A stretch of 64,000 nucleotides of DNA from positions 1,568,001-1,632,000 of the forward strand of contig OZ253462.1 in NCBI GenBank assembly GCA_965261395.1, written 5' to 3'. Under the pieces are notes generated by a model that was not told where the DNA came from, searched no databases, and saw only the letters and a list, made by a program, of their open reading frames with translations. The position numbers and the translations under genes are program-made. How positions within the stretch are numbered: the stretch's first letter is position 1; the number at the start of each line of letters is the position of its first letter. Source of the stretch: Candidatus Latescibacterota bacterium. GTDB taxonomy: Bacteria; Latescibacterota; UBA2968; UBA8231. Below are positions 1 through 64,000 of the stretch, piece after piece.

Positions 1-102
1 GCGGAAGCAGCGAGTAGTGCGAGCACATACACGATCAAATCAAACGGCCACCGCTATCACACTTACCTACTACTGCTTCGGGTTGGTGCAGTAGCATCAC
101 TG

Positions 103-1035
103 TTAACTATTCAGCGAATCCCGCAGGAGATCAACAACTCGTCTGAAGGCCCAGACTTCACCTCGTGAGAGCGCAACTCCTGAATGCAGTGCCAAGGAAA
201 GAAGACCATAAAGCTTTTTGACCCACTGGTTCAAAGAGGGGGTCACATGGCCGGCGTCACGATGAAGTTTCAATGCCGCGTACCAGTCATCCGCGCTCAG
301 CGGCTCTTGGCCTTCGAGTAATGCGTTCAAGTCTTTGCGGAACAGCACCGCCTCAAGGTGTGATCTCACGAGGCCAGCAGCGACGATTGGGCTGCCTGAA
401 TAGTTTGAGTTCAACAGACTAGGAGAAGGAGCACGCATGAAACCAAGCAGTACCTGCTCGCCCATGAAATCTGAATCATGCGACCAGCTTTCCGATCGGC
501 ACGAATAGCGTGAGCCGCCTGTTCCGACCAAGAGATCCTCAGCCCCAAAGGCGAAATCTTCGACGTTGTACTGAACACTTCTGATCACGTTGACGAGCGC
601 ACGCATGTTCGTGAACCGGTACACGCGGGTGAACTCCTCGGGCTCGGTAGACCTGCATGCGTTCATGACACCCGCCTTTGGCAGCGCACGCAAGTGACGT
701 ATCAGCGTCTGCTGAAGGGCGTCGTTCATGTGGAAGACGACCGCAGCACGACAGCCGTCCAAGCGGTGGGGGGGATGCGACGGGATCTCGAAGCTGTAAG
801 CCTTGTTTGCGAAGTAGCAGTTGAATAGGCGTTCGTCGGATGCCAAGAACTCGTTACGCAGTCCATCTGCCCACTTGTTGAAGCCCTTGTCCCGAAGGGC
901 ACTCTCGAGACGGCACCGTAGACCACGGTTGAGTTCATTAAGCTTGTCACATGCTGCAACTACGGCCCCCGCGTCTAACTCCTCGCTCGGTCTCACCGTC
1001 TCTAACGGCTCAAGGTACTCCCACCCCTTCGTCAT
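103..1035 (-). CDS. hypothetical protein (~310 aa)
   Basis: Long ORF; start moved to ATG 1035 (MTKGWEY) behind a GAGGAG RBS; no recognised motif. Confidence 0.7.
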   Translation of the reverse strand: MTKGWEYLEPLETVRPSEELDAGAVVAACDKLNELNRGLRCRLESALRDKGFNKWADGLRNEFLASDERLFNCYFANKAYSFEIPSHPPHRLDGCRAAVVFHMNDALQQTLIRHLRALPKAGVMNACRSTEPEEFTRVYRFTNMRALVNVIRSVQYNVEDFAFGAEDLLVGTGGSRYSCRSESWSHDSDFMGEQVLLGFMRAPSPSLLNSNYSGSPIVAAGLVRSHLEAVLFRKDLNALLEGQEPLSADDWYAALKLHRDAGHVTPSLNQWVKKLYGLLSLALHSGVALSRGEVWAFRRVVDLLRDSLNS

Positions 1036-1093
1036 TCTCGACTCCTCTGTTTCAGCTTTTATGCGTACGCGTTTTCTTTTTTGGCGAAGGTTG

Positions 1094-1633
1094 TTAATCT
1101 TTGCGTTTCGAATCCAAGAGCCTGCCAAGGACTGCACCTACTGCCGTTCCGACCCCGGGCAAAAGGATGCTGCCAATTGCCGCGCCGGCTAGAGCACTGG
1201 CTGCAACGCCCCCCTTAGCTGACGCTGCGGCGATACCCATTTTGATTGCCTTGTTTCTGTTGCGCGAGATACCCGAGTGCAGAAGACGTCGCATCGTCTC
1301 GATGTCCTCTTCTGAAAGCTCATCCGACTCTACAGGCAAGTCTTCGGCATTTTGCAGGTTGGAGAGTGCTTCAATGTCTTCACGCCCAAGAAGCAAGAAC
1401 ATCGGGGAAACGCTAAGTACATCAGCCAAGCTCACTAACGTGGAAAGCCTAGGGTCGCCTTCGCTTCCTTCGATCTGAATCACCGTCGCCCGGGAGACCG
1501 AAGCCCTAGTAGCCAAGGTGTCCTGGGATATCTCCAGCGCAGTTCGGGCAGCCACCAGATTTCGGGCGAGGTTCATCCGCACCTGATCTATGTCGAGAAT
1601 ATTGCTGGATGGTGTGCTTCGTCGCTTACTCAT
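1094..1633 (-). CDS. Xre-family HTH regulator with C-terminal glycine-zipper-like hydrophobic tail
   Basis: LARNLVAARTALEISQDTLATRASVSRATVIQIEG...DPRLSTLVSLA is an HTH_3 pattern; C-terminal GAAIGSILLPGVGTAVGAVLG; GGAG RBS before ATG 1633. Confidence 0.8.
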   Translation of the reverse strand: MSKRRSTPSSNILDIDQVRMNLARNLVAARTALEISQDTLATRASVSRATVIQIEGSEGDPRLSTLVSLADVLSVSPMFLLLGREDIEALSNLQNAEDLPVESDELSEEDIETMRRLLHSGISRNRNKAIKMGIAAASAKGGVAASALAGAAIGSILLPGVGTAVGAVLGRLLDSKRKD

Positions 1634-2010
1634 GGTCATCTCCATTGGGGAACATGTGGATTTTCGTGACACCGGCCTCATCCTTCCAGAACACGTAGCT
1701 GCCCTCGGTCAAGCTCCTGCCATACCGAACCGGCAATTGGGCGTCACGAAGTTCGAGAGAGGCGAGTTTGGCGGTTTCCTTTCCTACACCGCGAGCGGAG
1801 ACATTCCGTTTCCACCAACTCATTTCCTCCACACATTTTTGTGCATGGGACTCAAGACCTTCGACGGATGGAAAATTCTCCAGAAGCTCGCAGTGTTCAC
1901 CGGTCTTCGCCTTATCGAGGCGTCACTGGATATCCGCCGGATTGTGCTCCGTCGCGTGGTACACCCATGCCCCTTCAATCCGGTGGTCTTGATATTGGTG
2001 GAAACTTCAC
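1626..2010 (-). pseudogene. disrupted small hypothetical gene between the yaaW-like and Xre genes
   Basis: GTG overlaps the upstream stop (GTGA); an apparent early frameshift, then HQYQDHRIEGAWVYHATEHNPADIQ*RLDKAKTG... continues in frame to TAA at 1626. Confidence 0.4.
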
Positions 2011-2768
2011 TCTTCTGAGCCATCGCGCAAAGCAACGATGCCTAGGTACAGACATATCGGAATGGTCTTCCGATATGCCGGACCTTGAAGATCCAGAGCT
2101 ATCCAAGTGCCGGAGATCACCCACAATACAGGGCCGAGCACATTCAGCCACGGGTTACGTTTCACAAGTTCCTTGACTAGATGCTTAGCTGCCTCTCTTC
2201 CGACAATTTGAGCCAGTATCGTGACAATGATAGTCTCAATTATCCCAAGGGTAACTTTGGGTCCAAGAACCTTGAAGAGAATAGGTAAGACCGCTGCCTT
2301 CCCGTTTTTCTTTAGGTGATCCATGATGAGGTCTCGGTCTGCGTCGCCAACCCCAATATCCTCGAATGCCTTTGAGAGTTCTTCCGGGGATTTGCTCAGA
2401 AGTTCTTTCTCAACCACAGCTTTCACCAAACGCTCAAGCCTAACCTCGCTACTGCCACCGCGTTTGATGGGTACCTTGAGTTTTTTGCAAACGTCATCGA
2501 TCAATTCAGAGGCAGCCACCCCAGCCTCATTTTTATCTTTCCCACAAAGGAAGCGTGTCAAATAGGCGAAGTCGGACGACCCGTAGTACCGGATCTGTTT
2601 GTCAATCAACAAGATGAGTTCAGTTCTCGCGGCGTTATTGCTCTTACTCTTGTCGAGCAACTGTTTCCGCTTATTGTCATCTGTAAATGAAAGGTAGCTG
2701 TCGAGCACCTTTGACAAATACTCGAAGTCAGCGTACTCACATTTCTCTAGAAGCGCTTTCATGCTCAT
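2007..2768 (-). CDS. YaaW/UPF0174-like protein
   Basis: C-terminal LGPVLWVISGTWIALDLQGPAYRKTIPICLYLG resembles the YaaW GPAYRVTIP motif. Confidence 0.7.
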   Translation of the reverse strand: MSMKALLEKCEYADFEYLSKVLDSYLSFTDDNKRKQLLDKSKSNNAARTELILLIDKQIRYYGSSDFAYLTRFLCGKDKNEAGVAASELIDDVCKKLKVPIKRGGSSEVRLERLVKAVVEKELLSKSPEELSKAFEDIGVGDADRDLIMDHLKKNGKAAVLPILFKVLGPKVTLGIIETIIVTILAQIVGREAAKHLVKELVKRNPWLNVLGPVLWVISGTWIALDLQGPAYRKTIPICLYLGIVALRDGSEE

Positions 2769-3309
2769 CCTCCCCAGACGTATAAGTAACTGACGTTACG
2801 CAGTTTTCCAGAAAATCCTCGATTCCGCCTCAATATCTTGAGTCAACAGGCTTTGATAAACCATAAGATAGAGAGCTACTGCGTAAAGTTAGTTAAGATA
2901 TACACCCAAGCGATGAATGTCAAATATAATATACATACACTAATTTATAAAACAATGTTCGTGCCCAGCTAGTCGCAGTCGAACTGCCGGCCCGATCACC
3001 AATGAGATCTCCGCGAACGCGCTATGTCTCAGAAAGGAAGGCGTGCCTACATATTGCTTGAGAGAACGAACCGAGCGCCCCGGTATGCCCAACTCCGTTG
3101 CGGCTGTGGGCAGCCGCCTCACACCACTAACGGTAGTCGGGCTGCGGACTGGATGGAATTTCGACACTAGGCGGGAGCTTTTTTGCCTATTGACTTAGCC
3201 GTGCCTCAGAAGGCGGGGAAATCGTATCAGATCGTTAGCGGTGGAGGTAGAGCTGCTGTCTTCTGCGCCGCCCTCCATCGTCAGATCGCACACGTTATTC
3301 TTCCATCTG

Positions 3310-3512
3310 AGAGGCTACTGGGAGGATCGTCGGACTAGGTGAACTATTCGACCGGAGAACCCACGGAGCGAACCTCGATACGTTCGATCTTCACGGGGCT
3401 CTCCTCGCCACTCCCGTCTCCTTCGCACCACTGCCCCTGTCGTAGACGTATCTCAAAAAATCGAGCCACTCCGGGTCGCAGCCCTGCTCGGTAAAGCCTA
3501 TGCTCAAGCGAC
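3310..3512 (-). pseudogene. decayed two-gene fragment: 3' end of an unknown gene plus 5' end of a mandelate racemase/enolase-like gene
   Basis: RLSIGFTEQGCDPEWLDFLRYVYD...RRAP* overlaps (GTGA at 3391-3394) MKIERIEVRSVGSPVE*FT*SDD, which has internal stops. Confidence 0.4.
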
Positions 3513-3536
3513 ATGCCTAGGCCAAGCTGGCGGCCC

Positions 3537-3854
3537 TTATTGAGGATCTGACGATACAAAATCTACTGATAGCCGCAGACCCATACTGTGCAGGATGGTG
3601 GCTAAGGTATGGAGACGGGGATTGCCGCCCGCCGATAGCGTTCGATAAATATTGGACCGATTCAAGCCGGTTTTCTCGGCCAGTTGGCCCAGCCCCCCTT
3701 GCGCCTCCACCACATCCCGTAAGGCCAGCAAGAGCGCTTCGTCGTCGTTATCGCTCTGATATTCCTCTAATGCCACATCAATATACGCTTTAGCCTTGAC
3801 AGGATCGTTGAGTTCCTGCGAATGGAATTCTTTAAAGGCTCCTAATTTTCTCAC
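3537..3854 (-). CDS. putative addiction-module antidote protein (HTH antitoxin)
   Basis: YIDVALEE...LLLALRDVVEAQGGLGQLAEKTGLNRSNIYRTLSAGGNPRLHTL, typical of this antitoxin family. Confidence 0.88.
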   Translation of the reverse strand: MRKLGAFKEFHSQELNDPVKAKAYIDVALEEYQSDNDDEALLLALRDVVEAQGGLGQLAEKTGLNRSNIYRTLSAGGNPRLHTLATILHSMGLRLSVDFVSSDPQ

Positions 3855-3901
3855 GGCTCTGACTCCTTGTATTCAGCCCATTGTCCGCAAGCATCATTCA
3901 T
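3851..3901 (-). pseudogene. 3' stub of a RelE-like addiction-module killer toxin
   Basis: ...QWAEYKESEP* resembles the WxxYK C-terminus of killer proteins; its TGA overlaps the antidote GTG (GTGA). Confidence 0.5.
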
Positions 3902-4006
3902 AATATACAATCTTTATCGCCGACTGAACTACTACCTGATAGCAATAATGGACGCCGCCCCGCCAGCGCGATATATTGCGCCTACCCATCAACAGGAGAA
4001 CACGCC

Positions 4007-5350
4007 ATGGCTCTGACCCCCTGGATTCGCATCGGCCAGCCCTTAGAGGCGGTCATGTCCGATTACGAGCGCATCTTCGACGCCTGGGAACAAGGCGGCA
4101 TCCGCGGCCTAGTCTTTGGCCGCTTGGTCTTTGCCGATGAGCAAGGCCAGTGTACCATCCCCGCGTTCAAGGGCGATCTCGCGCCCTACCAAAAGCGCGG
4201 CCTCACAGCCCAACTGCGCGACGTGCCCCTGCAACCCGACAAGGAAAAGCTCCTGCACGCCATGCTGGCCGACGCCAAAAGGCGCGGCTGGACCGTGATG
4301 ATCTTCGCGCCCGCCTCCGGCACCATTGCCGCCGAGGGCCTGCCGCTGGCGGAGGATCCCTACGGCACCCAGCTACACGCTGCGTCTTGGGAGGACATCT
4401 TCGCGGCTTTCCCAGAAGCCGACGGCGGTATTGTCGATGGCTGGACCGAGTCGCCCTACGAGCTGTCGTATCACCACGGCAACGCAGTCTTCCGCCCGCT
4501 CAGCGACGGCCAGCGCCAAGAGGCAACCGCTAGGGGCTACGACGCCGCGCGCCTAGATCGGGGCCGCCAGCACTTGCACCAGCGCTTCCAGAGCTTCACG
4601 CCCGCCGAAGTGGACTACTATGGTGCCCACGGCGTGCTCTCGGAGATGAACCTCTTCGACATCAACGAGGACGCGCTCTACTGGTTGCGCTGGCGACGCG
4701 AAGACGGCATCCGTCAGGGTCGCGAATTCCGCCAAGCTCTCGACGAGTTGCCGCGCCAATTGCTCCTCGGCAACGGCCCGCGCTCGGCTGTGTTTTCCGG
4801 CATGACCGCGCTCGACTTCCACGCCTGGGGTCAGATCGTGGATTTGCTCTTGGTTAAGCACTACTTCTGGCATCGCGGCTTTGACGGGATGTACGGCACA
4901 GTCGCCCGCTGGGTGCAGCAGATTCAGGAGTGGAACCCGGCGTTGAGCGAAGCGCAGTGCTGGACGGTCCTCCGCTCTTGGCTCGGCATCCGCCTGCCCG
5001 AGGTGGAGTGCCTAGCCGACATGGAATTGGGGTTTCCGCAGGCGTTTTTCGACGAGGTGGTGCAAGAAGAGACGCGCCGCGCCATCGCCGCAGTCGGCGA
5101 CCCGCAAAAGATCCTGCCCTGGGTCGATACCGGGCGCATGCCCCACGGCGGCGACCCCATGACCGCCGGCGATCTCTACCGCATCCTCCAAGCTTCGGAA
5201 GCGGCCGGGCTGCAACGGTTCCTCTTCCACAACCATGCCCACCTGACCGCGGCTGAATGGGCAGTCATCTCGCGGATGTGCGGCACGGCGTGGGACGAAA
5301 ATCCCGACGGCTACTGGCCCCCGGCAACGCCCAAACCCGGGACGTACTAA
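4007..5350 (+). CDS. conserved-looking hypothetical protein, possibly TIM-barrel (447 aa; 'gene X')
   Basis: AGGAGA RBS before ATG 4007; host-like codon usage; no confident family. Confidence 0.85.
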   Translation: MALTPWIRIGQPLEAVMSDYERIFDAWEQGGIRGLVFGRLVFADEQGQCTIPAFKGDLAPYQKRGLTAQLRDVPLQPDKEKLLHAMLADAKRRGWTVMIFAPASGTIAAEGLPLAEDPYGTQLHAASWEDIFAAFPEADGGIVDGWTESPYELSYHHGNAVFRPLSDGQRQEATARGYDAARLDRGRQHLHQRFQSFTPAEVDYYGAHGVLSEMNLFDINEDALYWLRWRREDGIRQGREFRQALDELPRQLLLGNGPRSAVFSGMTALDFHAWGQIVDLLLVKHYFWHRGFDGMYGTVARWVQQIQEWNPALSEAQCWTVLRSWLGIRLPEVECLADMELGFPQAFFDEVVQEETRRAIAAVGDPQKILPWVDTGRMPHGGDPMTAGDLYRILQASEAAGLQRFLFHNHAHLTAAEWAVISRMCGTAWDENPDGYWPPATPKPGTY

Positions 5351-5356
5351 GCGCCC
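4673..5356 (+). repeat. direct repeat copy A (3' end of gene X)
   Basis: Near-identical to 7729-8413; positions 5230-5350 also match 12137-12257. Confidence 0.97.
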
Positions 5357-5409
5357 TATAGCCGCCGGCCCCAAGACCGTCCCACGAGCGACGTCGAGAT
5401 CTGCAAGGA

Positions 5410-5787
5410 ATGCATCAACTTGATCACGGTGATCCTGAACGAGACATGCGCCAGTTTGTTTTGAAATTGCTTGAGAGCTGGGGCTTGAGCAGAGACGATG
5501 CGGTCCTCCTGCTGGGATTCGATCAGACGGACAACGATTTCGTGCGAGCCGTTTTGGAAGGTGCCGCCGATCTGCATGGCCGAGACGTTCGTGATCGAAT
5601 TGCCCATCTTTTTCAGATCAGGAAGACGCTGTCATCGCTCTTTCGCGATCTAGGTGTCGAAAACGAATGGCTGCGCGAACAGCACACCTTGCTGGATGGG
5701 CAAGAGCCGTTGAAGTTGCTGTTGGGCGGCTCCATGGAAGACCTTCTTTTAGTGAAGGAGTACGTGGATGCCGCCGCAGGACGATGA
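5410..5787 (+). CDS. MbcA/ParS/Xre-family antitoxin (DUF2384-like C-terminus)
   Basis: RDRIAHLFQIRKTLSSLF...ENEWLREQHTLLDGQEPLKLLLGGSMEDLLLVKEYVD. Confidence 0.8.
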   Translation: MHQLDHGDPERDMRQFVLKLLESWGLSRDDAVLLLGFDQTDNDFVRAVLEGAADLHGRDVRDRIAHLFQIRKTLSSLFRDLGVENEWLREQHTLLDGQEPLKLLLGGSMEDLLLVKEYVDAAAGR

Positions 5788-5831
5788 CGCGCCGGAGTCC
5801 CGACAATCGGTTGACAATACACGTTCTGTAA
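5784..5831 (+). pseudogene. probable 5' stub of the cognate RES toxin
   Basis: ATGA overlap with the antitoxin stop; MTRRSPDNRL then an early stop; no RES domain follows. Confidence 0.4.
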
Positions 5832-6029
5832 TCGGATTGGCGCAGAAGCAGTCCGGTTGGGATTGGACGGTTTGGCCGCTCCTTCCGCGCGCCGGGAGAA
5901 TGGTTCCAATGCAGGCACTGGCGGCTGACGCCGAGTTTCACCCGGCGGCGGCTCTCGTCACCGCACGCTTGGGAGACCTTGCGTCGGGGGCTGGAAGCGA
6001 GAAAGATTGGAGCCGTGGGCAGTTGAAGC

Positions 6030-6386
6030 TCAGCGGTTGATCCACTCCTCCCGAATGGTAAACGGCTCCCCGCAGTCGATATCGCTGTGGTGGATGATCA
6101 GGCGTAAGGTCCCTTCCGCGTCGATGACGTGAAGGTCGAGGGCGGTGTCCGATACCCGGTACGCGACCTGGCGGCAGATCAGTTGCCCGTTCGCCGTCTC
6201 GGTGCGGGTGTTGACCAGCGGCTCTGCGCCGCAGAACTCACCGGTGAATTCGTAGCGTTCGATCTCGACGAGATTGCCGTCCGCGTCGTACACATGCGCG
6301 ATGGCACCGTCCTTAAGCTCTCCCTGCATCTCCTTGTGCCAGCCGGGTTGCCAGCGGCCCCGGCCTATCGGCATGCGCTCGCTCAC
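6030..6386 (-). CDS. hypothetical protein (118 aa)
   Basis: GAGGAG RBS and GTG start; YDADGNLVEIERYE resembles a YD-type beta repeat. Confidence 0.65.
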   Translation of the reverse strand: MSERMPIGRGRWQPGWHKEMQGELKDGAIAHVYDADGNLVEIERYEFTGEFCGAEPLVNTRTETANGQLICRQVAYRVSDTALDLHVIDAEGTLRLIIHHSDIDCGEPFTIREEWINR

Positions 6387-6466
6387 GTTTTTGCTCCTCT
6401 CATCTGCGCCAAAAAGCGTTTGGCGGTCCCGGCAAAGTGGTCCTCGATCTCATCCGCGTCATCACT
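6383..6466 (-). pseudogene. 3' stub of an unknown gene
   Basis: SDDADEIEDHFAGTAKRFLAQMRGAKT*, stop overlaps the next GTG; begins just after the hairpin at 6475-6515. Confidence 0.45.
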
Positions 6467-6474
6467 AAGAACCC

Positions 6475-6515
6475 CGACGGTCGTAGGTTCCCCTTAGGGT
6501 GCCCTACGACCGTCG
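6475..6515. terminator. 13-bp perfect inverted repeat (terminator or REP-like hairpin)
   Basis: CGACGGTCGTAGG-N15-CCTACGACCGTCG followed by ATTTTATTTT. Confidence 0.6.
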
Positions 6516-6524
6516 ATTTTATTT

Positions 6525-7148
6525 TCAAGGAATATCGGCGATGAGACCGGTTTTGTGGAGCCGCTTGTCGATGACCTGCGGCGATACCTCAAATGTCCTA
6601 GCTATCCTCTGAGCGGCCCAATCGGCCAGCCGATCTATGTATTGATGGCGTCTAAACCCGACCTGCCTCGCCTGATCGGCGAGGGCGTCCATCTCGGAGA
6701 GCAGGGCGTCAAAGATGTTCTGCAAGTGGCGCTGAGGCACGAGCAGACAGCCGGCGAATTCATACGCCTGATACTCCATCCAGTTTAGCTGTTGCTCAGG
6801 GAGGCTGGCGTAAAGCGTTTTCCATGCCTGTATATCTGGGGTGGCAGGCAAATTCTCGATAAACTCTTTATGCAGAACGAAGTGTCCCAGCTCGTGTGCG
6901 ACGGTAAAGCGTTGCCTGACCGCGTGCTGGTCAAAGTCCAAGTGAATCTCTTTGAAGTCGCGGGTAATGAACCCATCGCCTTCGATGTTGGCCTTCAGTC
7001 CAGGTAGGGGCAGGACACTGATCTTGAGGCAGTATTCGGCGATGTACTCGACATCAACAGGCAGGGTGTCGTCCCAGTATTGGGATAGAAACTCTTCGGC
7101 ATGTTGCTGGATCTCTTCATTCGGAATCCAACGAATCCCGTTCGGCAT
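6525..7148 (-). CDS. ImmA/IrrE-family metallopeptidase
   Basis: RQRFTVAHELGHFVLH (HExxH) and MEYQAYEFAGCLLVP. Confidence 0.92.
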   Translation of the reverse strand: MPNGIRWIPNEEIQQHAEEFLSQYWDDTLPVDVEYIAEYCLKISVLPLPGLKANIEGDGFITRDFKEIHLDFDQHAVRQRFTVAHELGHFVLHKEFIENLPATPDIQAWKTLYASLPEQQLNWMEYQAYEFAGCLLVPQRHLQNIFDALLSEMDALADQARQVGFRRHQYIDRLADWAAQRIARTFEVSPQVIDKRLHKTGLIADIP

Positions 7149-7521
7149 GATGGGTACTCCTCATCAACTCCGCCACCATATCTAGCTGTTCCTCTGTCAG
7201 CTTCTCGCCCCGGATCGTGCGGAAGAGAACGGGCAGTTTGGCTGCCAGCGCCTCGTCGTCGAGGATGTCTCGGGGCACTTGGCCGGCCGAAACCGCCGCC
7301 GCGTCCATAAACGCCCTCCGCGCTTCTGAACCTTCTTCCAAGCCGAGTTGCTGGGCCAGCTTGTCTTGCGCTTGGCGCGATTTAGGGGGCGGCCGGAGAC
7401 CTCGTTCCATCTTGGAATACGTCCCTGGGTCGAGGCCAAACTGCTCGCAGAAGCGCCTGAGAGGTACTTGCTGGTGGTGGCGCAACGATTGTAAAAACAA
7501 AGCAAAAGGGCCTACGCTCAT
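7117..7521 (-). CDS. Xre-family HTH protein, partner of the ImmA/IrrE peptidase
   Basis: LRRFCEQFGLDPGTYSKMERGLRPPP...AAVSAGQVPRDILDDE; overlaps the peptidase start; AGGAG RBS. Confidence 0.88.
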   Translation of the reverse strand: MSVGPFALFLQSLRHHQQVPLRRFCEQFGLDPGTYSKMERGLRPPPKSRQAQDKLAQQLGLEEGSEARRAFMDAAAVSAGQVPRDILDDEALAAKLPVLFRTIRGEKLTEEQLDMVAELMRSTHHAERDSLDSE

Positions 7522-7641
7522 TACTAAGCTCCTACGTCTAAACTAATCTCTTACGTTTTACTACGAAGGATCAGGGGACGGCCGGTGCGTCGCGCTCCTT
7601 TCTAAGCGGCAGGTGCTGGTGTCTTGGGAGTCAACATACAA

Positions 7642-7664
7642 CTGTTGGACGATTTTGCCAACAG
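7642..7664. promoter_or_regulatory. palindromic candidate operator upstream of the Xre-ImmA pair
   Basis: CTGTTGG-N9-CCAACAG in an AT-rich upstream region. Confidence 0.4.
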
Positions 7665-7728
7665 CTTAATCAAAAAATTAATCTTCCCCTTGCTCCGCCT
7701 TCTGCGGGACCTTACATGCCCCTTACGT

Positions 7729-8413
7729 GCGCTCTATTGGCTGCGCTGGCGACGCGAAGACGGCATCCGTCAGGGTTCGCGAATTCCGCCAAGCCCTCGA
7801 CGAGTTGCCGCGCCAACTACTCCTCGGCAACGGACCGCGCTCGGCTGTGTTTTCCGGCATGACCGCGCTCGACTTCCACGCCTGGGGACAGATCGTGGAT
7901 TTGCTCTTGGTCAAGCACTACTTCTGGCATCGCGGCTTTGACGGGATGTACGGCACGGTCGCCCGCTGGGTGCAGCAGATTCAGGAGTGGAACCCGGCGT
8001 TGAGCGAAGCGCAGTGCTGGACGGTCCTCCACGCTTGGCTCGGCATTCGCCTGCCCGAGGTGGAGTGCCTAGCCGATATGGAATTGGGATTCCCGCAGGC
8101 GTTTTTCGACGAGGTGGTGCAGGAAGAGACGCGCCGCGCCATCGCCGCAGTCGGCGACCCGCAAAAAATCCTGCCCTGGGTCGATACCGGGCGCATGCCC
8201 CACGGCGGCGACCCCATGACCGCCGGCGATCTCTACCGCATCCTCCAAGCCTCGGAAGCGGCCGGGCTGCAACGGTTCCTCTTCCACAACCATGCCCACC
8301 TGACCGCGGCTGAATGGGCGGTCATCTCGCGGATGTGCGGCACGGCGTGGGACGAGGATCCCGATGGCTACTGGCCCCCGGCAACGCCCAAACCCGGGAC
8401 GTACTAAGCGCCC
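7729..8413 (+). pseudogene. direct repeat copy B: 5'-truncated duplicate of the gene X 3' half
   Basis: 679 bp to the stop versus 678 bp in copy A (one extra T in CAGGGTTCGC); mostly synonymous differences; no start or RBS. Confidence 0.95.
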
Positions 8414-8602
8414 CGTACGCCGGCTTGACAGATTATGGATAACGATACATCGTTAGTCTGCCCGTGGTCCTTGGAAGCACCCTTGACCACCAAATCAAAG
8501 CTGCCTAATTAGTACCTATAGCGCGAGTGCAGTGAATTTTGGCAATGCTCAGGACGGTTCTAGCTGTTCGACATCGCCCAAACGAAACATAGGAGAAGCG
8601 CG

Positions 8603-9967
8603 ATGGAGGGTATAACAGAGCGGAAAGCCGCTGCAAATCCGACCAAAGAGTTCTTCGTAAACATGATAACGCGAGACATAACTCTCGAAGATAGCATTTT
8701 TGACCTTATTGATAACAGTGTTGACGCCGCATGGAAGGCCATCGGCAGCCCTGCTATGAGCTTGATGGACGATACCGATCTTTCGGAATACTCGATCTCG
8801 ATTGAGCTTTCGCCCAAACAATTTTTGATTAGAGACAACTGTGGTGGTATGTCTCTCAATGATGCCGTAGATCATGCCTTTAGCTTCGGTAGAAGAGAAT
8901 CCGAAGAAAACGACGATTACAGCATAGGTGTTTATGGTATCGGGATGAAACGAGCGGTATTCAAGATTGGCAGAGAGATACGAATCAGAAGCACCGTCAC
9001 GGAGGATAATGGATCAACGTTGGCTTTTGCAGTTCCGATCAGCGTAAACAACTGGTTGAAAAGCAACAATCCTCCTTGGGATTTCGATATTGTCGATGAC
9101 GAAAAATTGGATAAACATGGTGTCGAGATCGTTGTTGAAGATCTTACGCTGGCCGCTAGAATCTCACTTAACAATCCCGCGTTTATTGAGAACCTTCGAC
9201 GCATGATCACTCGAGATTACATGATCTATTTGAATCGAGGACTCAATATAACGGTCTGTGGTCAAGAAATAACCAGTATGCCGATCAAGCTTGCTCGAAG
9301 CGATGATTTTGCTCCGTTGCGTGATAACTACAGGGAGCAACAGAATGGTGAATTTGTCTCCGTGGAGATCATTGGAGGAATGGCTGCCGCGCCGCCTGAC
9401 AGTACGGAGCCAGATGAGAAACACGATGGCGATAAAAGATTCGGGTGGTATGTCGCATGCAATGGGCGGATCGTTCTCGCTGCTGACAAATCTACTATCT
9501 CGGGTTGGGGAACTTCAGACTGGCCACAGTGGCACCGTCAATATTCTGGATTTATTGGCTTCGTGCTTTTCTCCGCTCCAAATACTGCTACACTTCCACT
9601 GACGACCACAAAGCGCAGTGTCGACTTAACCTCTGAAATTTTTAAGCAGGCACAAATTAAGATGCGTGCTCTTTCGAAAGAGTGGATCGCCTACACAAAT
9701 ACTAGAAAACAGACACTGAAGGAGGCGAAAGAGAAAGAAGATAAAACGGAAGCTGTTACAATACAGTCCGTTAAGAAGAGCAGTGCAATAAGGCTTCCTA
9801 AACTTAAGCCGAAAGATGTGGAACGACCTGCCAACGTCCATTACTCGGTTCCGGTGACCAAGATTAAGGAACTCGCAAAAGGATTTGGCAGTATAAGCAT
9901 GTCATATCGCGATGTGGGCCTCAAGTCTTTCGAATATGCATACGACGATCTTGTCGAGGATGAATGA
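8603..9967 (+). CDS. GHKL (HATPase_c/MORC-like) ATPase
   Basis: DLIDNSVDA, DNCGGM and IGVYGIGMKRA motifs; GWYVACNGR and LPLTTTK S5-like region; AGGAG RBS. Confidence 0.88.
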   Translation: MEGITERKAAANPTKEFFVNMITRDITLEDSIFDLIDNSVDAAWKAIGSPAMSLMDDTDLSEYSISIELSPKQFLIRDNCGGMSLNDAVDHAFSFGRRESEENDDYSIGVYGIGMKRAVFKIGREIRIRSTVTEDNGSTLAFAVPISVNNWLKSNNPPWDFDIVDDEKLDKHGVEIVVEDLTLAARISLNNPAFIENLRRMITRDYMIYLNRGLNITVCGQEITSMPIKLARSDDFAPLRDNYREQQNGEFVSVEIIGGMAAAPPDSTEPDEKHDGDKRFGWYVACNGRIVLAADKSTISGWGTSDWPQWHRQYSGFIGFVLFSAPNTATLPLTTTKRSVDLTSEIFKQAQIKMRALSKEWIAYTNTRKQTLKEAKEKEDKTEAVTIQSVKKSSAIRLPKLKPKDVERPANVHYSVPVTKIKELAKGFGSISMSYRDVGLKSFEYAYDDLVEDE

Positions 9968-10920
9968 TGTCTTCATTCGATGTAGTGAACTACAGTCTTA
10001 GGCCTAGCAAAAGTATTCAAAGGCAGATTATTTTTGACGGTATCAACACCTTAACGCCTCGCCTCGATCTTAATTTGAGCCAATTTATTTACATTGGTCT
10101 CGGATCGATCTGGTTCACAGATTTTGTTATGGCCCACAAGCTGCTCGGCATAAAAAATATGATCTCTATGGAGGAAGACTGTATCGGCTACAAACGAGCT
10201 TGTTTCAATACTCCCTATGCGACTGTAAGTGTTCAAAAAGGGTCTTCCTATACAATTCTTCCAACGCTTTTCGACGATGAAGACATCAGTCGGTATCCAT
10301 GGCTGATTTGGTTAGACTATGACAGTGAATTTGGTGAAGAACTACGGGACGACACTCGTGCTGTGATTGAAAGAGCTCCAGACAACACGCTTTTTTTGAT
10401 TACTTTTAACGGTAATGATTATAAATATGGAAAACCTAAAGAGAGACCTGAGAGGCTCCAGCAATTGTTTGAAGATGTGGTTCCAGATAACCTCTCCAAG
10501 CAGTGTTGCAAGAATACCCGTATGCAAAAAACCTTAGCCGATTTTGCTATCGACTTCATGCAATCTGTGGCAGCGAATTCAAGACGTCGGGGAGGACTCG
10601 TGCCAGCATTCCGGGTGATATACAAAGATAGTGCCGCTATGGTGACGGTCGGTGGCTTCCTAGCATCGTCTCTGCAGTTAGCTGATAAAGCACAGGAGAT
10701 CGTAAAAGAGGCAGACTGGAAATGTCGGCCGAAGGAAACTATCGTCGCACCCCATCTTACAATTCGAGAGGCGGTGACCCTTCAATCGAATCTTCCCAAC
10801 ACGGAAGGTTTATCTAGAAAAATTGTACAGTCTTTAGGATTTGATCTTGAAGATAATCAGATCAAGATCTACGAAAAATACTATCGTGAGTATCCGTCAT
10901 TTGCACAGATCATTACCTAG
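9964..10920 (+). CDS. putative SAM-dependent O-methyltransferase-fold protein
   Basis: VNYSLRPSKSIQR, YIGLGSIWFTDF and IWLDYD motifs; ATGA overlap with the ATPase. Confidence 0.7.
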   Translation: MMSSFDVVNYSLRPSKSIQRQIIFDGINTLTPRLDLNLSQFIYIGLGSIWFTDFVMAHKLLGIKNMISMEEDCIGYKRACFNTPYATVSVQKGSSYTILPTLFDDEDISRYPWLIWLDYDSEFGEELRDDTRAVIERAPDNTLFLITFNGNDYKYGKPKERPERLQQLFEDVVPDNLSKQCCKNTRMQKTLADFAIDFMQSVAANSRRRGGLVPAFRVIYKDSAAMVTVGGFLASSLQLADKAQEIVKEADWKCRPKETIVAPHLTIREAVTLQSNLPNTEGLSRKIVQSLGFDLEDNQIKIYEKYYREYPSFAQIIT

Positions 10921-10976
10921 GGATATTCTTCGATCCCAAAAGCGTGGACGTATCCTCTCTAGAGAGGAGAGAGACC

Positions 10977-12050
10977 ATGGGGAGTGATGCTGAGGGTAGA
11001 ATGAAACTAATCGATCTGTTCTCCGGATGTGGTGGGTTTTCACTCGGAGCGCATCAGGCTGGTCTCAACGTCGTTGCTGCGTTCGACAATGACCCTACTT
11101 TAGCTTCTTCCTATCCGCTCAACTTTCCCAACACACGAATGATGTTGATGGACGTGACGCAGCTTGATGGTGAATCTATCCGCTCAGCCATCGGACGTAT
11201 AGATGGAATCTTAGGCGGCCCACCCTGCCAAGGTTTTAGTGTTATCGGTAAGCGTCATCCTGATGATCCCCGTAGATTGTTGTTAAATCACTTTTTCAGA
11301 ATCGTTCGGGAAATACGACCTTCCTTTTTCGTGATGGAGAATGTGCTTGGGCTTGCCTATTCGGGTGCCCGTGCCGTATTGAAGAAGGCGCTACGCCTTG
11401 TTGACGATGAATATTCGGTTTTGGGACCTATGACTTGGAGTGCTGCGGAATTTGGTGCTGCAACAAATCGTCCGCGACTTTTCGTTATCGGCGTTCATAA
11501 AGACAGTGGTGAAGCGTTGACCTTGGAGGACTTCGATACCATGAAGCGGACTCCAGCGACGGTCAGAGCCGCCATTGCTGATTTGGAGAATGCGACCCCT
11601 TTAGAAGAGCAAGATGGGTTTGACGTTTGGCAGATTGCACGAAGGGGTCGCCCCTTCGAGTACGCTCGTGCCTTGCGGTCACCGGATCGATGCTTTACCA
11701 GCCACCGAACAACCAATCACTGTTTGCGGGTAGTTACTCGCTTCAAAGAGGTTGCCGAGGGAGGCGTCGACCCAGTCGGACGCCACCCGCGTTTAGCTTG
11801 GTCCGGTCAATGCCCAACGCTTCGAGCAGGTACGGGTACTGATCGAGGATCCTATCAATCGGTTCGGCCTCTTCACCCGGAACAACCGCGCGTCATAACC
11901 GTAAGAGAAGCTGCTAGACTTCAGGGCTTCCCTGATGCCCATCGTTTCCATTCAACAGTCTGGCACTCGTTTAGGATGATTGGAAACAGCGTATCTCCCA
12001 TTATGGCGCAGGCGATTTTCAAGGTAATTGGAGCAAAACTCGATAACTGA
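10977..12050 (+). CDS. dcm: DNA (cytosine-5) methyltransferase
   Basis: DLFSGCGG, GGPPCQGFS, MENV, RPRLF, TVREAARLQGFP and IGNSV motifs; alternative start at 11001. Confidence 0.95.
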   Translation: MGSDAEGRMKLIDLFSGCGGFSLGAHQAGLNVVAAFDNDPTLASSYPLNFPNTRMMLMDVTQLDGESIRSAIGRIDGILGGPPCQGFSVIGKRHPDDPRRLLLNHFFRIVREIRPSFFVMENVLGLAYSGARAVLKKALRLVDDEYSVLGPMTWSAAEFGAATNRPRLFVIGVHKDSGEALTLEDFDTMKRTPATVRAAIADLENATPLEEQDGFDVWQIARRGRPFEYARALRSPDRCFTSHRTTNHCLRVVTRFKEVAEGGVDPVGRHPRLAWSGQCPTLRAGTGTDRGSYQSVRPLHPEQPRVITVREAARLQGFPDAHRFHSTVWHSFRMIGNSVSPIMAQAIFKVIGAKLDN

Positions 12051-12136
12051 TCCAAAAATTGGCTCAGGCTTTTACCGAATGCACTTCCTGTCACGGTCAC
12101 ATGAGAATCATCGTAGCTCTCCCCTGACCAAGTACT

Positions 12137-12257
12137 CAATCATACCCACCTGACCGCGGCCGAATGGGCGGTTATCTCGCGGATGTGCGGCACGGCGTGG
12201 GACGAAGATCCCGACGGCTACTGGCCCCCGGCAACGCCCAAACCCGGGACGTACTAA
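12137..12257 (+). repeat. direct repeat copy C: last ~40 codons of gene X
   Basis: NHTHLTAAEWAVISRMCGTAWDEDPDGYWPPATPKPGTY* matches 5230-5350; 18 bp before the next gene. Confidence 0.95.
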
Positions 12258-12275
12258 ATACACAAGGATTGAATC

Positions 12276-13535
12276 ATGGCCAAAAAACGCGACAAACAAC
12301 CTCCCATCCGCGTCGGCGTAGTCGGCGTCGGTCGCGGCCGCTCCTTCATGCAGGCGGCTGCGGCAACCGGCATGAAACTGGTCGCCATTTGCGACATTTG
12401 GGAAGAGCGCCTCATTGCAGAAGGCAAGGCGCTCAACGTGCCAACATTCGTCGATTACGACGAATTCCTCGGCTGCGACATGGACGCGGTCGTGCTAGCC
12501 AACTACTTCCACCAGCACGCGCCGTTTGCCATCAAAGCACTCAACGCCGGCAAACACGTAATGAGTGAAACCGCGGCCTGCCACACCTTGGGCGAAGGCG
12601 TGGCGCTGGCGCGATCAGTCGAGAAAAGCGGCAAGATTTACATGTTCGCCGAGAACTACCCCTACATGGTCTTCAACCAAGAGATGAAGCGGCTCTACCA
12701 AAAGGGCCGCGTCGGCGAGTTCAAATACGGCGAGGGCGAGTACGTCCACCCCGACCCACCCGAAGTGAAACTGGCGCGTAGCTGCGGGCGCGACCACTGG
12801 CGCAACTGGATCCCCGCCACCTACTACTGCACCCATTCCATCGCCCCGGTCATGTACATCACCGACACCCGACCCGTAAAAGTGAACGGCTTTGTCATCC
12901 CCTTTGATTTCGCCGACTCCACCCAAACGCTACACATGAACCGCAGTGACACCGCCGCAGTGATCATCTGCCGGATGGACAACGACGCGGTAATGAAGTC
13001 GCTGCACGGTGCGCTGCGCGGCCACGGCATCTACGTCCGCATCCACGGCAACAAGGGGGTGATGGAAAACTGCCGCCACGGCGACAAACAGCGGCTACGC
13101 GTGTGGTACGAACCGTGGGAAAAGCGCCAGAGCGATCCGGTCGAAACGGTGTACAGTCCCGACTTCCCCGTGCATCATGGCCTAGCGGCGCGCGCTGGAC
13201 ACGGCGGCGGCGACTTTTTCACCAGCTACCACTTTGCCGAGGCCATCCGCACCGGCGAGCCGCCCTATCTCGACGTGTATCGCGGCATCGACATGAGTAT
13301 CGCCGGAATCCAAGCGTGGCGTTCGGCACTGAACGACTCGGCACCACTGGAAGTCCCCGACTTCCGCCGCGAGTCGGTGCGCCGAAAATACGCCAAAGAC
13401 GACTGGTCGCCCGACCCCGAACGCAAAAAGAAAGGGCAGCCGCCGAGCAGTGTTTTGGGTGCAATCGAACCGGACGCCGAGGCGAAAAAGCTGGCGAGGA
13501 AAGTCTGGGCAGACCAGGGCTATCTGGGCGATTGA
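12276..13535 (+). CDS. Gfo/Idh/MocA-family oxidoreductase
   Basis: IRVGVVGVGRG, AGKHVMSE, AENY and GHGGGD motifs. Confidence 0.92.
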   Translation: MAKKRDKQPPIRVGVVGVGRGRSFMQAAAATGMKLVAICDIWEERLIAEGKALNVPTFVDYDEFLGCDMDAVVLANYFHQHAPFAIKALNAGKHVMSETAACHTLGEGVALARSVEKSGKIYMFAENYPYMVFNQEMKRLYQKGRVGEFKYGEGEYVHPDPPEVKLARSCGRDHWRNWIPATYYCTHSIAPVMYITDTRPVKVNGFVIPFDFADSTQTLHMNRSDTAAVIICRMDNDAVMKSLHGALRGHGIYVRIHGNKGVMENCRHGDKQRLRVWYEPWEKRQSDPVETVYSPDFPVHHGLAARAGHGGGDFFTSYHFAEAIRTGEPPYLDVYRGIDMSIAGIQAWRSALNDSAPLEVPDFRRESVRRKYAKDDWSPDPERKKKGQPPSSVLGAIEPDAEAKKLARKVWADQGYLGD

Positions 13536-13539
13536 TTCT

Positions 13540-13695
13540 TCACAAAGCGCTCTTGGGACGCTCCTTGGTTGGATCTAAAAATGGCACCCGCACCACCTCG
13601 GCATCCACAATACCGTCCAACTGGACCTTCACTTGTGTGCCCCTGCTCCAGTGAGACCGAGGCATGACGGCCAGCGCTATGTTCGACTTGAGACC
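13540..13695 (-). pseudogene. 3' stub of a GcvT/aminomethyltransferase-family gene
   Basis: LKSNIALAVMP...GTQVKV...AEVVRVPFLDPTKERPK resembles the GcvT C-terminal barrel. Confidence 0.6.
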
Positions 13696-13780
13696 GTCTA
13701 TTACCAGAGTTTGTGCCATCTGAGAACCTCTAGTTGTTTGGTTTTTTAGACACGACGCAACACGCAAGAGTTAACAAAAC

Positions 13781-16273
<2,493 letters not shown>

Positions 16274-16317
16274 TCATAGGTGCGGACGATGCTACCATAT
16301 AAATATGGTGTTTACCC

Positions 16318-17409
16318 TCAAAAATCCATCGCCGGCGGTCCCGCGTAGCCAATGCTCTGCCACCCAGCGACATCGCCGCCCGTGAGGCGATAGGGGTGCG
16401 GATACAGCTTCAGCGTGCGGTCCGCAAAAGGCAGGGACACCCGCTCGTGCTCCCGATGGGCCGAGCGCACCAAGGCGATAGCCACTTCGAGCGAGTGGCG
16501 ATAGTCGTCGCCGCTGCTATACGGCTCGGTGCCGACCTGATGGGCGCGTATCAGGCGCTCGACCGTATAGGCAAAAGCGTCCGCCGCTGACCGATCTAAA
16601 AAGTCGGGATACACCGGAGAAGCCGCCGCGCCGGTCCCCTCGATTAATACGGGCCGTGGACGCGCCAAAAAAACCTGCCCACGCTCGCCAACGACCGAGA
16701 TAAAGGTCGGCACGCGGCCATCCGGCTCAGGGGCGACGATCTCGCAGACAATGCCGCCGCTCAGACCCAAGCGGCCGTACGCAGGTACATCCCCCTCCTC
16801 TATAGGAGTGCCTTCAGCCACGTACCCCGGCTCCGCCGGCAAGGTGTACCCTTCCACCCATTCCACATCCATCCCAGTGAGGATGCGCAGCGCAGCAATC
16901 TGCACGCAACCGCCACCCGACACCTCGGTCGGCAGCCCACCCGGAATCGCCGCCGAGGTCAACCGTCCAATGTGCCCCTGCCGCACCCACTCGACCACCT
17001 CGGGCATATACGGCGTCGCCCATCCGGCCTGAGCGCAACCGAACAACGTGCCGTGCTCCCCGCAGATGCGGATCATTTCGTCCGCCTCGTGTAGCTGGTG
17101 AGAAATCGGCTTCTCGCAGGAAACCACTCGCACGCCAGCGCGAGCGCAGGCGGTGACGCAGGGATAGTTCTGGCTCACCGGGACCACTGCGGAGACAATG
17201 TCGGGCACTTCGGCCGCCAAAAGGCCGTCGAGATCGTCGTACACCTTCTCCACGCCGTAGCGCCGGGCAATGGCATCCCGCCGCTCTCTGGCGCGATCGA
17301 CGAGGCCGACAATCGTGCAATTGGGATGGGTGGCGTAGGCGCGCGTGTAGTAGCGGCCCCACGTGCCGGCCGCGCCGACGACGGCCACCCGGTATTGTTT
17401 ATTGGTCAT
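16318..17409 (-). CDS. Gfo/Idh/MocA-family oxidoreductase
   Basis: YRVAVVGAAGTWG and CEKP motifs; AGGAGG RBS. Confidence 0.9.
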   Translation of the reverse strand: MTNKQYRVAVVGAAGTWGRYYTRAYATHPNCTIVGLVDRARERRDAIARRYGVEKVYDDLDGLLAAEVPDIVSAVVPVSQNYPCVTACARAGVRVVSCEKPISHQLHEADEMIRICGEHGTLFGCAQAGWATPYMPEVVEWVRQGHIGRLTSAAIPGGLPTEVSGGGCVQIAALRILTGMDVEWVEGYTLPAEPGYVAEGTPIEEGDVPAYGRLGLSGGIVCEIVAPEPDGRVPTFISVVGERGQVFLARPRPVLIEGTGAAASPVYPDFLDRSAADAFAYTVERLIRAHQVGTEPYSSGDDYRHSLEVAIALVRSAHREHERVSLPFADRTLKLYPHPYRLTGGDVAGWQSIGYAGPPAMDF

Positions 17410-17470
17410 GTTAGCCTCCTGATTGACGGGGATAGAGGTCGCGGTTATATTTTTGCGCGGAGAATGAATA

Positions 17471-17530
17471 ATGCAGACCCTACGCGCAGATCGCCACTAC
17501 TATTATACCTCGCTTGATAGAGAGGGGTAG
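17471..17530 (+). CDS. tyrS leader peptide MQTLRADRHYYYTSLDREG
   Basis: GGAGA RBS (17459-17463) 7 nt before ATG; TAC TAT TAT at 17498-17506; stop at 17528-17530. Confidence 0.75.
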   Translation: MQTLRADRHYYYTSLDREG

Positions 17531-17562
17531 TGCGTTTGCTTTATTGTCTCAACCGCGTGTAC

Positions 17563-17589
17563 AAGCCCCTGATTACAGGGGCTTTTTTT
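17563..17589 (+). terminator. intrinsic terminator (attenuator) in the tyrS 5' leader
   Basis: AAGCCCCTG-ATTA-CAGGGGCTT plus T tract, ending 23 nt before the tyrS ATG; no other plus-strand gene upstream. Confidence 0.88.
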
Positions 17590-17612
17590 ATGCCTATAAA
17601 TAAGGAAATGTA

Positions 17613-18860
17613 ATGAACATCATACCCGATCTTCAGTTCCGCGGCCTGATCTACCAAGCCACCGACCTCGACGGCCTCGCTGAGCGCCTTGCCGCCGGTC
17701 CGATCGTGCTCTACAACGGCTTTGACCCGACCGCCGACAGCCTGACGGTGGGCAACCTCGTGCCGATCCTGCTCCTGCGCCGCTTCCAGCTCGCCGGCCA
17801 CAAAGTCATCGCCTTGGCTGGCGGCGGCACCGGCCTGATCGGCGATCCAGGCGGCAAGACCGAGGAGCGCCAGCTCAATGCCACCGACGTCGTGGCCGAG
17901 TGGACGCAGCAGGTCAAAGCCCAGCTAGAGCGCTTCCTCGAATTCGACGGCCCCAACCCCGCAGTGATGGTCGATAACCACGACTGGCTTGGCCAACTCG
18001 CGGCCATCGACTTTATGCGCGACGTCGGCAAGCACTTTCCAGTCCCCTACATGCTGGCCAAGGACTCGGTCGCCTCGCGCCTGGAAACAGGCATTTCCTA
18101 CACCGAGTTCAGCTACATGGTGCTACAGGCGTATGACTTCTTGGTCCTCAATAAAGAATACGGCTGCGAGTTGCAGACCGGTGGCTCTGACCAGTGGGGC
18201 AATATCACCGCCGGCACCGATCTGATCCGTCGCTCCGCCGGCAACCGGGCCTTTGGCCTGACCTGCCCGCTAGTGACCAAAGCAGACGGCACCAAGTTCG
18301 GCAAGACCGAGGCGGGCACGGTCTGGCTCGACGCCGCGAAGACCTCGGCTTACCAGTTTTACCAGTTCTGGATCAACGTCGAGGACCAGAAGGTCATCGA
18401 TTACCTGAAAACCTACACCTTCTTGGAGCAAGACGCGATCCTCCAACTCACCGAAGCCGTCCGCGACCAGCCCGAACGGCGCGAGGCCCAGCGCACCCTC
18501 GCTGCCGAGGCAACAACCCTAGTCCACGGGGCCGATGCGACGCGACGGGCCGAAAACATCTCGCATGCACTTTTTTATGGGGCGTTTCAGGATCTATCCG
18601 AGGAGGAAATCCTCGAAGGCTTTGACGACGTGCCAACGCACGCGATGGGGCAGGAGGAACTGGGGCTGGTCGATCTGCTCGTCGCGGCCGGCGTCTCGCC
18701 CTCCAAGCGCCAAGCCCGCCAAGACGTGCAAAACGGCTCAATCTACATCAACGGCGAGCGCTGCACGGACATGGCGCGAAGCATGCGGTGCCAAGAGGGC
18801 CTACACGGCAAATACCTGATCGTGCGCCGAGGCAAGAAGCAGTACACCCTCGTCCGCTAG
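17613..18860 (+). CDS. tyrS: tyrosine--tRNA ligase
   Basis: YNGFDPTADSL, GGSDQWGNI and KFGKT motifs; C-terminal S4-like domain. Confidence 0.97.
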   Translation: MNIIPDLQFRGLIYQATDLDGLAERLAAGPIVLYNGFDPTADSLTVGNLVPILLLRRFQLAGHKVIALAGGGTGLIGDPGGKTEERQLNATDVVAEWTQQVKAQLERFLEFDGPNPAVMVDNHDWLGQLAAIDFMRDVGKHFPVPYMLAKDSVASRLETGISYTEFSYMVLQAYDFLVLNKEYGCELQTGGSDQWGNITAGTDLIRRSAGNRAFGLTCPLVTKADGTKFGKTEAGTVWLDAAKTSAYQFYQFWINVEDQKVIDYLKTYTFLEQDAILQLTEAVRDQPERREAQRTLAAEATTLVHGADATRRAENISHALFYGAFQDLSEEEILEGFDDVPTHAMGQEELGLVDLLVAAGVSPSKRQARQDVQNGSIYINGERCTDMARSMRCQEGLHGKYLIVRRGKKQYTLVR

Positions 18861-18871
18861 GAATCTGGGCT

Positions 18872-20665
18872 TTATTCCCACTCCACCGTGCCCGGCGGCT
18901 TGTGGGTAATGTCGTAGAAGACTGCCTCAATTCCCGCTAGCGCCAACAGCCGCTCGCACACGTCGTCCAAAAACGCCTGCGGCAATGTGCAAAAGCGTGC
19001 GGTCATAAAGTCGGAAGTCGCAATCGGCCGCAGCACCACACTCTCTTGGACTCCATCCGACGACAGCGGCAGCAGCACCGTTGGCATCTGGGTTACTTCC
19101 TCCATCAGCCCGTGGCGCTCCAACGCCTCCATGCTAATGGCATCGGCCCGGCGCAGGAGATCGAGCCGGTCGCGGGTTAAATACCCCACCTTGAGGCTTT
19201 GCTGCGGCCGCGGTATCGGCCCCAGCAGGTATATCACCCGATTGATCGACGGGAAGTTATTAGTCAGCTCGGTGGACAGCGCCTCCAGCGTCTTCCACTC
19301 GCTCTGGCCAGAGACCACCGCTGGATGCGCGTAGGTCCGCGCATCCCCCTGCACGCCGACGCTGCGCAACGGCAGCACATCGAGCGCTAGGCCGAATGTT
19401 GACGCCACCTTTTGCGCCTCAGCGACCGTCTCGGGTGCTACGTTCTCCGCGCTGGGCCCCTCGCTGCACAAGACCCGGACCGCCAGCCCCGGCCCTGGGA
19501 ACGGATGCCGCCAGACCAAGTGGTGCGGCAAGCCGAGCGTCTCGCCCAAGGTGCGCGCCTCGTCCTTGTAGAGCTGATCTAGCGGCTCGACGACCTTGCC
19601 CTCGGCCAACAGCTGATCGATGACGCCGACTCGATTGTGGTGGGTCTTGATGACCGCTGCGTTTTCCGTGCCGCCGGACTCGATAGTATCCGTGTAGAGC
19701 GTCCCTTGGCCCAACAGCCACTCGTCCGGGTCCAATGCCAGCGCCGCTAGCGCCCGGTCGCGGACGCGGATGAACTCCTCGCCGATCCGCAGCCGCTTCT
19801 CCTCTGGGTCGGCAATCCCCTCCGTGGCGGCGAGGAATTCCGTGCTGGCATCGACAACTTCTAGATTGTGCAGACCCGCCCCCTTCATCAGCCGCTCGAC
19901 CAGCGCGGTCTCGCCCTCGCGCATAAAGCCGTTGTCAATGTGCAAGCCCAGCACCCGCTCTGCGCCCAAGGCGCGGTTGAGCAGGAGGAACGCCACCGAC
20001 GAATCGACCCCACCGCTGACGAACAGAAAGACGTTGCGCCCCTTAGCCTGCTGCTGGATCCGCTCTATCACCTGCTCGATGTAGCGCTCCATCGTCCAAC
20101 TCCGCTCCGCGCCGCAGAGCATGGCGAAGTTATCGAGGATGTCCATGCCCCGGACGGTGTGCGTTACTTCTGGATGGAACTGCAAGCCGTATATCTTGCG
20201 CTCGGCGTCGCCCATTGCCGCGACCGGGCAGTCCTCGGTCGCGCCCAAGACAGTAAACCCGGGCGGCAACGCCGCAACGTGATCGCGATGGCTCATCCAC
20301 ACCCGCTCGCGTGCGTCCAACCCGCCTAGTACCCCCTCTGCCTTGTGGACTTGCAAATAGGCCGCACCAAACTCGTGGGTCGTCCCCCGCTCGACTTGGC
20401 CACCCAAGCGGTGGCAGAGCAGTTGGTGGCCGTAGCACAAGCCCAGCATCGGCTTGCCCATCGCCAAAATTTCGGGATTGTACGCCGGGGCTTGCGGGTC
20501 ATAAACGCTGGCCGGTCCGCCCGACAGAATCAGCCCGTCGGCGTCCTGCAAATCGGCTACCGCAGTCTCCGGCGAGCGGATCTCAGCATGGACGCGGAGG
20601 CGGCGAATGCGGTTGGCGATCAGGTGGGCGTACTGCCCGCCGAAGTCGAGGACGACGATGCTCAC
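18872..20665 (-). CDS. guaA: GMP synthase (glutamine-hydrolysing)
   Basis: LDFGGQY, GLCYGHQ, QFHPEV, SGGVDS, IKTHHN and KPPGTVEWE motifs. Confidence 0.97.
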   Translation of the reverse strand: MSIVVLDFGGQYAHLIANRIRRLRVHAEIRSPETAVADLQDADGLILSGGPASVYDPQAPAYNPEILAMGKPMLGLCYGHQLLCHRLGGQVERGTTHEFGAAYLQVHKAEGVLGGLDARERVWMSHRDHVAALPPGFTVLGATEDCPVAAMGDAERKIYGLQFHPEVTHTVRGMDILDNFAMLCGAERSWTMERYIEQVIERIQQQAKGRNVFLFVSGGVDSSVAFLLLNRALGAERVLGLHIDNGFMREGETALVERLMKGAGLHNLEVVDASTEFLAATEGIADPEEKRLRIGEEFIRVRDRALAALALDPDEWLLGQGTLYTDTIESGGTENAAVIKTHHNRVGVIDQLLAEGKVVEPLDQLYKDEARTLGETLGLPHHLVWRHPFPGPGLAVRVLCSEGPSAENVAPETVAEAQKVASTFGLALDVLPLRSVGVQGDARTYAHPAVVSGQSEWKTLEALSTELTNNFPSINRVIYLLGPIPRPQQSLKVGYLTRDRLDLLRRADAISMEALERHGLMEEVTQMPTVLLPLSSDGVQESVVLRPIATSDFMTARFCTLPQAFLDDVCERLLALAGIEAVFYDITHKPPGTVEWE

Positions 20666-20668
20666 GAT

Positions 20669-21214
20669 TTATACCTGTCCTTTCAGGCTACCCCACGAAA
20701 TGGGTGCTACATTTGTCTGCTCAGCAGTAAGATACAAGCCAGCGCCAATGTAATAGGATACACCCTCAATCTCGATGGGGGCCACGTAGCTTACCTTGGG
20801 GGATTCGTCGGCTCCTTCTATCGCTGGATTATCCCAGAGGTACTCCACAAAGCCGCCTCCGGCTTGTGCGGCCGCGATATTCTGCTGCGTGATCTTAACG
20901 CCATTGCTATCCTCTTGGTCAATATTATTGGTGCCTTCGCGCGAGGGGATAGTTGCGTGAAAGAAACTCGTACCCTCAAAATCGGTGATGAAAATATAAA
21001 TCGGCCCATGTCTCCATTCTTCGTCGGTCCTGAAGGACTCCAAAATGGCCGTCCGTGCCGCCTCATCCTGTGCGGACTCCAATAGGCTCTTCGCTTCTAT
21101 AACAAAATTTTTCAGCGTCTCCCGATCAACCACATCGCTTGCCGCGGCCGCGGCTTTTTCTACTCCGCCGAACAGCCCTATCGCCACTAGGACAAGTGAC
21201 AACATGCGGATCAT
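20669..21214 (-). CDS. exported single Cache-domain protein
   Basis: Signal peptide; IYIFITD...DSNGVKI...GGGFVEYLW...KVSYV; C-terminal SWGSLK. Confidence 0.85.
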   Translation of the reverse strand: MIRMLSLVLVAIGLFGGVEKAAAAASDVVDRETLKNFVIEAKSLLESAQDEAARTAILESFRTDEEWRHGPIYIFITDFEGTSFFHATIPSREGTNNIDQEDSNGVKITQQNIAAAQAGGGFVEYLWDNPAIEGADESPKVSYVAPIEIEGVSYYIGAGLYLTAEQTNVAPISWGSLKGQV

Positions 21215-21345
21215 GGTCTTCTCCTCGTAGTTAATTAATGAGTTCTGTGTTCAGTTACAATCAGTACGTAAAGGGGCTTTCGGCATATAGTCAAGGCGCG
21301 GCGGGAGCCTTTTCTCACGCCTCCACCGGACTATATTTGGTCGCT

Positions 21346-22641
21346 ATGCCCTCCTCTCATCCACCCACCCCATCTGAACGCCTGCGTCCCGAGCTGGGGC
21401 TAATCGGCGCTATCGCCCTCGGCTTGGGATCGATCGTCGGCACCGGCGTCTTTGTCAGCATTGGTATCGGCGCTGGCATCGCTGGACCAGCGGTCCTAGT
21501 CGCCATCGCCATCGCGGCGCTGGTCGCTCTTTGCAACGGCCTGTCCAGCGCCCAGCTCGCCGCCAGTCATCCGCTCAGCGGTGGCACGTATCAATACGGC
21601 TATGAGTACGCTTCGCCAGCCATCGGCTTTATTGCCGGGTGGATGTTCCTTTGCGCCAAGAGCGCGACCGCGGCGACCGCGGCGATGGGCCTGGCCGGCT
21701 ACCTGCTCAACGCGCTAGATCAAACCGGATTGATTACCCCGGTCGCCCTAGCAGCCGTGTTAGCGCTCACCCTCGTCTCCCTCATGGGCATCAACCGCAC
21801 CAACAAGGTCAACATCGCCATCGTCGCCGCGACACTTTGCTCGCTACTCATCTTCATCTTCGCTGGCACGCCCAGCGCTCTGCACAACCTGCGTCTGACC
21901 CCCTTCTTGGGCGACGACGGCTGGTCGGCCCTGTTGCAAGCCAGCGCCTTAATGTTCGTCGCCTATACGGGCTACGGTCGCATCGCCACGCTTGGCGAAG
22001 AAGTGCACCAACCCCGCAAGACGATCCCCCGCGCCATCGTCGCCGCGCTGCTCATCGCCATGATGCTCTACATCGGCGTCGGTGCCGTCGCCATAGCCGC
22101 CGTAGGGTCGGAGGCGTTCTACTCGGCCACTATGGACAAGGCCGCTCCCCTAAAGGTCATCGCCCGGACCTTTGACGTACCCGGCATCTCTTGGATCCTA
22201 GCCTTGGGGGCTATCACCGCCATGGCTGGAGTGCTGCTCAACCTGATCCTCGGTCTGTCGCGAGTCCTGCTGGCTATGGGCCGTCGCGGGGACATGCCCC
22301 GGGCACTTGCCCGCCTCAATCGGGACCAGACTACACCCTCTATTGCCGTGGTAGTCGTTGGGCTGGCGATTGCTGGGCTAGTTCTCGTAGGCGACATCAA
22401 GACCACTTGGTCCTTTAGCGCTTTCTCCATTCTGGTCTATTACGCCATCACCAACTTCTGCGCCCTGCGCTTGCCAGCCGACCAACGGCTCTATCCCCGG
22501 TGGATAGCCATAGTGGGCCTAGTCGCCTGCTTGGGACTGGCGTTTTTCGTCGAGAGCACAATCTGGCTCAGCGGCTTGGGACTGCTCTTGCTCGGCTGGT
22601 GTTGGCACCGCGTGGCGCAGCGCCGCATGGCGAAAGCCTAG
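21346..22641 (+). CDS. APC-family amino acid permease
   Basis: GLGSIVGTGVF, SGGTYQYG and AYTGYGRIATLGEE motifs; multiple TM helices. Confidence 0.92.
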   Translation: MPSSHPPTPSERLRPELGLIGAIALGLGSIVGTGVFVSIGIGAGIAGPAVLVAIAIAALVALCNGLSSAQLAASHPLSGGTYQYGYEYASPAIGFIAGWMFLCAKSATAATAAMGLAGYLLNALDQTGLITPVALAAVLALTLVSLMGINRTNKVNIAIVAATLCSLLIFIFAGTPSALHNLRLTPFLGDDGWSALLQASALMFVAYTGYGRIATLGEEVHQPRKTIPRAIVAALLIAMMLYIGVGAVAIAAVGSEAFYSATMDKAAPLKVIARTFDVPGISWILALGAITAMAGVLLNLILGLSRVLLAMGRRGDMPRALARLNRDQTTPSIAVVVVGLAIAGLVLVGDIKTTWSFSAFSILVYYAITNFCALRLPADQRLYPRWIAIVGLVACLGLAFFVESTIWLSGLGLLLLGWCWHRVAQRRMAKA

Positions 22642-22693
22642 GAAATCGAACGGACGCGCTTGCTCGTCTATATTACTCTACAGGTATTGCAAA

Positions 22694-22732
22694 ACAGCAG
22701 AAGAATGTGATGAGCGCATGCCCTTCTGCTGT
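22694..22732. terminator. inverted repeat between convergent genes
   Basis: ACAGCAGAAG-N19-CTTCTGCTGT. Confidence 0.4.
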
Positions 22733-22778
22733 CCCTAATCACTGATGTTATATGGGTCCGTTAGATGAGGTAGCGGCG

Positions 22779-24353
22779 CTAGTGTATTTTTGACGCCGCC
22801 TTGTCCGCGCTGCTAACCCGATCCCTCACCAGCAGCGTCGGCCGCTGCCAGCAAGCATCGTCGCGCGTTGGGTGGTCACAATTGTAGTGAACGCCGCGGC
22901 TTTCCAAGCGCTGTCGCGCCGAGCGGGCAATGAGCGTAGCCACGGTCGCCAAGTTGCGTAGCTGCACTAACTCGGCGTCGAGCCGATGCCCGCTGTACAA
23001 AGCTTCAATTTCTCGCGCCATCCGCTCCGTCTCCGCACAAGCTCGCTGCAAGCCTCGGTCGCTGCGCACGATCCCCACTTCGTCCCACATCAAGCGCCGC
23101 AGCAACTCCCGCCGCTCCTCCAGCGCATCAGACGCAATAGCATCGCCCGTATGCTCCATCTCGAACTGGCCCGCAGCCACGGGCGCGGCTGTACTGGCGT
23201 GCTCGACAGCGCGGCGCGCAAAAACCAACCCTTCCAACAGCGAGTTGCTCGCCAGCCGGTTGGCCCCCTGGAACCCGCTCATCGCCACCTCACCGGCCGC
23301 GTATAGACCCGCAATATCCGTCTGACCGTGCGCACCGGTCCACACCCCACCACAGCTATAGTGAGCCGCCGGCACCACCGGGATCGGCGTCTTAGTCATG
23401 TCCACGCCCATCCCCAGACAATGCTGATAGATGTTGGGGAAGCGGTGACGGGTCTGGTCGGCGTCTTGGCCGGTGACGTCCAAATAGACGCACTCAGCAC
23501 CGCTTTGCTGCATCTGCGCGACAATGGCCCGCGACACCACATCGCGCGTCTGCAACGGGTCGGTAAACGCCGCGCCGCACTCGTCGATCAGCACCGCGCC
23601 AAAGCCGCGCAAAGCCTCGGTAATCAGGAATGAGGCCCGCCCCGGATCGTAGAGCATGGTCGGGTGGAACTGCATAAACTCCATGTTGCTCACCCTCGCT
23701 CCGGCCCGCCAAGCCATGGCAACCCCATCGCCGGAAGCCACGCGCGGGTTGGTGGTGTGCAAAAAGACCTGCCCGCAACCACCCGTAGCCAGCAGCGTAA
23801 CCGGCGCTAAGGCGGTGATGGGCGCTACTTGCTCTGAGTCCAATACCCAAGCCCCGCGACAACGCCGCTGATCGTCCACGATCAGGTCCACGGCCAAATG
23901 GTGATCGTACAAGGTCACCTGCGGCAGCGCTTGCACGGCCGCGACCAAGGCGCGCGTCACCTCGCGGCCAGTCATATCGTCCGCATGCACCACCCGCGCA
24001 TGCGCGTGGCCACCTTCGCGCCCCAACGCCAACACCCCGGGCCGCGCTTGGTTAAACTGCGCGCCAATCGCCAGCAATTCGGCCACCACCTCCGGCCCTT
24101 CGGCCACCACCCCTTCGGCGACCGCGCGGTCGCACAGGCCAGCGCCCGCCGCGAGCGTGTCTTGCGCGTGGCTGGCAACCGAATCGGCTGCATCCATGGC
24201 CGCGGCAATGCCGCCTTGCGCGTATTGAGTGTTGGACTCGCGCCGCTCGCGCTTGGTCACCACAGCCACAGACCCGTGCTGCGCGGCTTTGAGGGCAAAG
24301 AACAAACCGGCAATACCGCTGCCGAGAACGAGATAATCCGCCTCAATTTTCAT
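22779..24353 (-). CDS. nadB: L-aspartate oxidase
   Basis: GSGIAG, YAQGGIAA, REGGH, QFHPT and GANRLASNSLLE motifs; ATG overlaps the upstream stop. Confidence 0.95.
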   Translation of the reverse strand: MKIEADYLVLGSGIAGLFFALKAAQHGSVAVVTKRERRESNTQYAQGGIAAAMDAADSVASHAQDTLAAGAGLCDRAVAEGVVAEGPEVVAELLAIGAQFNQARPGVLALGREGGHAHARVVHADDMTGREVTRALVAAVQALPQVTLYDHHLAVDLIVDDQRRCRGAWVLDSEQVAPITALAPVTLLATGGCGQVFLHTTNPRVASGDGVAMAWRAGARVSNMEFMQFHPTMLYDPGRASFLITEALRGFGAVLIDECGAAFTDPLQTRDVVSRAIVAQMQQSGAECVYLDVTGQDADQTRHRFPNIYQHCLGMGVDMTKTPIPVVPAAHYSCGGVWTGAHGQTDIAGLYAAGEVAMSGFQGANRLASNSLLEGLVFARRAVEHASTAAPVAAGQFEMEHTGDAIASDALEERRELLRRLMWDEVGIVRSDRGLQRACAETERMAREIEALYSGHRLDAELVQLRNLATVATLIARSARQRLESRGVHYNCDHPTRDDACWQRPTLLVRDRVSSADKAASKIH

Positions 24354-27001
24354 TTGATAAAGACCATTTTTTTGGCGTGGGCAATCGGCCCGACGCGCAA
24401 CACATAGTAATACATACCACTGGCCACGCGCTCGCCCCGCTTGTCGCGACCATCCCAAGAAACGCTGTACAACCCCGGGGATGCCAACCCCTCAACCAAG
24501 TGCCGCACCAAGCCGCCGGTCAAGGTGCGGACTTCGAACTCGACCGTAGTCTCGCCGGCGACAATGGGGTCGTTGATCCCGATCTGATAGTCGATCTGCG
24601 TAGCCTCGTTGAACGGGTTGGGGTAATTCTGCCCCAAGGCAAAGTCCAAGGGTATGCGCGGGTCGAAGTTGAGGAAGGGCCGCCAGCGAACATCGCCGCT
24701 AATCCGGGCCTCGATCCAGCTCTCGTCCTCGTTCCCCCACCAATTGTTGATCGCCTGCAGCGGTTGATTGGATTGATTGTCGAGCAATTGCTCACTGTCT
24801 TGGACGCCGTTCAAGACCAGCCGCGCCGGCACCGCGCTCCCCTCCACCCGCAGGGCCAACGCATTGCGGAAGAATTGATTGCGCACAATGCGCGGGCGCG
24901 CGTTTCTAGACCAAAGGCCGACCTCGTGATTGTACAGCGCGTTGTTCTCGATCTCGACTTCTCGCGTCTCCACGCAGAGAATCCCAATCCCACCGGTAAA
25001 TGAATTGCCCGCCACCTTGCCGCTGGTCCCTCGCCCCAAGACCAAGTTGGCCTCCTCGGGCGCAGCCGAGCCGTTGGTGTTGAAACGGCTGTCGAGCAAT
25101 GACAAAAACCCGCCTTCGCGCCAGAGGCCAGCGCGGCCATTGTCGTGCAGCTCGGCTTGGTGTATCCGCGTCAAGGCCGGACCGGCGATCCAAATGCCCA
25201 CTCCACCCGCTTCCTCGACGCGCACGCGATCTAAGAGAATCTCCTCTTCGACCTTTTCTAAGCGAATGCCGTCCGCGCTGACGTGGCGGATTGTCACATC
25301 TTCTAAGGTAATGGCGTGGTCGATCTTTTCGGCCCATAGCCCATAGTGGGCGTGGTCGATGAGGACGCTGCGCAAATAGGCCGAGGCCGTTAGGCGCAGC
25401 ACGAGTCCTTGCCAATCCCCGGGCTTGGGGTCGGCGGCGGCCGAGCGGAAGGCGGTTTGCCCCTGCCCCGAAGCGCCGACGAAGAGATCGCCGTACACCA
25501 TCAGCTCCACGCGCGCCGTATCCTCACCCGCAGCCAGCGCGTCTGACCCCACCAACACCTGCGTGCCAGCGCGGACATCGAGCTGCCCTCCGGGCAGGAC
25601 GGTCACGTCGCCTGCGACCTCAATGCGGTCTTTCCACACCTCGACGCCAGCAATCGGGCCAGCGCGGCGGCGATCTTGCAGCTTGAGGTCGGCCACCATC
25701 TGGTCGCCCTCGCGGCGGATGCGGGTCACACTAACCCCAGGCGTGGACGCTGGGTTGGACGCAGCCCAGAAGTCGGTAAATTGCTCGCCGTCAAACACGT
25801 CGGTGGCGTCTCCGAGGTTGCCGCCAAAATCCGTGCGATAGCGCTCGTCGTGCGCCCAAAAGTCGAGGTTGTCGCGGCCTCTAAACGGAGACGGCTTGCC
25901 GCCCAAAGGGAAACCCGCATCGCCAAAAAGCCCATCGGCGCATACTAAATCCACCCATTTGTTGACTTCCGCATTGTTGCCGCTGCGAGCGGGGTTTATG
26001 CGCCAGATTAGCAAGCCCTCGCCGGGCAGATTGCGCTCGTAGTAGCTGTGCTGGCCGCTGCGGAACTCCACGAGGAAAAAGTGCTCGGCGGGCGCGAGCG
26101 CGGGCAATAGGTACACCGCACCGCCGGCGTTGACATCGGCAAAGACCACGTCGTCTTGGTCCGTGCTCAGCACTTCGAGCTGTTGGTTATTTACCCCCAG
26201 CCAGCCGAGTTGTCCCAAACTCCAAGCGCAAAAGGGGTTTGGACCATCTACCTCGTCCCAACCTCGATTGCCGTGCCCCATCAACCCCCAATAGCCAATG
26301 CCGCCCGAGTCGTCGTCCGGCTCGGTCCCAGAGTCGCGGTCATACAGGTCCGGTAAGCCCAGAAAGTGCCCAAACTCGTGGGCCATGCTGCCCGCGGCCT
26401 CGGCAAAAGACCGCCCGAGCTGAACGGTGCCGTTGTCCGAGCGGACCTGGATGAAGCCGCCGCGTTGGGCGCGGTCTTTGCTCACAAAGTCGTTGACCAA
26501 CCCGAGTCGGGCGACGCCTGTGGCCTCTTCGGTGATAAAGCCCGTCGGGGCCGAGGCCGAGACAAGAAAAATAAAATCCACGTATCCATCGTCGTCGCCG
26601 GAATTAGGCACCCCGTCGGGGCCGTCGTTGTCGTAGCGGCCAAAATCCACGTCGGCATCAACGGCGGTTATGACCTCGCGGGCAAAGCGGCCATAACCGC
26701 TCTCCTCGCCTGCGTACGCATCGGCATTGTTGAGGGCCACATACCAGCGGGGCAGCACCTCGCCGGTAAGCGTGAACTGCCCGCGCGACATCTCTCGGTA
26801 GAAGTGGGTCAGGCTGCCCGGCTGCTCGGCGAAAATCCTCGTCGCAAAAGACGGGATCTCGCTGCCCAAGCTGCGCTCGTCGGCAAAGTGCGCGAAGATG
26901 GTCAGGGCGTGGATGTGTCCGGTTTGGGAGGCGACGCCTTGTAGAGGGGTCGCGCCGATCTCTGCGGCGATGAGTGCGACGAGCAGTAGAAGGCTTTTCA
27001 T
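24350..27001 (-). CDS. secreted M6 (immune inhibitor A-like) metalloprotease with beta-helix region and FlgD-Ig C-terminal domain
   Basis: Signal MKSLLLLVALIAA; AHEFGHFLGLPDLYD; QNYPNPFN...WDGRDKRGERVASGMYYY. Confidence 0.9.
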   Translation of the reverse strand: MKSLLLLVALIAAEIGATPLQGVASQTGHIHALTIFAHFADERSLGSEIPSFATRIFAEQPGSLTHFYREMSRGQFTLTGEVLPRWYVALNNADAYAGEESGYGRFAREVITAVDADVDFGRYDNDGPDGVPNSGDDDGYVDFIFLVSASAPTGFITEEATGVARLGLVNDFVSKDRAQRGGFIQVRSDNGTVQLGRSFAEAAGSMAHEFGHFLGLPDLYDRDSGTEPDDDSGGIGYWGLMGHGNRGWDEVDGPNPFCAWSLGQLGWLGVNNQQLEVLSTDQDDVVFADVNAGGAVYLLPALAPAEHFFLVEFRSGQHSYYERNLPGEGLLIWRINPARSGNNAEVNKWVDLVCADGLFGDAGFPLGGKPSPFRGRDNLDFWAHDERYRTDFGGNLGDATDVFDGEQFTDFWAASNPASTPGVSVTRIRREGDQMVADLKLQDRRRAGPIAGVEVWKDRIEVAGDVTVLPGGQLDVRAGTQVLVGSDALAAGEDTARVELMVYGDLFVGASGQGQTAFRSAAADPKPGDWQGLVLRLTASAYLRSVLIDHAHYGLWAEKIDHAITLEDVTIRHVSADGIRLEKVEEEILLDRVRVEEAGGVGIWIAGPALTRIHQAELHDNGRAGLWREGGFLSLLDSRFNTNGSAAPEEANLVLGRGTSGKVAGNSFTGGIGILCVETREVEIENNALYNHEVGLWSRNARPRIVRNQFFRNALALRVEGSAVPARLVLNGVQDSEQLLDNQSNQPLQAINNWWGNEDESWIEARISGDVRWRPFLNFDPRIPLDFALGQNYPNPFNEATQIDYQIGINDPIVAGETTVEFEVRTLTGGLVRHLVEGLASPGLYSVSWDGRDKRGERVASGMYYYVLRVGPIAHAKKMVFIK

Positions 27002-27026
27002 ACAAAAAGTCTGCAAGATCGCAATC

Positions 27027-27051
27027 GTAGGGGCAACCCTCGTGGTTGCCT
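27027..27051 (+). repeat. GTAG-type REP-like palindrome
   Basis: GTAG-GGGCAACC-CTCGT-GGTTGCCT. Confidence 0.5.
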
Positions 27052-27468
27052 TATGGGGGACGGAGCAGACCTTACTTACGGTTGGCGACGACCGAATTGC
27101 AGATGAAAGCGATACAACAGTAGTAAGTACAAAAACAATAGACGCAATTCTAATTCGGTCGGTTTGCGGTTGACGGCGGCGTGAGCTTGTTGGGAGGCGA
27201 TTGCAGTGTTGACTCCGGCGTCGGCAGAAGACAACAGCCACATTACGATCCCAAATATCAGGGATATGCCGACTCCCCCGATGAGAAAGAGGCCCCAAGC
27301 TATCCAGTTAAAAAATGTACACAAGAGACCTGTAACGAAACGTTTTTGACCTTTTCAGAGGCATCGAATGCTCCCAGGGCCACGTCTATCAGCCAATTGA
27401 GACATGTACCGATGCCTAGTAGAGCACCTTCATATGCAAGGCCCTCGTAAGTGCCCTATGCCCGGCAC

Positions 27469-29022
27469 CTATCGCCTGTCAGCATCACCTCCCATCCAGT
27501 CGATCTGTACCCCGCCGTAGCGCCTAATCCGCTGGTCCTGCTGCATCCGGTAGCGCCCGCTCAGCACCCATCCCCGCCAAGAGACCGAGACCAGCGCGTA
27601 GCCGCGCCAGCCCGTGCCGTAAAGCGAGCGGATGCTCACGGCCCCGGGCAGATCCACCTCGTATTCGTAGATCCGCGTCCAATACGAATCCGTGTGGAAG
27701 CGACTCACGTGCAAGGTGAGCCAGCGCGTCTTATACCGCACGCTGCCCAGCAGACCCCACTCGGCGCGAGCGGCGCGGTGCCAGCGCACCAGCTCGCCGT
27801 GCCAGCGCCAAGCTCCCCGATCCAAGTCCAAACGCCATTTGTGGCTGCGCTCCTGGACCAACTGCTCGTCCGCCCAGCGCGGCCGCAGTCGTCTCTGCCA
27901 CTGCCCACGCATCGCCCAGCGGCTACCCAATCGCCGCCGCAACTCGCCTCCCCAAGTGGCATACGTGGCCGGCACGGGTATGAAGTAGGAACGCGCAGGC
28001 CGGCGGTACACATCCGCGTAGGCGCGCCAGCCCCGCCCGCCGACTTCGACAACGCCACCCCGTTCGTTTTGCATGGCCGCAGTCCCCGGAGCCGCGCCAA
28101 AGAAGCTGTGGAACCCCGGCGCGTAGTAGCGGCCCAGCGTCCGCAGTCGCAGACCCCCATACCGCACCCGCAGTTCCCCGACCATCCCCCAGTGCCCCAC
28201 CCCATCGCCGGCCACTTCCAACGCCGCTCGGCCCCGACTCCAATCCACCCGCACATCCACGGCCCCAAGGCGCTGCTTGTCGCCGACAAAGCCCCAAGGC
28301 GTCCTCCCATTCCGGCGCAAGTCGAGACGATGGGAAAAATCCAAGGCCAGCAGGGTCGTGCCCCACTGCCAATGCTCGCCCCGCCAATGCAGTCGGCCAC
28401 CGCCAGCGCGGATGCCCAGCAGGTCTCTGCCTGCCACCTCGGTCGCGGTCACGTGATAGCCGCTCTCGGGCAGGGACCGCACTTGGCCCTGATCGTCCAA
28501 ACGCCCGTCCCGGCGCGTCCAGCCCCCGATCAGCATACCGCTCCACGCGCGGCCCTCGTAGCGCCACGCCGCGCCGCGCAAGGCGTTGTTCTCCCCGCTA
28601 GAGCGATACCCCAAGCGCCGACTGTCCCCAGCCGGCATTCTCGGCGCGATACTCCCGCGCCGGCTGCGTCCAAACACCAAGCCCGCGCCCGTGCCGGGCC
28701 GCAGGTCGCCGACGACCCATTCGGATCGTGGCCTCTGCACTGCGTAGTAAAACGTCCTAAAATCGCTCCATCCCGACTCGCCTGGATCGCGCTCGGCCAA
28801 ACCAAAAAACGCCTGTCCGCTGACTGGCGCGACCTCCACCCGCTGATACAATTGCCATCGCTCCCGATCCGCTTCAGCCCCGCGCACCCGCCACCGCACA
28901 GCCGCCGCGTCTAACCCTGCCAAATCGTCCAACCGCTGCTCCAAATAGCCCGCGTCCTCCTCCCCGAAATCCCCATCTGCCCACACCGGGCCGACCAACA
29001 TCAACACCCACAGTCGCCACAT
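27469..29022 (-). CDS. exported/outer-membrane protein resembling the C-terminal part of FCB-group ComEA-HhH proteins
   Basis: Signal peptide; ENNALRGAA, GYHVTATE and RIYEYEVDLPG...LYGTGWRGY; AGGAGG RBS. Confidence 0.65.
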   Translation of the reverse strand: MWRLWVLMLVGPVWADGDFGEEDAGYLEQRLDDLAGLDAAAVRWRVRGAEADRERWQLYQRVEVAPVSGQAFFGLAERDPGESGWSDFRTFYYAVQRPRSEWVVGDLRPGTGAGLVFGRSRRGSIAPRMPAGDSRRLGYRSSGENNALRGAAWRYEGRAWSGMLIGGWTRRDGRLDDQGQVRSLPESGYHVTATEVAGRDLLGIRAGGGRLHWRGEHWQWGTTLLALDFSHRLDLRRNGRTPWGFVGDKQRLGAVDVRVDWSRGRAALEVAGDGVGHWGMVGELRVRYGGLRLRTLGRYYAPGFHSFFGAAPGTAAMQNERGGVVEVGGRGWRAYADVYRRPARSYFIPVPATYATWGGELRRRLGSRWAMRGQWQRRLRPRWADEQLVQERSHKWRLDLDRGAWRWHGELVRWHRAARAEWGLLGSVRYKTRWLTLHVSRFHTDSYWTRIYEYEVDLPGAVSIRSLYGTGWRGYALVSVSWRGWVLSGRYRMQQDQRIRRYGGVQIDWMGGDADRR

Positions 29023-29185
29023 AGTCCTTCCTCCTTTGTCGGGACTCTTGCAATGACTGTGCCATGAGGCTCGGTCAGTGGAGTGGGCAGTGGCTAGTGT
29101 ATCCTTTATTCCCTATTCTGTTCCCTTTAGGTTACAGTCCCAAGCAGGCAGTCGCCGAGGCGGATTGGGGCCAAAGAGATCATCC

Positions 29186-30031
29186 ATGAGAACCCTCAAA
29201 TACAGTATTTTGCTCGCCACTGCCCTATTAATCACCTGCAGCGACGACGACAATCCCGTCGAAGGGAGTAGGGACAATGCGATTGGCAATACAGAGAGCC
29301 GTGGGCAGGGGCAACTCGCCGCCGCTCAAGAGCACGATGGCGGGGATAATACCATTGGCAATGCAGCGAGCCATTGGCGGGGGCTAGAGATCAGTCCCGA
29401 GAGTAGATGTTCCCCTTATGAGCGCAGCAACTATCGCTACTCGCAGTCTGTCGAGCTTGCCATTATCGAAGGACTCGGCGGCATATACAGCCCGTACACT
29501 GGGCGCTGTTTTGCTAGTCAGTGGGAGACGGATATCGAGCACATAGTCGCGCTTTCCGAGGCGCATGACAGTGGGCTATGCGAGCCTGCCCCCAACATCA
29601 TGCAGCTACGTCAAGCCTTTGCTTCCGATCCGCTCAATCTGACGCTTGCCAGCCCTGAATTAAACCGCGACCGCAAGCAGCACTACGACGGTGCCGAATG
29701 GATGCCGCCCCTGAATAGGTGCTGGTTTGCCCAGCGCGTCGTTGAAGTGCGCAGAAAGTATGGCCTCACTATTGACCGCAGGGAGGCGGAAGCACTAGAG
29801 CGCATACTTTCTGCCTGTTCCTCTGTCGAGATGGAGTTTATTGATTGTGGATTGGCGACTTCGGAAGTTAGGCTGGCAAGCTCAGATGCGCTTAGCGAGT
29901 ATGACGACGACGGCAATGGGCGCATCTCTTGCGCGGAGGCACGACGGCACGGCATAGCTCCCGTCAGCAGTAGCCATCCGGCGTATCCATTTATGCACGA
30001 CGGGGATGGCGATGGCGTCGTATGCGAATGA
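29186..30031 (+). CDS. lipoprotein HNH/DUF1524-type nuclease with C-terminal Excalibur Ca-binding domain
   Basis: Lipobox-like LLITC; DIEHIVALSEAHDSG, DPLNLTLA and DGDGDGVVCE. Confidence 0.85.
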   Translation: MRTLKYSILLATALLITCSDDDNPVEGSRDNAIGNTESRGQGQLAAAQEHDGGDNTIGNAASHWRGLEISPESRCSPYERSNYRYSQSVELAIIEGLGGIYSPYTGRCFASQWETDIEHIVALSEAHDSGLCEPAPNIMQLRQAFASDPLNLTLASPELNRDRKQHYDGAEWMPPLNRCWFAQRVVEVRRKYGLTIDRREAEALERILSACSSVEMEFIDCGLATSEVRLASSDALSEYDDDGNGRISCAEARRHGIAPVSSSHPAYPFMHDGDGDGVVCE

Positions 30032-33000
30032 ACCAAAACTTCTCGATCCACTCAGCCCTGCAAGACTTTGCTGCCTCGGTGACCGCGAAGATGACTCAAA
30101 TTACCCTTGGCGAACCCGAAGACCAACTGCGCGGTCCCTTCGAGACCTTTATGAACGAGGTGGGCCATGCTTTCGACTGGAATGTCGTCTGCACCGGCGA
30201 AACTCCCCTGCCCGACCGTCTCGGTCGCCCGGATTACGCTGTTCATCTCAATCAACTGCTCATCGGCTACGTCGAGCTCAAGGCTCCCGGCGTTGGCGCG
30301 GCAGCCACCCGTTTCAGAGGCCATAATCGCAATCAGTTCAAGCGGTTCTCGGCTATTCCCAACATTCTTTATACCGACGGCAACGAGTGGGTGCTCTACC
30401 GAGACGGCAAACAGGTGCGAGGTTGCCATCTGTCTGGCGATGTCGCCGCCGACGGCAGGGAGGCCACCGCGCCCCAGGACGCCCACGCCGTTGAAGATCT
30501 CTTGCGCGATTTCCTCTTGTGGGAGCCTAGCATCCCCGTCAACCGCAACCGCAAAATTGACCTCAATCGCTTTGCCGAGTTGCTGGCACCACTGTGCCGC
30601 ATGTTACGCGACGACGTGATGGACGCGCTCAAAGACCCGGCTTCGCCCCTCGTACACCTTGCGCAAGACTGGCGACAACTCCTCTTCCCGAACGCCTCGG
30701 ACGAGCAGTTCGCGGACGCGTACGCCCAGACCGTTACCTTCGCTCTACTGCTAGGCCGCAGCGAGGGGGCCGACCCGCTCTCCCTTGAAAGCGCGAGAAA
30801 TGCCCTTGCCGTACAGCACAACCTGCTGTCGCGGGCGCTGCAAGTACTGACGGACCCCAACGCACATGCCGACATCGCCGCTTCCCTGGACTTGCTGCTG
30901 CGCGTCATCGCTGTCGTGCCGCCTGCCACGCTCACCGGCCCCGAGGATCCCTGGCTCTACTTCTACGAAGACTTCCTCGCTAAGTACGATCCCGAGTTGC
31001 GCAGGAACGCTGGGGCCTACTATACCCCGGTGGAGGTCGTCCGCACCCAAGTGCGCCTAATTGATAACTTGCTCGTCAATCGTCTCGGCAAGCCGCTGGG
31101 CTTCGCTGATCCCGGCGTCGTCACGCTCGATCCTGCGGTCGGAACCGGAACCTATTTGCTCGGCGTCATTGAACACGCTCTCGGCCGGATCGAAAAGGAA
31201 CAGGGCGCGGGTGCTGTCACAGGCCAAGCCACCACGCTGGCTAAAAACCTGTATGGCTTTGAGTTGTTAGTTGGTCCTTACGCTGTAAGCGAACTGCGCG
31301 TCAGCCGTGCCCTCCATGACCGAGGTGCCGATCTGCCCCAAGACGGCACACACCTTTATCTGACCGACACCCTCGAAAGCCCCCACGCTTCACCGCCGCA
31401 ATCGCCGTTGTTCCTGCAGCCCATCGCCGAGCAGCACGCCAAGGCACTCAAAGTCAAGAACAAGGTCCCCGTCATCGTCTGCCTAGGCAATCCGCCCTAC
31501 GACCGACATGAGGCTGACGACTCCAATAAGGCCCGCACCGGCGGCTGGGTCCGCTGGGGTGATGGCCGTGCTCGCACGATTCTTCGCGATTTCCTCGACC
31601 CGGCCATCGATGCTGGGCACAGTGTCCACGTCAAGAACCTCTATAATCTCTATGTCTATTTCTGGCGCTGGGCGCTGTGGAAGGTCTTTGAGCAAGACAC
31701 CGCCGAAGGCCCCGGCATCGTCAGCTTCATCAGCGCTTCGAGCTACCTCGACGGCGATGCTTTCTCTGGAATGCGTGAACACATGCGCCGCGTCTGCGAC
31801 GAAATCTGGATCCTCGACCTCGGCGGCGAGGGACGCGGCACGCGCCAAGATAGCAATGTCTTTGCGATTCAGACGCCAGTAGCCATTGTCGTGGCGTTCC
31901 GTGCGGGGGAGGTGGAAACCGATAAGTCCGCGAAAGTCCGCTATGCCCGGATTGAGGGGATGCGTGCGGAGAAGCTCGCCGCGCTCGCCGCTATCGACGG
32001 CTTTGCGAAAGTGAAATGGCAGAATTGCCCAGATGACTGGCAGGCCTCATTTCGCCCAGCGGGTGAAGGGGCTTACTTCGATTGGCCGCTTCTGACCGAC
32101 CTAATGCCGTGGCAGCACTCGGGAGTGCAATTCAAGCGGACATGGCCGATTGGACCAGACGCGGGAACATTGGAACGGCGTTGGCGCAGATTATTAAGTG
32201 CCGAGAATCGCGCCGAGGCGTTCCGCGAGACAGGAGACCGTACTGTCAATGGGACGTATCGCGTCGCCCTAACAGATCGGAACGACTCGACGCCGATTTC
32301 CAAACTACCGCATAACACTCCCCTTCCCGAAGTCCGAAGATACGCGTATCGCTCTTTTGACCGCCATTACATCATCGCGGACGGTCGCTTGATGTCCCGC
32401 CCACGCCCCGACCTGTGGCGCGCCCACGGCGAGCGGCAGGTGTACTTGACGAGCTCGTTCTCTCAAGCTCTGGGATTAGGGCCAGCGCTTACTGCTTGTG
32501 CGACGATCCCCGATCTTCACTATTTCTCTGGCCGCGGCGCAAAGGACACGATTCCCCTCTACCGCACCGCCGACGCCTCACAGGCGAACATTACCCCCGA
32601 CCTGCTCAAAATCCTCAACACGGAATACAAGCGCAAAGTCACACCCGAAGATTTCCTTGCCTACGTCTATGGCGTGTTGGCGCAACCAGCCTTCACCACA
32701 CGGTTCAAGAATGAACTGGGAACACGCAAACTGTGCGTGCCCATCACAAAGGATGCGGCGTTGTTCGATAAGGTCATCAAGGCAGGCGAACGGCTGCTGT
32801 GGCTCCACACCTACGGCGAGCGTTTCGTCCCTACGCAACAGACGCCTGGCCGTGTTCCGCCCGGTGCGGCCAAATGCGTCGAGGCTATCCCCGGCCATGC
32901 CGAGGAGTTTATTTACAACGACTCCACCCAGACGCTTCGTATCAGCGGAGGCGAATTCGCATCCATCGCACCCGAGGTGTATGAGTTCGAAGTCTCCGGC

Positions 33001-33288
33001 CTCAAGGTCGTGCAGTCTTGGCTTAAGTACCGCATGAAGAAAGGGGCTGGCAAGAAATCCTCACCTCTCGACAACATCCGCCCTGCACGCTGGACCAGCC
33101 AGTTCACCACGGAACTACTCGAATTGCTCTGGGTTCTGGAGGAAACGGTAAAGTGCTATCCCGAACAGGAGAAGCTGCTCAAAGCCGTGATCGAGAGCGA
33201 CTGCTTCCAAGCCAACAAAATGCCGACCGTCCCAGACGAAATGCGCAAACCGCCGCGTACTAGTGAAACGAACATGGAACTATTTTGA
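30028..33288 (+). CDS. single-chain restriction-modification enzyme (type IIG/ISP-like: PD-(D/E)xK + N6-MTase + TRD)
   Basis: RPDYAV...GYVELK, YYTPVEVV, LDPAVGTGTY, GNPPY and YRSFD motifs; no helicase motifs. Confidence 0.9.
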   Translation: MNQNFSIHSALQDFAASVTAKMTQITLGEPEDQLRGPFETFMNEVGHAFDWNVVCTGETPLPDRLGRPDYAVHLNQLLIGYVELKAPGVGAAATRFRGHNRNQFKRFSAIPNILYTDGNEWVLYRDGKQVRGCHLSGDVAADGREATAPQDAHAVEDLLRDFLLWEPSIPVNRNRKIDLNRFAELLAPLCRMLRDDVMDALKDPASPLVHLAQDWRQLLFPNASDEQFADAYAQTVTFALLLGRSEGADPLSLESARNALAVQHNLLSRALQVLTDPNAHADIAASLDLLLRVIAVVPPATLTGPEDPWLYFYEDFLAKYDPELRRNAGAYYTPVEVVRTQVRLIDNLLVNRLGKPLGFADPGVVTLDPAVGTGTYLLGVIEHALGRIEKEQGAGAVTGQATTLAKNLYGFELLVGPYAVSELRVSRALHDRGADLPQDGTHLYLTDTLESPHASPPQSPLFLQPIAEQHAKALKVKNKVPVIVCLGNPPYDRHEADDSNKARTGGWVRWGDGRARTILRDFLDPAIDAGHSVHVKNLYNLYVYFWRWALWKVFEQDTAEGPGIVSFISASSYLDGDAFSGMREHMRRVCDEIWILDLGGEGRGTRQDSNVFAIQTPVAIVVAFRAGEVETDKSAKVRYARIEGMRAEKLAALAAIDGFAKVKWQNCPDDWQASFRPAGEGAYFDWPLLTDLMPWQHSGVQFKRTWPIGPDAGTLERRWRRLLSAENRAEAFRETGDRTVNGTYRVALTDRNDSTPISKLPHNTPLPEVRRYAYRSFDRHYIIADGRLMSRPRPDLWRAHGERQVYLTSSFSQALGLGPALTACATIPDLHYFSGRGAKDTIPLYRTADASQANITPDLLKILNTEYKRKVTPEDFLAYVYGVLAQPAFTTRFKNELGTRKLCVPITKDAALFDKVIKAGERLLWLHTYGERFVPTQQTPGRVPPGAAKCVEAIPGHAEEFIYNDSTQTLRISGGEFASIAPEVYEFEVSGLKVVQSWLKYRMKKGAGKKSSPLDNIRPARWTSQFTTELLELLWVLEETVKCYPEQEKLLKAVIESDCFQANKMPTVPDEMRKPPRTSETNMELF

Positions 33289-33325
33289 GTCCTGTCTTAG
33301 GGACTCTGTAACAGGAGAGGATTAA

Positions 33326-33511
33326 ATGGCTGAGAGAAAGAATTCCACGGCAAAAGAAGCACCATCCAAGAACAGGCAGCTCCATGAGGATAGGAATATA
33401 CCCACGATCAAGGTAGATATTCCCATGCCCAAAGGAGCCAAGTCCCCCAAGAAGAGTCAGGGGAGCCCGCCCCGAGAAAGGCATCCTTGCTGGAAGCGAA
33501 CTATAGGATAA
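33326..33511 (+). CDS. small basic Pro-rich protein (61 aa)
   Basis: Strong AGGAGAGG RBS; sits between the RM gene and the FRG gene. Confidence 0.5.
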   Translation: MAERKNSTAKEAPSKNRQLHEDRNIPTIKVDIPMPKGAKSPKKSQGSPPRERHPCWKRTIG

Positions 33512-33526
33512 TCAGATAGTCAAAAG

Positions 33527-35110
33527 ATGAGCGAAAATCGGCGAGTTAAAGACGTTGCAGGATACCTAAAGGAAATCTCAGAGATAAAAGCTAAATGGCC
33601 CAACTCTACCTTGGTCTTTCGGGGCCAGGAAGACGTGGAGTGGTCTTTGGCATCTTCAGCGGAACGCCGCCTGAAGGCGAGTCTCTCAAGCCAAAACAGA
33701 ATACCCGATCAGGTCTTCATTGAATACCATGAAGACCTGCTGAAGAAATGCAAGCTGAAGAACTACGACCAACGCGAGCAAAAGCAATTAGACGACCTAG
33801 AGCTACTCGCCGACCTCCAACATCACGGGGCCGCAACCTGCCTCATTGACTTCACGCGCAATGCTCTCATCGCCCTGTGGTTCGCCTGTGAAAAGTCAGA
33901 TGAGGATGAGAATGGAAAAGTGTTTGCCGTCAACACGGCTGATGAGAAAACCTTTTTGGAAATAACGCCCACCGATATAGAGAACAAATCAATAAGAGAT
34001 GTCCTCGATTTCGAAACTCGCAAAATCGATAACGATCAGAAGGATGAACCTCCGAAGATCCGCGATACCAACAAAGATCAGGCGAAGGAACTTCCGATAC
34101 CGGAAACTTCCGCGACACTCCCTGACAAACCAAGCTTCTGGTACTGGACACCGGCACACTTGAACGAGCGCATAACGGCGCAGCACTCTCTATTCCTCTT
34201 CGGCCTTCCTTCCCGAGGGGAACTGAGATCGGAGGAGATAATCATCGAATCAGCAAGTAAAGAACAGATACGACGAGAGTTGGAAGAACTGCACGACATC
34301 CGGGAAGAATCCCTCTTCCCTGATTTTGTAGGCTTTGCCTACACCCAGCGTTCTAATGCTCCCTACCCCACCTTTGATGCCAAGGAATATCTCCGCCGCG
34401 GGGTCGAGGCAGGACAACGGGGACAGTATTTGGAGGCCATCGAAGATTTTACCAAGGCGATTGAACTAAAACCAGATTACGCCGAAGCCTATTACTTGCG
34501 CGGCCTTGCTTACAGAAGGCAAGGCGAGTACGAACACGCCATCGAAGATTTTACCAAGGCGATTGAACTAAAACCAGATTACGCCGAAGCCTATTACTTG
34601 CGCGGCCTTGCTTACAGAAGGCAAGACGAGTACGAACACGCCATCGAAGATTTTACCAAGGCGATTGAACTGAAGCCGGATCACGCCGAAGCCCATTACG
34701 ATCGCGGCATCTGCTTTGTTTACGGCATCCAAGACGAGTACGAACACGCCATCGAGGATTTTACCAAGGCGATTGAACTGAAGCCGGATCACGCCGACGC
34801 CCATTACAATCGCGGCATCTGCTTTGTTTCCGGCATCCAAGACGAGTACGAACACGCCATCGAGGATTTTACCAAGGCGATTGAACTGAAGCCGGATCAC
34901 GCCGACGCCCATTACAATCGTGGTCTTGCCTGCTTACACTTGAAAAAGTGGCAAGAAGCCAAATCAGACTTGGCCACCGCCAAGTATATGGGAGTGGACA
35001 TTGTCTCTTTGTTTGATAGCTATAACGAAAGCGTCGCCGACTTTGAGCGAGAATTCGGGATTACATTGCCGGAGGACATAGCGGCTATGCTAACAGAAAG
35101 CGAAAATTGA
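33527..35110 (+). CDS. FRG-domain protein with C-terminal TPR repeats
   Basis: FRGQ...W.L, QHHGAATCLIDFT.N.LIALWFA and NERITAQ.SLF; five AIEDFTKAIELKPD repeats. Confidence 0.92.
   Translation: MSENRRVKDVAGYLKEISEIKAKWPNSTLVFRGQEDVEWSLASSAERRLKASLSSQNRIPDQVFIEYHEDLLKKCKLKNYDQREQKQLDDLELLADLQHHGAATCLIDFTRNALIALWFACEKSDEDENGKVFAVNTADEKTFLEITPTDIENKSIRDVLDFETRKIDNDQKDEPPKIRDTNKDQAKELPIPETSATLPDKPSFWYWTPAHLNERITAQHSLFLFGLPSRGELRSEEIIIESASKEQIRRELEELHDIREESLFPDFVGFAYTQRSNAPYPTFDAKEYLRRGVEAGQRGQYLEAIEDFTKAIELKPDYAEAYYLRGLAYRRQGEYEHAIEDFTKAIELKPDYAEAYYLRGLAYRRQDEYEHAIEDFTKAIELKPDHAEAHYDRGICFVYGIQDEYEHAIEDFTKAIELKPDHADAHYNRGICFVSGIQDEYEHAIEDFTKAIELKPDHADAHYNRGLACLHLKKWQEAKSDLATAKYMGVDIVSLFDSYNESVADFEREFGITLPEDIAAMLTESEN
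34436..34925 (+). repeat. intragenic tandem TPR repeats (unit spacing 102, 102, 108, 108 bp)
   Basis: GCCATCGARGATTTTACCAAGGCGATTGAACT at 34436, 34538, 34640, 34748 and 34856. Confidence 0.92.
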
Positions 35111-35151
35111 CCCCGTAAATCTAAAATCAACCCCAAAGAGGAGCACCCCAC

Positions 35152-35970
35152 ATGAAATTCACCACCTGTAACGAGTACTTCACCGACTGGCCCATCGAAG
35201 AAGTCTTCGACTACGCCGCCGACCTCGGGTACACCGCCGTCGAAATCGCCCCCTTTACCCTCGCCGACAGCGTCGAAGACATCCCTGCATCGCGTCGCGC
35301 CCAAATCCGCGCTGCCGCCGAACGAGCCGGCGTCGAAATCGCGGGCCTGCACTGGCTTTTGGCCAGCCCCGACGGGCTATACATCACCCATCCCGCCCCG
35401 GCCATCTACCGGCGCACCCGCGCGTACTTCAAGGAGCTAGTCCAATTCTGCGGCGACCTCGGCGGCCAAGTGATGATCATCGGCTCGCCCATGCAGCGTA
35501 ACCTGCAGGAAGGTTGGGATTACCAAGATTGCTGGAACCGCATGCGCGGAGCCTTTGAAGGCAGCTTGGAGTTGGCCCAACAGCACGGCGTCTATCTGTG
35601 TATAGAGTCCTTGAGCAAGGAGCAGACGAACATCATCTCCACCTGTGCGGAAGCGCGCAAAATGGTCGCCGAGATCGACCACCCGCACTTCCAGACCATG
35701 GTCGATGTCTGCTCCGGCTCGACCGAAGAAATTCCCGTCGCCCAGCTTCTGCGCGACTCCGGCCAGCACCTCTACCACGTCCACGTCAACGACGCCAACA
35801 AGCGCGGCCCCGGCTTTGGCAACACCGACTTCGCCAGCGTCGTGCGGACGCTAAAGGAACTGGACTATCAGCGCTATGTCTCGGTAGAAGTGTTCGATTT
35901 TAGCCCGGATCCGCGCACCATTGCCGCCGGCAGTTTGCACTACCTCAAGGGCCTTGCCGCCGCACTGTGA
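35152..35970 (+). CDS. sugar phosphate isomerase/epimerase (xylose isomerase-like TIM barrel)
   Basis: GYTAVEIAPF, HVHVND...GPGFG and YVSVEVF motifs. Confidence 0.9.
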   Translation: MKFTTCNEYFTDWPIEEVFDYAADLGYTAVEIAPFTLADSVEDIPASRRAQIRAAAERAGVEIAGLHWLLASPDGLYITHPAPAIYRRTRAYFKELVQFCGDLGGQVMIIGSPMQRNLQEGWDYQDCWNRMRGAFEGSLELAQQHGVYLCIESLSKEQTNIISTCAEARKMVAEIDHPHFQTMVDVCSGSTEEIPVAQLLRDSGQHLYHVHVNDANKRGPGFGNTDFASVVRTLKELDYQRYVSVEVFDFSPDPRTIAAGSLHYLKGLAAAL

Positions 35971-36042
35971 CGCAAGCCCACCTCCCTTGACAGTACAGCC
36001 CTTTTTGCGAACTTTCGGGCACTCATAAAGAAAGGATTTCTC

Positions 36043-36417
36043 ATGCCCAACTACACCTTCAACCACATCCACCACGAGGCCGTCGACGTCCACGCCGCGG
36101 TCGATTGGTATAAGAAGCTCTTCGGCGCCACCAACGATCCGCCCTTTGAGCGCGGCGGTGCGACTTGGGTACCAGTCCACATCGGCGCAGTGCAAATCAC
36201 CATTACGGACCGCGAGTTTGCCCCGATGGAATTGGGGCGCTACCAAGGCTACGACCACCTCGCCCTCGTCTCCGACGACTTCGATCAAACCCTCGCCGCC
36301 ATCGCCGAGCAGGGCGTCGAGATCTGGATGGGGCCGGTGACGCTCGACGACGGCAACCGCATTGTCTTCATCAACGGCCCAGACAACGTCAAGATCGAGC
36401 TAATGGAGCAAAGCTGA
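36043..36417 (+). CDS. VOC/glyoxalase-family protein
   Basis: FNHIH, DHLAL and FINGPDNVKIELM. Confidence 0.9.
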   Translation: MPNYTFNHIHHEAVDVHAAVDWYKKLFGATNDPPFERGGATWVPVHIGAVQITITDREFAPMELGRYQGYDHLALVSDDFDQTLAAIAEQGVEIWMGPVTLDDGNRIVFINGPDNVKIELMEQS

Positions 36418-38295
36418 GTGGAAATCCGCCCCTTCGGCCTGTGGCCCAGCCCCCTCTCGCCCGACGAGTTGGCCAGCGCCACGCGCCTCCGCGATGTGGC
36501 TTGGGATGCCGACGGCCGCACCCTCGTCTGGCTGGAGGGCCGGGGGCCGCAGGGCGTGCTCGTCTGCCAGGAGCCGGGGGCCGCCCCGCGCGACCTCAAC
36601 ACCGCGCTCTCGGTGCGCGCCCAAGTCGGCTACGGCGGTGGTGACTTTGCTGTATCCCGCTGCCACGCGTACTTCGCCGAGCACGGCGGCCGCCTCTACC
36701 GCCAGCCGCTAGCCGGCGGCCCAGCCCAGCCGATCACGCCCCAGTTTGGCCACGCCGCGTCTCCTGCGCCTGCGCCAACAGGGCGTCATCTGGTGTACGT
36801 CCACAGCTACGAGGACCGCGACACATTGGCCGTCGTCGATGTCGCCGGGCGCTTTTGGCCGCAAATCCTCGCGGAGGGGGCCGACTTCTACATGCAGCCA
36901 ACCTGGCACCCCAAAGGAGACCGCTTGGCCTGGATCGAGTGGGATCATCCACAAATGCCTTGGGACGGCACCCGCTTGGTGCTGGGCCAGCTTGCGCGCA
37001 GCCGCCACGGGCTGCCCAGCCTGCGCACAAGCGAGGTGCTCGCCGGCGACGCGGACACCGCCATTGCCCAGCCTTGTTTTTCGCCCGATGGACGCTATCT
37101 GGTCTATGCCTCGGACGAGCGCGGCTACAGCAACCTCTGGTGCCGCGACCTCGACAGCGGGGCCACGCGCTGCCTGTACGAGGACGCCGGCGACGTCGCT
37201 GGTCCCGCTTGGGCGCAGGGCATGCGGGCGTTCTCGTGGGCCGCCGATAGCCGCACCTTGTATTTCGTGCGCAGCGAAAACGCCCAGCGCCTAGCGTACG
37301 CGCTCGACTTCGCCAGTGGAGCGGTCGCCAGGGTCGAGGCGCTGGCCGCCTACACCCATATCGAACAGCTCGCCGCGGCCCCGCGCGGCAAGGGCTTGGC
37401 CTGCATTGCCGCGGCCAGCTCGATCCCCGCTCGCATCGTCGCTGGTACTGCCAGCCAAGTAGCAGTCCGCGCCCGTTCCGCCAGCGAGTCGCTTGCTCCC
37501 GCCGATCTCTCCACGCCCGAGCCGATTTCTTGGGCCAGCGAGGACGCCACGCAAGTCCACGGGCTGTACTATCCTCCGGTCAGCCGCCGCTTTACTGGCC
37601 AAGGCCAACCGCCGCTGATTGTCATGATCCACGGCGGCCCTACCGGCCAAGTCGATACCGGATTCGAGGCCACCAATCAGTTTTTTGCCACCCAGGGCTT
37701 TGCCGTCCTCGACGTTGACTACCGAGGAAGCACCGGCCGCGGCCGGGCGTACATGACTGCCCTGCGCACCCATTGGGGCGTCCTCGATGTCGAAGACGCC
37801 ATTGGCGGTGCCCAGCACCTCGTCGCTAGCGGCCTCGCCGACCCGGGGCGCCTCGTCATCATGGGCGGCAGCGCCGGTGGCTACACGGTCTTGCGGACGC
37901 TCATCACGCGGCCCGGCTTTTTCCGCGCCGGTATCTGTCTCTACGGCGTGGCCAACCTCTTCGCCCTCGCCGCGGACACCCACAAATTTGAATCCCGCTA
38001 CCTCGACTCCATGATCGGCCCGCTGCCCGCAGCGGCTGCGGTCTATCGCGATCGCTCGCCGGTCTACGCCGCCGACCAGCTACGCGACCCGATCGCCATC
38101 TTTCAGGGGACCGATGATCAAGTCGTGCCCCCGGCCCAAGCCGAGGAGATCGTCGCCTCGTTGCGCCGCCGCAACATACCGCACGTCTATCATCTGTACG
38201 AAGGCGAAGGCCACGGCTGGCGCAAACCCGAGACCGTGCGGGCCTTCTACCAAGCCTGCGAGGCCTTCCTCCGCCAGCACGTCCTCTTCGCCTAA
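36418..38295 (+). CDS. S9-family peptidase
   Basis: HGGPT, GGSAGG, FQGTDD and GEGHGW catalytic motifs; N-terminal propeller. Confidence 0.92.
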   Translation: MEIRPFGLWPSPLSPDELASATRLRDVAWDADGRTLVWLEGRGPQGVLVCQEPGAAPRDLNTALSVRAQVGYGGGDFAVSRCHAYFAEHGGRLYRQPLAGGPAQPITPQFGHAASPAPAPTGRHLVYVHSYEDRDTLAVVDVAGRFWPQILAEGADFYMQPTWHPKGDRLAWIEWDHPQMPWDGTRLVLGQLARSRHGLPSLRTSEVLAGDADTAIAQPCFSPDGRYLVYASDERGYSNLWCRDLDSGATRCLYEDAGDVAGPAWAQGMRAFSWAADSRTLYFVRSENAQRLAYALDFASGAVARVEALAAYTHIEQLAAAPRGKGLACIAAASSIPARIVAGTASQVAVRARSASESLAPADLSTPEPISWASEDATQVHGLYYPPVSRRFTGQGQPPLIVMIHGGPTGQVDTGFEATNQFFATQGFAVLDVDYRGSTGRGRAYMTALRTHWGVLDVEDAIGGAQHLVASGLADPGRLVIMGGSAGGYTVLRTLITRPGFFRAGICLYGVANLFALAADTHKFESRYLDSMIGPLPAAAAVYRDRSPVYAADQLRDPIAIFQGTDDQVVPPAQAEEIVASLRRRNIPHVYHLYEGEGHGWRKPETVRAFYQACEAFLRQHVLFA

Positions 38296-38316
38296 AGCTC
38301 GCCAAAGGAGCATCCC

Positions 38317-39747
38317 TTGCACTACGAAACCGTCATCGGCATGGAAGTCCACGTCGAGTTGCAAACCGCCTCCAAGATGTTTTGCGCCTGCGCGGCCGAT
38401 CACTTTCAGGTGGCGGCCAACGCCCATATCTGCCCGGTGTGTACCGCCCAGCCCGGCGCTTTGCCCACAATCAACGGCCGCGCTGTCGAGCTGACGGTCA
38501 TGACCGGCATGGCCCTTCATTGCCAAGTCAAACCCCGCAGCGTCTTTGCGCGCAAGAACTACGTCTATCCCGATCTGCCCAAGGGCTACCAGATCTCGCA
38601 ATACGAGCAGCCCCTGTGCGAGAGCGGCTGGATCGAGATCGACAGTGAGAGCGGCCCCAAGCAGATCGGCGTCGTCCGCGTCCACCTCGAAGAAGACACC
38701 GGCAAGCTCCAGCACGCCGGTCGCGCCAGCCTAGTAGACTACAACCGCGCCGGCGTACCGCTGATGGAAATCGTCACCGACTCCTCGCTCCGCTCAGCCG
38801 ACGAGAGCTATGCGTACCTGACCCAAATCCGCCAGATCGTCCGCTACCTAGGCGCGTCCTCTGGCGACATGGAGAAAGGGGCCATGCGCTGCGAGGCCAA
38901 CATCTCGATCCGGCCCGCGGGCAGCCGCGAATTGGGCACCAAGGTCGAGGTCAAAAACCTCAATTCCTTCCGCGCCGTGCGCAGCGCCATCGCCTACGAA
39001 GCCGAGCGCCAGCAACACATCATCGAATCCGGTGGCCACGTCCGCCAAGAGACCATGGGCTGGGACGAACGCGCCAACATCACCCGTCCGCAGCGCAGCA
39101 AAGAGACCTCGGACGACTACCGCTACTTCCCGGAGCCCGACCTGCTCGTTGCGGACTTAGACGACGAGTGGATCACCAGAGTCCACGCCAGCCTGCCCGA
39201 GCTGCCCGACGCCAAAGCCGCGCGCTTTGCTGACACCTACGAACTCAACTCACAGGAGATCGCCGCCTTGATCGAGGACCAGGCCGTGGCCGCGTATTTT
39301 GAAGAGGCTGCCCAGGTGCAAGGCGCAGACCCCAAGCAGGTGGGCAACTGGATCACCGGGGAAATTTTTCGCCGCCTCAACGCCGAGGGCCGGTCGATTG
39401 AAGACGTCGAGGTTCAGCCAGCCGCGCTCGTCGAGTTGCTCTCCTTAGTCAAAAAGGGCACGATCAACCAAAACGCAGCTCGCGAAGTCTTTGGCCAACT
39501 GTGGGAACAGGGCGGCTCGCCCGCCGAGATTGTCGCCGCGCGCGGCCTCGGGCAAATCTCCGACAGCGGGGAACTCGACCAAGCGGTAGCCGAAGTGATC
39601 GCCGCACATCCCGACGCCGTCGAAAAAATCAAGGACGGCAACCACAACACCGTGCAATTTCTGATGGGTCAAGTAATGCGGGCGACGCGGGGGAAGGCCA
39701 ACCCGCAGCTCGTGCAAGAATTGTTGCGCCAGCAGCTAGGGATCTAA
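38317..39747 (+). CDS. gatB: Asp-tRNA(Asn)/Glu-tRNA(Gln) amidotransferase subunit B
   Basis: [34 protein letters not shown] and YRYFPEPDL; TTG start after AAGGAG. Confidence 0.97.
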
Positions 39748-39794
39748 AGTCGCAGCATCTCTACAGCCCACAGCGCTTCTCAACTCCTCGGCGG

Positions 39795-40955
39795 CTACAA
39801 CGCGAGATCGCCAATTTTCTTCAACGGCAGGGCCGTTATATCCTGCGCGAGCGGGTACTCCAAGTCGCCGGGATAGATTACCCACAGATGCTCAAGTCCT
39901 AAATCCTCGATGACGATGCGCATGGATTTCGTCGTGCGCGGGGCGTCAGTGCATTTGAACTCGAATCCATAGCGTTTGCCAGCGTGGGTGATGAGTAGAT
40001 CGAGTTCGGCCCCGCGATGCGTTCCCCAAAAATACGCCGAGTAATCGCCGTAGCCCATCAGCACCTGTTCCAGCGCAAAGCCCTCCCAAGAAGCCCCATA
40101 CTTAGGGTGTGACCGAATCTGGGCCATCGTCTCAATGCCGAGCAAGGTGTGCAGTAGGCCCGTATCGCGGATATACACTTTGGGGGCTTTCCGCTGGCGT
40201 TTGCCGATGTTTTCAAACCACGGTGGCAGGACACGTACTAAATAGGTCCCCGACAAGATATCCAGATACCGCCGCGCCGTCTTCTCGTTGGTGCCTAGTG
40301 CTCGCGCCAGTTCGGAACCATTCCAAGTCTGGCCGTGGTAATGACTCAGCATGGTCCAGAAGCGACGCAGAGTCTCTGCGGGGATGTTAATCCCCAATTG
40401 CGGGATGTCTTTTTCGAGAAACGTGTCCACGAAGGCCTCTCGCCATCGCGTACTGGCGCGGTCCGAAGCGGCCAGATAGGAACGCGGAAAGCCGCCCCGC
40501 AGCCAGAGCAAGTCGCGGTTTTCCATCCCTATCTCCGCGAGGACGAATCCCGGAATGGAAACGAATAGCACCCGCCCAGCTAAGGTTTCGGAAACGCCTT
40601 TTACTAAGGTCGGCGACGCACTGCCCAACAAGAGAAAACGAGCCGGACTTTCCGGACGATCTACCAGAGGCCGCAAGACGGAAAACAGCTCGGGCAGCCG
40701 TTGTATTTCATCTAGTACGACGAGCCCGTCTAGTGTGCCGAGAGTCTGTTCAGGAGTAGAAAGGGCCGTACGATCTGGTGCTCGATCGAGGTCGAAGTAG
40801 TGTACGGGCTGGCAACGGGAGGCAATTAGGCGGGCAAGGGTCGTCTTCCCCGTCTGGCGAGCACCTAGTAAAACGGTAATGGGAGCCTCATCGAGGCACT
40901 CTTCGATCTGGCTGAGCAGGTGAGGCCGCTGAATCTGCATCTGAGAATGTAGCAT
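39795..40955 (-). CDS. AAA+ ATPase with DUF4143-type C-terminus
   Basis: GARQTGKTT, LDEIQ, LLGSAS and ELDLL...FEFK; start may instead be ATG 40940. Confidence 0.9.
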   Translation of the reverse strand: MLHSQMQIQRPHLLSQIEECLDEAPITVLLGARQTGKTTLARLIASRCQPVHYFDLDRAPDRTALSTPEQTLGTLDGLVVLDEIQRLPELFSVLRPLVDRPESPARFLLLGSASPTLVKGVSETLAGRVLFVSIPGFVLAEIGMENRDLLWLRGGFPRSYLAASDRASTRWREAFVDTFLEKDIPQLGINIPAETLRRFWTMLSHYHGQTWNGSELARALGTNEKTARRYLDILSGTYLVRVLPPWFENIGKRQRKAPKVYIRDTGLLHTLLGIETMAQIRSHPKYGASWEGFALEQVLMGYGDYSAYFWGTHRGAELDLLITHAGKRYGFEFKCTDAPRTTKSMRIVIEDLGLEHLWVIYPGDLEYPLAQDITALPLKKIGDLAL

Positions 40956-40984
40956 ATTCGGAATATAAATCCGAATATACTACA
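40948..40984. promoter_or_regulatory. 15-bp inverted repeat (candidate operator)
   Basis: TGTAGCATATTCGGA-ATATAAA-TCCGAATATACTACA (14/15 match). Confidence 0.65.
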
Positions 40985-41022
40985 AAACAACTTGGTTAGG
41001 ATAGACGGATCAGTGAGGCGTA

Positions 41023-41051
41023 TTGACAGGCAATTCGATATGTGTTATAAT
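41023..41051 (+). promoter_or_regulatory. consensus sigma70 promoter of hsdM
   Basis: TTGACA (41023-41028), 17 bp spacer, TATAAT (41046-41051); ATG at 41060. Confidence 0.8.
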
Positions 41052-41059
41052 TTACAATT

Positions 41060-42911
<1,852 letters not shown>

Positions 42912-42928
<17 letters not shown>

Positions 42929-44186
42929 ATGGGCACAGCGTCGCTTGGGTGAAGTAACGGTTCCCACATCGATGTGGAACCCTCGCCGCGACCCCCGTCC
43001 ATCGATCCGTTACATCGACGTTTCGGCCATTTCGCGGGATGAACTCAGGATCGTCTCCGAGGCAACATACTCGGCGGACAATGCCCCGAGCCGAGCGCGC
43101 AAAATCGTCGAGACCGGGGATACGATCTTCGCGACGGTCCGCCCCACGCTACGGCGAATTGCACAGATACCGGCGTCTCTGGATGGTGAGATAGTCTCTA
43201 CGGCCTTTTGTGTCCTACGACCCGACCTTCAGGCGATTGCCTCGGATTTTCTCTATTTCGCCACACAGCTTGAGTCCGTGATGGAAGGCATCGCCTCAAT
43301 GGAGTCGGGGGCAAGCTATCCGGCGGTGCGGGATGTTGACGTTCTGGATCAAGTAATTCCACTGCCGCCTTTGCCTGAGCAACGGGAAATTGCTGCTGTT
43401 CTCAATACCATACGCACAGCTTCGCTTCATCAAGCCCAATGTGAAGCGAACGCGACGGCTCTCAAACGCGCCGCGATGCGAGAGCTATTCACGAACGGTC
43501 TGCGGGGTGAAGCACAGAAGGAAACCGAGATTGGGCGGATGCCGGAGAGTTGGGAGTTGTCAACGCTGGGAACACTTTGCGAAAGCACTGATTCAGTTGA
43601 TCTCCGATCCGAGGCCGACCGGATGATTGAGTATGTGGATGTCTCCTCTATCTCTCGCGATTATATGCACATCGAAATGACATCCCGATTCATACTCAAA
43701 GAAGCTCCCGGCCGTGCGAGAAAACGTATTTTGACTAGCGACGTTATATTTGCGACCGTGCGGCCTACTCTCTTGCGCGTTGCCATCGTCCCCGAGGAAC
43801 TGGACAACCAAGTTTGCTCCACAGCGTTCTGTGTCCTGCGTCGGGACAGCAAGATGAGCACCCACAATTTCATCTACTACGTCGTGCAGCGGGACCAGTT
43901 TGTCCAGCAACTCGCCGAGATTGAAACTGGAGCTAGCTACCCCGCTGTAACAGATCGGATGGTCAAGGAACAGGTAGTTCCGATGCCGAGTCTGGAGGAA
44001 CAGCACGAGATCGTCGCCATCCTCGACGCCATTGACCGCAAGATTGACCTGCACCGAAGGAAACGGGCGGTGCTCGACGATTTGTTTAAGGCGCTGTTGC
44101 ACAAGCTGATGACAGGTGAGATTCGGGTTATTGATCTTGACCTGCCTACCATTACCATTGAAGGAGCCGAGTGCTCCAATAAATAG
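42912..44186 (+). CDS. hsdS: type I RM specificity subunit
   Basis: Two TRDs; [22 protein letters not shown] and [10 protein letters not shown] conserved regions. Confidence 0.95.
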
Positions 44187-44282
44187 AGGCTGAGCAATGT
44201 GAGATGAGTTCGATAATGGCAAACCTGAGACCTCATCATGGACACTGTCCAGCATGGTGCAGCCATCTGACATGGAGATAAC

Positions 44283-46271
44283 ATGAAACTAACGAAAGTC
44301 CGTATCACCGAGTTCCAGAGCATTCAGGATTCGACCGAATTTGAAATCGGCGATGTCACCTGTTTGGTTGGGAAGAACGAAGCGGGAAAGACCGCCCTTC
44401 TCAAGGCTCTGTACCGTTTGAATCCCATCGTCGAGGGAGAAGGGCACTTCGATACCACCGATGACTATCCCCGCCGCTCAGTAAATGACTACGAAGACGA
44501 TGTCGCGGCTGGAAATCGCGAGCCGGCCACAGTCGTCAAAGCTACATATAGGCTCGATCCCAACGATGTGCAGGCCGTCATTGAGGTCTTTGGGTCTGAA
44601 TGCGTCGAGAGCGACTCACCGCACCTGACTCTTAGCAAGGGGTATTCGAATGACATCCCGTACAGTGCTATCGAAGTCAACGCCGACGTTGCTCTGCGTC
44701 ACTTGGTAGAGACCTCCGGTCTCCCTATGCCGCTCGCTGAGGAGGTACAGAGTTCTTCCAAGATTGAAGAAATGGTGCAGAAGCTTGCTGATGCCGAGCA
44801 GACCGAAGCGGTGCAGTCTCTCACACCAAAGCTCCAGCAGATCTCTGAGCAGGGCGTTCCCCATTTTATCTACGACACGATCCTGCATGACCGCATTCCG
44901 AAATTCCTCTACTTCGACGAATACTATCGGATGAAGGGACAAGACAACCTCGACACGCTCAGGCAGCGCGTCTATAACAAGGCACTCGAGGGATCTGACC
45001 ACCCCCTACTCGGACTAATTGATCTGGCAGGACTTAAGCTGGACCAACTCGTTAATCCGGGTCGAACGGAGACGCTGATTGCACGCCTTGAGGCCGCCGA
45101 GAATCAACTTACTCAGAGGGTCTTGAGATACTGGTCGCAGAACCAACACCTCAGGATGAAGTTCGATATTCGGCCAGCCCAACCCGAGGATGGTCCGGGA
45201 ATGACCGCAGGTACAAATATCTGGGGGCGCGTCCAAGACACGAAGCACATGGTGACTACGCCACTTGGAACCAGATCTCGGGGTTTTGTCTGGTTCTTCT
45301 CGTTTCTTGCTTGGTATTCAAAGCTTAAGAAAGAGGGAGGACCTCTCATCCTACTTCTGGACGAACCGGGTTTATCCCTACACGCCAAGGCTCAGGGAGA
45401 CCTTCTGCACTATTTTGAAGAGGAGCTTAAGCCTCATCACCAACTCGTCTATACGACCCATTCACCGTTCATGGTAGACCCGACCCGCTTTGACCGCGTA
45501 CGCATCGTCCAAAATCTGAGCGTTGAGGCTGATTCGGACGACCTACCTGAGCAACAACAGGGGACCAAGGTCTTTACGGATGTCCTTGAGGCTATATCGG
45601 ATAGCCTCTTCCCACTCCAAGGTGCTCTTGGCTATGAGATCAACCAGACACTTTTTGTTGGCCCTAATAGTCTCGTGGTCGAAGGTGTGTCCGACTTACT
45701 CTATATACAGACTATGTCGGCTCTTCTTCAGGAGAAGGGGAAGGTTGGCCTGAACAGCGATTGGACCATTACGCCCGTTGGAGGTTCCGATAAAGTCCCG
45801 ACGTTCGTTGCTCTGATTGGCGCACAGACTAACCTGAACGTCGCTGTCTTTGTCGATTTCCAAAAGAAAGATCGACAAGGCATCGAGAATCTGTACAAGA
45901 AAAAGCTGCTCAACAAGAAGAACGTCATCACCTTCGCGGATTTTGTCGAGAACGACGAAGCGGACATCGAGGACATGTTCAATCCCGACTTCTATCTGAA
46001 GTTGGTGAACAAAGCATTTGGCTCCTCAGTTGCCTTGGCTAATCTGCCAACGGAGCAGCCTCGAATCATTCGTCGGATTGAGGGCTATCTGAAGAACAAC
46101 CCGTTTCCAAACGGCACGCCATTCAACCACTACCGTCCTGCTCGCTACTTCAGCGAAAATATTGGTTCGCTGGCGGCTGAGTTGAGTGAGCCCGAACTTG
46201 ATCGCTTTGAGCAGGCATTCAAGGTGCTGAATGCACTGTTGTCGGTGAGAACGGGCGATCCCCGAGATTGA
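44283..46271 (+). CDS. OLD-like ABC ATPase-TOPRIM ATP-dependent nuclease
   Basis: GKNEAGKT, LLLDEPGLSLH, YTTHSPF and VVEGVSD motifs. Confidence 0.85.
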   Translation: MKLTKVRITEFQSIQDSTEFEIGDVTCLVGKNEAGKTALLKALYRLNPIVEGEGHFDTTDDYPRRSVNDYEDDVAAGNREPATVVKATYRLDPNDVQAVIEVFGSECVESDSPHLTLSKGYSNDIPYSAIEVNADVALRHLVETSGLPMPLAEEVQSSSKIEEMVQKLADAEQTEAVQSLTPKLQQISEQGVPHFIYDTILHDRIPKFLYFDEYYRMKGQDNLDTLRQRVYNKALEGSDHPLLGLIDLAGLKLDQLVNPGRTETLIARLEAAENQLTQRVLRYWSQNQHLRMKFDIRPAQPEDGPGMTAGTNIWGRVQDTKHMVTTPLGTRSRGFVWFFSFLAWYSKLKKEGGPLILLLDEPGLSLHAKAQGDLLHYFEEELKPHHQLVYTTHSPFMVDPTRFDRVRIVQNLSVEADSDDLPEQQQGTKVFTDVLEAISDSLFPLQGALGYEINQTLFVGPNSLVVEGVSDLLYIQTMSALLQEKGKVGLNSDWTITPVGGSDKVPTFVALIGAQTNLNVAVFVDFQKKDRQGIENLYKKKLLNKKNVITFADFVENDEADIEDMFNPDFYLKLVNKAFGSSVALANLPTEQPRIIRRIEGYLKNNPFPNGTPFNHYRPARYFSENIGSLAAELSEPELDRFEQAFKVLNALLSVRTGDPRD

Positions 46272-46401
46272 GGATGCCAACGACTGAGTGACCGTGAGCT
46301 TTCGATACGGCCAATTGGCGTTGCCCGTAATCCGAGCAAGAAGGATCGGGCGCTAGGATTGTCCCGTCACATGACGCTATTAAAATAAGAGAGCAGAAGC
46401 A

Positions 46402-46707
46402 ATGAACCCACAGGTATCAGTATCGAAGACCGCGCTGGCCGCCTTCTGTCAAGAGCACGGTATCAAGCGGCTCGCCATCTTTGGCTCAGCGCTGCGAGAG
46501 GACTTCGGACCAGAGAGCGATATAGATGTGCTTGTCGAGTTCGAACCAGATCGCATTCCCGGACTGCTCGGCGTTGCCGGCATGGAACTGGAGTTATCTA
46601 GGTTGTTCACGGGACGCACCGTGGATCTGCGGACACCCGAGGATCTGAGCCCTTACTTCCGGCAAGATGTTCTGGCCACGGCGGAAGTTCAATATGATCA
46701 AGCATGA
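46402..46707 (+). CDS. MntA-like minimal nucleotidyltransferase antitoxin
   Basis: [22 protein letters not shown] (GS...DxD) and VDLRT. Confidence 0.9.
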
Positions 46708-46741
46708 CGAAATCCGCTTACGCCACCTGAATCATGACTGA
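46694..46741 (+). pseudogene. 5' stub of a HepT/DUF86 HEPN toxin
   Basis: [12 protein letters not shown] then stop; overlaps the antitoxin end like a DUF86 start (DxxRLxH). Confidence 0.6.
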
Positions 46742-46775
46742 ACCCAAATGAAGCTGCTATTTAAGGAGTAGGACT

Positions 46776-48458
46776 ATGTCTCTCGCTACGCAAATCATTG
46801 ACCAACAGGTGTCCGGCATCATCGCGAAACACTCGGACACCTTTGCCAACGAGCTTCGGCTGGGCACCGACGAACAGAAGAGGCGTTCGATAGCATTTTT
46901 ATTTCTCGTCGCGAAAACGGCGTTCGACCTCACCGACGAGGAGACGCTCGACGGGGTTGTCGATGGCGGCAACGATTTCGGGGTCGATGCGCTCTACTTT
47001 GAACCGCCTGTCGATGGGGATCTTCACATCACCCTGATACAGGGAAAATACAGAAGGGACCTCGGTGGAGACGCGGCATTCCCCGAAAACGCAATCGCCA
47101 AGATAATCGATGCAATCGGCGCACTCTTCGACCCGGCAAAACCAGTGAGGTTGAATAAGCGGCTGGACCAGCGGGTCGAAGACATACGTTCGTTTGTTGC
47201 AGAAGGCGCGATTCCACGAGTGACCGCAGTCGCCGCGAACAACGGAGCACGCTGGACGGCGGAAGCGCAGCAACGGATCGACAATGCCGCGCAGGATTTC
47301 GCAGGGCAGGTCGAATGGCGTTACATCGGGGCCGAGGAGCTCCTTGCTCTGGTACAGGCGCGGAAACCGATCAGCGCCGAGTTGCAGTTTACCGGGCACG
47401 CGACAGTCGAGACCTTCGACTTTCGGCGCGTACTGATAGGGCGCATGTCGGTCGCCGAGCTCGCACGTCTGACCAACGAGTACGATAATCAGCTATTCGA
47501 AAGGAATATCCGCCGCTATCTGGGTCTCACGGGCAACCGCGTAAACGAAGCCGTCGCGGCCACCCTGCGCGAGCCGGATCAGCGCCCGAATTTCTATTTC
47601 TATAATAATGGCGTCACAATCACTTGCTCCCAGTTCCGCCACAATGCACTCCAGAGGGATAGCTGGCGGGTGCAAGTGAATGACCTGCAGATCGTCAACG
47701 GCGGGCAGACGGCGCGCACCGTTCAGCAGATCGCTAGGGAAATCGGTCCAGAGATTGAAGAGGCAGAGGTGCTTGTCCGTATATATGAACTCCAGCAGGA
47801 CGACAACGAGCTAGTCGAGGCGATTACATTCGCCACGAACAGCCAGAACCCGGTCGATCTAAGGGATCTGAAAGCGAACGAGCCGCACCAAGAAGCCCTG
47901 AGCACGTCGATTTCCGGGTTGGGATATGCATACCGAGCCAAGCGCGAAGACCGAGCCGTATCACCCAATGAATTTACGAGTGCCGTAATCGCCGAAGCCG
48001 TCTTGGCGATCTGGCGTCACCGGCCGCATCAGGCGAGATTCAGCAGCCGAGAACATTTTGGTGCGCTGTACAACACGATCTTCACGGAAGACCTAAACGG
48101 TGCGCAAGCGATCATTGCCGCCCTGTTACTCAGGCATGCGGAAAACCGCCGCAAGAGGCCTCCGAAAGATGCTCCCGATTTCCTTGCTTATGGTTCCCGT
48201 TTCATCGCCATGCTGATGGGCCGCTATCTTCTGGAAGAAATGGACATTACGCTGGACAAACTCGACCACCGCAACTTCGGGCAGGCGTGGAAACTAGTCG
48301 AACAAAAGTCGGACAGTTATTTATCTCTCGCCGAGAAAAGGATCGGAGAGGCGCTCAGTCCGTTGTTTAGCGAGAGAGAGCGGACGCTGCAACGACTGTC
48401 AGCGACCTTCCGTCGAGCCGACCTTGTCGACATGCTCCTAGATGCCGGCGATGCGTAA
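46776..48458 (+). CDS. AIPR-family protein
   Basis: DGGNDFGVDA, LFERNIRRYLG, FYFYNNGVT, IVNGGQT and TNSQN. Confidence 0.92.
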   Translation: MSLATQIIDQQVSGIIAKHSDTFANELRLGTDEQKRRSIAFLFLVAKTAFDLTDEETLDGVVDGGNDFGVDALYFEPPVDGDLHITLIQGKYRRDLGGDAAFPENAIAKIIDAIGALFDPAKPVRLNKRLDQRVEDIRSFVAEGAIPRVTAVAANNGARWTAEAQQRIDNAAQDFAGQVEWRYIGAEELLALVQARKPISAELQFTGHATVETFDFRRVLIGRMSVAELARLTNEYDNQLFERNIRRYLGLTGNRVNEAVAATLREPDQRPNFYFYNNGVTITCSQFRHNALQRDSWRVQVNDLQIVNGGQTARTVQQIAREIGPEIEEAEVLVRIYELQQDDNELVEAITFATNSQNPVDLRDLKANEPHQEALSTSISGLGYAYRAKREDRAVSPNEFTSAVIAEAVLAIWRHRPHQARFSSREHFGALYNTIFTEDLNGAQAIIAALLLRHAENRRKRPPKDAPDFLAYGSRFIAMLMGRYLLEEMDITLDKLDHRNFGQAWKLVEQKSDSYLSLAEKRIGEALSPLFSERERTLQRLSATFRRADLVDMLLDAGDA

Positions 48459-48645
48459 CGAGTTCAGAATTATTAGCGCCGGAACGAAGTACGAACATCT
48501 GTGGGTGGATAGATCAAGCACCGTCCGCGCATTGGACAACGGGCGTCCGTCATATCCGACCTCCAAATCACCGCATAGTCCGCCATGTCGAGAAGATCGG
48601 CTGCTAGACACGGATTCCGCCCGAGGACGCACTGCACACACACCA

Positions 48646-49879
48646 CCAGCACGTCAGCGAGCACACCATCGAAGAGCTGAGCGGCGAACTCCAGAGGATT
48701 GACCCACCGGCGTTTCCGGCGGTAGAACGGGTTCAGATCGCGGCGAACCGCGAAGTGCTAGTGATCGGAGTGAGTCCGGGACCGGTGAGGCCGTACACCT
48801 ATCGAGGTGCCGCCTACCGCCGTGTCGGGAATACCACTCTGGCCATGACCGCCGACGAGTACAACCGGATGCTGTTCGAGCGCATGCACAGCGAACAACG
48901 CTGGGAGAACCAGCCAGCCACCGGGTGGTCGGTCGATGACCTCGATGTGGGAGAGATTCGACGGACTGTCACGATAGCCGTCTAGGAGGGCCGACTGGAG
49001 GAGCCCATAAGTAGGGAGCCGTTCGACCTGCTGCGCGGACTTGGACTTCTACGCGACGGCGTTTTACTTCGGGCGGCGGCGGTGCTGTTCGGCAACGTAG
49101 ATCGCCTCGAATTCGATATGCCGCAGTGCCTGCTTCGCGTCGCTCGTTTCCGAGGTGTCGACAAGATGAGGTTTTTGGACAACCGCCAATTCAACGGCAA
49201 CGCCTTCGCACTGCTCGCGCACGCGGAGCGTTTCCTGCGCGACACCCTGCCCATCGCCGGTCGATTCGAGCAAGACCGCTTCGAGCGGATTGACGAACCG
49301 CTCTATCCGCCTCTGGCGACGCGAGAAGCGCTGGCCAACGCCCTGTGCCATCGCGACTACTCCATCGGCGGCGGCTCCATTGGCGTAGCGGTTTACGATG
49401 ACCGTCTGGAGGTGACCTCTGCTGGCTCACTGCACTTTGGCCTGACGCCAGAGGAGCTGTTCGCCCCGCACGAATCGCGGCCGTGGAATCCGTTGATCGC
49501 TCGCACCTTTTACCGACGCGGCGTCATCGAGAAGTGGGGGAGTGGGACCCTCAAGATGGCTGAACTGACAAGTAGCGCAGGCCTTCCAATCCCGGAGATA
49601 GAAGATGCCAGTGGGTGTGTCACGGTGCGCTTTCGACACGGCCAATTCGTGCCACTTAGAGGGAACATGAGCGAACGACAGGAGGCAATCATCGCTCTGC
49701 TAGATCGTGTGAACGATGGATTGACGCTACGCGAAATCCAAGCGCGACTGGCTCCTGCCGTCAGCGAACGCCAAGTGCGAAGGGCGCTGGAGGGATTGAG
49801 AGACCGAGGGTTGGTGTCGGCAGGTCTCGGCCCATCGGCTCTCTGGAAGCGCACTAAAAATAGGGGGTACCGAGCATGA
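48646..49879 (+). pseudogene. 5'-truncated AlbA_2/Schlafen + HATPase-like + HTH gene with an in-frame TAG at 48983-48985
   Basis: TIEELSGELQRIDPP..., YRRVGNTT, REALANALCHRDY and WNPLIA...GSG; the two ORFs share one frame. Confidence 0.8.
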
Positions 49880-49899
49880 CGACTCATAAAAGCCCAGAG

Positions 49900-49948
49900 G
49901 CGCGATGGGCGTGATAGGAGCGTGATGGGGGCGTGATGGGGGCGCGAT
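49900..49948 (+). repeat. short tandem repeat, ~11-bp unit GCGYGATRGRR
   Basis: gcgcgatgg gcgtgatagga gcgtgatgggg gcgtgatgggg gcgcgat. Confidence 0.7.
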
Positions 49949-50012
49949 TATGCCTCATTCGTACCGGAGGCCGACCCTTTCATCCAAGGGCTTCCAGCGA
50001 CAAGATCAGGTC

Positions 50013-52949
50013 ATGACTGAATTCAACATCACCGAAGCTGGCTCCGTCCAGTTCCCCATGGTCCGCCACGCGGCCGAAATCGGCTGGACACCCATCCCGC
50101 CCGATAGCTCCCTGCAAAAGCGCGGCGGCGAAGCCGGGATGCTGTTCCGCGATGAGCTTGAAGGAGCACTCGGGCGATTCAATCCTTGGATGACAGACGA
50201 TTCCATCCGCGCCGTCGTCGAACGACTTGAAGCGATCCCACCGACGATTGAGGGCAACCGCGAGATGCTCGCTTGGCTGCGCGGAGAGCGGCAGTGGTAC
50301 GACGAGGCCGAAAAGCGATCCAGACCCGTCCAGCTCATCGACTTCGATGCGTCCAGCAACAACATTTTTCACGTCACTTGGGAATGGAAGCTCAAGCCGC
50401 CAGCGCGCAAGGGCAACCGTGCGGACGTGATGTTCGTCGTCAACGGCGTGCCGGTCGCTATCGTCGAGCATAAGCACCCAAAAGACGCCGACGCTATCGA
50501 GCGGGGCGTCACTCAATTGAAACGCTACGAGAAGGAAACGCCAGAGCTGATGGGGACGGCGCAGTTCTTCAACGTTACTCACCTTCTCGACTATTGGTAT
50601 GGCGTCACTTGGAACATAGCGCGCCGGTCCATGGCGCGTTGGAAGGAGCGGCCGGAAGAAAGCTACCGCTTCGCCGTCCAGTCGTTTTTCGAGCCGACCG
50701 ATTTCCTGCGCACACTGCGCGATTGGATCCTGTTCTACGTTGAAGACGGCGAGACGCAAAAGTCCGTGCTGCGCCAGCACCAACGCCGAGCCGTGGACCG
50801 CATCGTCGAGCGCTGCGCCGAGCCGACGAAACAGCGCGGACTCATCTGGCATACCCAAGGCTCCGGCAAGACCTTCACCCTGCTCACGGCCGCTCGGCTG
50901 ATCTTGGAACGCAAGGATGAATTCCGCACGCCGACGGTGGTAGTGGTCGTGGACCGAACGGAACTCGAAGGGCAACTCAAGGGTTGGGTCGAGCGGCTAC
51001 TCGGCGAGATGCAGCAGCAGGACATCGCAGTATGGCGAGCAGACTCCAAGGCAGAGCTACGGGATATGCTCAAAACCGACAAGCGCGGCCTGATCCTATC
51101 CATGATCCACAAGTTCGAGGGGCTGGAGCAAGACGCCAATACTCGCGACACTGTGTACGTATTCATCGACGAGGCACACCGCTCAGTCGCCAAGGAACTG
51201 GGCACCTATCTGATGGCAGCCGTGCCCAACGCGACAATCATCGGCTTCACCGGTACGCCGATTGACCAGACCGCGTATGGGAAAGGTACCTTCAAGATAT
51301 TCGGAGTCGATGACGAACTGGGCTATCTCGACAAGTACCCCATCGCCGAGTCGATTAAAGACGAGACGACGCTACCGATCCGCCACACCATGGCCCCGAG
51401 CGAGATGACGGTACCGGCAAAGCGGCTCGACCAGGAATTTTTCGCCCTCGCTGAAATGGACGGCGTTACCGACGTCGACGAACTTAACAAGGTCCTCGAC
51501 CGAACTATCGGCCTGCGCACCTTCCTCACTGCCGACGACCGCATCGAGAAGGTCGCCGCGTTTGTCGCCAAACATTTTCGCGAGAACGTGGCACCGCTCC
51601 ATTACAAGGCGTTCCTCGTCGGCGTGAACCGCGAAGCCTGTGCCAAGTACAAGCGGGCGCTCGACAAGCTGCTGCCCCCCGAATGGACTGCGCCGGTCTA
51701 TACCGAGAATGCCGCCGACATCGTCAACCGCCCGCTCGTGGCGGAGTACCAGCTTTCGCCGGACCTCGAGGCAGATACGCGCCTGATGTTCAAGAAAGCG
51801 GATGCGAATCCGAAGATCCTCATCGTCACCGACAAACTACTCACAGGCTACGACGCGCCGCTCCTCTACTGCCTGTATCTCGACAAGCCCATGCGCGACC
51901 ACGTGCTCCTGCAAGCCATCGCGCGCGTGAACCGCCCTTACGGCACAAATAAAAAAATCGGCCTCGTGGTCGATTTTGTGGGCGTACTGCGCGAATTAAA
52001 AAAGGCGTTGCAGTTCGACTCATCCGATGTCAGTGGCGCAATTGAGGACCTCGATCTCCTGCTGAGAGACTTGCTCGACAAGCTCGGACGAGCGGAAGCT
52101 ACCTACCTCGCCGATGGGGAAAACGGTGGCGCAGATGAACAACTGGAGAAGCTCGTCTATGGGCGTTTTCTAGCACCAGAGCAGCGCAAGGAGTTCTTTG
52201 AAGCCTACAAGGAGATCGAAGCACTTTGGGAGATCCTGTCACCTTCGCCAGAGTTGCGCGACTACATCGAAACCTTCAGGCGGCTGGCGCGACTCTACGA
52301 GACCGTGTGCAACGCCTATGCCAAGGGCACCAACTACACGGCGGACTTGGCTAACAAAACGCGGTTTCTGGTACAAGAAAATGCTACTCAAGAAGGGCTC
52401 GGCCGTCTGACGAAGACCGTGACGTTTGACGTATCCACCCTTAAAACGCTGCAAAGCGAGCCGGGCTTGGAGGAGGCCAAGGTGTTCAACCTCGTACGCG
52501 GACTCCGGCAGGAAATCGAGAGCAACCCAGACAAAGAGTCCGTGCTGCTGCCCTTAAAGGAACGCGCCGAAAGCATCCTGAAGGAACTGGAAAATCGCAA
52601 GACGACTGCGCTAGCGGCCATGGATCGGCTAGCTGATCTTGCCGCGGAGAAGGATGCAGCCAGCCGGGCCGAACGGGATAGCGGGCTATCGTCGCGCGCG
52701 TTCGCCGTCCATTGGGCACTGAAGGACGACGCCAAGCTGAAGATCGCTGGCATCAATACTTTGGAGTTGGCACAACGAGCGGAAACGCTTCTCGACCGTT
52801 TCCCCAACGCGGCTGTCAACGCCGATGAACAACGACGGCTGCGCACGGCCCTCTATGTTCCGTTGCTGCGACTGCAAAGAGACGAACGGAGCCGCGTCGT
52901 AGAGCGCATCCTCGGCATTTTGGGAGCAAGCATCGATGCGGACGCCTGA
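50013..52949 (+). CDS. hsdR: type I RM restriction subunit
   Basis: [38 protein letters not shown] and LQAIARVNR. Confidence 0.96.
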
Positions 52950-53295
52950 CGAACGACGCAAGGTCATGCGCGAGCGCGTCGCATCTTGGGCGCAGCGGCT
53001 GAACGTCCAGCCGCGACAGGTGCGCGTGCAGTGCATGACGCGCAAGTGGGGCTCGTGTTCGACCGCAGGTGTCGTCACCCTCGCCGCTGACCTCTCTGAT
53101 CAGGACTTAGGCTTTCAAGATTTCGTCATTGTCCACGAGTTGCTACACCTACGCGTGCCCAACCACGGCAAGCTCTTCAAAGCTTTGCTAACGGCTCACG
53201 TGCCCGCTTGGCAAACCTACGACACAGCACGCGCCCCTCAGCTCACCAACGCCAAACGGCCCACCGCGCCAAACGAATCCGCCGCCAAGCGATAG
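52936..53295 (+). CDS. M48/YgjP-like metallopeptidase (short form)
   Basis: RKWGSCS and VIVHELLHL...NHGK; usual hsdR neighbour. Confidence 0.85.
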
Positions 53296-53342
53296 AAGTA
53301 AATCCCCGAGGCCACCACGCGCCCGCCTCTGTCGCGTCCGTC
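53238..53342 (-). pseudogene. 3' stub of a FlgD-Ig-tailed secreted protein gene
   Basis: [34 protein letters not shown]; in-frame TAA shortly upstream and no credible start. Confidence 0.7.
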
Positions 53343-53461
53343 ACACCGACGTTCCGCTCCAGGCAAAAAAACAAGCCCACTGTCGCCGGCTTATTGACTT
53401 TTTTCAAACATCCACGTTCTTTGATTTTGTTCCCCTTTTACTAACAGGAAAAGGTCTTATT

Positions 53462-53734
53462 ATGACGACGACTAACTCTAAAAAACGCAAACTTTTCAAA
53501 CTCTTAGCCCCGCAGGCGGAAAGCGTTTACCTAGCCGCCTCCTTCAACGATTGGGACCCACAGGCCCGCCCGCTAAAAAAAGACGCCGAGGGTCTGTGGA
53601 AAACTTCGGTCACTCTGCCTCTGGGTAAGCACGAATACCGCTTTGTGGTCGATGGCGAATGGCACAATGATCCGCAGTGTCTGGAGCACCTCCCCAATCC
53701 CTTCGGCACGACCAACTGCATTTTGCACACCTGA
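53462..53734 (+). CDS. glycogen-binding (CBM48/AMPK-beta-like) domain protein
   Basis: APQAESVYLAASFNDW and HEYRFVVDGEW.NDP...NPFG. Confidence 0.9.
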   Translation: MTTTNSKKRKLFKLLAPQAESVYLAASFNDWDPQARPLKKDAEGLWKTSVTLPLGKHEYRFVVDGEWHNDPQCLEHLPNPFGTTNCILHT

Positions 53735-53822
53735 TTCACCGCGCCTAAAGGCGTGACAATTCCTCTGCATCTCGACGGAAACGGCACGGGCCTCCCCTCG
53801 CCGTGCCACGCGCAGGCTTGGC

Positions 53823-54653
53823 TTATTCGCCGTCGCGAGGCCGGTATTCGCCGCGGGCGTTCCAGCCGGGATACTGCTCTTCCAAGGCGGCGAGTGTCTG
53901 GCGGGTGTAGTAGGGGTGATCGGGCGGTGGGAAGCGAAAAAGCTGGCGATCAGCGGCAGTGGGGCCGGCGATAAACTCGCAAAAGTGCGGGTCGCGGCCC
54001 ACGTGGGTGTAGTGCCCAACGCCTTCCCAATAGTGGTCGGCACGACCATAGGCGAATTTCCAGATATAGCGCTGGCCGTCGGCGCGCCGATAGTCGCTGG
54101 CGGCGTGCCACGAGTAGTTGTGGAAGATGGCTACTGAGCCGCCAGGAGCGACCATCGGCTCGGCTTTGGTCGGGTCCTGGTGCTGGCCGTCGCCGTCGGC
54201 GACGAAGAGGGTCGGGGCCTGATCCTCCTCTACATCTTCGAGGCAGAACCAGAAGTTGAGCTGGCTGTGACGACGGTCGGATGTGGTAGGCGGCAGCAGC
54301 GAGTTATTGCCATTGTCGATGTGGAACGGCCTACCCTTGCGGCCCGGATAGGAGACCAGACCCAGTCCGGGCCGGTAGTGAATTTGGTCAGTGCCGAGCC
54401 AGCGTCGGGCAAAGGCGATGGCTTCGCGATCGACGATGGCGCGGTTGAGGCATTGCTCAGGATAGGGGAAATAGTAGGAGTCGATGCGCTCGTCGGGCGG
54501 ATCGTCCGCGACTTCGTCCCAAGGCTTGAGAATGCGACGGAGGGCGGCGGCCATTGCGGCGCGTTGGGCTTCGGGGAGATAGCTGTGGACGATGACGTAG
54601 CCGCGTGTGGCAAGCGCGTTGAATACTTCGTCGTTTAGTCTTTGCTCCTGCAT
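53823..54653 (-). CDS. phytanoyl-CoA dioxygenase (PhyH)-family protein
   Basis: FHIDNGNNSL (HxD), GSVAIF...WHAAS; AAGGA RBS before ATG 54653. Confidence 0.85.
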   Translation of the reverse strand: MQEQRLNDEVFNALATRGYVIVHSYLPEAQRAAMAAALRRILKPWDEVADDPPDERIDSYYFPYPEQCLNRAIVDREAIAFARRWLGTDQIHYRPGLGLVSYPGRKGRPFHIDNGNNSLLPPTTSDRRHSQLNFWFCLEDVEEDQAPTLFVADGDGQHQDPTKAEPMVAPGGSVAIFHNYSWHAASDYRRADGQRYIWKFAYGRADHYWEGVGHYTHVGRDPHFCEFIAGPTAADRQLFRFPPPDHPYYTRQTLAALEEQYPGWNARGEYRPRDGE

Positions 54654-54664
54654 GATGGGTTCCT

Positions 54665-54979
54665 TTAGGCGACGTATCTCTGGATGCCGACGATGAGTGC
54701 GATGCTCAGGGCCGAGATCAGCGCGACACCGACGAGCGTGATGGTCAGAGTCTCGCCTATAAACAGGTAGATCCCCAAGCCCATTAGAGCGATCACCACT
54801 CCTATAAAGAAGAGCATCAGCCCCACCCAATGGGCCAACCCGTCCTTGTCGGCGACCCGGTCCGAGTTGAGACCGGAGATCAGACCGACGTGTTTCTTAA
54901 CCCCGATCAGATAGGCGATGACATAGAGCGGCAGGGCGGAAAGCAGCATGACGAGGAAGATAAATACGCCGGAGTCCAT
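54665..54979 (-). CDS. DUF3784-like small membrane protein
   Basis: Three TM segments; LISGLN...DKDGLA. Confidence 0.7.
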   Translation of the reverse strand: MDSGVFIFLVMLLSALPLYVIAYLIGVKKHVGLISGLNSDRVADKDGLAHWVGLMLFFIGVVIALMGLGIYLFIGETLTITLVGVALISALSIALIVGIQRYVA

Positions 54980-55009
54980 CTGAGATATCCTTTCATGGGT
55001 TGGGAGTCG

Positions 55010-56986
55010 TCACGACGGGAACGGCACGGGAATCTCATCGCCGTGCCACGGGAAGGCGTAGCTTGGCGCATTGCAGAAGCGGTCTAGCCCCGCTCCGACG
55101 CGAATCGCCGTTGACGGCGGCAGTTCCACCGAGAAGTACTTCCCTTCTACAGTGGTCGCCACCTCGCCATCCTTCCCTGCGGCGCGGTATTTGAGCTGCG
55201 TGAAGCGATGCTCGCCAAAGGCACCGGCCTGCACAATGAGACGGCGCGTCTCGTGCCGCGACGTGTTGACGAGCTGGATGCCGACCACAGCCGGTCCCAG
55301 TTCATCCACCAAGGCCGCCACGTCTAAGGGTAGCCCCGGACGCAGGCGATCGGCGTCAAAGTAGCGCACGGTAGCGCGCAGCAGGCCGCCGTTATAGACC
55401 GACTGCGGCGCTCCTAGCGCCACTTGGGTCAGCCCCTTGGTCAACACTGGCTGCGACGGGAGTCGATTGGTGGCGATGATCTCCAGTGGACTGCGCTCGT
55501 CGGCGCGCATGGCCTCGTAGGTATCCAAGGCCTGCTGGTACTCCGCCCGCAGGATCTGCTCCGGCCAGCTCGGATTTTTGCCGTCGTAGTACTGGAAGCG
55601 GGCGAATTCGGTATTGCCCCAATTTTTCTCGCCCAAGGCCGTGCCCACGTCGTTCCAGTCGCGCTCCACGTCCCCATCGCGCACCAAGGTTATGAGTTCG
55701 TAGTCCTCCCGGGCCATAGAGGCGTGATACAGGTGCATGATGTCCTGACCCCGCAGCGGGGTGGGTTCCAGCCAGTAGCCCCGCATCTCAATGCCGTCGC
55801 TTACGTGTAGCCCCGGCGCTGGGTTCCAGTCCCAGCCGTCCGGTCCGTAGCGCACCGGCACGAGAAACTGCCCGTCCTCCCGCTTCCTGCCGCTATCGAC
55901 TTGCAGCTTGATTTGCGAGCGCAAAAAGTCGAGGTAGCCGCTGTCGCCGGTGAGCAGTTGGGCGCATTCGACTGCGATGTTAATGCCGTGGAACATGATG
56001 TTGTAGCCTTGGTAGTGGTTCCAACCGTACTGGCCGCCCCACCACACGCCTTCGCGTCCCCCGCCGATGACGCCTTGGGCATCGACGTTGTCCGGGCAAA
56101 TACCGCCGTTTTTCTCGGTGCGCTCCATCCACGCCTCAGTGTAGTCGAGAACCCACTGTTTGTACTTGTTGTCACCCGTGTACAGATAGGCATTGGTCAC
56201 CAACGCGGTGGCCGCTAAGCTGTTGGGCGTGTCGCACTGCAAGACGAGGCGGTCGAACAGATCGACGATCTGCTTGCGCCGCGCCAGATTTTCAAACCAG
56301 CGGGTCTCCAAGTTTTTGACGATGGGATACAGACTAGCGCGCACTCCGTAGTAGTTGGCCTGCCCGCCCAGGCCGCGTCCGGCCAGCAGCATGGTGTTGG
56401 CGTATTCCGCATCTGCGTGGAGCTTGGGGCCTTGGCTCGAATGGAAGGGCGAGCGCAGGATGCGGTATTCGGGGTCCCAGTTGGGAGCTTGGGGATCCTC
56501 GCCGATGAACATGGCCGCAAAGCTCCGCGCCCGCCGCATGTTTTCCGATACCGTGGGATCGGCCACCCCAAAGTCGTAAAAGGCCATATTGCCCTCGCTC
56601 AAGTGGTGCCACTCCATGGCTTGATCGAGGTTCCAGAACTCGTTGTGGATAGACGGCCGAAAGACCTTCTTGTGATCGTTGTAGCGCGTGCGGTGCTGGA
56701 AACGCTCGTCGCTGATGCGGGTGACCGCATTCCAGTTGCGGAAGTGGAGGTCGAGCAAATCGTCGGCCGCGCCAATCGCGTAGAACAGACCAAAGTTGTA
56801 TAGCTGTTCGTAGAGATCATCCACATCCTCGGCCAACAAAGTGCCGCCGCCGCGCTCAAAGTACTGCCGGGCGAACAGGCGACCCGACTCCTCCATCAGC
56901 GCGATTAAATTTCGCTCCATCAAGGCCCATGCCGGCGGGGCCGCAACCTCGGTCGCCTCAATCTTGGTCATACTATTTGCTATCAT
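55010..56986 (-). CDS. hypothetical protein, probable alpha/alpha-barrel (658 aa)
   Basis: Long ORF with AGGAGG RBS; DDLYE, EWHH.SEG and PDNVD motifs; no confident family. Confidence 0.8.
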   Translation of the reverse strand: MIANSMTKIEATEVAAPPAWALMERNLIALMEESGRLFARQYFERGGGTLLAEDVDDLYEQLYNFGLFYAIGAADDLLDLHFRNWNAVTRISDERFQHRTRYNDHKKVFRPSIHNEFWNLDQAMEWHHLSEGNMAFYDFGVADPTVSENMRRARSFAAMFIGEDPQAPNWDPEYRILRSPFHSSQGPKLHADAEYANTMLLAGRGLGGQANYYGVRASLYPIVKNLETRWFENLARRKQIVDLFDRLVLQCDTPNSLAATALVTNAYLYTGDNKYKQWVLDYTEAWMERTEKNGGICPDNVDAQGVIGGGREGVWWGGQYGWNHYQGYNIMFHGINIAVECAQLLTGDSGYLDFLRSQIKLQVDSGRKREDGQFLVPVRYGPDGWDWNPAPGLHVSDGIEMRGYWLEPTPLRGQDIMHLYHASMAREDYELITLVRDGDVERDWNDVGTALGEKNWGNTEFARFQYYDGKNPSWPEQILRAEYQQALDTYEAMRADERSPLEIIATNRLPSQPVLTKGLTQVALGAPQSVYNGGLLRATVRYFDADRLRPGLPLDVAALVDELGPAVVGIQLVNTSRHETRRLIVQAGAFGEHRFTQLKYRAAGKDGEVATTVEGKYFSVELPPSTAIRVGAGLDRFCNAPSYAFPWHGDEIPVPFPS

Positions 56987-57126
56987 CGCCCACTACCTCC
57001 TATGCGCGAGAAAGGGTCGGACGTAATTCTAGGCGGCAGCCCATGCGCAGGCAAGCGGTTCGTTTTCAGCCGCTAGCGCGTTGGTCCGCTTGGCCGCTCC
57101 AGATGCATCCTTTACCTTAAAACTCC

Positions 57127-57912
57127 ATGAACAGTAAAGACTATTTACACGCCCTCTTCGGCTGCCAAGGCCGCAAAGCCATCGTCACAGGTGCCTCCAG
57201 CGGCTTAGGAGCCGAAATGGCCCGCGTCCTTGTCTCGGCGGGTGCCGACGTCCTCGCCGTCGCCCGCCGCCAAGAGCGCCTCGAAGCACTGGCCAACGAA
57301 TTACAAGACCGCGCCGGAACCATCCATCCACACTCGGCTGACCTAAGCGACAGCACCGCCATCGCCTCCCTACCCGAGCAGGCGCGCGAGCAACTCGGCG
57401 GCTGCGATATCTTGGTTGCCAATGCCGGCACAGCCACCCGCGTCCGCCTCGAAGATATGGCCGAGCAAGACTTTGCCAGCGTCGTCGATTTCAATCTCAA
57501 AGCCCAGTGGCTACTCGCCAAAGCCTGCTTTCCCTTGCTCTGCCAATCGGCAGCCGGCCGCATCGTCAATATCGCCTCGATCTATGGCTTGGGAGCCTCG
57601 GTAATCAACGGCCTGAGTGCCTACACCGTCAGCAAACACGGGCTCGTGGGGCTGACGCGCTCGCAGGCGGTGGAATGGAGCAGACATGGCATCACCGCAA
57701 ACGCCATCGCCCCCAGCTATTTCCCCACCGAAATGACCGAGACCGCCCTCGATGACGAGAAGATGAGTTCCCGCCTGCGTGCCTTTACTCCGCAAGGGCG
57801 CTTTGGTCAGCCCGCAGAGTTGGCGACCACCCTGCTCTTTTTGTGCTCAAAGGCCAGTGGCTACGTCAATGGGGTCGTCGTACCAGTGGACGGCGGCTGG
57901 ACGGCGTGGTGA
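57127..57912 (+). CDS. SDR-family oxidoreductase
   Basis: TGASSGLG, NAG, YTVSK and VDGG motifs. Confidence 0.93.
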   Translation: MNSKDYLHALFGCQGRKAIVTGASSGLGAEMARVLVSAGADVLAVARRQERLEALANELQDRAGTIHPHSADLSDSTAIASLPEQAREQLGGCDILVANAGTATRVRLEDMAEQDFASVVDFNLKAQWLLAKACFPLLCQSAAGRIVNIASIYGLGASVINGLSAYTVSKHGLVGLTRSQAVEWSRHGITANAIAPSYFPTEMTETALDDEKMSSRLRAFTPQGRFGQPAELATTLLFLCSKASGYVNGVVVPVDGGWTAW

Positions 57913-57939
57913 CCGATCCATCCGCTAGGAATTGACACT

Positions 57940-58923
57940 ATGAAAAAGCGAATCCTCGGCCGCACGGGCCTAGCCGTGAGTGAGCTGTCGCTCGGCGGGC
58001 TTTTCGTCTCGTCCCTTGGTGCGGCCTTCGAGCAGAGCAAGCAGGCCGTGATGCGGGCCCTCGAATTGGGGGTCAATTACATCGATACCGCGCCGACCTA
58101 TTTCGACAGCGAAGAGGTCTTGGGCAAGGCATTAGAAGGCGTGGAAACGCCCTTTTACCTTTCGACCAAGATTGGGGGACGCCTTACCCCCTTCCTGCCG
58201 CAGGACCCCGCCTGCTTGCGGCGCTCGGTGGAGGAAAGCCTAGAGCGCCTCAAGCGCGACCGCGTCGATATCCTGATGGTCCACGAGCCAGACCGGCCGC
58301 GGATGTACGATTGGTGGACCGGCGAAGAATACAATGGCCCGGTGTTAGAAGTTCTAGACGAACTCAAGAAGGAGGGTCTCGTCGATTACATCGGTCTAGG
58401 ATCGACCACGGCTTACCACATCGAGCCTATTATCCGCACGGGCCGCTTCGACATCCTGCTTACGGCCCTCAACTACAGCTTGCTCTGGCGCGAGGCCGCA
58501 CACTGCGCCTTGCCAGCGGCGCACGAACACAACATGGGAATCGTCATCGGCTCGCCGCTACAAATGGGTGCCCTTTCCCCAGCCCACGAGGAAGAAGTAC
58601 GGCGGGGGGTACTATGGCTGAGCCAGCCGCGCCAGCAGCAGTTTTGCGCTCTCTACGACTTTGCCCGCGAAATCGGCATCTCCCTGCCCGAGCTAAGCCT
58701 GCGCTTCGTGCTCTCCGACTCGCGCGTCTCCTGCGCCCTGATGGGGGCCCGCTCGCAGGCGGAGGTTGAAGAGAACGCCGCCGCGGTCGCCGATGGCCCC
58801 TTGAGCAGCGAAGTACTCGCCCGGCTCGACCAGATCGCCGCTATGGTGCCCTTCCGACCTTGCGAAGAACCCTTCGTCCTGCCGCTAGGCCGGGCGTACT
58901 CTGGACTAGGACAGGCCCGCTAG
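57940..58923 (+). CDS. aldo/keto reductase
   Basis: LGRTGLAVSELSLG, IDTAPTY and SLERLKRDRVDILMVH. Confidence 0.93.
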   Translation: MKKRILGRTGLAVSELSLGGLFVSSLGAAFEQSKQAVMRALELGVNYIDTAPTYFDSEEVLGKALEGVETPFYLSTKIGGRLTPFLPQDPACLRRSVEESLERLKRDRVDILMVHEPDRPRMYDWWTGEEYNGPVLEVLDELKKEGLVDYIGLGSTTAYHIEPIIRTGRFDILLTALNYSLLWREAAHCALPAAHEHNMGIVIGSPLQMGALSPAHEEEVRRGVLWLSQPRQQQFCALYDFAREIGISLPELSLRFVLSDSRVSCALMGARSQAEVEENAAAVADGPLSSEVLARLDQIAAMVPFRPCEEPFVLPLGRAYSGLGQAR

Positions 58924-58934
58924 CAGACAGTTTC

Positions 58935-59651
58935 TCAGACCGGCGGCGCTTCCAGAAAAACGCGTACCCCCATATCGGCATAGCGCGACCGGCTCTCGGC
59001 CGTGCCATTGCGGAAACAGACTGCGGTATCCGTGCCCTGCAAGGCTTCGACCACGTGGCGCACGCAATCGTCAACGCTTTTGAACTGGGGATGGCCTCGG
59101 TGATTTAGGTCCATTTGCAGGTCGGTAGGCCCAAAAGAGAGGCAATCAACCCCGGGGGGCGCCAAGTTGAATGCACTAGTCGCGGCCGCCACGGATTCGA
59201 CTTGCAGCCACAGCACCCCGTACTGGTTCCACCAATCCGCATACGCCTGGGGGCCGCTGCTCGTATCGCCGATGCGGGCACCGCCGCCGTGGCTGCGCAC
59301 CCCTTGCGGCAAATAATAAAAATTGGCCACGGCCTCTTCAGCGGTCGCCACGGTCTCTACCTGGGGCACTTCGATCCCCGAAGGCCCCAAGTCCAAGCAG
59401 TTGCCGATTAGGTAGGTGTGACGGGTGTGCTTGATGCGAAAGTGCAGCGGCAAGTCGAACTCCCGGACCACACCCGATAAAGCGACCAAGCGGTCTTCGC
59501 TATAGGGCGAGTGCTGGCTATCGACAAAGACAAAATCGCACGCGCCCAACTCGGCGATTCGCTTGAATGCGTCGCGCTCGATATCGCCGCGGATGCCAAA
59601 CCCCACCACCATTTCGCCCCGCTTGATCTTCTGCTTCAAGTTCGCTGCCAT
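58935..59651 (-). CDS. HpcH/HpaI aldolase-family protein
   Basis: DFVFVDSQH, LDLGPSGIEVPQVE, QVES and FGPTDL. Confidence 0.88.
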   Translation of the reverse strand: MAANLKQKIKRGEMVVGFGIRGDIERDAFKRIAELGACDFVFVDSQHSPYSEDRLVALSGVVREFDLPLHFRIKHTRHTYLIGNCLDLGPSGIEVPQVETVATAEEAVANFYYLPQGVRSHGGGARIGDTSSGPQAYADWWNQYGVLWLQVESVAAATSAFNLAPPGVDCLSFGPTDLQMDLNHRGHPQFKSVDDCVRHVVEALQGTDTAVCFRNGTAESRSRYADMGVRVFLEAPPV

Positions 59652-59687
59652 GCTAGTATCTCCTTTAAGAGAGTGCCAACGCCTCGG

Positions 59688-60572
59688 TTAGGTGTACAGC
59701 CCGAATATGCTAGCCGCCAACCAGAGCAGGGTGTTGATCTGCAAAGGCCGATCACTCCAGACGACTGCCGTCGGGTCGCCCCCTTGCCCCCGGTGGTACA
59801 CTAGATAGAGATAGCGCAACACGCCGTAGAGCACAAAAGGGATCGTCCACTGCAGTCGCGCGTCTTCTGCATCGCCCACCCCCATCGCGTACAGCACGTA
59901 GCAGACCATGGTCACGGCAGTGAGCACGGCAATCATTTGATCGAGAAAAGGCACGCTGTATTCTTCGAGGATGGCGCGGTGATCCGCGGCCGCATCCGCC
60001 AGTTGCACGATCTCCTGTCGGCGCTTGACTACAACCACGAAGAGCACGAGTGCGAAGATACAGACGATAAACCAAGTGGAAATAGATACCTCGATGACTA
60101 GACCGCCGCCAACGGCGCGCAGCAGGTAACACGCGGCCACGATCAGCACATCCACCAATACCACGTGTTTGAGCCGGAGAGAGTACGCCGCGTTGAGCAC
60201 CGCATAGAGCGCGGCCACCCACCCCAAATGAGGGTGCAGCCAGAACGCGCAGGCCAACGCAAGGGCTAACGCGCCCAAAGCCGCCCCCCATGCCACCGCG
60301 ACGGATAGGTGGCCGGCGGCAATCGGCCGGTGGCACTTCTCGGGATGCAGGCGGTCGTACTGGCGGTCGAAGATGTCGTTGAACAAATAGACGCCCCCGC
60401 TCAGCAGGACGAAGCAGAGGGCTGCCCCCAAGCTGCGTACTAGGTAGGGAATTTCAAAGAGATGTTCGGAAAATACGAGGGCAGGTAAGACGAAGACATT
60501 CTTGATCCACTGCCGGGGACGCATGGACCACAGGATGTAGTAGAGCGACAAAACGGGGCTATGCTTTGGCAC
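59688..60572 (-). CDS. UbiA-family decaprenyl-phosphate phosphoribosyltransferase-like protein
   Basis: RPRQWIKN, YLFNDIFD...DRLHPEK..RPIAAG and KRRQE. Confidence 0.9.
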   Translation of the reverse strand: MPKHSPVLSLYYILWSMRPRQWIKNVFVLPALVFSEHLFEIPYLVRSLGAALCFVLLSGGVYLFNDIFDRQYDRLHPEKCHRPIAAGHLSVAVAWGAALGALALALACAFWLHPHLGWVAALYAVLNAAYSLRLKHVVLVDVLIVAACYLLRAVGGGLVIEVSISTWFIVCIFALVLFVVVVKRRQEIVQLADAAADHRAILEEYSVPFLDQMIAVLTAVTMVCYVLYAMGVGDAEDARLQWTIPFVLYGVLRYLYLVYHRGQGGDPTAVVWSDRPLQINTLLWLAASIFGLYT

Positions 60573-60592
60573 AACCGGAGAGCAGAGGCCGC

Positions 60593-61153
60593 TTAGACCT
60601 CCATGATCTCCTTTTCCTTATTCTCGATGATCACGTCAATGGAGGCTACGTATTCAGCGGTCAACTCCTGCACCCTTTTCTGCGCGCTACGCGACTCGTC
60701 TTCAGAGATGTCCCCGTCCTTTTGGGCTTCCAAGAGCAGGTCTATCCCGTCGCGCCGCGCATGTCGCACTGCCACCCGCCCCTCCTCGGCTCGGTGCCGG
60801 GCGACTTTGGTGATTTCCACCCGCCGCTCCTCGGTCAGTTCGGGGATGGGCAGCCGGATGAGGGTGCCGTCGTTGGCCGGATTAAGGCCCAAGTTCTTGT
60901 CGGCGAGGATGGCCCTTTCAATCACGGGAATCAGGGCGGCCTCCCAGGGCTTGATCGCCAACAAGCGCGGCTCGGGGACGCTGATCGTCGCCACCTGGTT
61001 GAGCGACGTCTGTTGGCCGTAGTAATCCACCCGCACGTTGTCGAGCATGGCGGCCGAGGCCCGCCCCGTGCGGATAGATGATAAGTCGCGGCGCAGAGAC
61101 TCAATGGCCTTATCCATGCTCTCTTTTACTTCTTCAATGATCTCTTCCAACAT
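60593..61153 (-). CDS. frr: ribosome recycling factor
   Basis: IRTGRAS, VDYYG and PELTEERR. Confidence 0.97.
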   Translation of the reverse strand: MLEEIIEEVKESMDKAIESLRRDLSSIRTGRASAAMLDNVRVDYYGQQTSLNQVATISVPEPRLLAIKPWEAALIPVIERAILADKNLGLNPANDGTLIRLPIPELTEERRVEITKVARHRAEEGRVAVRHARRDGIDLLLEAQKDGDISEDESRSAQKRVQELTAEYVASIDVIIENKEKEIMEV

Positions 61154-61171
61154 GGCGGCCTCAACGTGTTT

Positions 61172-61774
61172 TCAGGCGTCTTCTCCCAAGACAAACCGCT
61201 CAAAGCGCCGCACGGTAATCTTCTCGCCGATTTTGGCGGTTATCTCGGTGACTAATTCGCCAATGGTCTGGTCGGGATTCTTGACGAAGATCTGTTCCAT
61301 CAGACAATTTTCCTGATAGAACTTCTCCATGCGGCCCTCGACGATTTTTTCGGCAATGTGCTCGGGCTTGCCCTCGTTTTTGGCCTGTTCGAGGTAGATG
61401 GTCCGCTCCCTTTCCACGGCGTCGGCGAGAACGCCCTCCCGGTCGACCGCCAAAGGCTGGGAGGCGGCAATGTGCATAGCCACGTCCTTGGCAAAGGCCT
61501 GGAACTCGTCGGTGCGGGCGACGAAGTCGGTTTCGCAGTTGACCTCTAGCAACACGCCGAGGCGGCTGCCCTGGTGAATATACGCTTGGATCAGCCCCTC
61601 ACTGGCGTCGCGACCGGCCCGCTTTTCCACTGCGGACAGGCCCTGCTTGCGCAAGTATTCAATAGCCTTTTCACTATCGCCACCGGTCTCTTGTAGGGCC
61701 TTCTTGCAATCCATCATACCCAAGCCCGTCTTCTGCCGGAGCATCCTTACGCTTTGTGCGGTAATCTGAGTCAT
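61172..61774 (-). CDS. tsf: elongation factor Ts (short form)
   Basis: LRQKTGLGMMDCKKAL and EVNCETDFVA. Confidence 0.97.
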   Translation of the reverse strand: MTQITAQSVRMLRQKTGLGMMDCKKALQETGGDSEKAIEYLRKQGLSAVEKRAGRDASEGLIQAYIHQGSRLGVLLEVNCETDFVARTDEFQAFAKDVAMHIAASQPLAVDREGVLADAVERERTIYLEQAKNEGKPEHIAEKIVEGRMEKFYQENCLMEQIFVKNPDQTIGELVTEITAKIGEKITVRRFERFVLGEDA

Positions 61775-61805
61775 CGTCGTTTACTCTCAAAAATAGTTGA
61801 TCTGT

Positions 61806-62564
61806 CTATGAGGTGGCCTCGGCTACAGCCGGAACCTCTTCGGTCTCTTGCTTGTCGTCGCGGGCCACCTTCTCGGCCTCGGCCTCGGCTTTGCCCTCAA
61901 TCACCGTGTCGGCGATGAGGCGCGTGATAAGGCCGATCGAACGAATGGCATCGTCATTGCCGGGGATTGGATAGGTCACCAAATCGGGATCGCAATTGGT
62001 ATCGACGATAGCCACCGAGGGAACGCCTAGCTTGGCCGCCTCGCGCACGGCGATGTGCTCCTTCTTAATGTCTATGATAAAGACCAAGCCAGGCAGGCCA
62101 CCCATGTTGCGGATGCCAGCTAAGGTTCGCTGGAGCCGGGCGCGCGCTTTTTCGAGCAGCAGGACCTCTTTTTTCTTCAGATTCTCGTAGGTCCCATCGG
62201 TCGAGATACGGTCGAGATGCTCTAGGTGCCGGATGCTCTGGCGGATGGTCTGCCAGTTGGTCAACATCCCGCCGAGCCAGCGCTCGGTGACGTAAAACAT
62301 GCCACAGCGCTCGGCTTCCTGCCGCACGAGATCAGCGGCCTGTTTCTTCGTCCCGATAAAGAACACGGCGCGCCCAGCGCGGACCGTCTGGCGTACGGCC
62401 TCGCAAGCGGCTTCGACCTTGCCGACCGTCTTTTGCAAGTCGATGATGTGGATGCCGTTGCGCTCGGTGAAAATGTAGGGCCGCATTTTGGGGTTCCAAC
62501 GCCGGGTCTGGTGCCCGAAATGGGTCCCAGCTTCCAGCAAATCGCGAATAGTGAAGTCAGCCAT
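61806..62564 (-). CDS. rpsB: 30S ribosomal protein S2
   Basis: LEAGTHFGHQTRRWNPKM and PGNDDAIRS. Confidence 0.98.
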   Translation of the reverse strand: MADFTIRDLLEAGTHFGHQTRRWNPKMRPYIFTERNGIHIIDLQKTVGKVEAACEAVRQTVRAGRAVFFIGTKKQAADLVRQEAERCGMFYVTERWLGGMLTNWQTIRQSIRHLEHLDRISTDGTYENLKKKEVLLLEKARARLQRTLAGIRNMGGLPGLVFIIDIKKEHIAVREAAKLGVPSVAIVDTNCDPDLVTYPIPGNDDAIRSIGLITRLIADTVIEGKAEAEAEKVARDDKQETEEVPAVAEATS

Positions 62565-62574
62565 GATCGCTCCT

Positions 62575-62680
62575 AAGAGTTAGTTGGACCTCCGTCTCCC
62601 TCATTTACACACAGAAGCCCCGCGGACGCCGAACGCCCACGGGACACTCTCTGCCGTGCATCGGGAAGCGTGTGTATTGG
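62575..62680 (-). promoter_or_regulatory. rpsB leader (t44/S2-regulated structure)
   Basis: On the minus strand, CACAC...GTGTG pairing followed by GGAGG in the rpsI-rpsB gap. Confidence 0.55.
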
Positions 62681-62687
62681 AATGGGA

Positions 62688-63080
62688 CTAGCGCTTGGAG
62701 AATTGGAAGCGCTTGCGCGCGCCGGCCAATCCGTACTTCTTGCGCTCTTTCTCGCGGGCATCGCGCGTCAGAAAGCCGCCTTTCTTCAACACTTCCCGCT
62801 TTTGCGGGTCGTACTGCAGCAAGGCACGGGCAATGCCCAAACTCGCGGCACCGGCTTGGCCGCGCAGGCCGCCGCCACGGGTGGAAATATGGATGTCGAA
62901 GGTGTTCCGAGTCTCGGTCAGCTCCAGAGGCTGCACGAGGATCATCTCTAGGGAGTCTCGGCGCAGGTATTCGTCGACAGCGCGACCGTTCACGTAAATA
63001 CTGCCATTGCCGAGATGCAGGCGCACTCGGGCTACGGAGGTCTTTCTACGGCCGGTCGCTTCGTAGTTTTCTGCGGGCAT
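62688..63080 (-). CDS. rpsI: 30S ribosomal protein S9
   Basis: [11 protein letters not shown] and [19 protein letters not shown]. Confidence 0.98.
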
Positions 63081-63097
63081 GGACGCGTGCCTTTGGC

Positions 63098-63532
63098 TTA
63101 AAGTTCGAGAGTCTGGGGGGTTTGCGCTTGGTGCCGGTGTTCGCCGCCGACATAGACGCGGAGCTTCTTGAGTTGCATCCGGCCCAACTTGGTGTGGGGC
63201 AGCATGCCCCGCACGGCCTTGCGGATGATCCGGTCGGGATGCCGCTCGGCCATGCGGCTATAGGGAGTGACCCGCAAGCCACCTGGATAGCCGGTGTGGT
63301 GATAATAGACCTTCTTTTCGGCCTTGTTGCCCGTGACCCGCACCTTGTCGGCATGAATCACGATGACGTGGTCGCCCACATCGGCATGCGGGGCGTATTC
63401 GGGCTTGCCCTTGCCGCGCAGCACTTGGGCGATTTCCGAAGCTAGCCGCCCTAGCACTTTGTCCGTGGCATCAACCACGAACCACTGCCGCTTGATTTCG
63501 CCCGCCTTAGGGGCGTAGGTAATGTCGTTCAT
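63098..63532 (-). CDS. rplM: 50S ribosomal protein L13
   Basis: [14 protein letters not shown] and HTGYPGG. Confidence 0.98.
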
Positions 63533-63599
63533 CGTCTTTTCTCGGATTAATTTTCTTAAATATAGAAATGGATTAAGCTAAGCCCTCTATTCGTGCTTG

Positions 63600-64000
63600 T
63601 CAAGACTGGTCCACCCGCCGCTTGCGCCACCAGCGCCAGAGCAGCACCGCCCCCACCAAGCACAGGATCCCCACCAATAATCTATTGTATTGTGCGAGCA
63701 GTTCAGTGACCTGCTCCCAGTTCTCACCCACCAAAATCCCGGCGTAGAGCAGCAATCCGTTCCAAACTGCCATGCCGATCGCGCCGCATAGCGCGACGGT
63801 TGGCCAAGGCATGCGCCCCAGACCAGCGCCGATGGCGATGGCCGACCGAATGCCGCTCAAAAATCGGTTGCCGAGAATGAGCGCGACACCGTAGCGATTG
63901 AGCCACCGCTCGGCTTGGGCCAACTTCGCTGCGCCCCGACGACCCGCGAAAAAGGCGCGGCCCCGGCTATAGCCCAAATAGTATATGACTAAAAAGCCCG
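63600..64000 (-). CDS. DedA-family membrane protein (5' end outside the window)
   Basis: RYGVALILGNRFLSGIRSAIAIGAG. Confidence 0.85.
   Translation of the reverse strand, partial: GFLVIYYLGYSRGRAFFAGRRGAAKLAQAERWLNRYGVALILGNRFLSGIRSAIAIGAGLGRMPWPTVALCGAIGMAVWNGLLLYAGILVGENWEQVTELLAQYNRLLVGILCLVGAVLLWRWWRKRRVDQS

Follow-up and report, generated by a model that had tools for sequence, protein, structure and literature searches.

The window, a stretch of 64,000 nucleotides, belongs to a genome of 6.5 Mb that is present as a single contig. It carries a tyrS gene whose product matches the TIGR00234 equivalog with 399 bits (cut-off 113.8). A search of the genome for TyrRS gave tyrS as the single match. 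The neighbouring gene upstream of tyrS (16318-17409) lies on the opposite strand. In the region between the two genes we found a promoter-like site, a short leader ORF with its own ribosome binding site, and an intrinsic terminator (Table 1). The leader ORF is rich in codons for tyrosine, which is the amino acid handled by the product of the downstream gene; in the window these are three consecutive Tyr codons. The GGAGA ribosome binding site, the ORF with TAC TAT TAT and the intrinsic terminator before tyrS had been proposed in an original prediction made from this DNA, and all three were read directly at the places given for them. The terminator has a 9-bp stem (17563-17571/17576-17584) with six G-C pairs, a loop of 4 nt and a run of seven T at 17583-17589. 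Because the upstream gene is on the opposite strand, the terminator is not that of this gene. The end of the stem is 28 nt from the start of tyrS, and the leader RNA has a length of about 130 nt.

Table 1. Features of the tyrS leader region, with positions in the window.
Feature	Position	Strand	Basis or pairing partner
Promoter-like site: -35 TTGACG (17423-17428), 17-nt spacer, -10 TATATT (17446-17451)	17423-17451	+	10 of 12 matches
Shine-Dalgarno GGAGA of the leader ORF, ATG 7 nt downstream	17459-17463	+	Sequence; GGAG kept in the same-genus alignment
Leader ORF MQTLRADRHYYYTSLDREG, 19 codons, ATG at 17471, stop codon TAG at 17528-17530	17471-17530	+	Read directly; orthologous ORFs in relatives
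Regulatory Tyr codons TAC TAT TAT in the leader ORF	17498-17506	+	Sequence
Segment 1: His/Tyr codons and the following ACCUCGCU	17495-17514	+	RNAfold; predicted partner is segment 2 when free of ribosome
Segment 2: core AGGGGU (17523-17528), spanning the last sense codons and the stop codon	17519-17539	+	Predicted partners are segment 1 or segment 3
Segment 3: terminator 5' arm (17563-17571) and upstream CGCGUGUAC	17555-17571	+	Predicted antiterminator with segment 2
Segment 4: terminator 3' arm (17576-17584) and T7 tract (17583-17589)	17576-17589	+	9-bp stem, -16.1 kcal/mol
Spacer strand able to pair with the ribosome binding region of the leader (17460-17478)	17534-17550	+	RNAfold; RNAalifold consensus
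tyrS ribosome binding site AGGA (17603-17606) and tyrS (17613-18860, 415 aa)	17603-18860	+	TIGR00234 equivalog

The promoter-like site was the sole sigma-70-like site in a scan of positions 17000-19200. Its -10 hexamer is invariant and its -35 hexamer nearly so among 23 aligned leaders of the same genus, and TTGAC-N17/18-TATATT-like hexamers are present in other genera too. Transcription would start at about 17458. A tyrS promoter downstream of the terminator had been named in advance as a finding that would speak against control by the leader. The scan gave no promoter-like site in the 28-nt gap between the terminator and tyrS, and the hexamers upstream of the leader are conserved.

RNA-library data of related strains were available as Logan contigs from four metatranscriptome runs, from which transcript starts, ends and strand are unreadable. 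Contigs of near relatives in two of the four runs span the leader, the terminator and the start of tyrS, corresponding to 17317-17803 (record 5 of run X16) and 17390-17708 (record 12 of run X18). They weakly hint at co-transcription of leader and tyrS; some of the bridging contigs continue upstream beyond the predicted promoter and reach the divergent gene, and may derive from DNA or merged transcripts. In run X15 one contig ends at 17546 and the next starts at 17600. The terminator hairpin lies in this gap, which is not counted as evidence.

Distribution and tyrosine content of the leader

The DNA upstream of tyrS was compared for 29 loci of the same genus and for 39 loci from elsewhere in the family (17 further genera); this family is composed of MAGs titled Latescibacterota or Gemmatimonadetes. 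Outgroups came from three sister families (20 loci) and from another class of the phylum (9 loci). Searching for TyrRS identified an orthologue in all but one of 41 relatives and in 120 of the 132 genomes of the class. The comparison showed that the leader before tyrS is a real, conserved element. At all 29 same-genus loci tyrS is preceded by a leader ORF and a terminator, and the Tyr run is conserved as two to six Tyr codons in which TAC and TAT are swapped synonymously. An automatic finder detected ORF and terminator at 28 of the 39 loci of other genera. The Tyr run is kept in 22 of these 28 leaders, again with two to six Tyr codons (examples are MTRTIAYRYYYYASGG, MALKSYYYRLEKQYGG, MQTSHTYQYYYSHRHLGGC and MKPIYRYYHLGTSGG). 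The remaining six have one Tyr codon and are all of the type ...DRRYRR... or ...ERRYTS..., and further one-Tyr leaders were read by eye in one genus.

Inspection by eye added four loci with a longer terminator (L051, L054, L056 and L061). A terminator with a G-run, without an identified start, is present at L058 and at L036, which is cut by the contig end, and L063 has a two-Tyr ORF followed by a hairpin that has no T tract. No leader was detected at four loci of the family (L050, L053, L055 and L069), two of which belong to genus g15 and one each to g10 and g11. No leader was found upstream of tyrS at the 20 loci of the three sister families, where another gene directly precedes tyrS, nor at the 9 loci of the other class. 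In the other families of the phylum, no TyrRS matched this query at E 1e-40. At eight loci of the window's genus the leader is kept with tyrS despite a different upstream neighbour. The gap between terminator and tyrS is 21-54 nt in most relatives and 156-159 nt in two loci of other genera.

For an unbiased count of Tyr codons, every ATG ORF of 10-45 codons ending near the terminator was taken from one representative per genus, 15 genera in all. Of these representatives, thirteen have a single ORF of this kind, one lacks it, and the leader of the window has two: the Tyr frame and an overlapping frame at 17464-17517. The pooled ORFs contain 47 Tyr in 305 residues (15.4%), with 3.1% expected from a proxy proteome of the ORFs of at least 400 codons in the window's genome; the binomial p of about 2e-19 is overstated since the sequences are kin. 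Tyr is the most enriched residue of the leaders (5.4-fold), and Arg and Thr are enriched about 2.2- to 2.4-fold. In the chosen frames 50 TAY codons are in frame and 2 and 6 are out of frame, numbers that come from an ORF choice favouring Tyr. The leader peptides differ nearly everywhere save for Tyr, the adjacent Arg and the terminal Gly codons. The G-run that contains these Gly codons is read as Q-G-stop, R-G-V-stop or W-G-stop, or lies past the stop codon, depending on the genus. Since it falls in different frames among genera, the constraint is on the RNA and not on the peptide.

Alternative pairings of the leader RNA

Folding of the leader was better than that of shuffled sequences (z = -3.7), and one of 200 shuffles folded equally well. 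RNAfold predicted three helices, which are mutually exclusive in the window. Helix 1:2 consists of 17495-17501:17526-17532 (7 bp), 17508-17511:17522-17525 (4 bp) and 17513-17514:17519-17520. Helix 2:3, with a predicted energy of -14.8 kcal/mol, is composed of 17523-17528:17565-17570 (6 bp), 17530-17534:17558-17562 (5 bp) and 17537-17539:17555-17557 (3 bp). Helix 3:4 is the terminator, at -16.1 kcal/mol. The pairing of AGGGGT (17523-17528) with GCCCCT (17565-17570) that had been proposed as antiterminator is thus recovered by RNAfold. A protector pairing, proposed to involve TACCTC just after the Tyr codons, exists as well, but its register differs: CCUC at 17508-17511 pairs with GAGG at 17522-17525, and CACUACU at 17495-17501 with GGUAGUG at 17526-17532.

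A mask of 28 nt over the last Tyr codon served as model of a stalled ribosome, and folding was restricted to the RNA that exists before the 3' arm of the terminator is made; ribosome footprint sizes were assumed from general knowledge. In these masked folds the 5' arm of the terminator was engaged in a predicted antiterminator in 56 of 57 family leaders and had no partner in one, a result biased towards pairing by the fact that each leader was optimised singly. The corresponding shuffle control ranged from 0.00 to 0.97, with 0.15 for the leader of the window and at most 0.36 among the leaders with a partner. In nearly all of the 57 leaders the partner of the 5' arm sits between -25 and +8 nt from the end of the stop codon. 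Pairing of the segment 1:2 type, involving the stretch under a Tyr-stalled ribosome, was predicted in most of 56 leaders.

In many genera the antiterminator is predicted to be stabler than the terminator (-33 versus -28, -26.6 versus -16.4 and -21.9 versus -14.8 kcal/mol), and in the window's genus it is, with -12 to -17 kcal/mol, about equal to the terminator at -15.5 kcal/mol. With one ribosome masked, the minimum free energy structure in the window has segment 2 joined to bases 17473-17483, in the 5' part of the leader, and not to segment 3. For the antiterminator of the window to prevail in this model, that 5' part would have to be occupied, as by a second ribosome, or be slow to fold.

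The positions of the codons agree with the predicted helices. In the family leaders 13-30 nt separate the last Tyr codon from the downstream segment 2, which contains or adjoins the stop codon, so that a ribosome at the stop codon would cover this segment. The trp-type geometry of the original prediction holds in the model: a ribosome with a Tyr codon in the A site would cover segment 1 and leave segment 2 free, and at the stop codon it would cover segment 2. RNAfold further predicted long-range helices between the spacer and the ribosome binding region of the leader (17460-63:17547-50, 17467-71:17541-45 and 17473-78:17534-39). This pairing of 17460-17478 with 17534-17550 is also part of the consensus that RNAalifold gave for 23 leaders of the genus, with some compensatory changes. 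The pairing could possibly serve as a lock on further initiation in the finished leader.

Covariation was examined for both stems that share the 5' arm. Across genera 94.5% of the cells of the terminator stem are paired and five pairs, with 31 cells, are changed on both sides; none of 500 shuffles was as high by any of three measures. For the antiterminator 77.3% of the cells pair on the MAFFT alignment, a percentage reached by 101 of 500 shuffles, and one pair (13 cells) is changed on both sides. Realignment with a covariance model gave 78.7% paired and 14 changed cells at one pair, with the register still shifting. The covarying pair varies between AU, GU and GC. The antiterminator core, G4:C4, does not vary, and the G-run changes register from genus to genus. 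RNAalifold recovered just three G-C pairs from the cross-genus MAFFT alignment of segments 2-3, because the G-runs were aligned in different registers.

When the comparison was anchored on the C-run of the 5' arm, the pair at offset 4 of this arm was T:A in 17 of the sequences, T:G in another 4 and C:G in the other 10. An arm T at this offset goes with A in segments 2 and 4 and an arm C with G in both. In four genera the 5' arm is 7 nt longer, and segment 2 is correspondingly longer. A covariance model of the antiterminator matched 51 family loci, 27 of which were in its seed, and none of 12 sister-family loci. The covarying stems that were expected in orthologous leaders were thus found for the terminator; for the antiterminator, with just one covarying pair by column, the column-wise signal is weak.

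Proposed mechanism and rival explanations

We consider it probable, at about 85%, that at this locus a transcription attenuator of the classical, ribosome-mediated leader-peptide type couples transcription of tyrS to the supply of Tyr-tRNA(Tyr). Computation established the parts, their conservation, their geometry and the alternative pairings; from these we infer the transcription start, ribosome stalling and the response to tyrosine. Transcription would begin at the promoter at 17423-17451, and a ribosome would initiate at the leader ORF of 19 codons. Under a shortage of charged tRNA(Tyr), this ribosome would stall with one of the three Tyr codons in the A site, hiding segment 1 and leaving segment 2 free. 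Segment 2 could then pair with the newly made segment 3, by which the 5' arm is taken and the 3:4 hairpin blocked, and RNA polymerase would continue into tyrS. With plentiful Tyr-tRNA the ribosome would reach the stop codon inside segment 2 and cover this segment; the 3:4 terminator would form and transcription would end at the T tract. In the absence of any translation helix 1:2 would form, and termination would again be expected. Every element of the original prediction is present, and none of the three counter-indications named there that can be computed was found.

The specificity for tyrosine could be questioned. A translation-coupled attenuator or uORF that is unspecific for the amino acid would respond to general ribosome speed or availability, or act through reinitiation, and its Tyr codons would be incidental. 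The six to ten family leaders with a single Tyr codon would suit such an element, as would the enrichment of Arg and Thr at about 2.2- to 2.4-fold, and leader genes without regulatory codons are described as common in PMC4833913. Tyr is nevertheless the most enriched residue (5.4-fold), it survives TAC/TAT swaps and changes of run length from 2 to 6 while the other residues of the peptide diverge, and the Tyr codons always precede segment 2 by 13-30 nt. Moreover, the thrS and trpE leaders of the same genome are enriched in the matching residue, and that of aspS in Asn. We therefore regard the unspecific element as unlikely. Specificity for another amino acid would follow if the translated frame were the overlapping ORF at 17464-17517 (MNNADPTRRSPLLLYLA, ending at a stop codon), which would sense leucine via CTA CTA TTA and occurs in the window and in some same-genus relatives, e.g. 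L004. This frame was rejected as extremely unlikely. Its ATG abuts the Shine-Dalgarno sequence with 0-nt spacing and is missing in many same-genus leaders, which read GAATAAATGATG; the frame is not kept in other genera, 13 of the 15 representatives having one ATG ORF and one having none; and the downstream gene is tyrS.

Two further explanations dispense with the leader ORF as sensor of tyrS expression. The full promoter-to-terminator layout would also fit an independent sRNA or small-protein gene, with tyrS transcribed from a separate downstream promoter, for which a TATAAA-like hexamer at 17595-17600 might be considered; the distance of 156-159 nt between terminator and tyrS in two other-genus loci points in the same direction. 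A start after that hexamer would, however, remove the conserved AGGA ribosome binding site of tyrS, and the gap of 28 nt in the window, and of 21-54 nt in most relatives, holds no promoter-like site. The leader accompanies tyrS whichever neighbour lies upstream, and the RNA-library contigs that span the terminator argue weakly against separate transcription, so that an independent gene is very unlikely.

The other possibility is an RNA switch with uncharged tRNA(Tyr) or a protein as its ligand, in the manner of a T-box or TRAP system, the ORF being irrelevant. It is brought to mind by tyrS being a classic T-box gene and by the nearest TyrRS proteins outside the phylum, which are from Firmicutes (58-61% identity): a T-box above the Rfam cut-off was found at 5 of 12 Firmicutes-labelled tyrS loci and at 0 of 8 other loci. 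Scanning 17300-17750 with the Rfam T-box model (RF00230) at E values up to 10 gave no match, and none was found in the whole genome, while control genomes gave matches. No other Rfam family scored above threshold in the leader region either: Phe_leader (RF01859, the leader of pheA) reached 24.1 bits against 55 and Trp_leader (RF00513) 17.5 against 41 bits, in sub-threshold alignments that rest on the terminator hairpin. The leader RNA has just about 130 nt, and its reading frame is conserved, with in-frame TAY codons, a start codon and a stop codon placed at segment 2. Such a switch is accordingly most improbable, and we retain the Tyr-codon attenuator as the explanation of the locus.

Related leaders and comparison with known systems

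The genome was also scanned for terminators that stand between an upstream short ORF, in which a single residue is enriched, and a long ORF downstream. Four cases were convincing: tyrS (YYY), thrS (PTPTTATTTTT), aspS (NNNN) and trpE(G) (WW.W). The thrS leader has 8 Thr in 12 residues; its terminator is kept across the family, and a Thr-rich leader is present in several genera. The genome has two aspS paralogues with 44% identity; the Asn-rich leader precedes the second of them, and the other has no leader. The leader of the second paralogue is kept in other genera; it is Asn/Asp-rich in five other genomes and doubled in three of those.

These cases allow a wider proposal, which we put forward tentatively and at somewhat less than even odds. 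Throughout the family, attenuators read by the ribosome (tyrS with Tyr, thrS with Thr and the AspRS paralogue with Asn) may replace T-boxes, having arisen within this one family on a tyrS that is nearest to T-box-controlled Firmicutes genes. If true, the Asn leader would mark the AspRS paralogue as an enzyme of tRNA-dependent asparagine synthesis, and a single Arg-flanked Tyr codon, as in the RRYRR leaders of one genus, would be enough as a sensor in the right context.

With the attenuator described here, tyrosine and tyrS would join the short list of synthetase genes under leader-peptide attenuation, in a candidate phylum that has no cultured member and in which regulation of genes is otherwise unread. 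Taken with the leaders of thrS and aspS, it suggests that the same circuit can be rebuilt with the ribosome as sensor where a lineage lacks T-boxes. The family provides a natural mutational series: its leaders differ in the number of Tyr codons (1-6), in terminator length and in whether the antiterminator is weaker or stronger than the terminator. One could use it to ask how many regulatory codons are needed and how helix energies set the gain. For annotation, such leaders flag short ORFs that are missed by gene callers, and they give a functional hint for the second AspRS paralogue.

In Bacillus subtilis and other Firmicutes, tyrS is preceded by a T-box leader. The gene, the signal (shortage of charged tRNA-Tyr) and the read-through of an intrinsic terminator are the same as proposed here, but the sensor there is an RNA that binds tRNA, whereas here it would be the translating ribosome. 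A full-text literature search gave no Tyr-codon leader for tyrS, although a 2010 survey of synthetase-operon attenuators might hold a prediction. The novelty suspected in the original prediction is accordingly partial: no published tyrS/Tyr case was found, but synthetase genes for other amino acids are known to be under leader-peptide attenuation.

A Tyr codon in the leader peptide of an aromatic amino-acid attenuator occurs in Corynebacterium glutamicum, where the aroR leader (Phe-Tyr-Phe) precedes aroF and is described as unaffected by tyrosine availability (PMC11802643). There a single Tyr is placed between two Phe and the gene is biosynthetic. Outside the Proteobacteria, peptides with cognate codons before monocistronic synthetase genes are described for Streptomyces, with leaders before trpS2 and leuS (PMC1262725) and, in S. 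lividans, before leuS, trpS, alaS and thrS (PMC8079986). These are similar in arrangement to the leader of the window. None of the leaders named in these accounts is for tyrS or Tyr; several have no clear U-tract terminator, the transcripts include leaderless ones, and the leaders are presented largely as predictions supported by RNA-seq.

A close likeness in a synthetase operon is E. coli pheST with its pheM leader-peptide attenuator, as summarised in PMC1262725 and PMC11802643, both of which cite Springer et al. 1985. Both pheST and the tyrS locus have a short leader ORF rich in cognate codons, an intrinsic terminator and alternative hairpins, which at tyrS are predicted. In pheST the codons are Phe and the host is gamma-proteobacterial, whereas here they are Tyr codons before tyrS in an uncultured lineage, and the sequences are unrelated. 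The predicted arrangement is also that of E. coli trpL, in which four segments, regulatory codons in segment 1 and a stop codon placed to block segment 2 follow the same logic (PMC11802643, in part textbook knowledge). There, Trp codons control a biosynthetic operon; here, Tyr codons would control tyrS.

Leaders upstream of thrS, a second aspS and trpE(G)

Inspection of the source genome (contig G000:C1) showed leaders in front of three further genes. The thrS gene matches TIGR00418 at 682 bits. A leader ORF, MISAMLTVASAQRLSGFPSGPTPTTATTTTTMCAG*, and a terminator lie ahead of it, and thrS starts 24 nt past the terminator. Of the 16 genomes of the family that were read, nearly all have this terminator, which is of the CCCGCTGTC/CCCACTGTC type, and at least seven have a Thr-rich leader before thrS. 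At loci L192-L194, from sister families, a different conserved hairpin followed by a T tract occurs upstream of thrS, and beside this hairpin no Thr-rich ORF was found.

A leader, MAMMTRQNDRMQNNNNPLVPLRVF*, with a terminator also precedes a second aspS paralogue (NF001750 match, 804 bits), which is 44% identical to the other aspS of the same genome (~4086419-4088164); the latter gene has no leader. Orthologues of the second paralogue carry Asn/Asp-rich leaders in five other genomes, in three of which (L204-L206) two leader-terminator units are arranged in tandem. The Asn-type leader may mark the second paralogue as a non-discriminating AspRS that is used for Asn-tRNA synthesis. The trpE(G) gene, which encodes a fused anthranilate synthase (NF010081 match, 1009 bits), has in front of it a promoter-like TTGACA together with a leader, MNFSPYIRRWWRAWYSPIREKGASIR*, and a 12-bp terminator; this is an ordinary Trp attenuator.

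Coordinates of the leader-associated features in the source genome, the window and a relative
Feature	Location	Strand	Locus or remark
thrS leader and terminator	G000:C1 ~2275190-2275403	-	L169
Second aspS paralogue with leader	G000:C1 2562904-2564820	+	L170; leader ORF 125-199, aspS 284-2044 (locus coordinates)
trpE(G) with leader	G000:C1 3052222-3054556	+	L171
Long-range helix	window 17460-17478 with 17534-17550		RNAalifold
Overlapping ORF MNNADPTRRSPLLLYLA*	window 17464-17517		frame differs from tyrS leader ORF
Split TyrRS match	G106:C1:1164558-1165919		gene start in L076

Structure and overlapping frame in the tyrS leader

In the window, a long-range helix joins the Shine-Dalgarno sequence and start region of the tyrS leader to the spacer that follows its stop codon. 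RNAalifold retained this helix in 23 same-genus leaders, with a few compensatory changes. The pairing might block further initiation on completed leaders. The overlapping ORF has an ATG that directly adjoins the Shine-Dalgarno sequence, and this frame showed no conservation.

tyrS genes and leaders in relatives

In genome G106 the TyrRS match falls into two pieces (residues 1-234 and 228-414) separated by a gap of ~105 nt. Since both pieces lie inside one 469-codon open frame, the sequence suggests an in-frame insertion in the tyrS of this species; its leader is intact. In one sister-family locus (L028), the heptamer GTCTCCC is repeated in long tandem arrays upstream of tyrS, in the interval that separates it from the preceding gene.

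In most genera of the family the Tyr codons have Arg codons beside them (RY, YRY, RRYRR, often CGA TAY; leaders L031-L068), Arg being enriched 2.2-fold in the tyrS leaders, and one genus keeps a single Tyr within DRRYRR. Because the leader ATG follows the -10 hexamer by ~7 nt in L054, L056 and L060-L068, all from one genus of the family, these leaders may be translated from leaderless transcripts. PMC8079986 describes leaderless transcripts for Streptomyces leader peptides.
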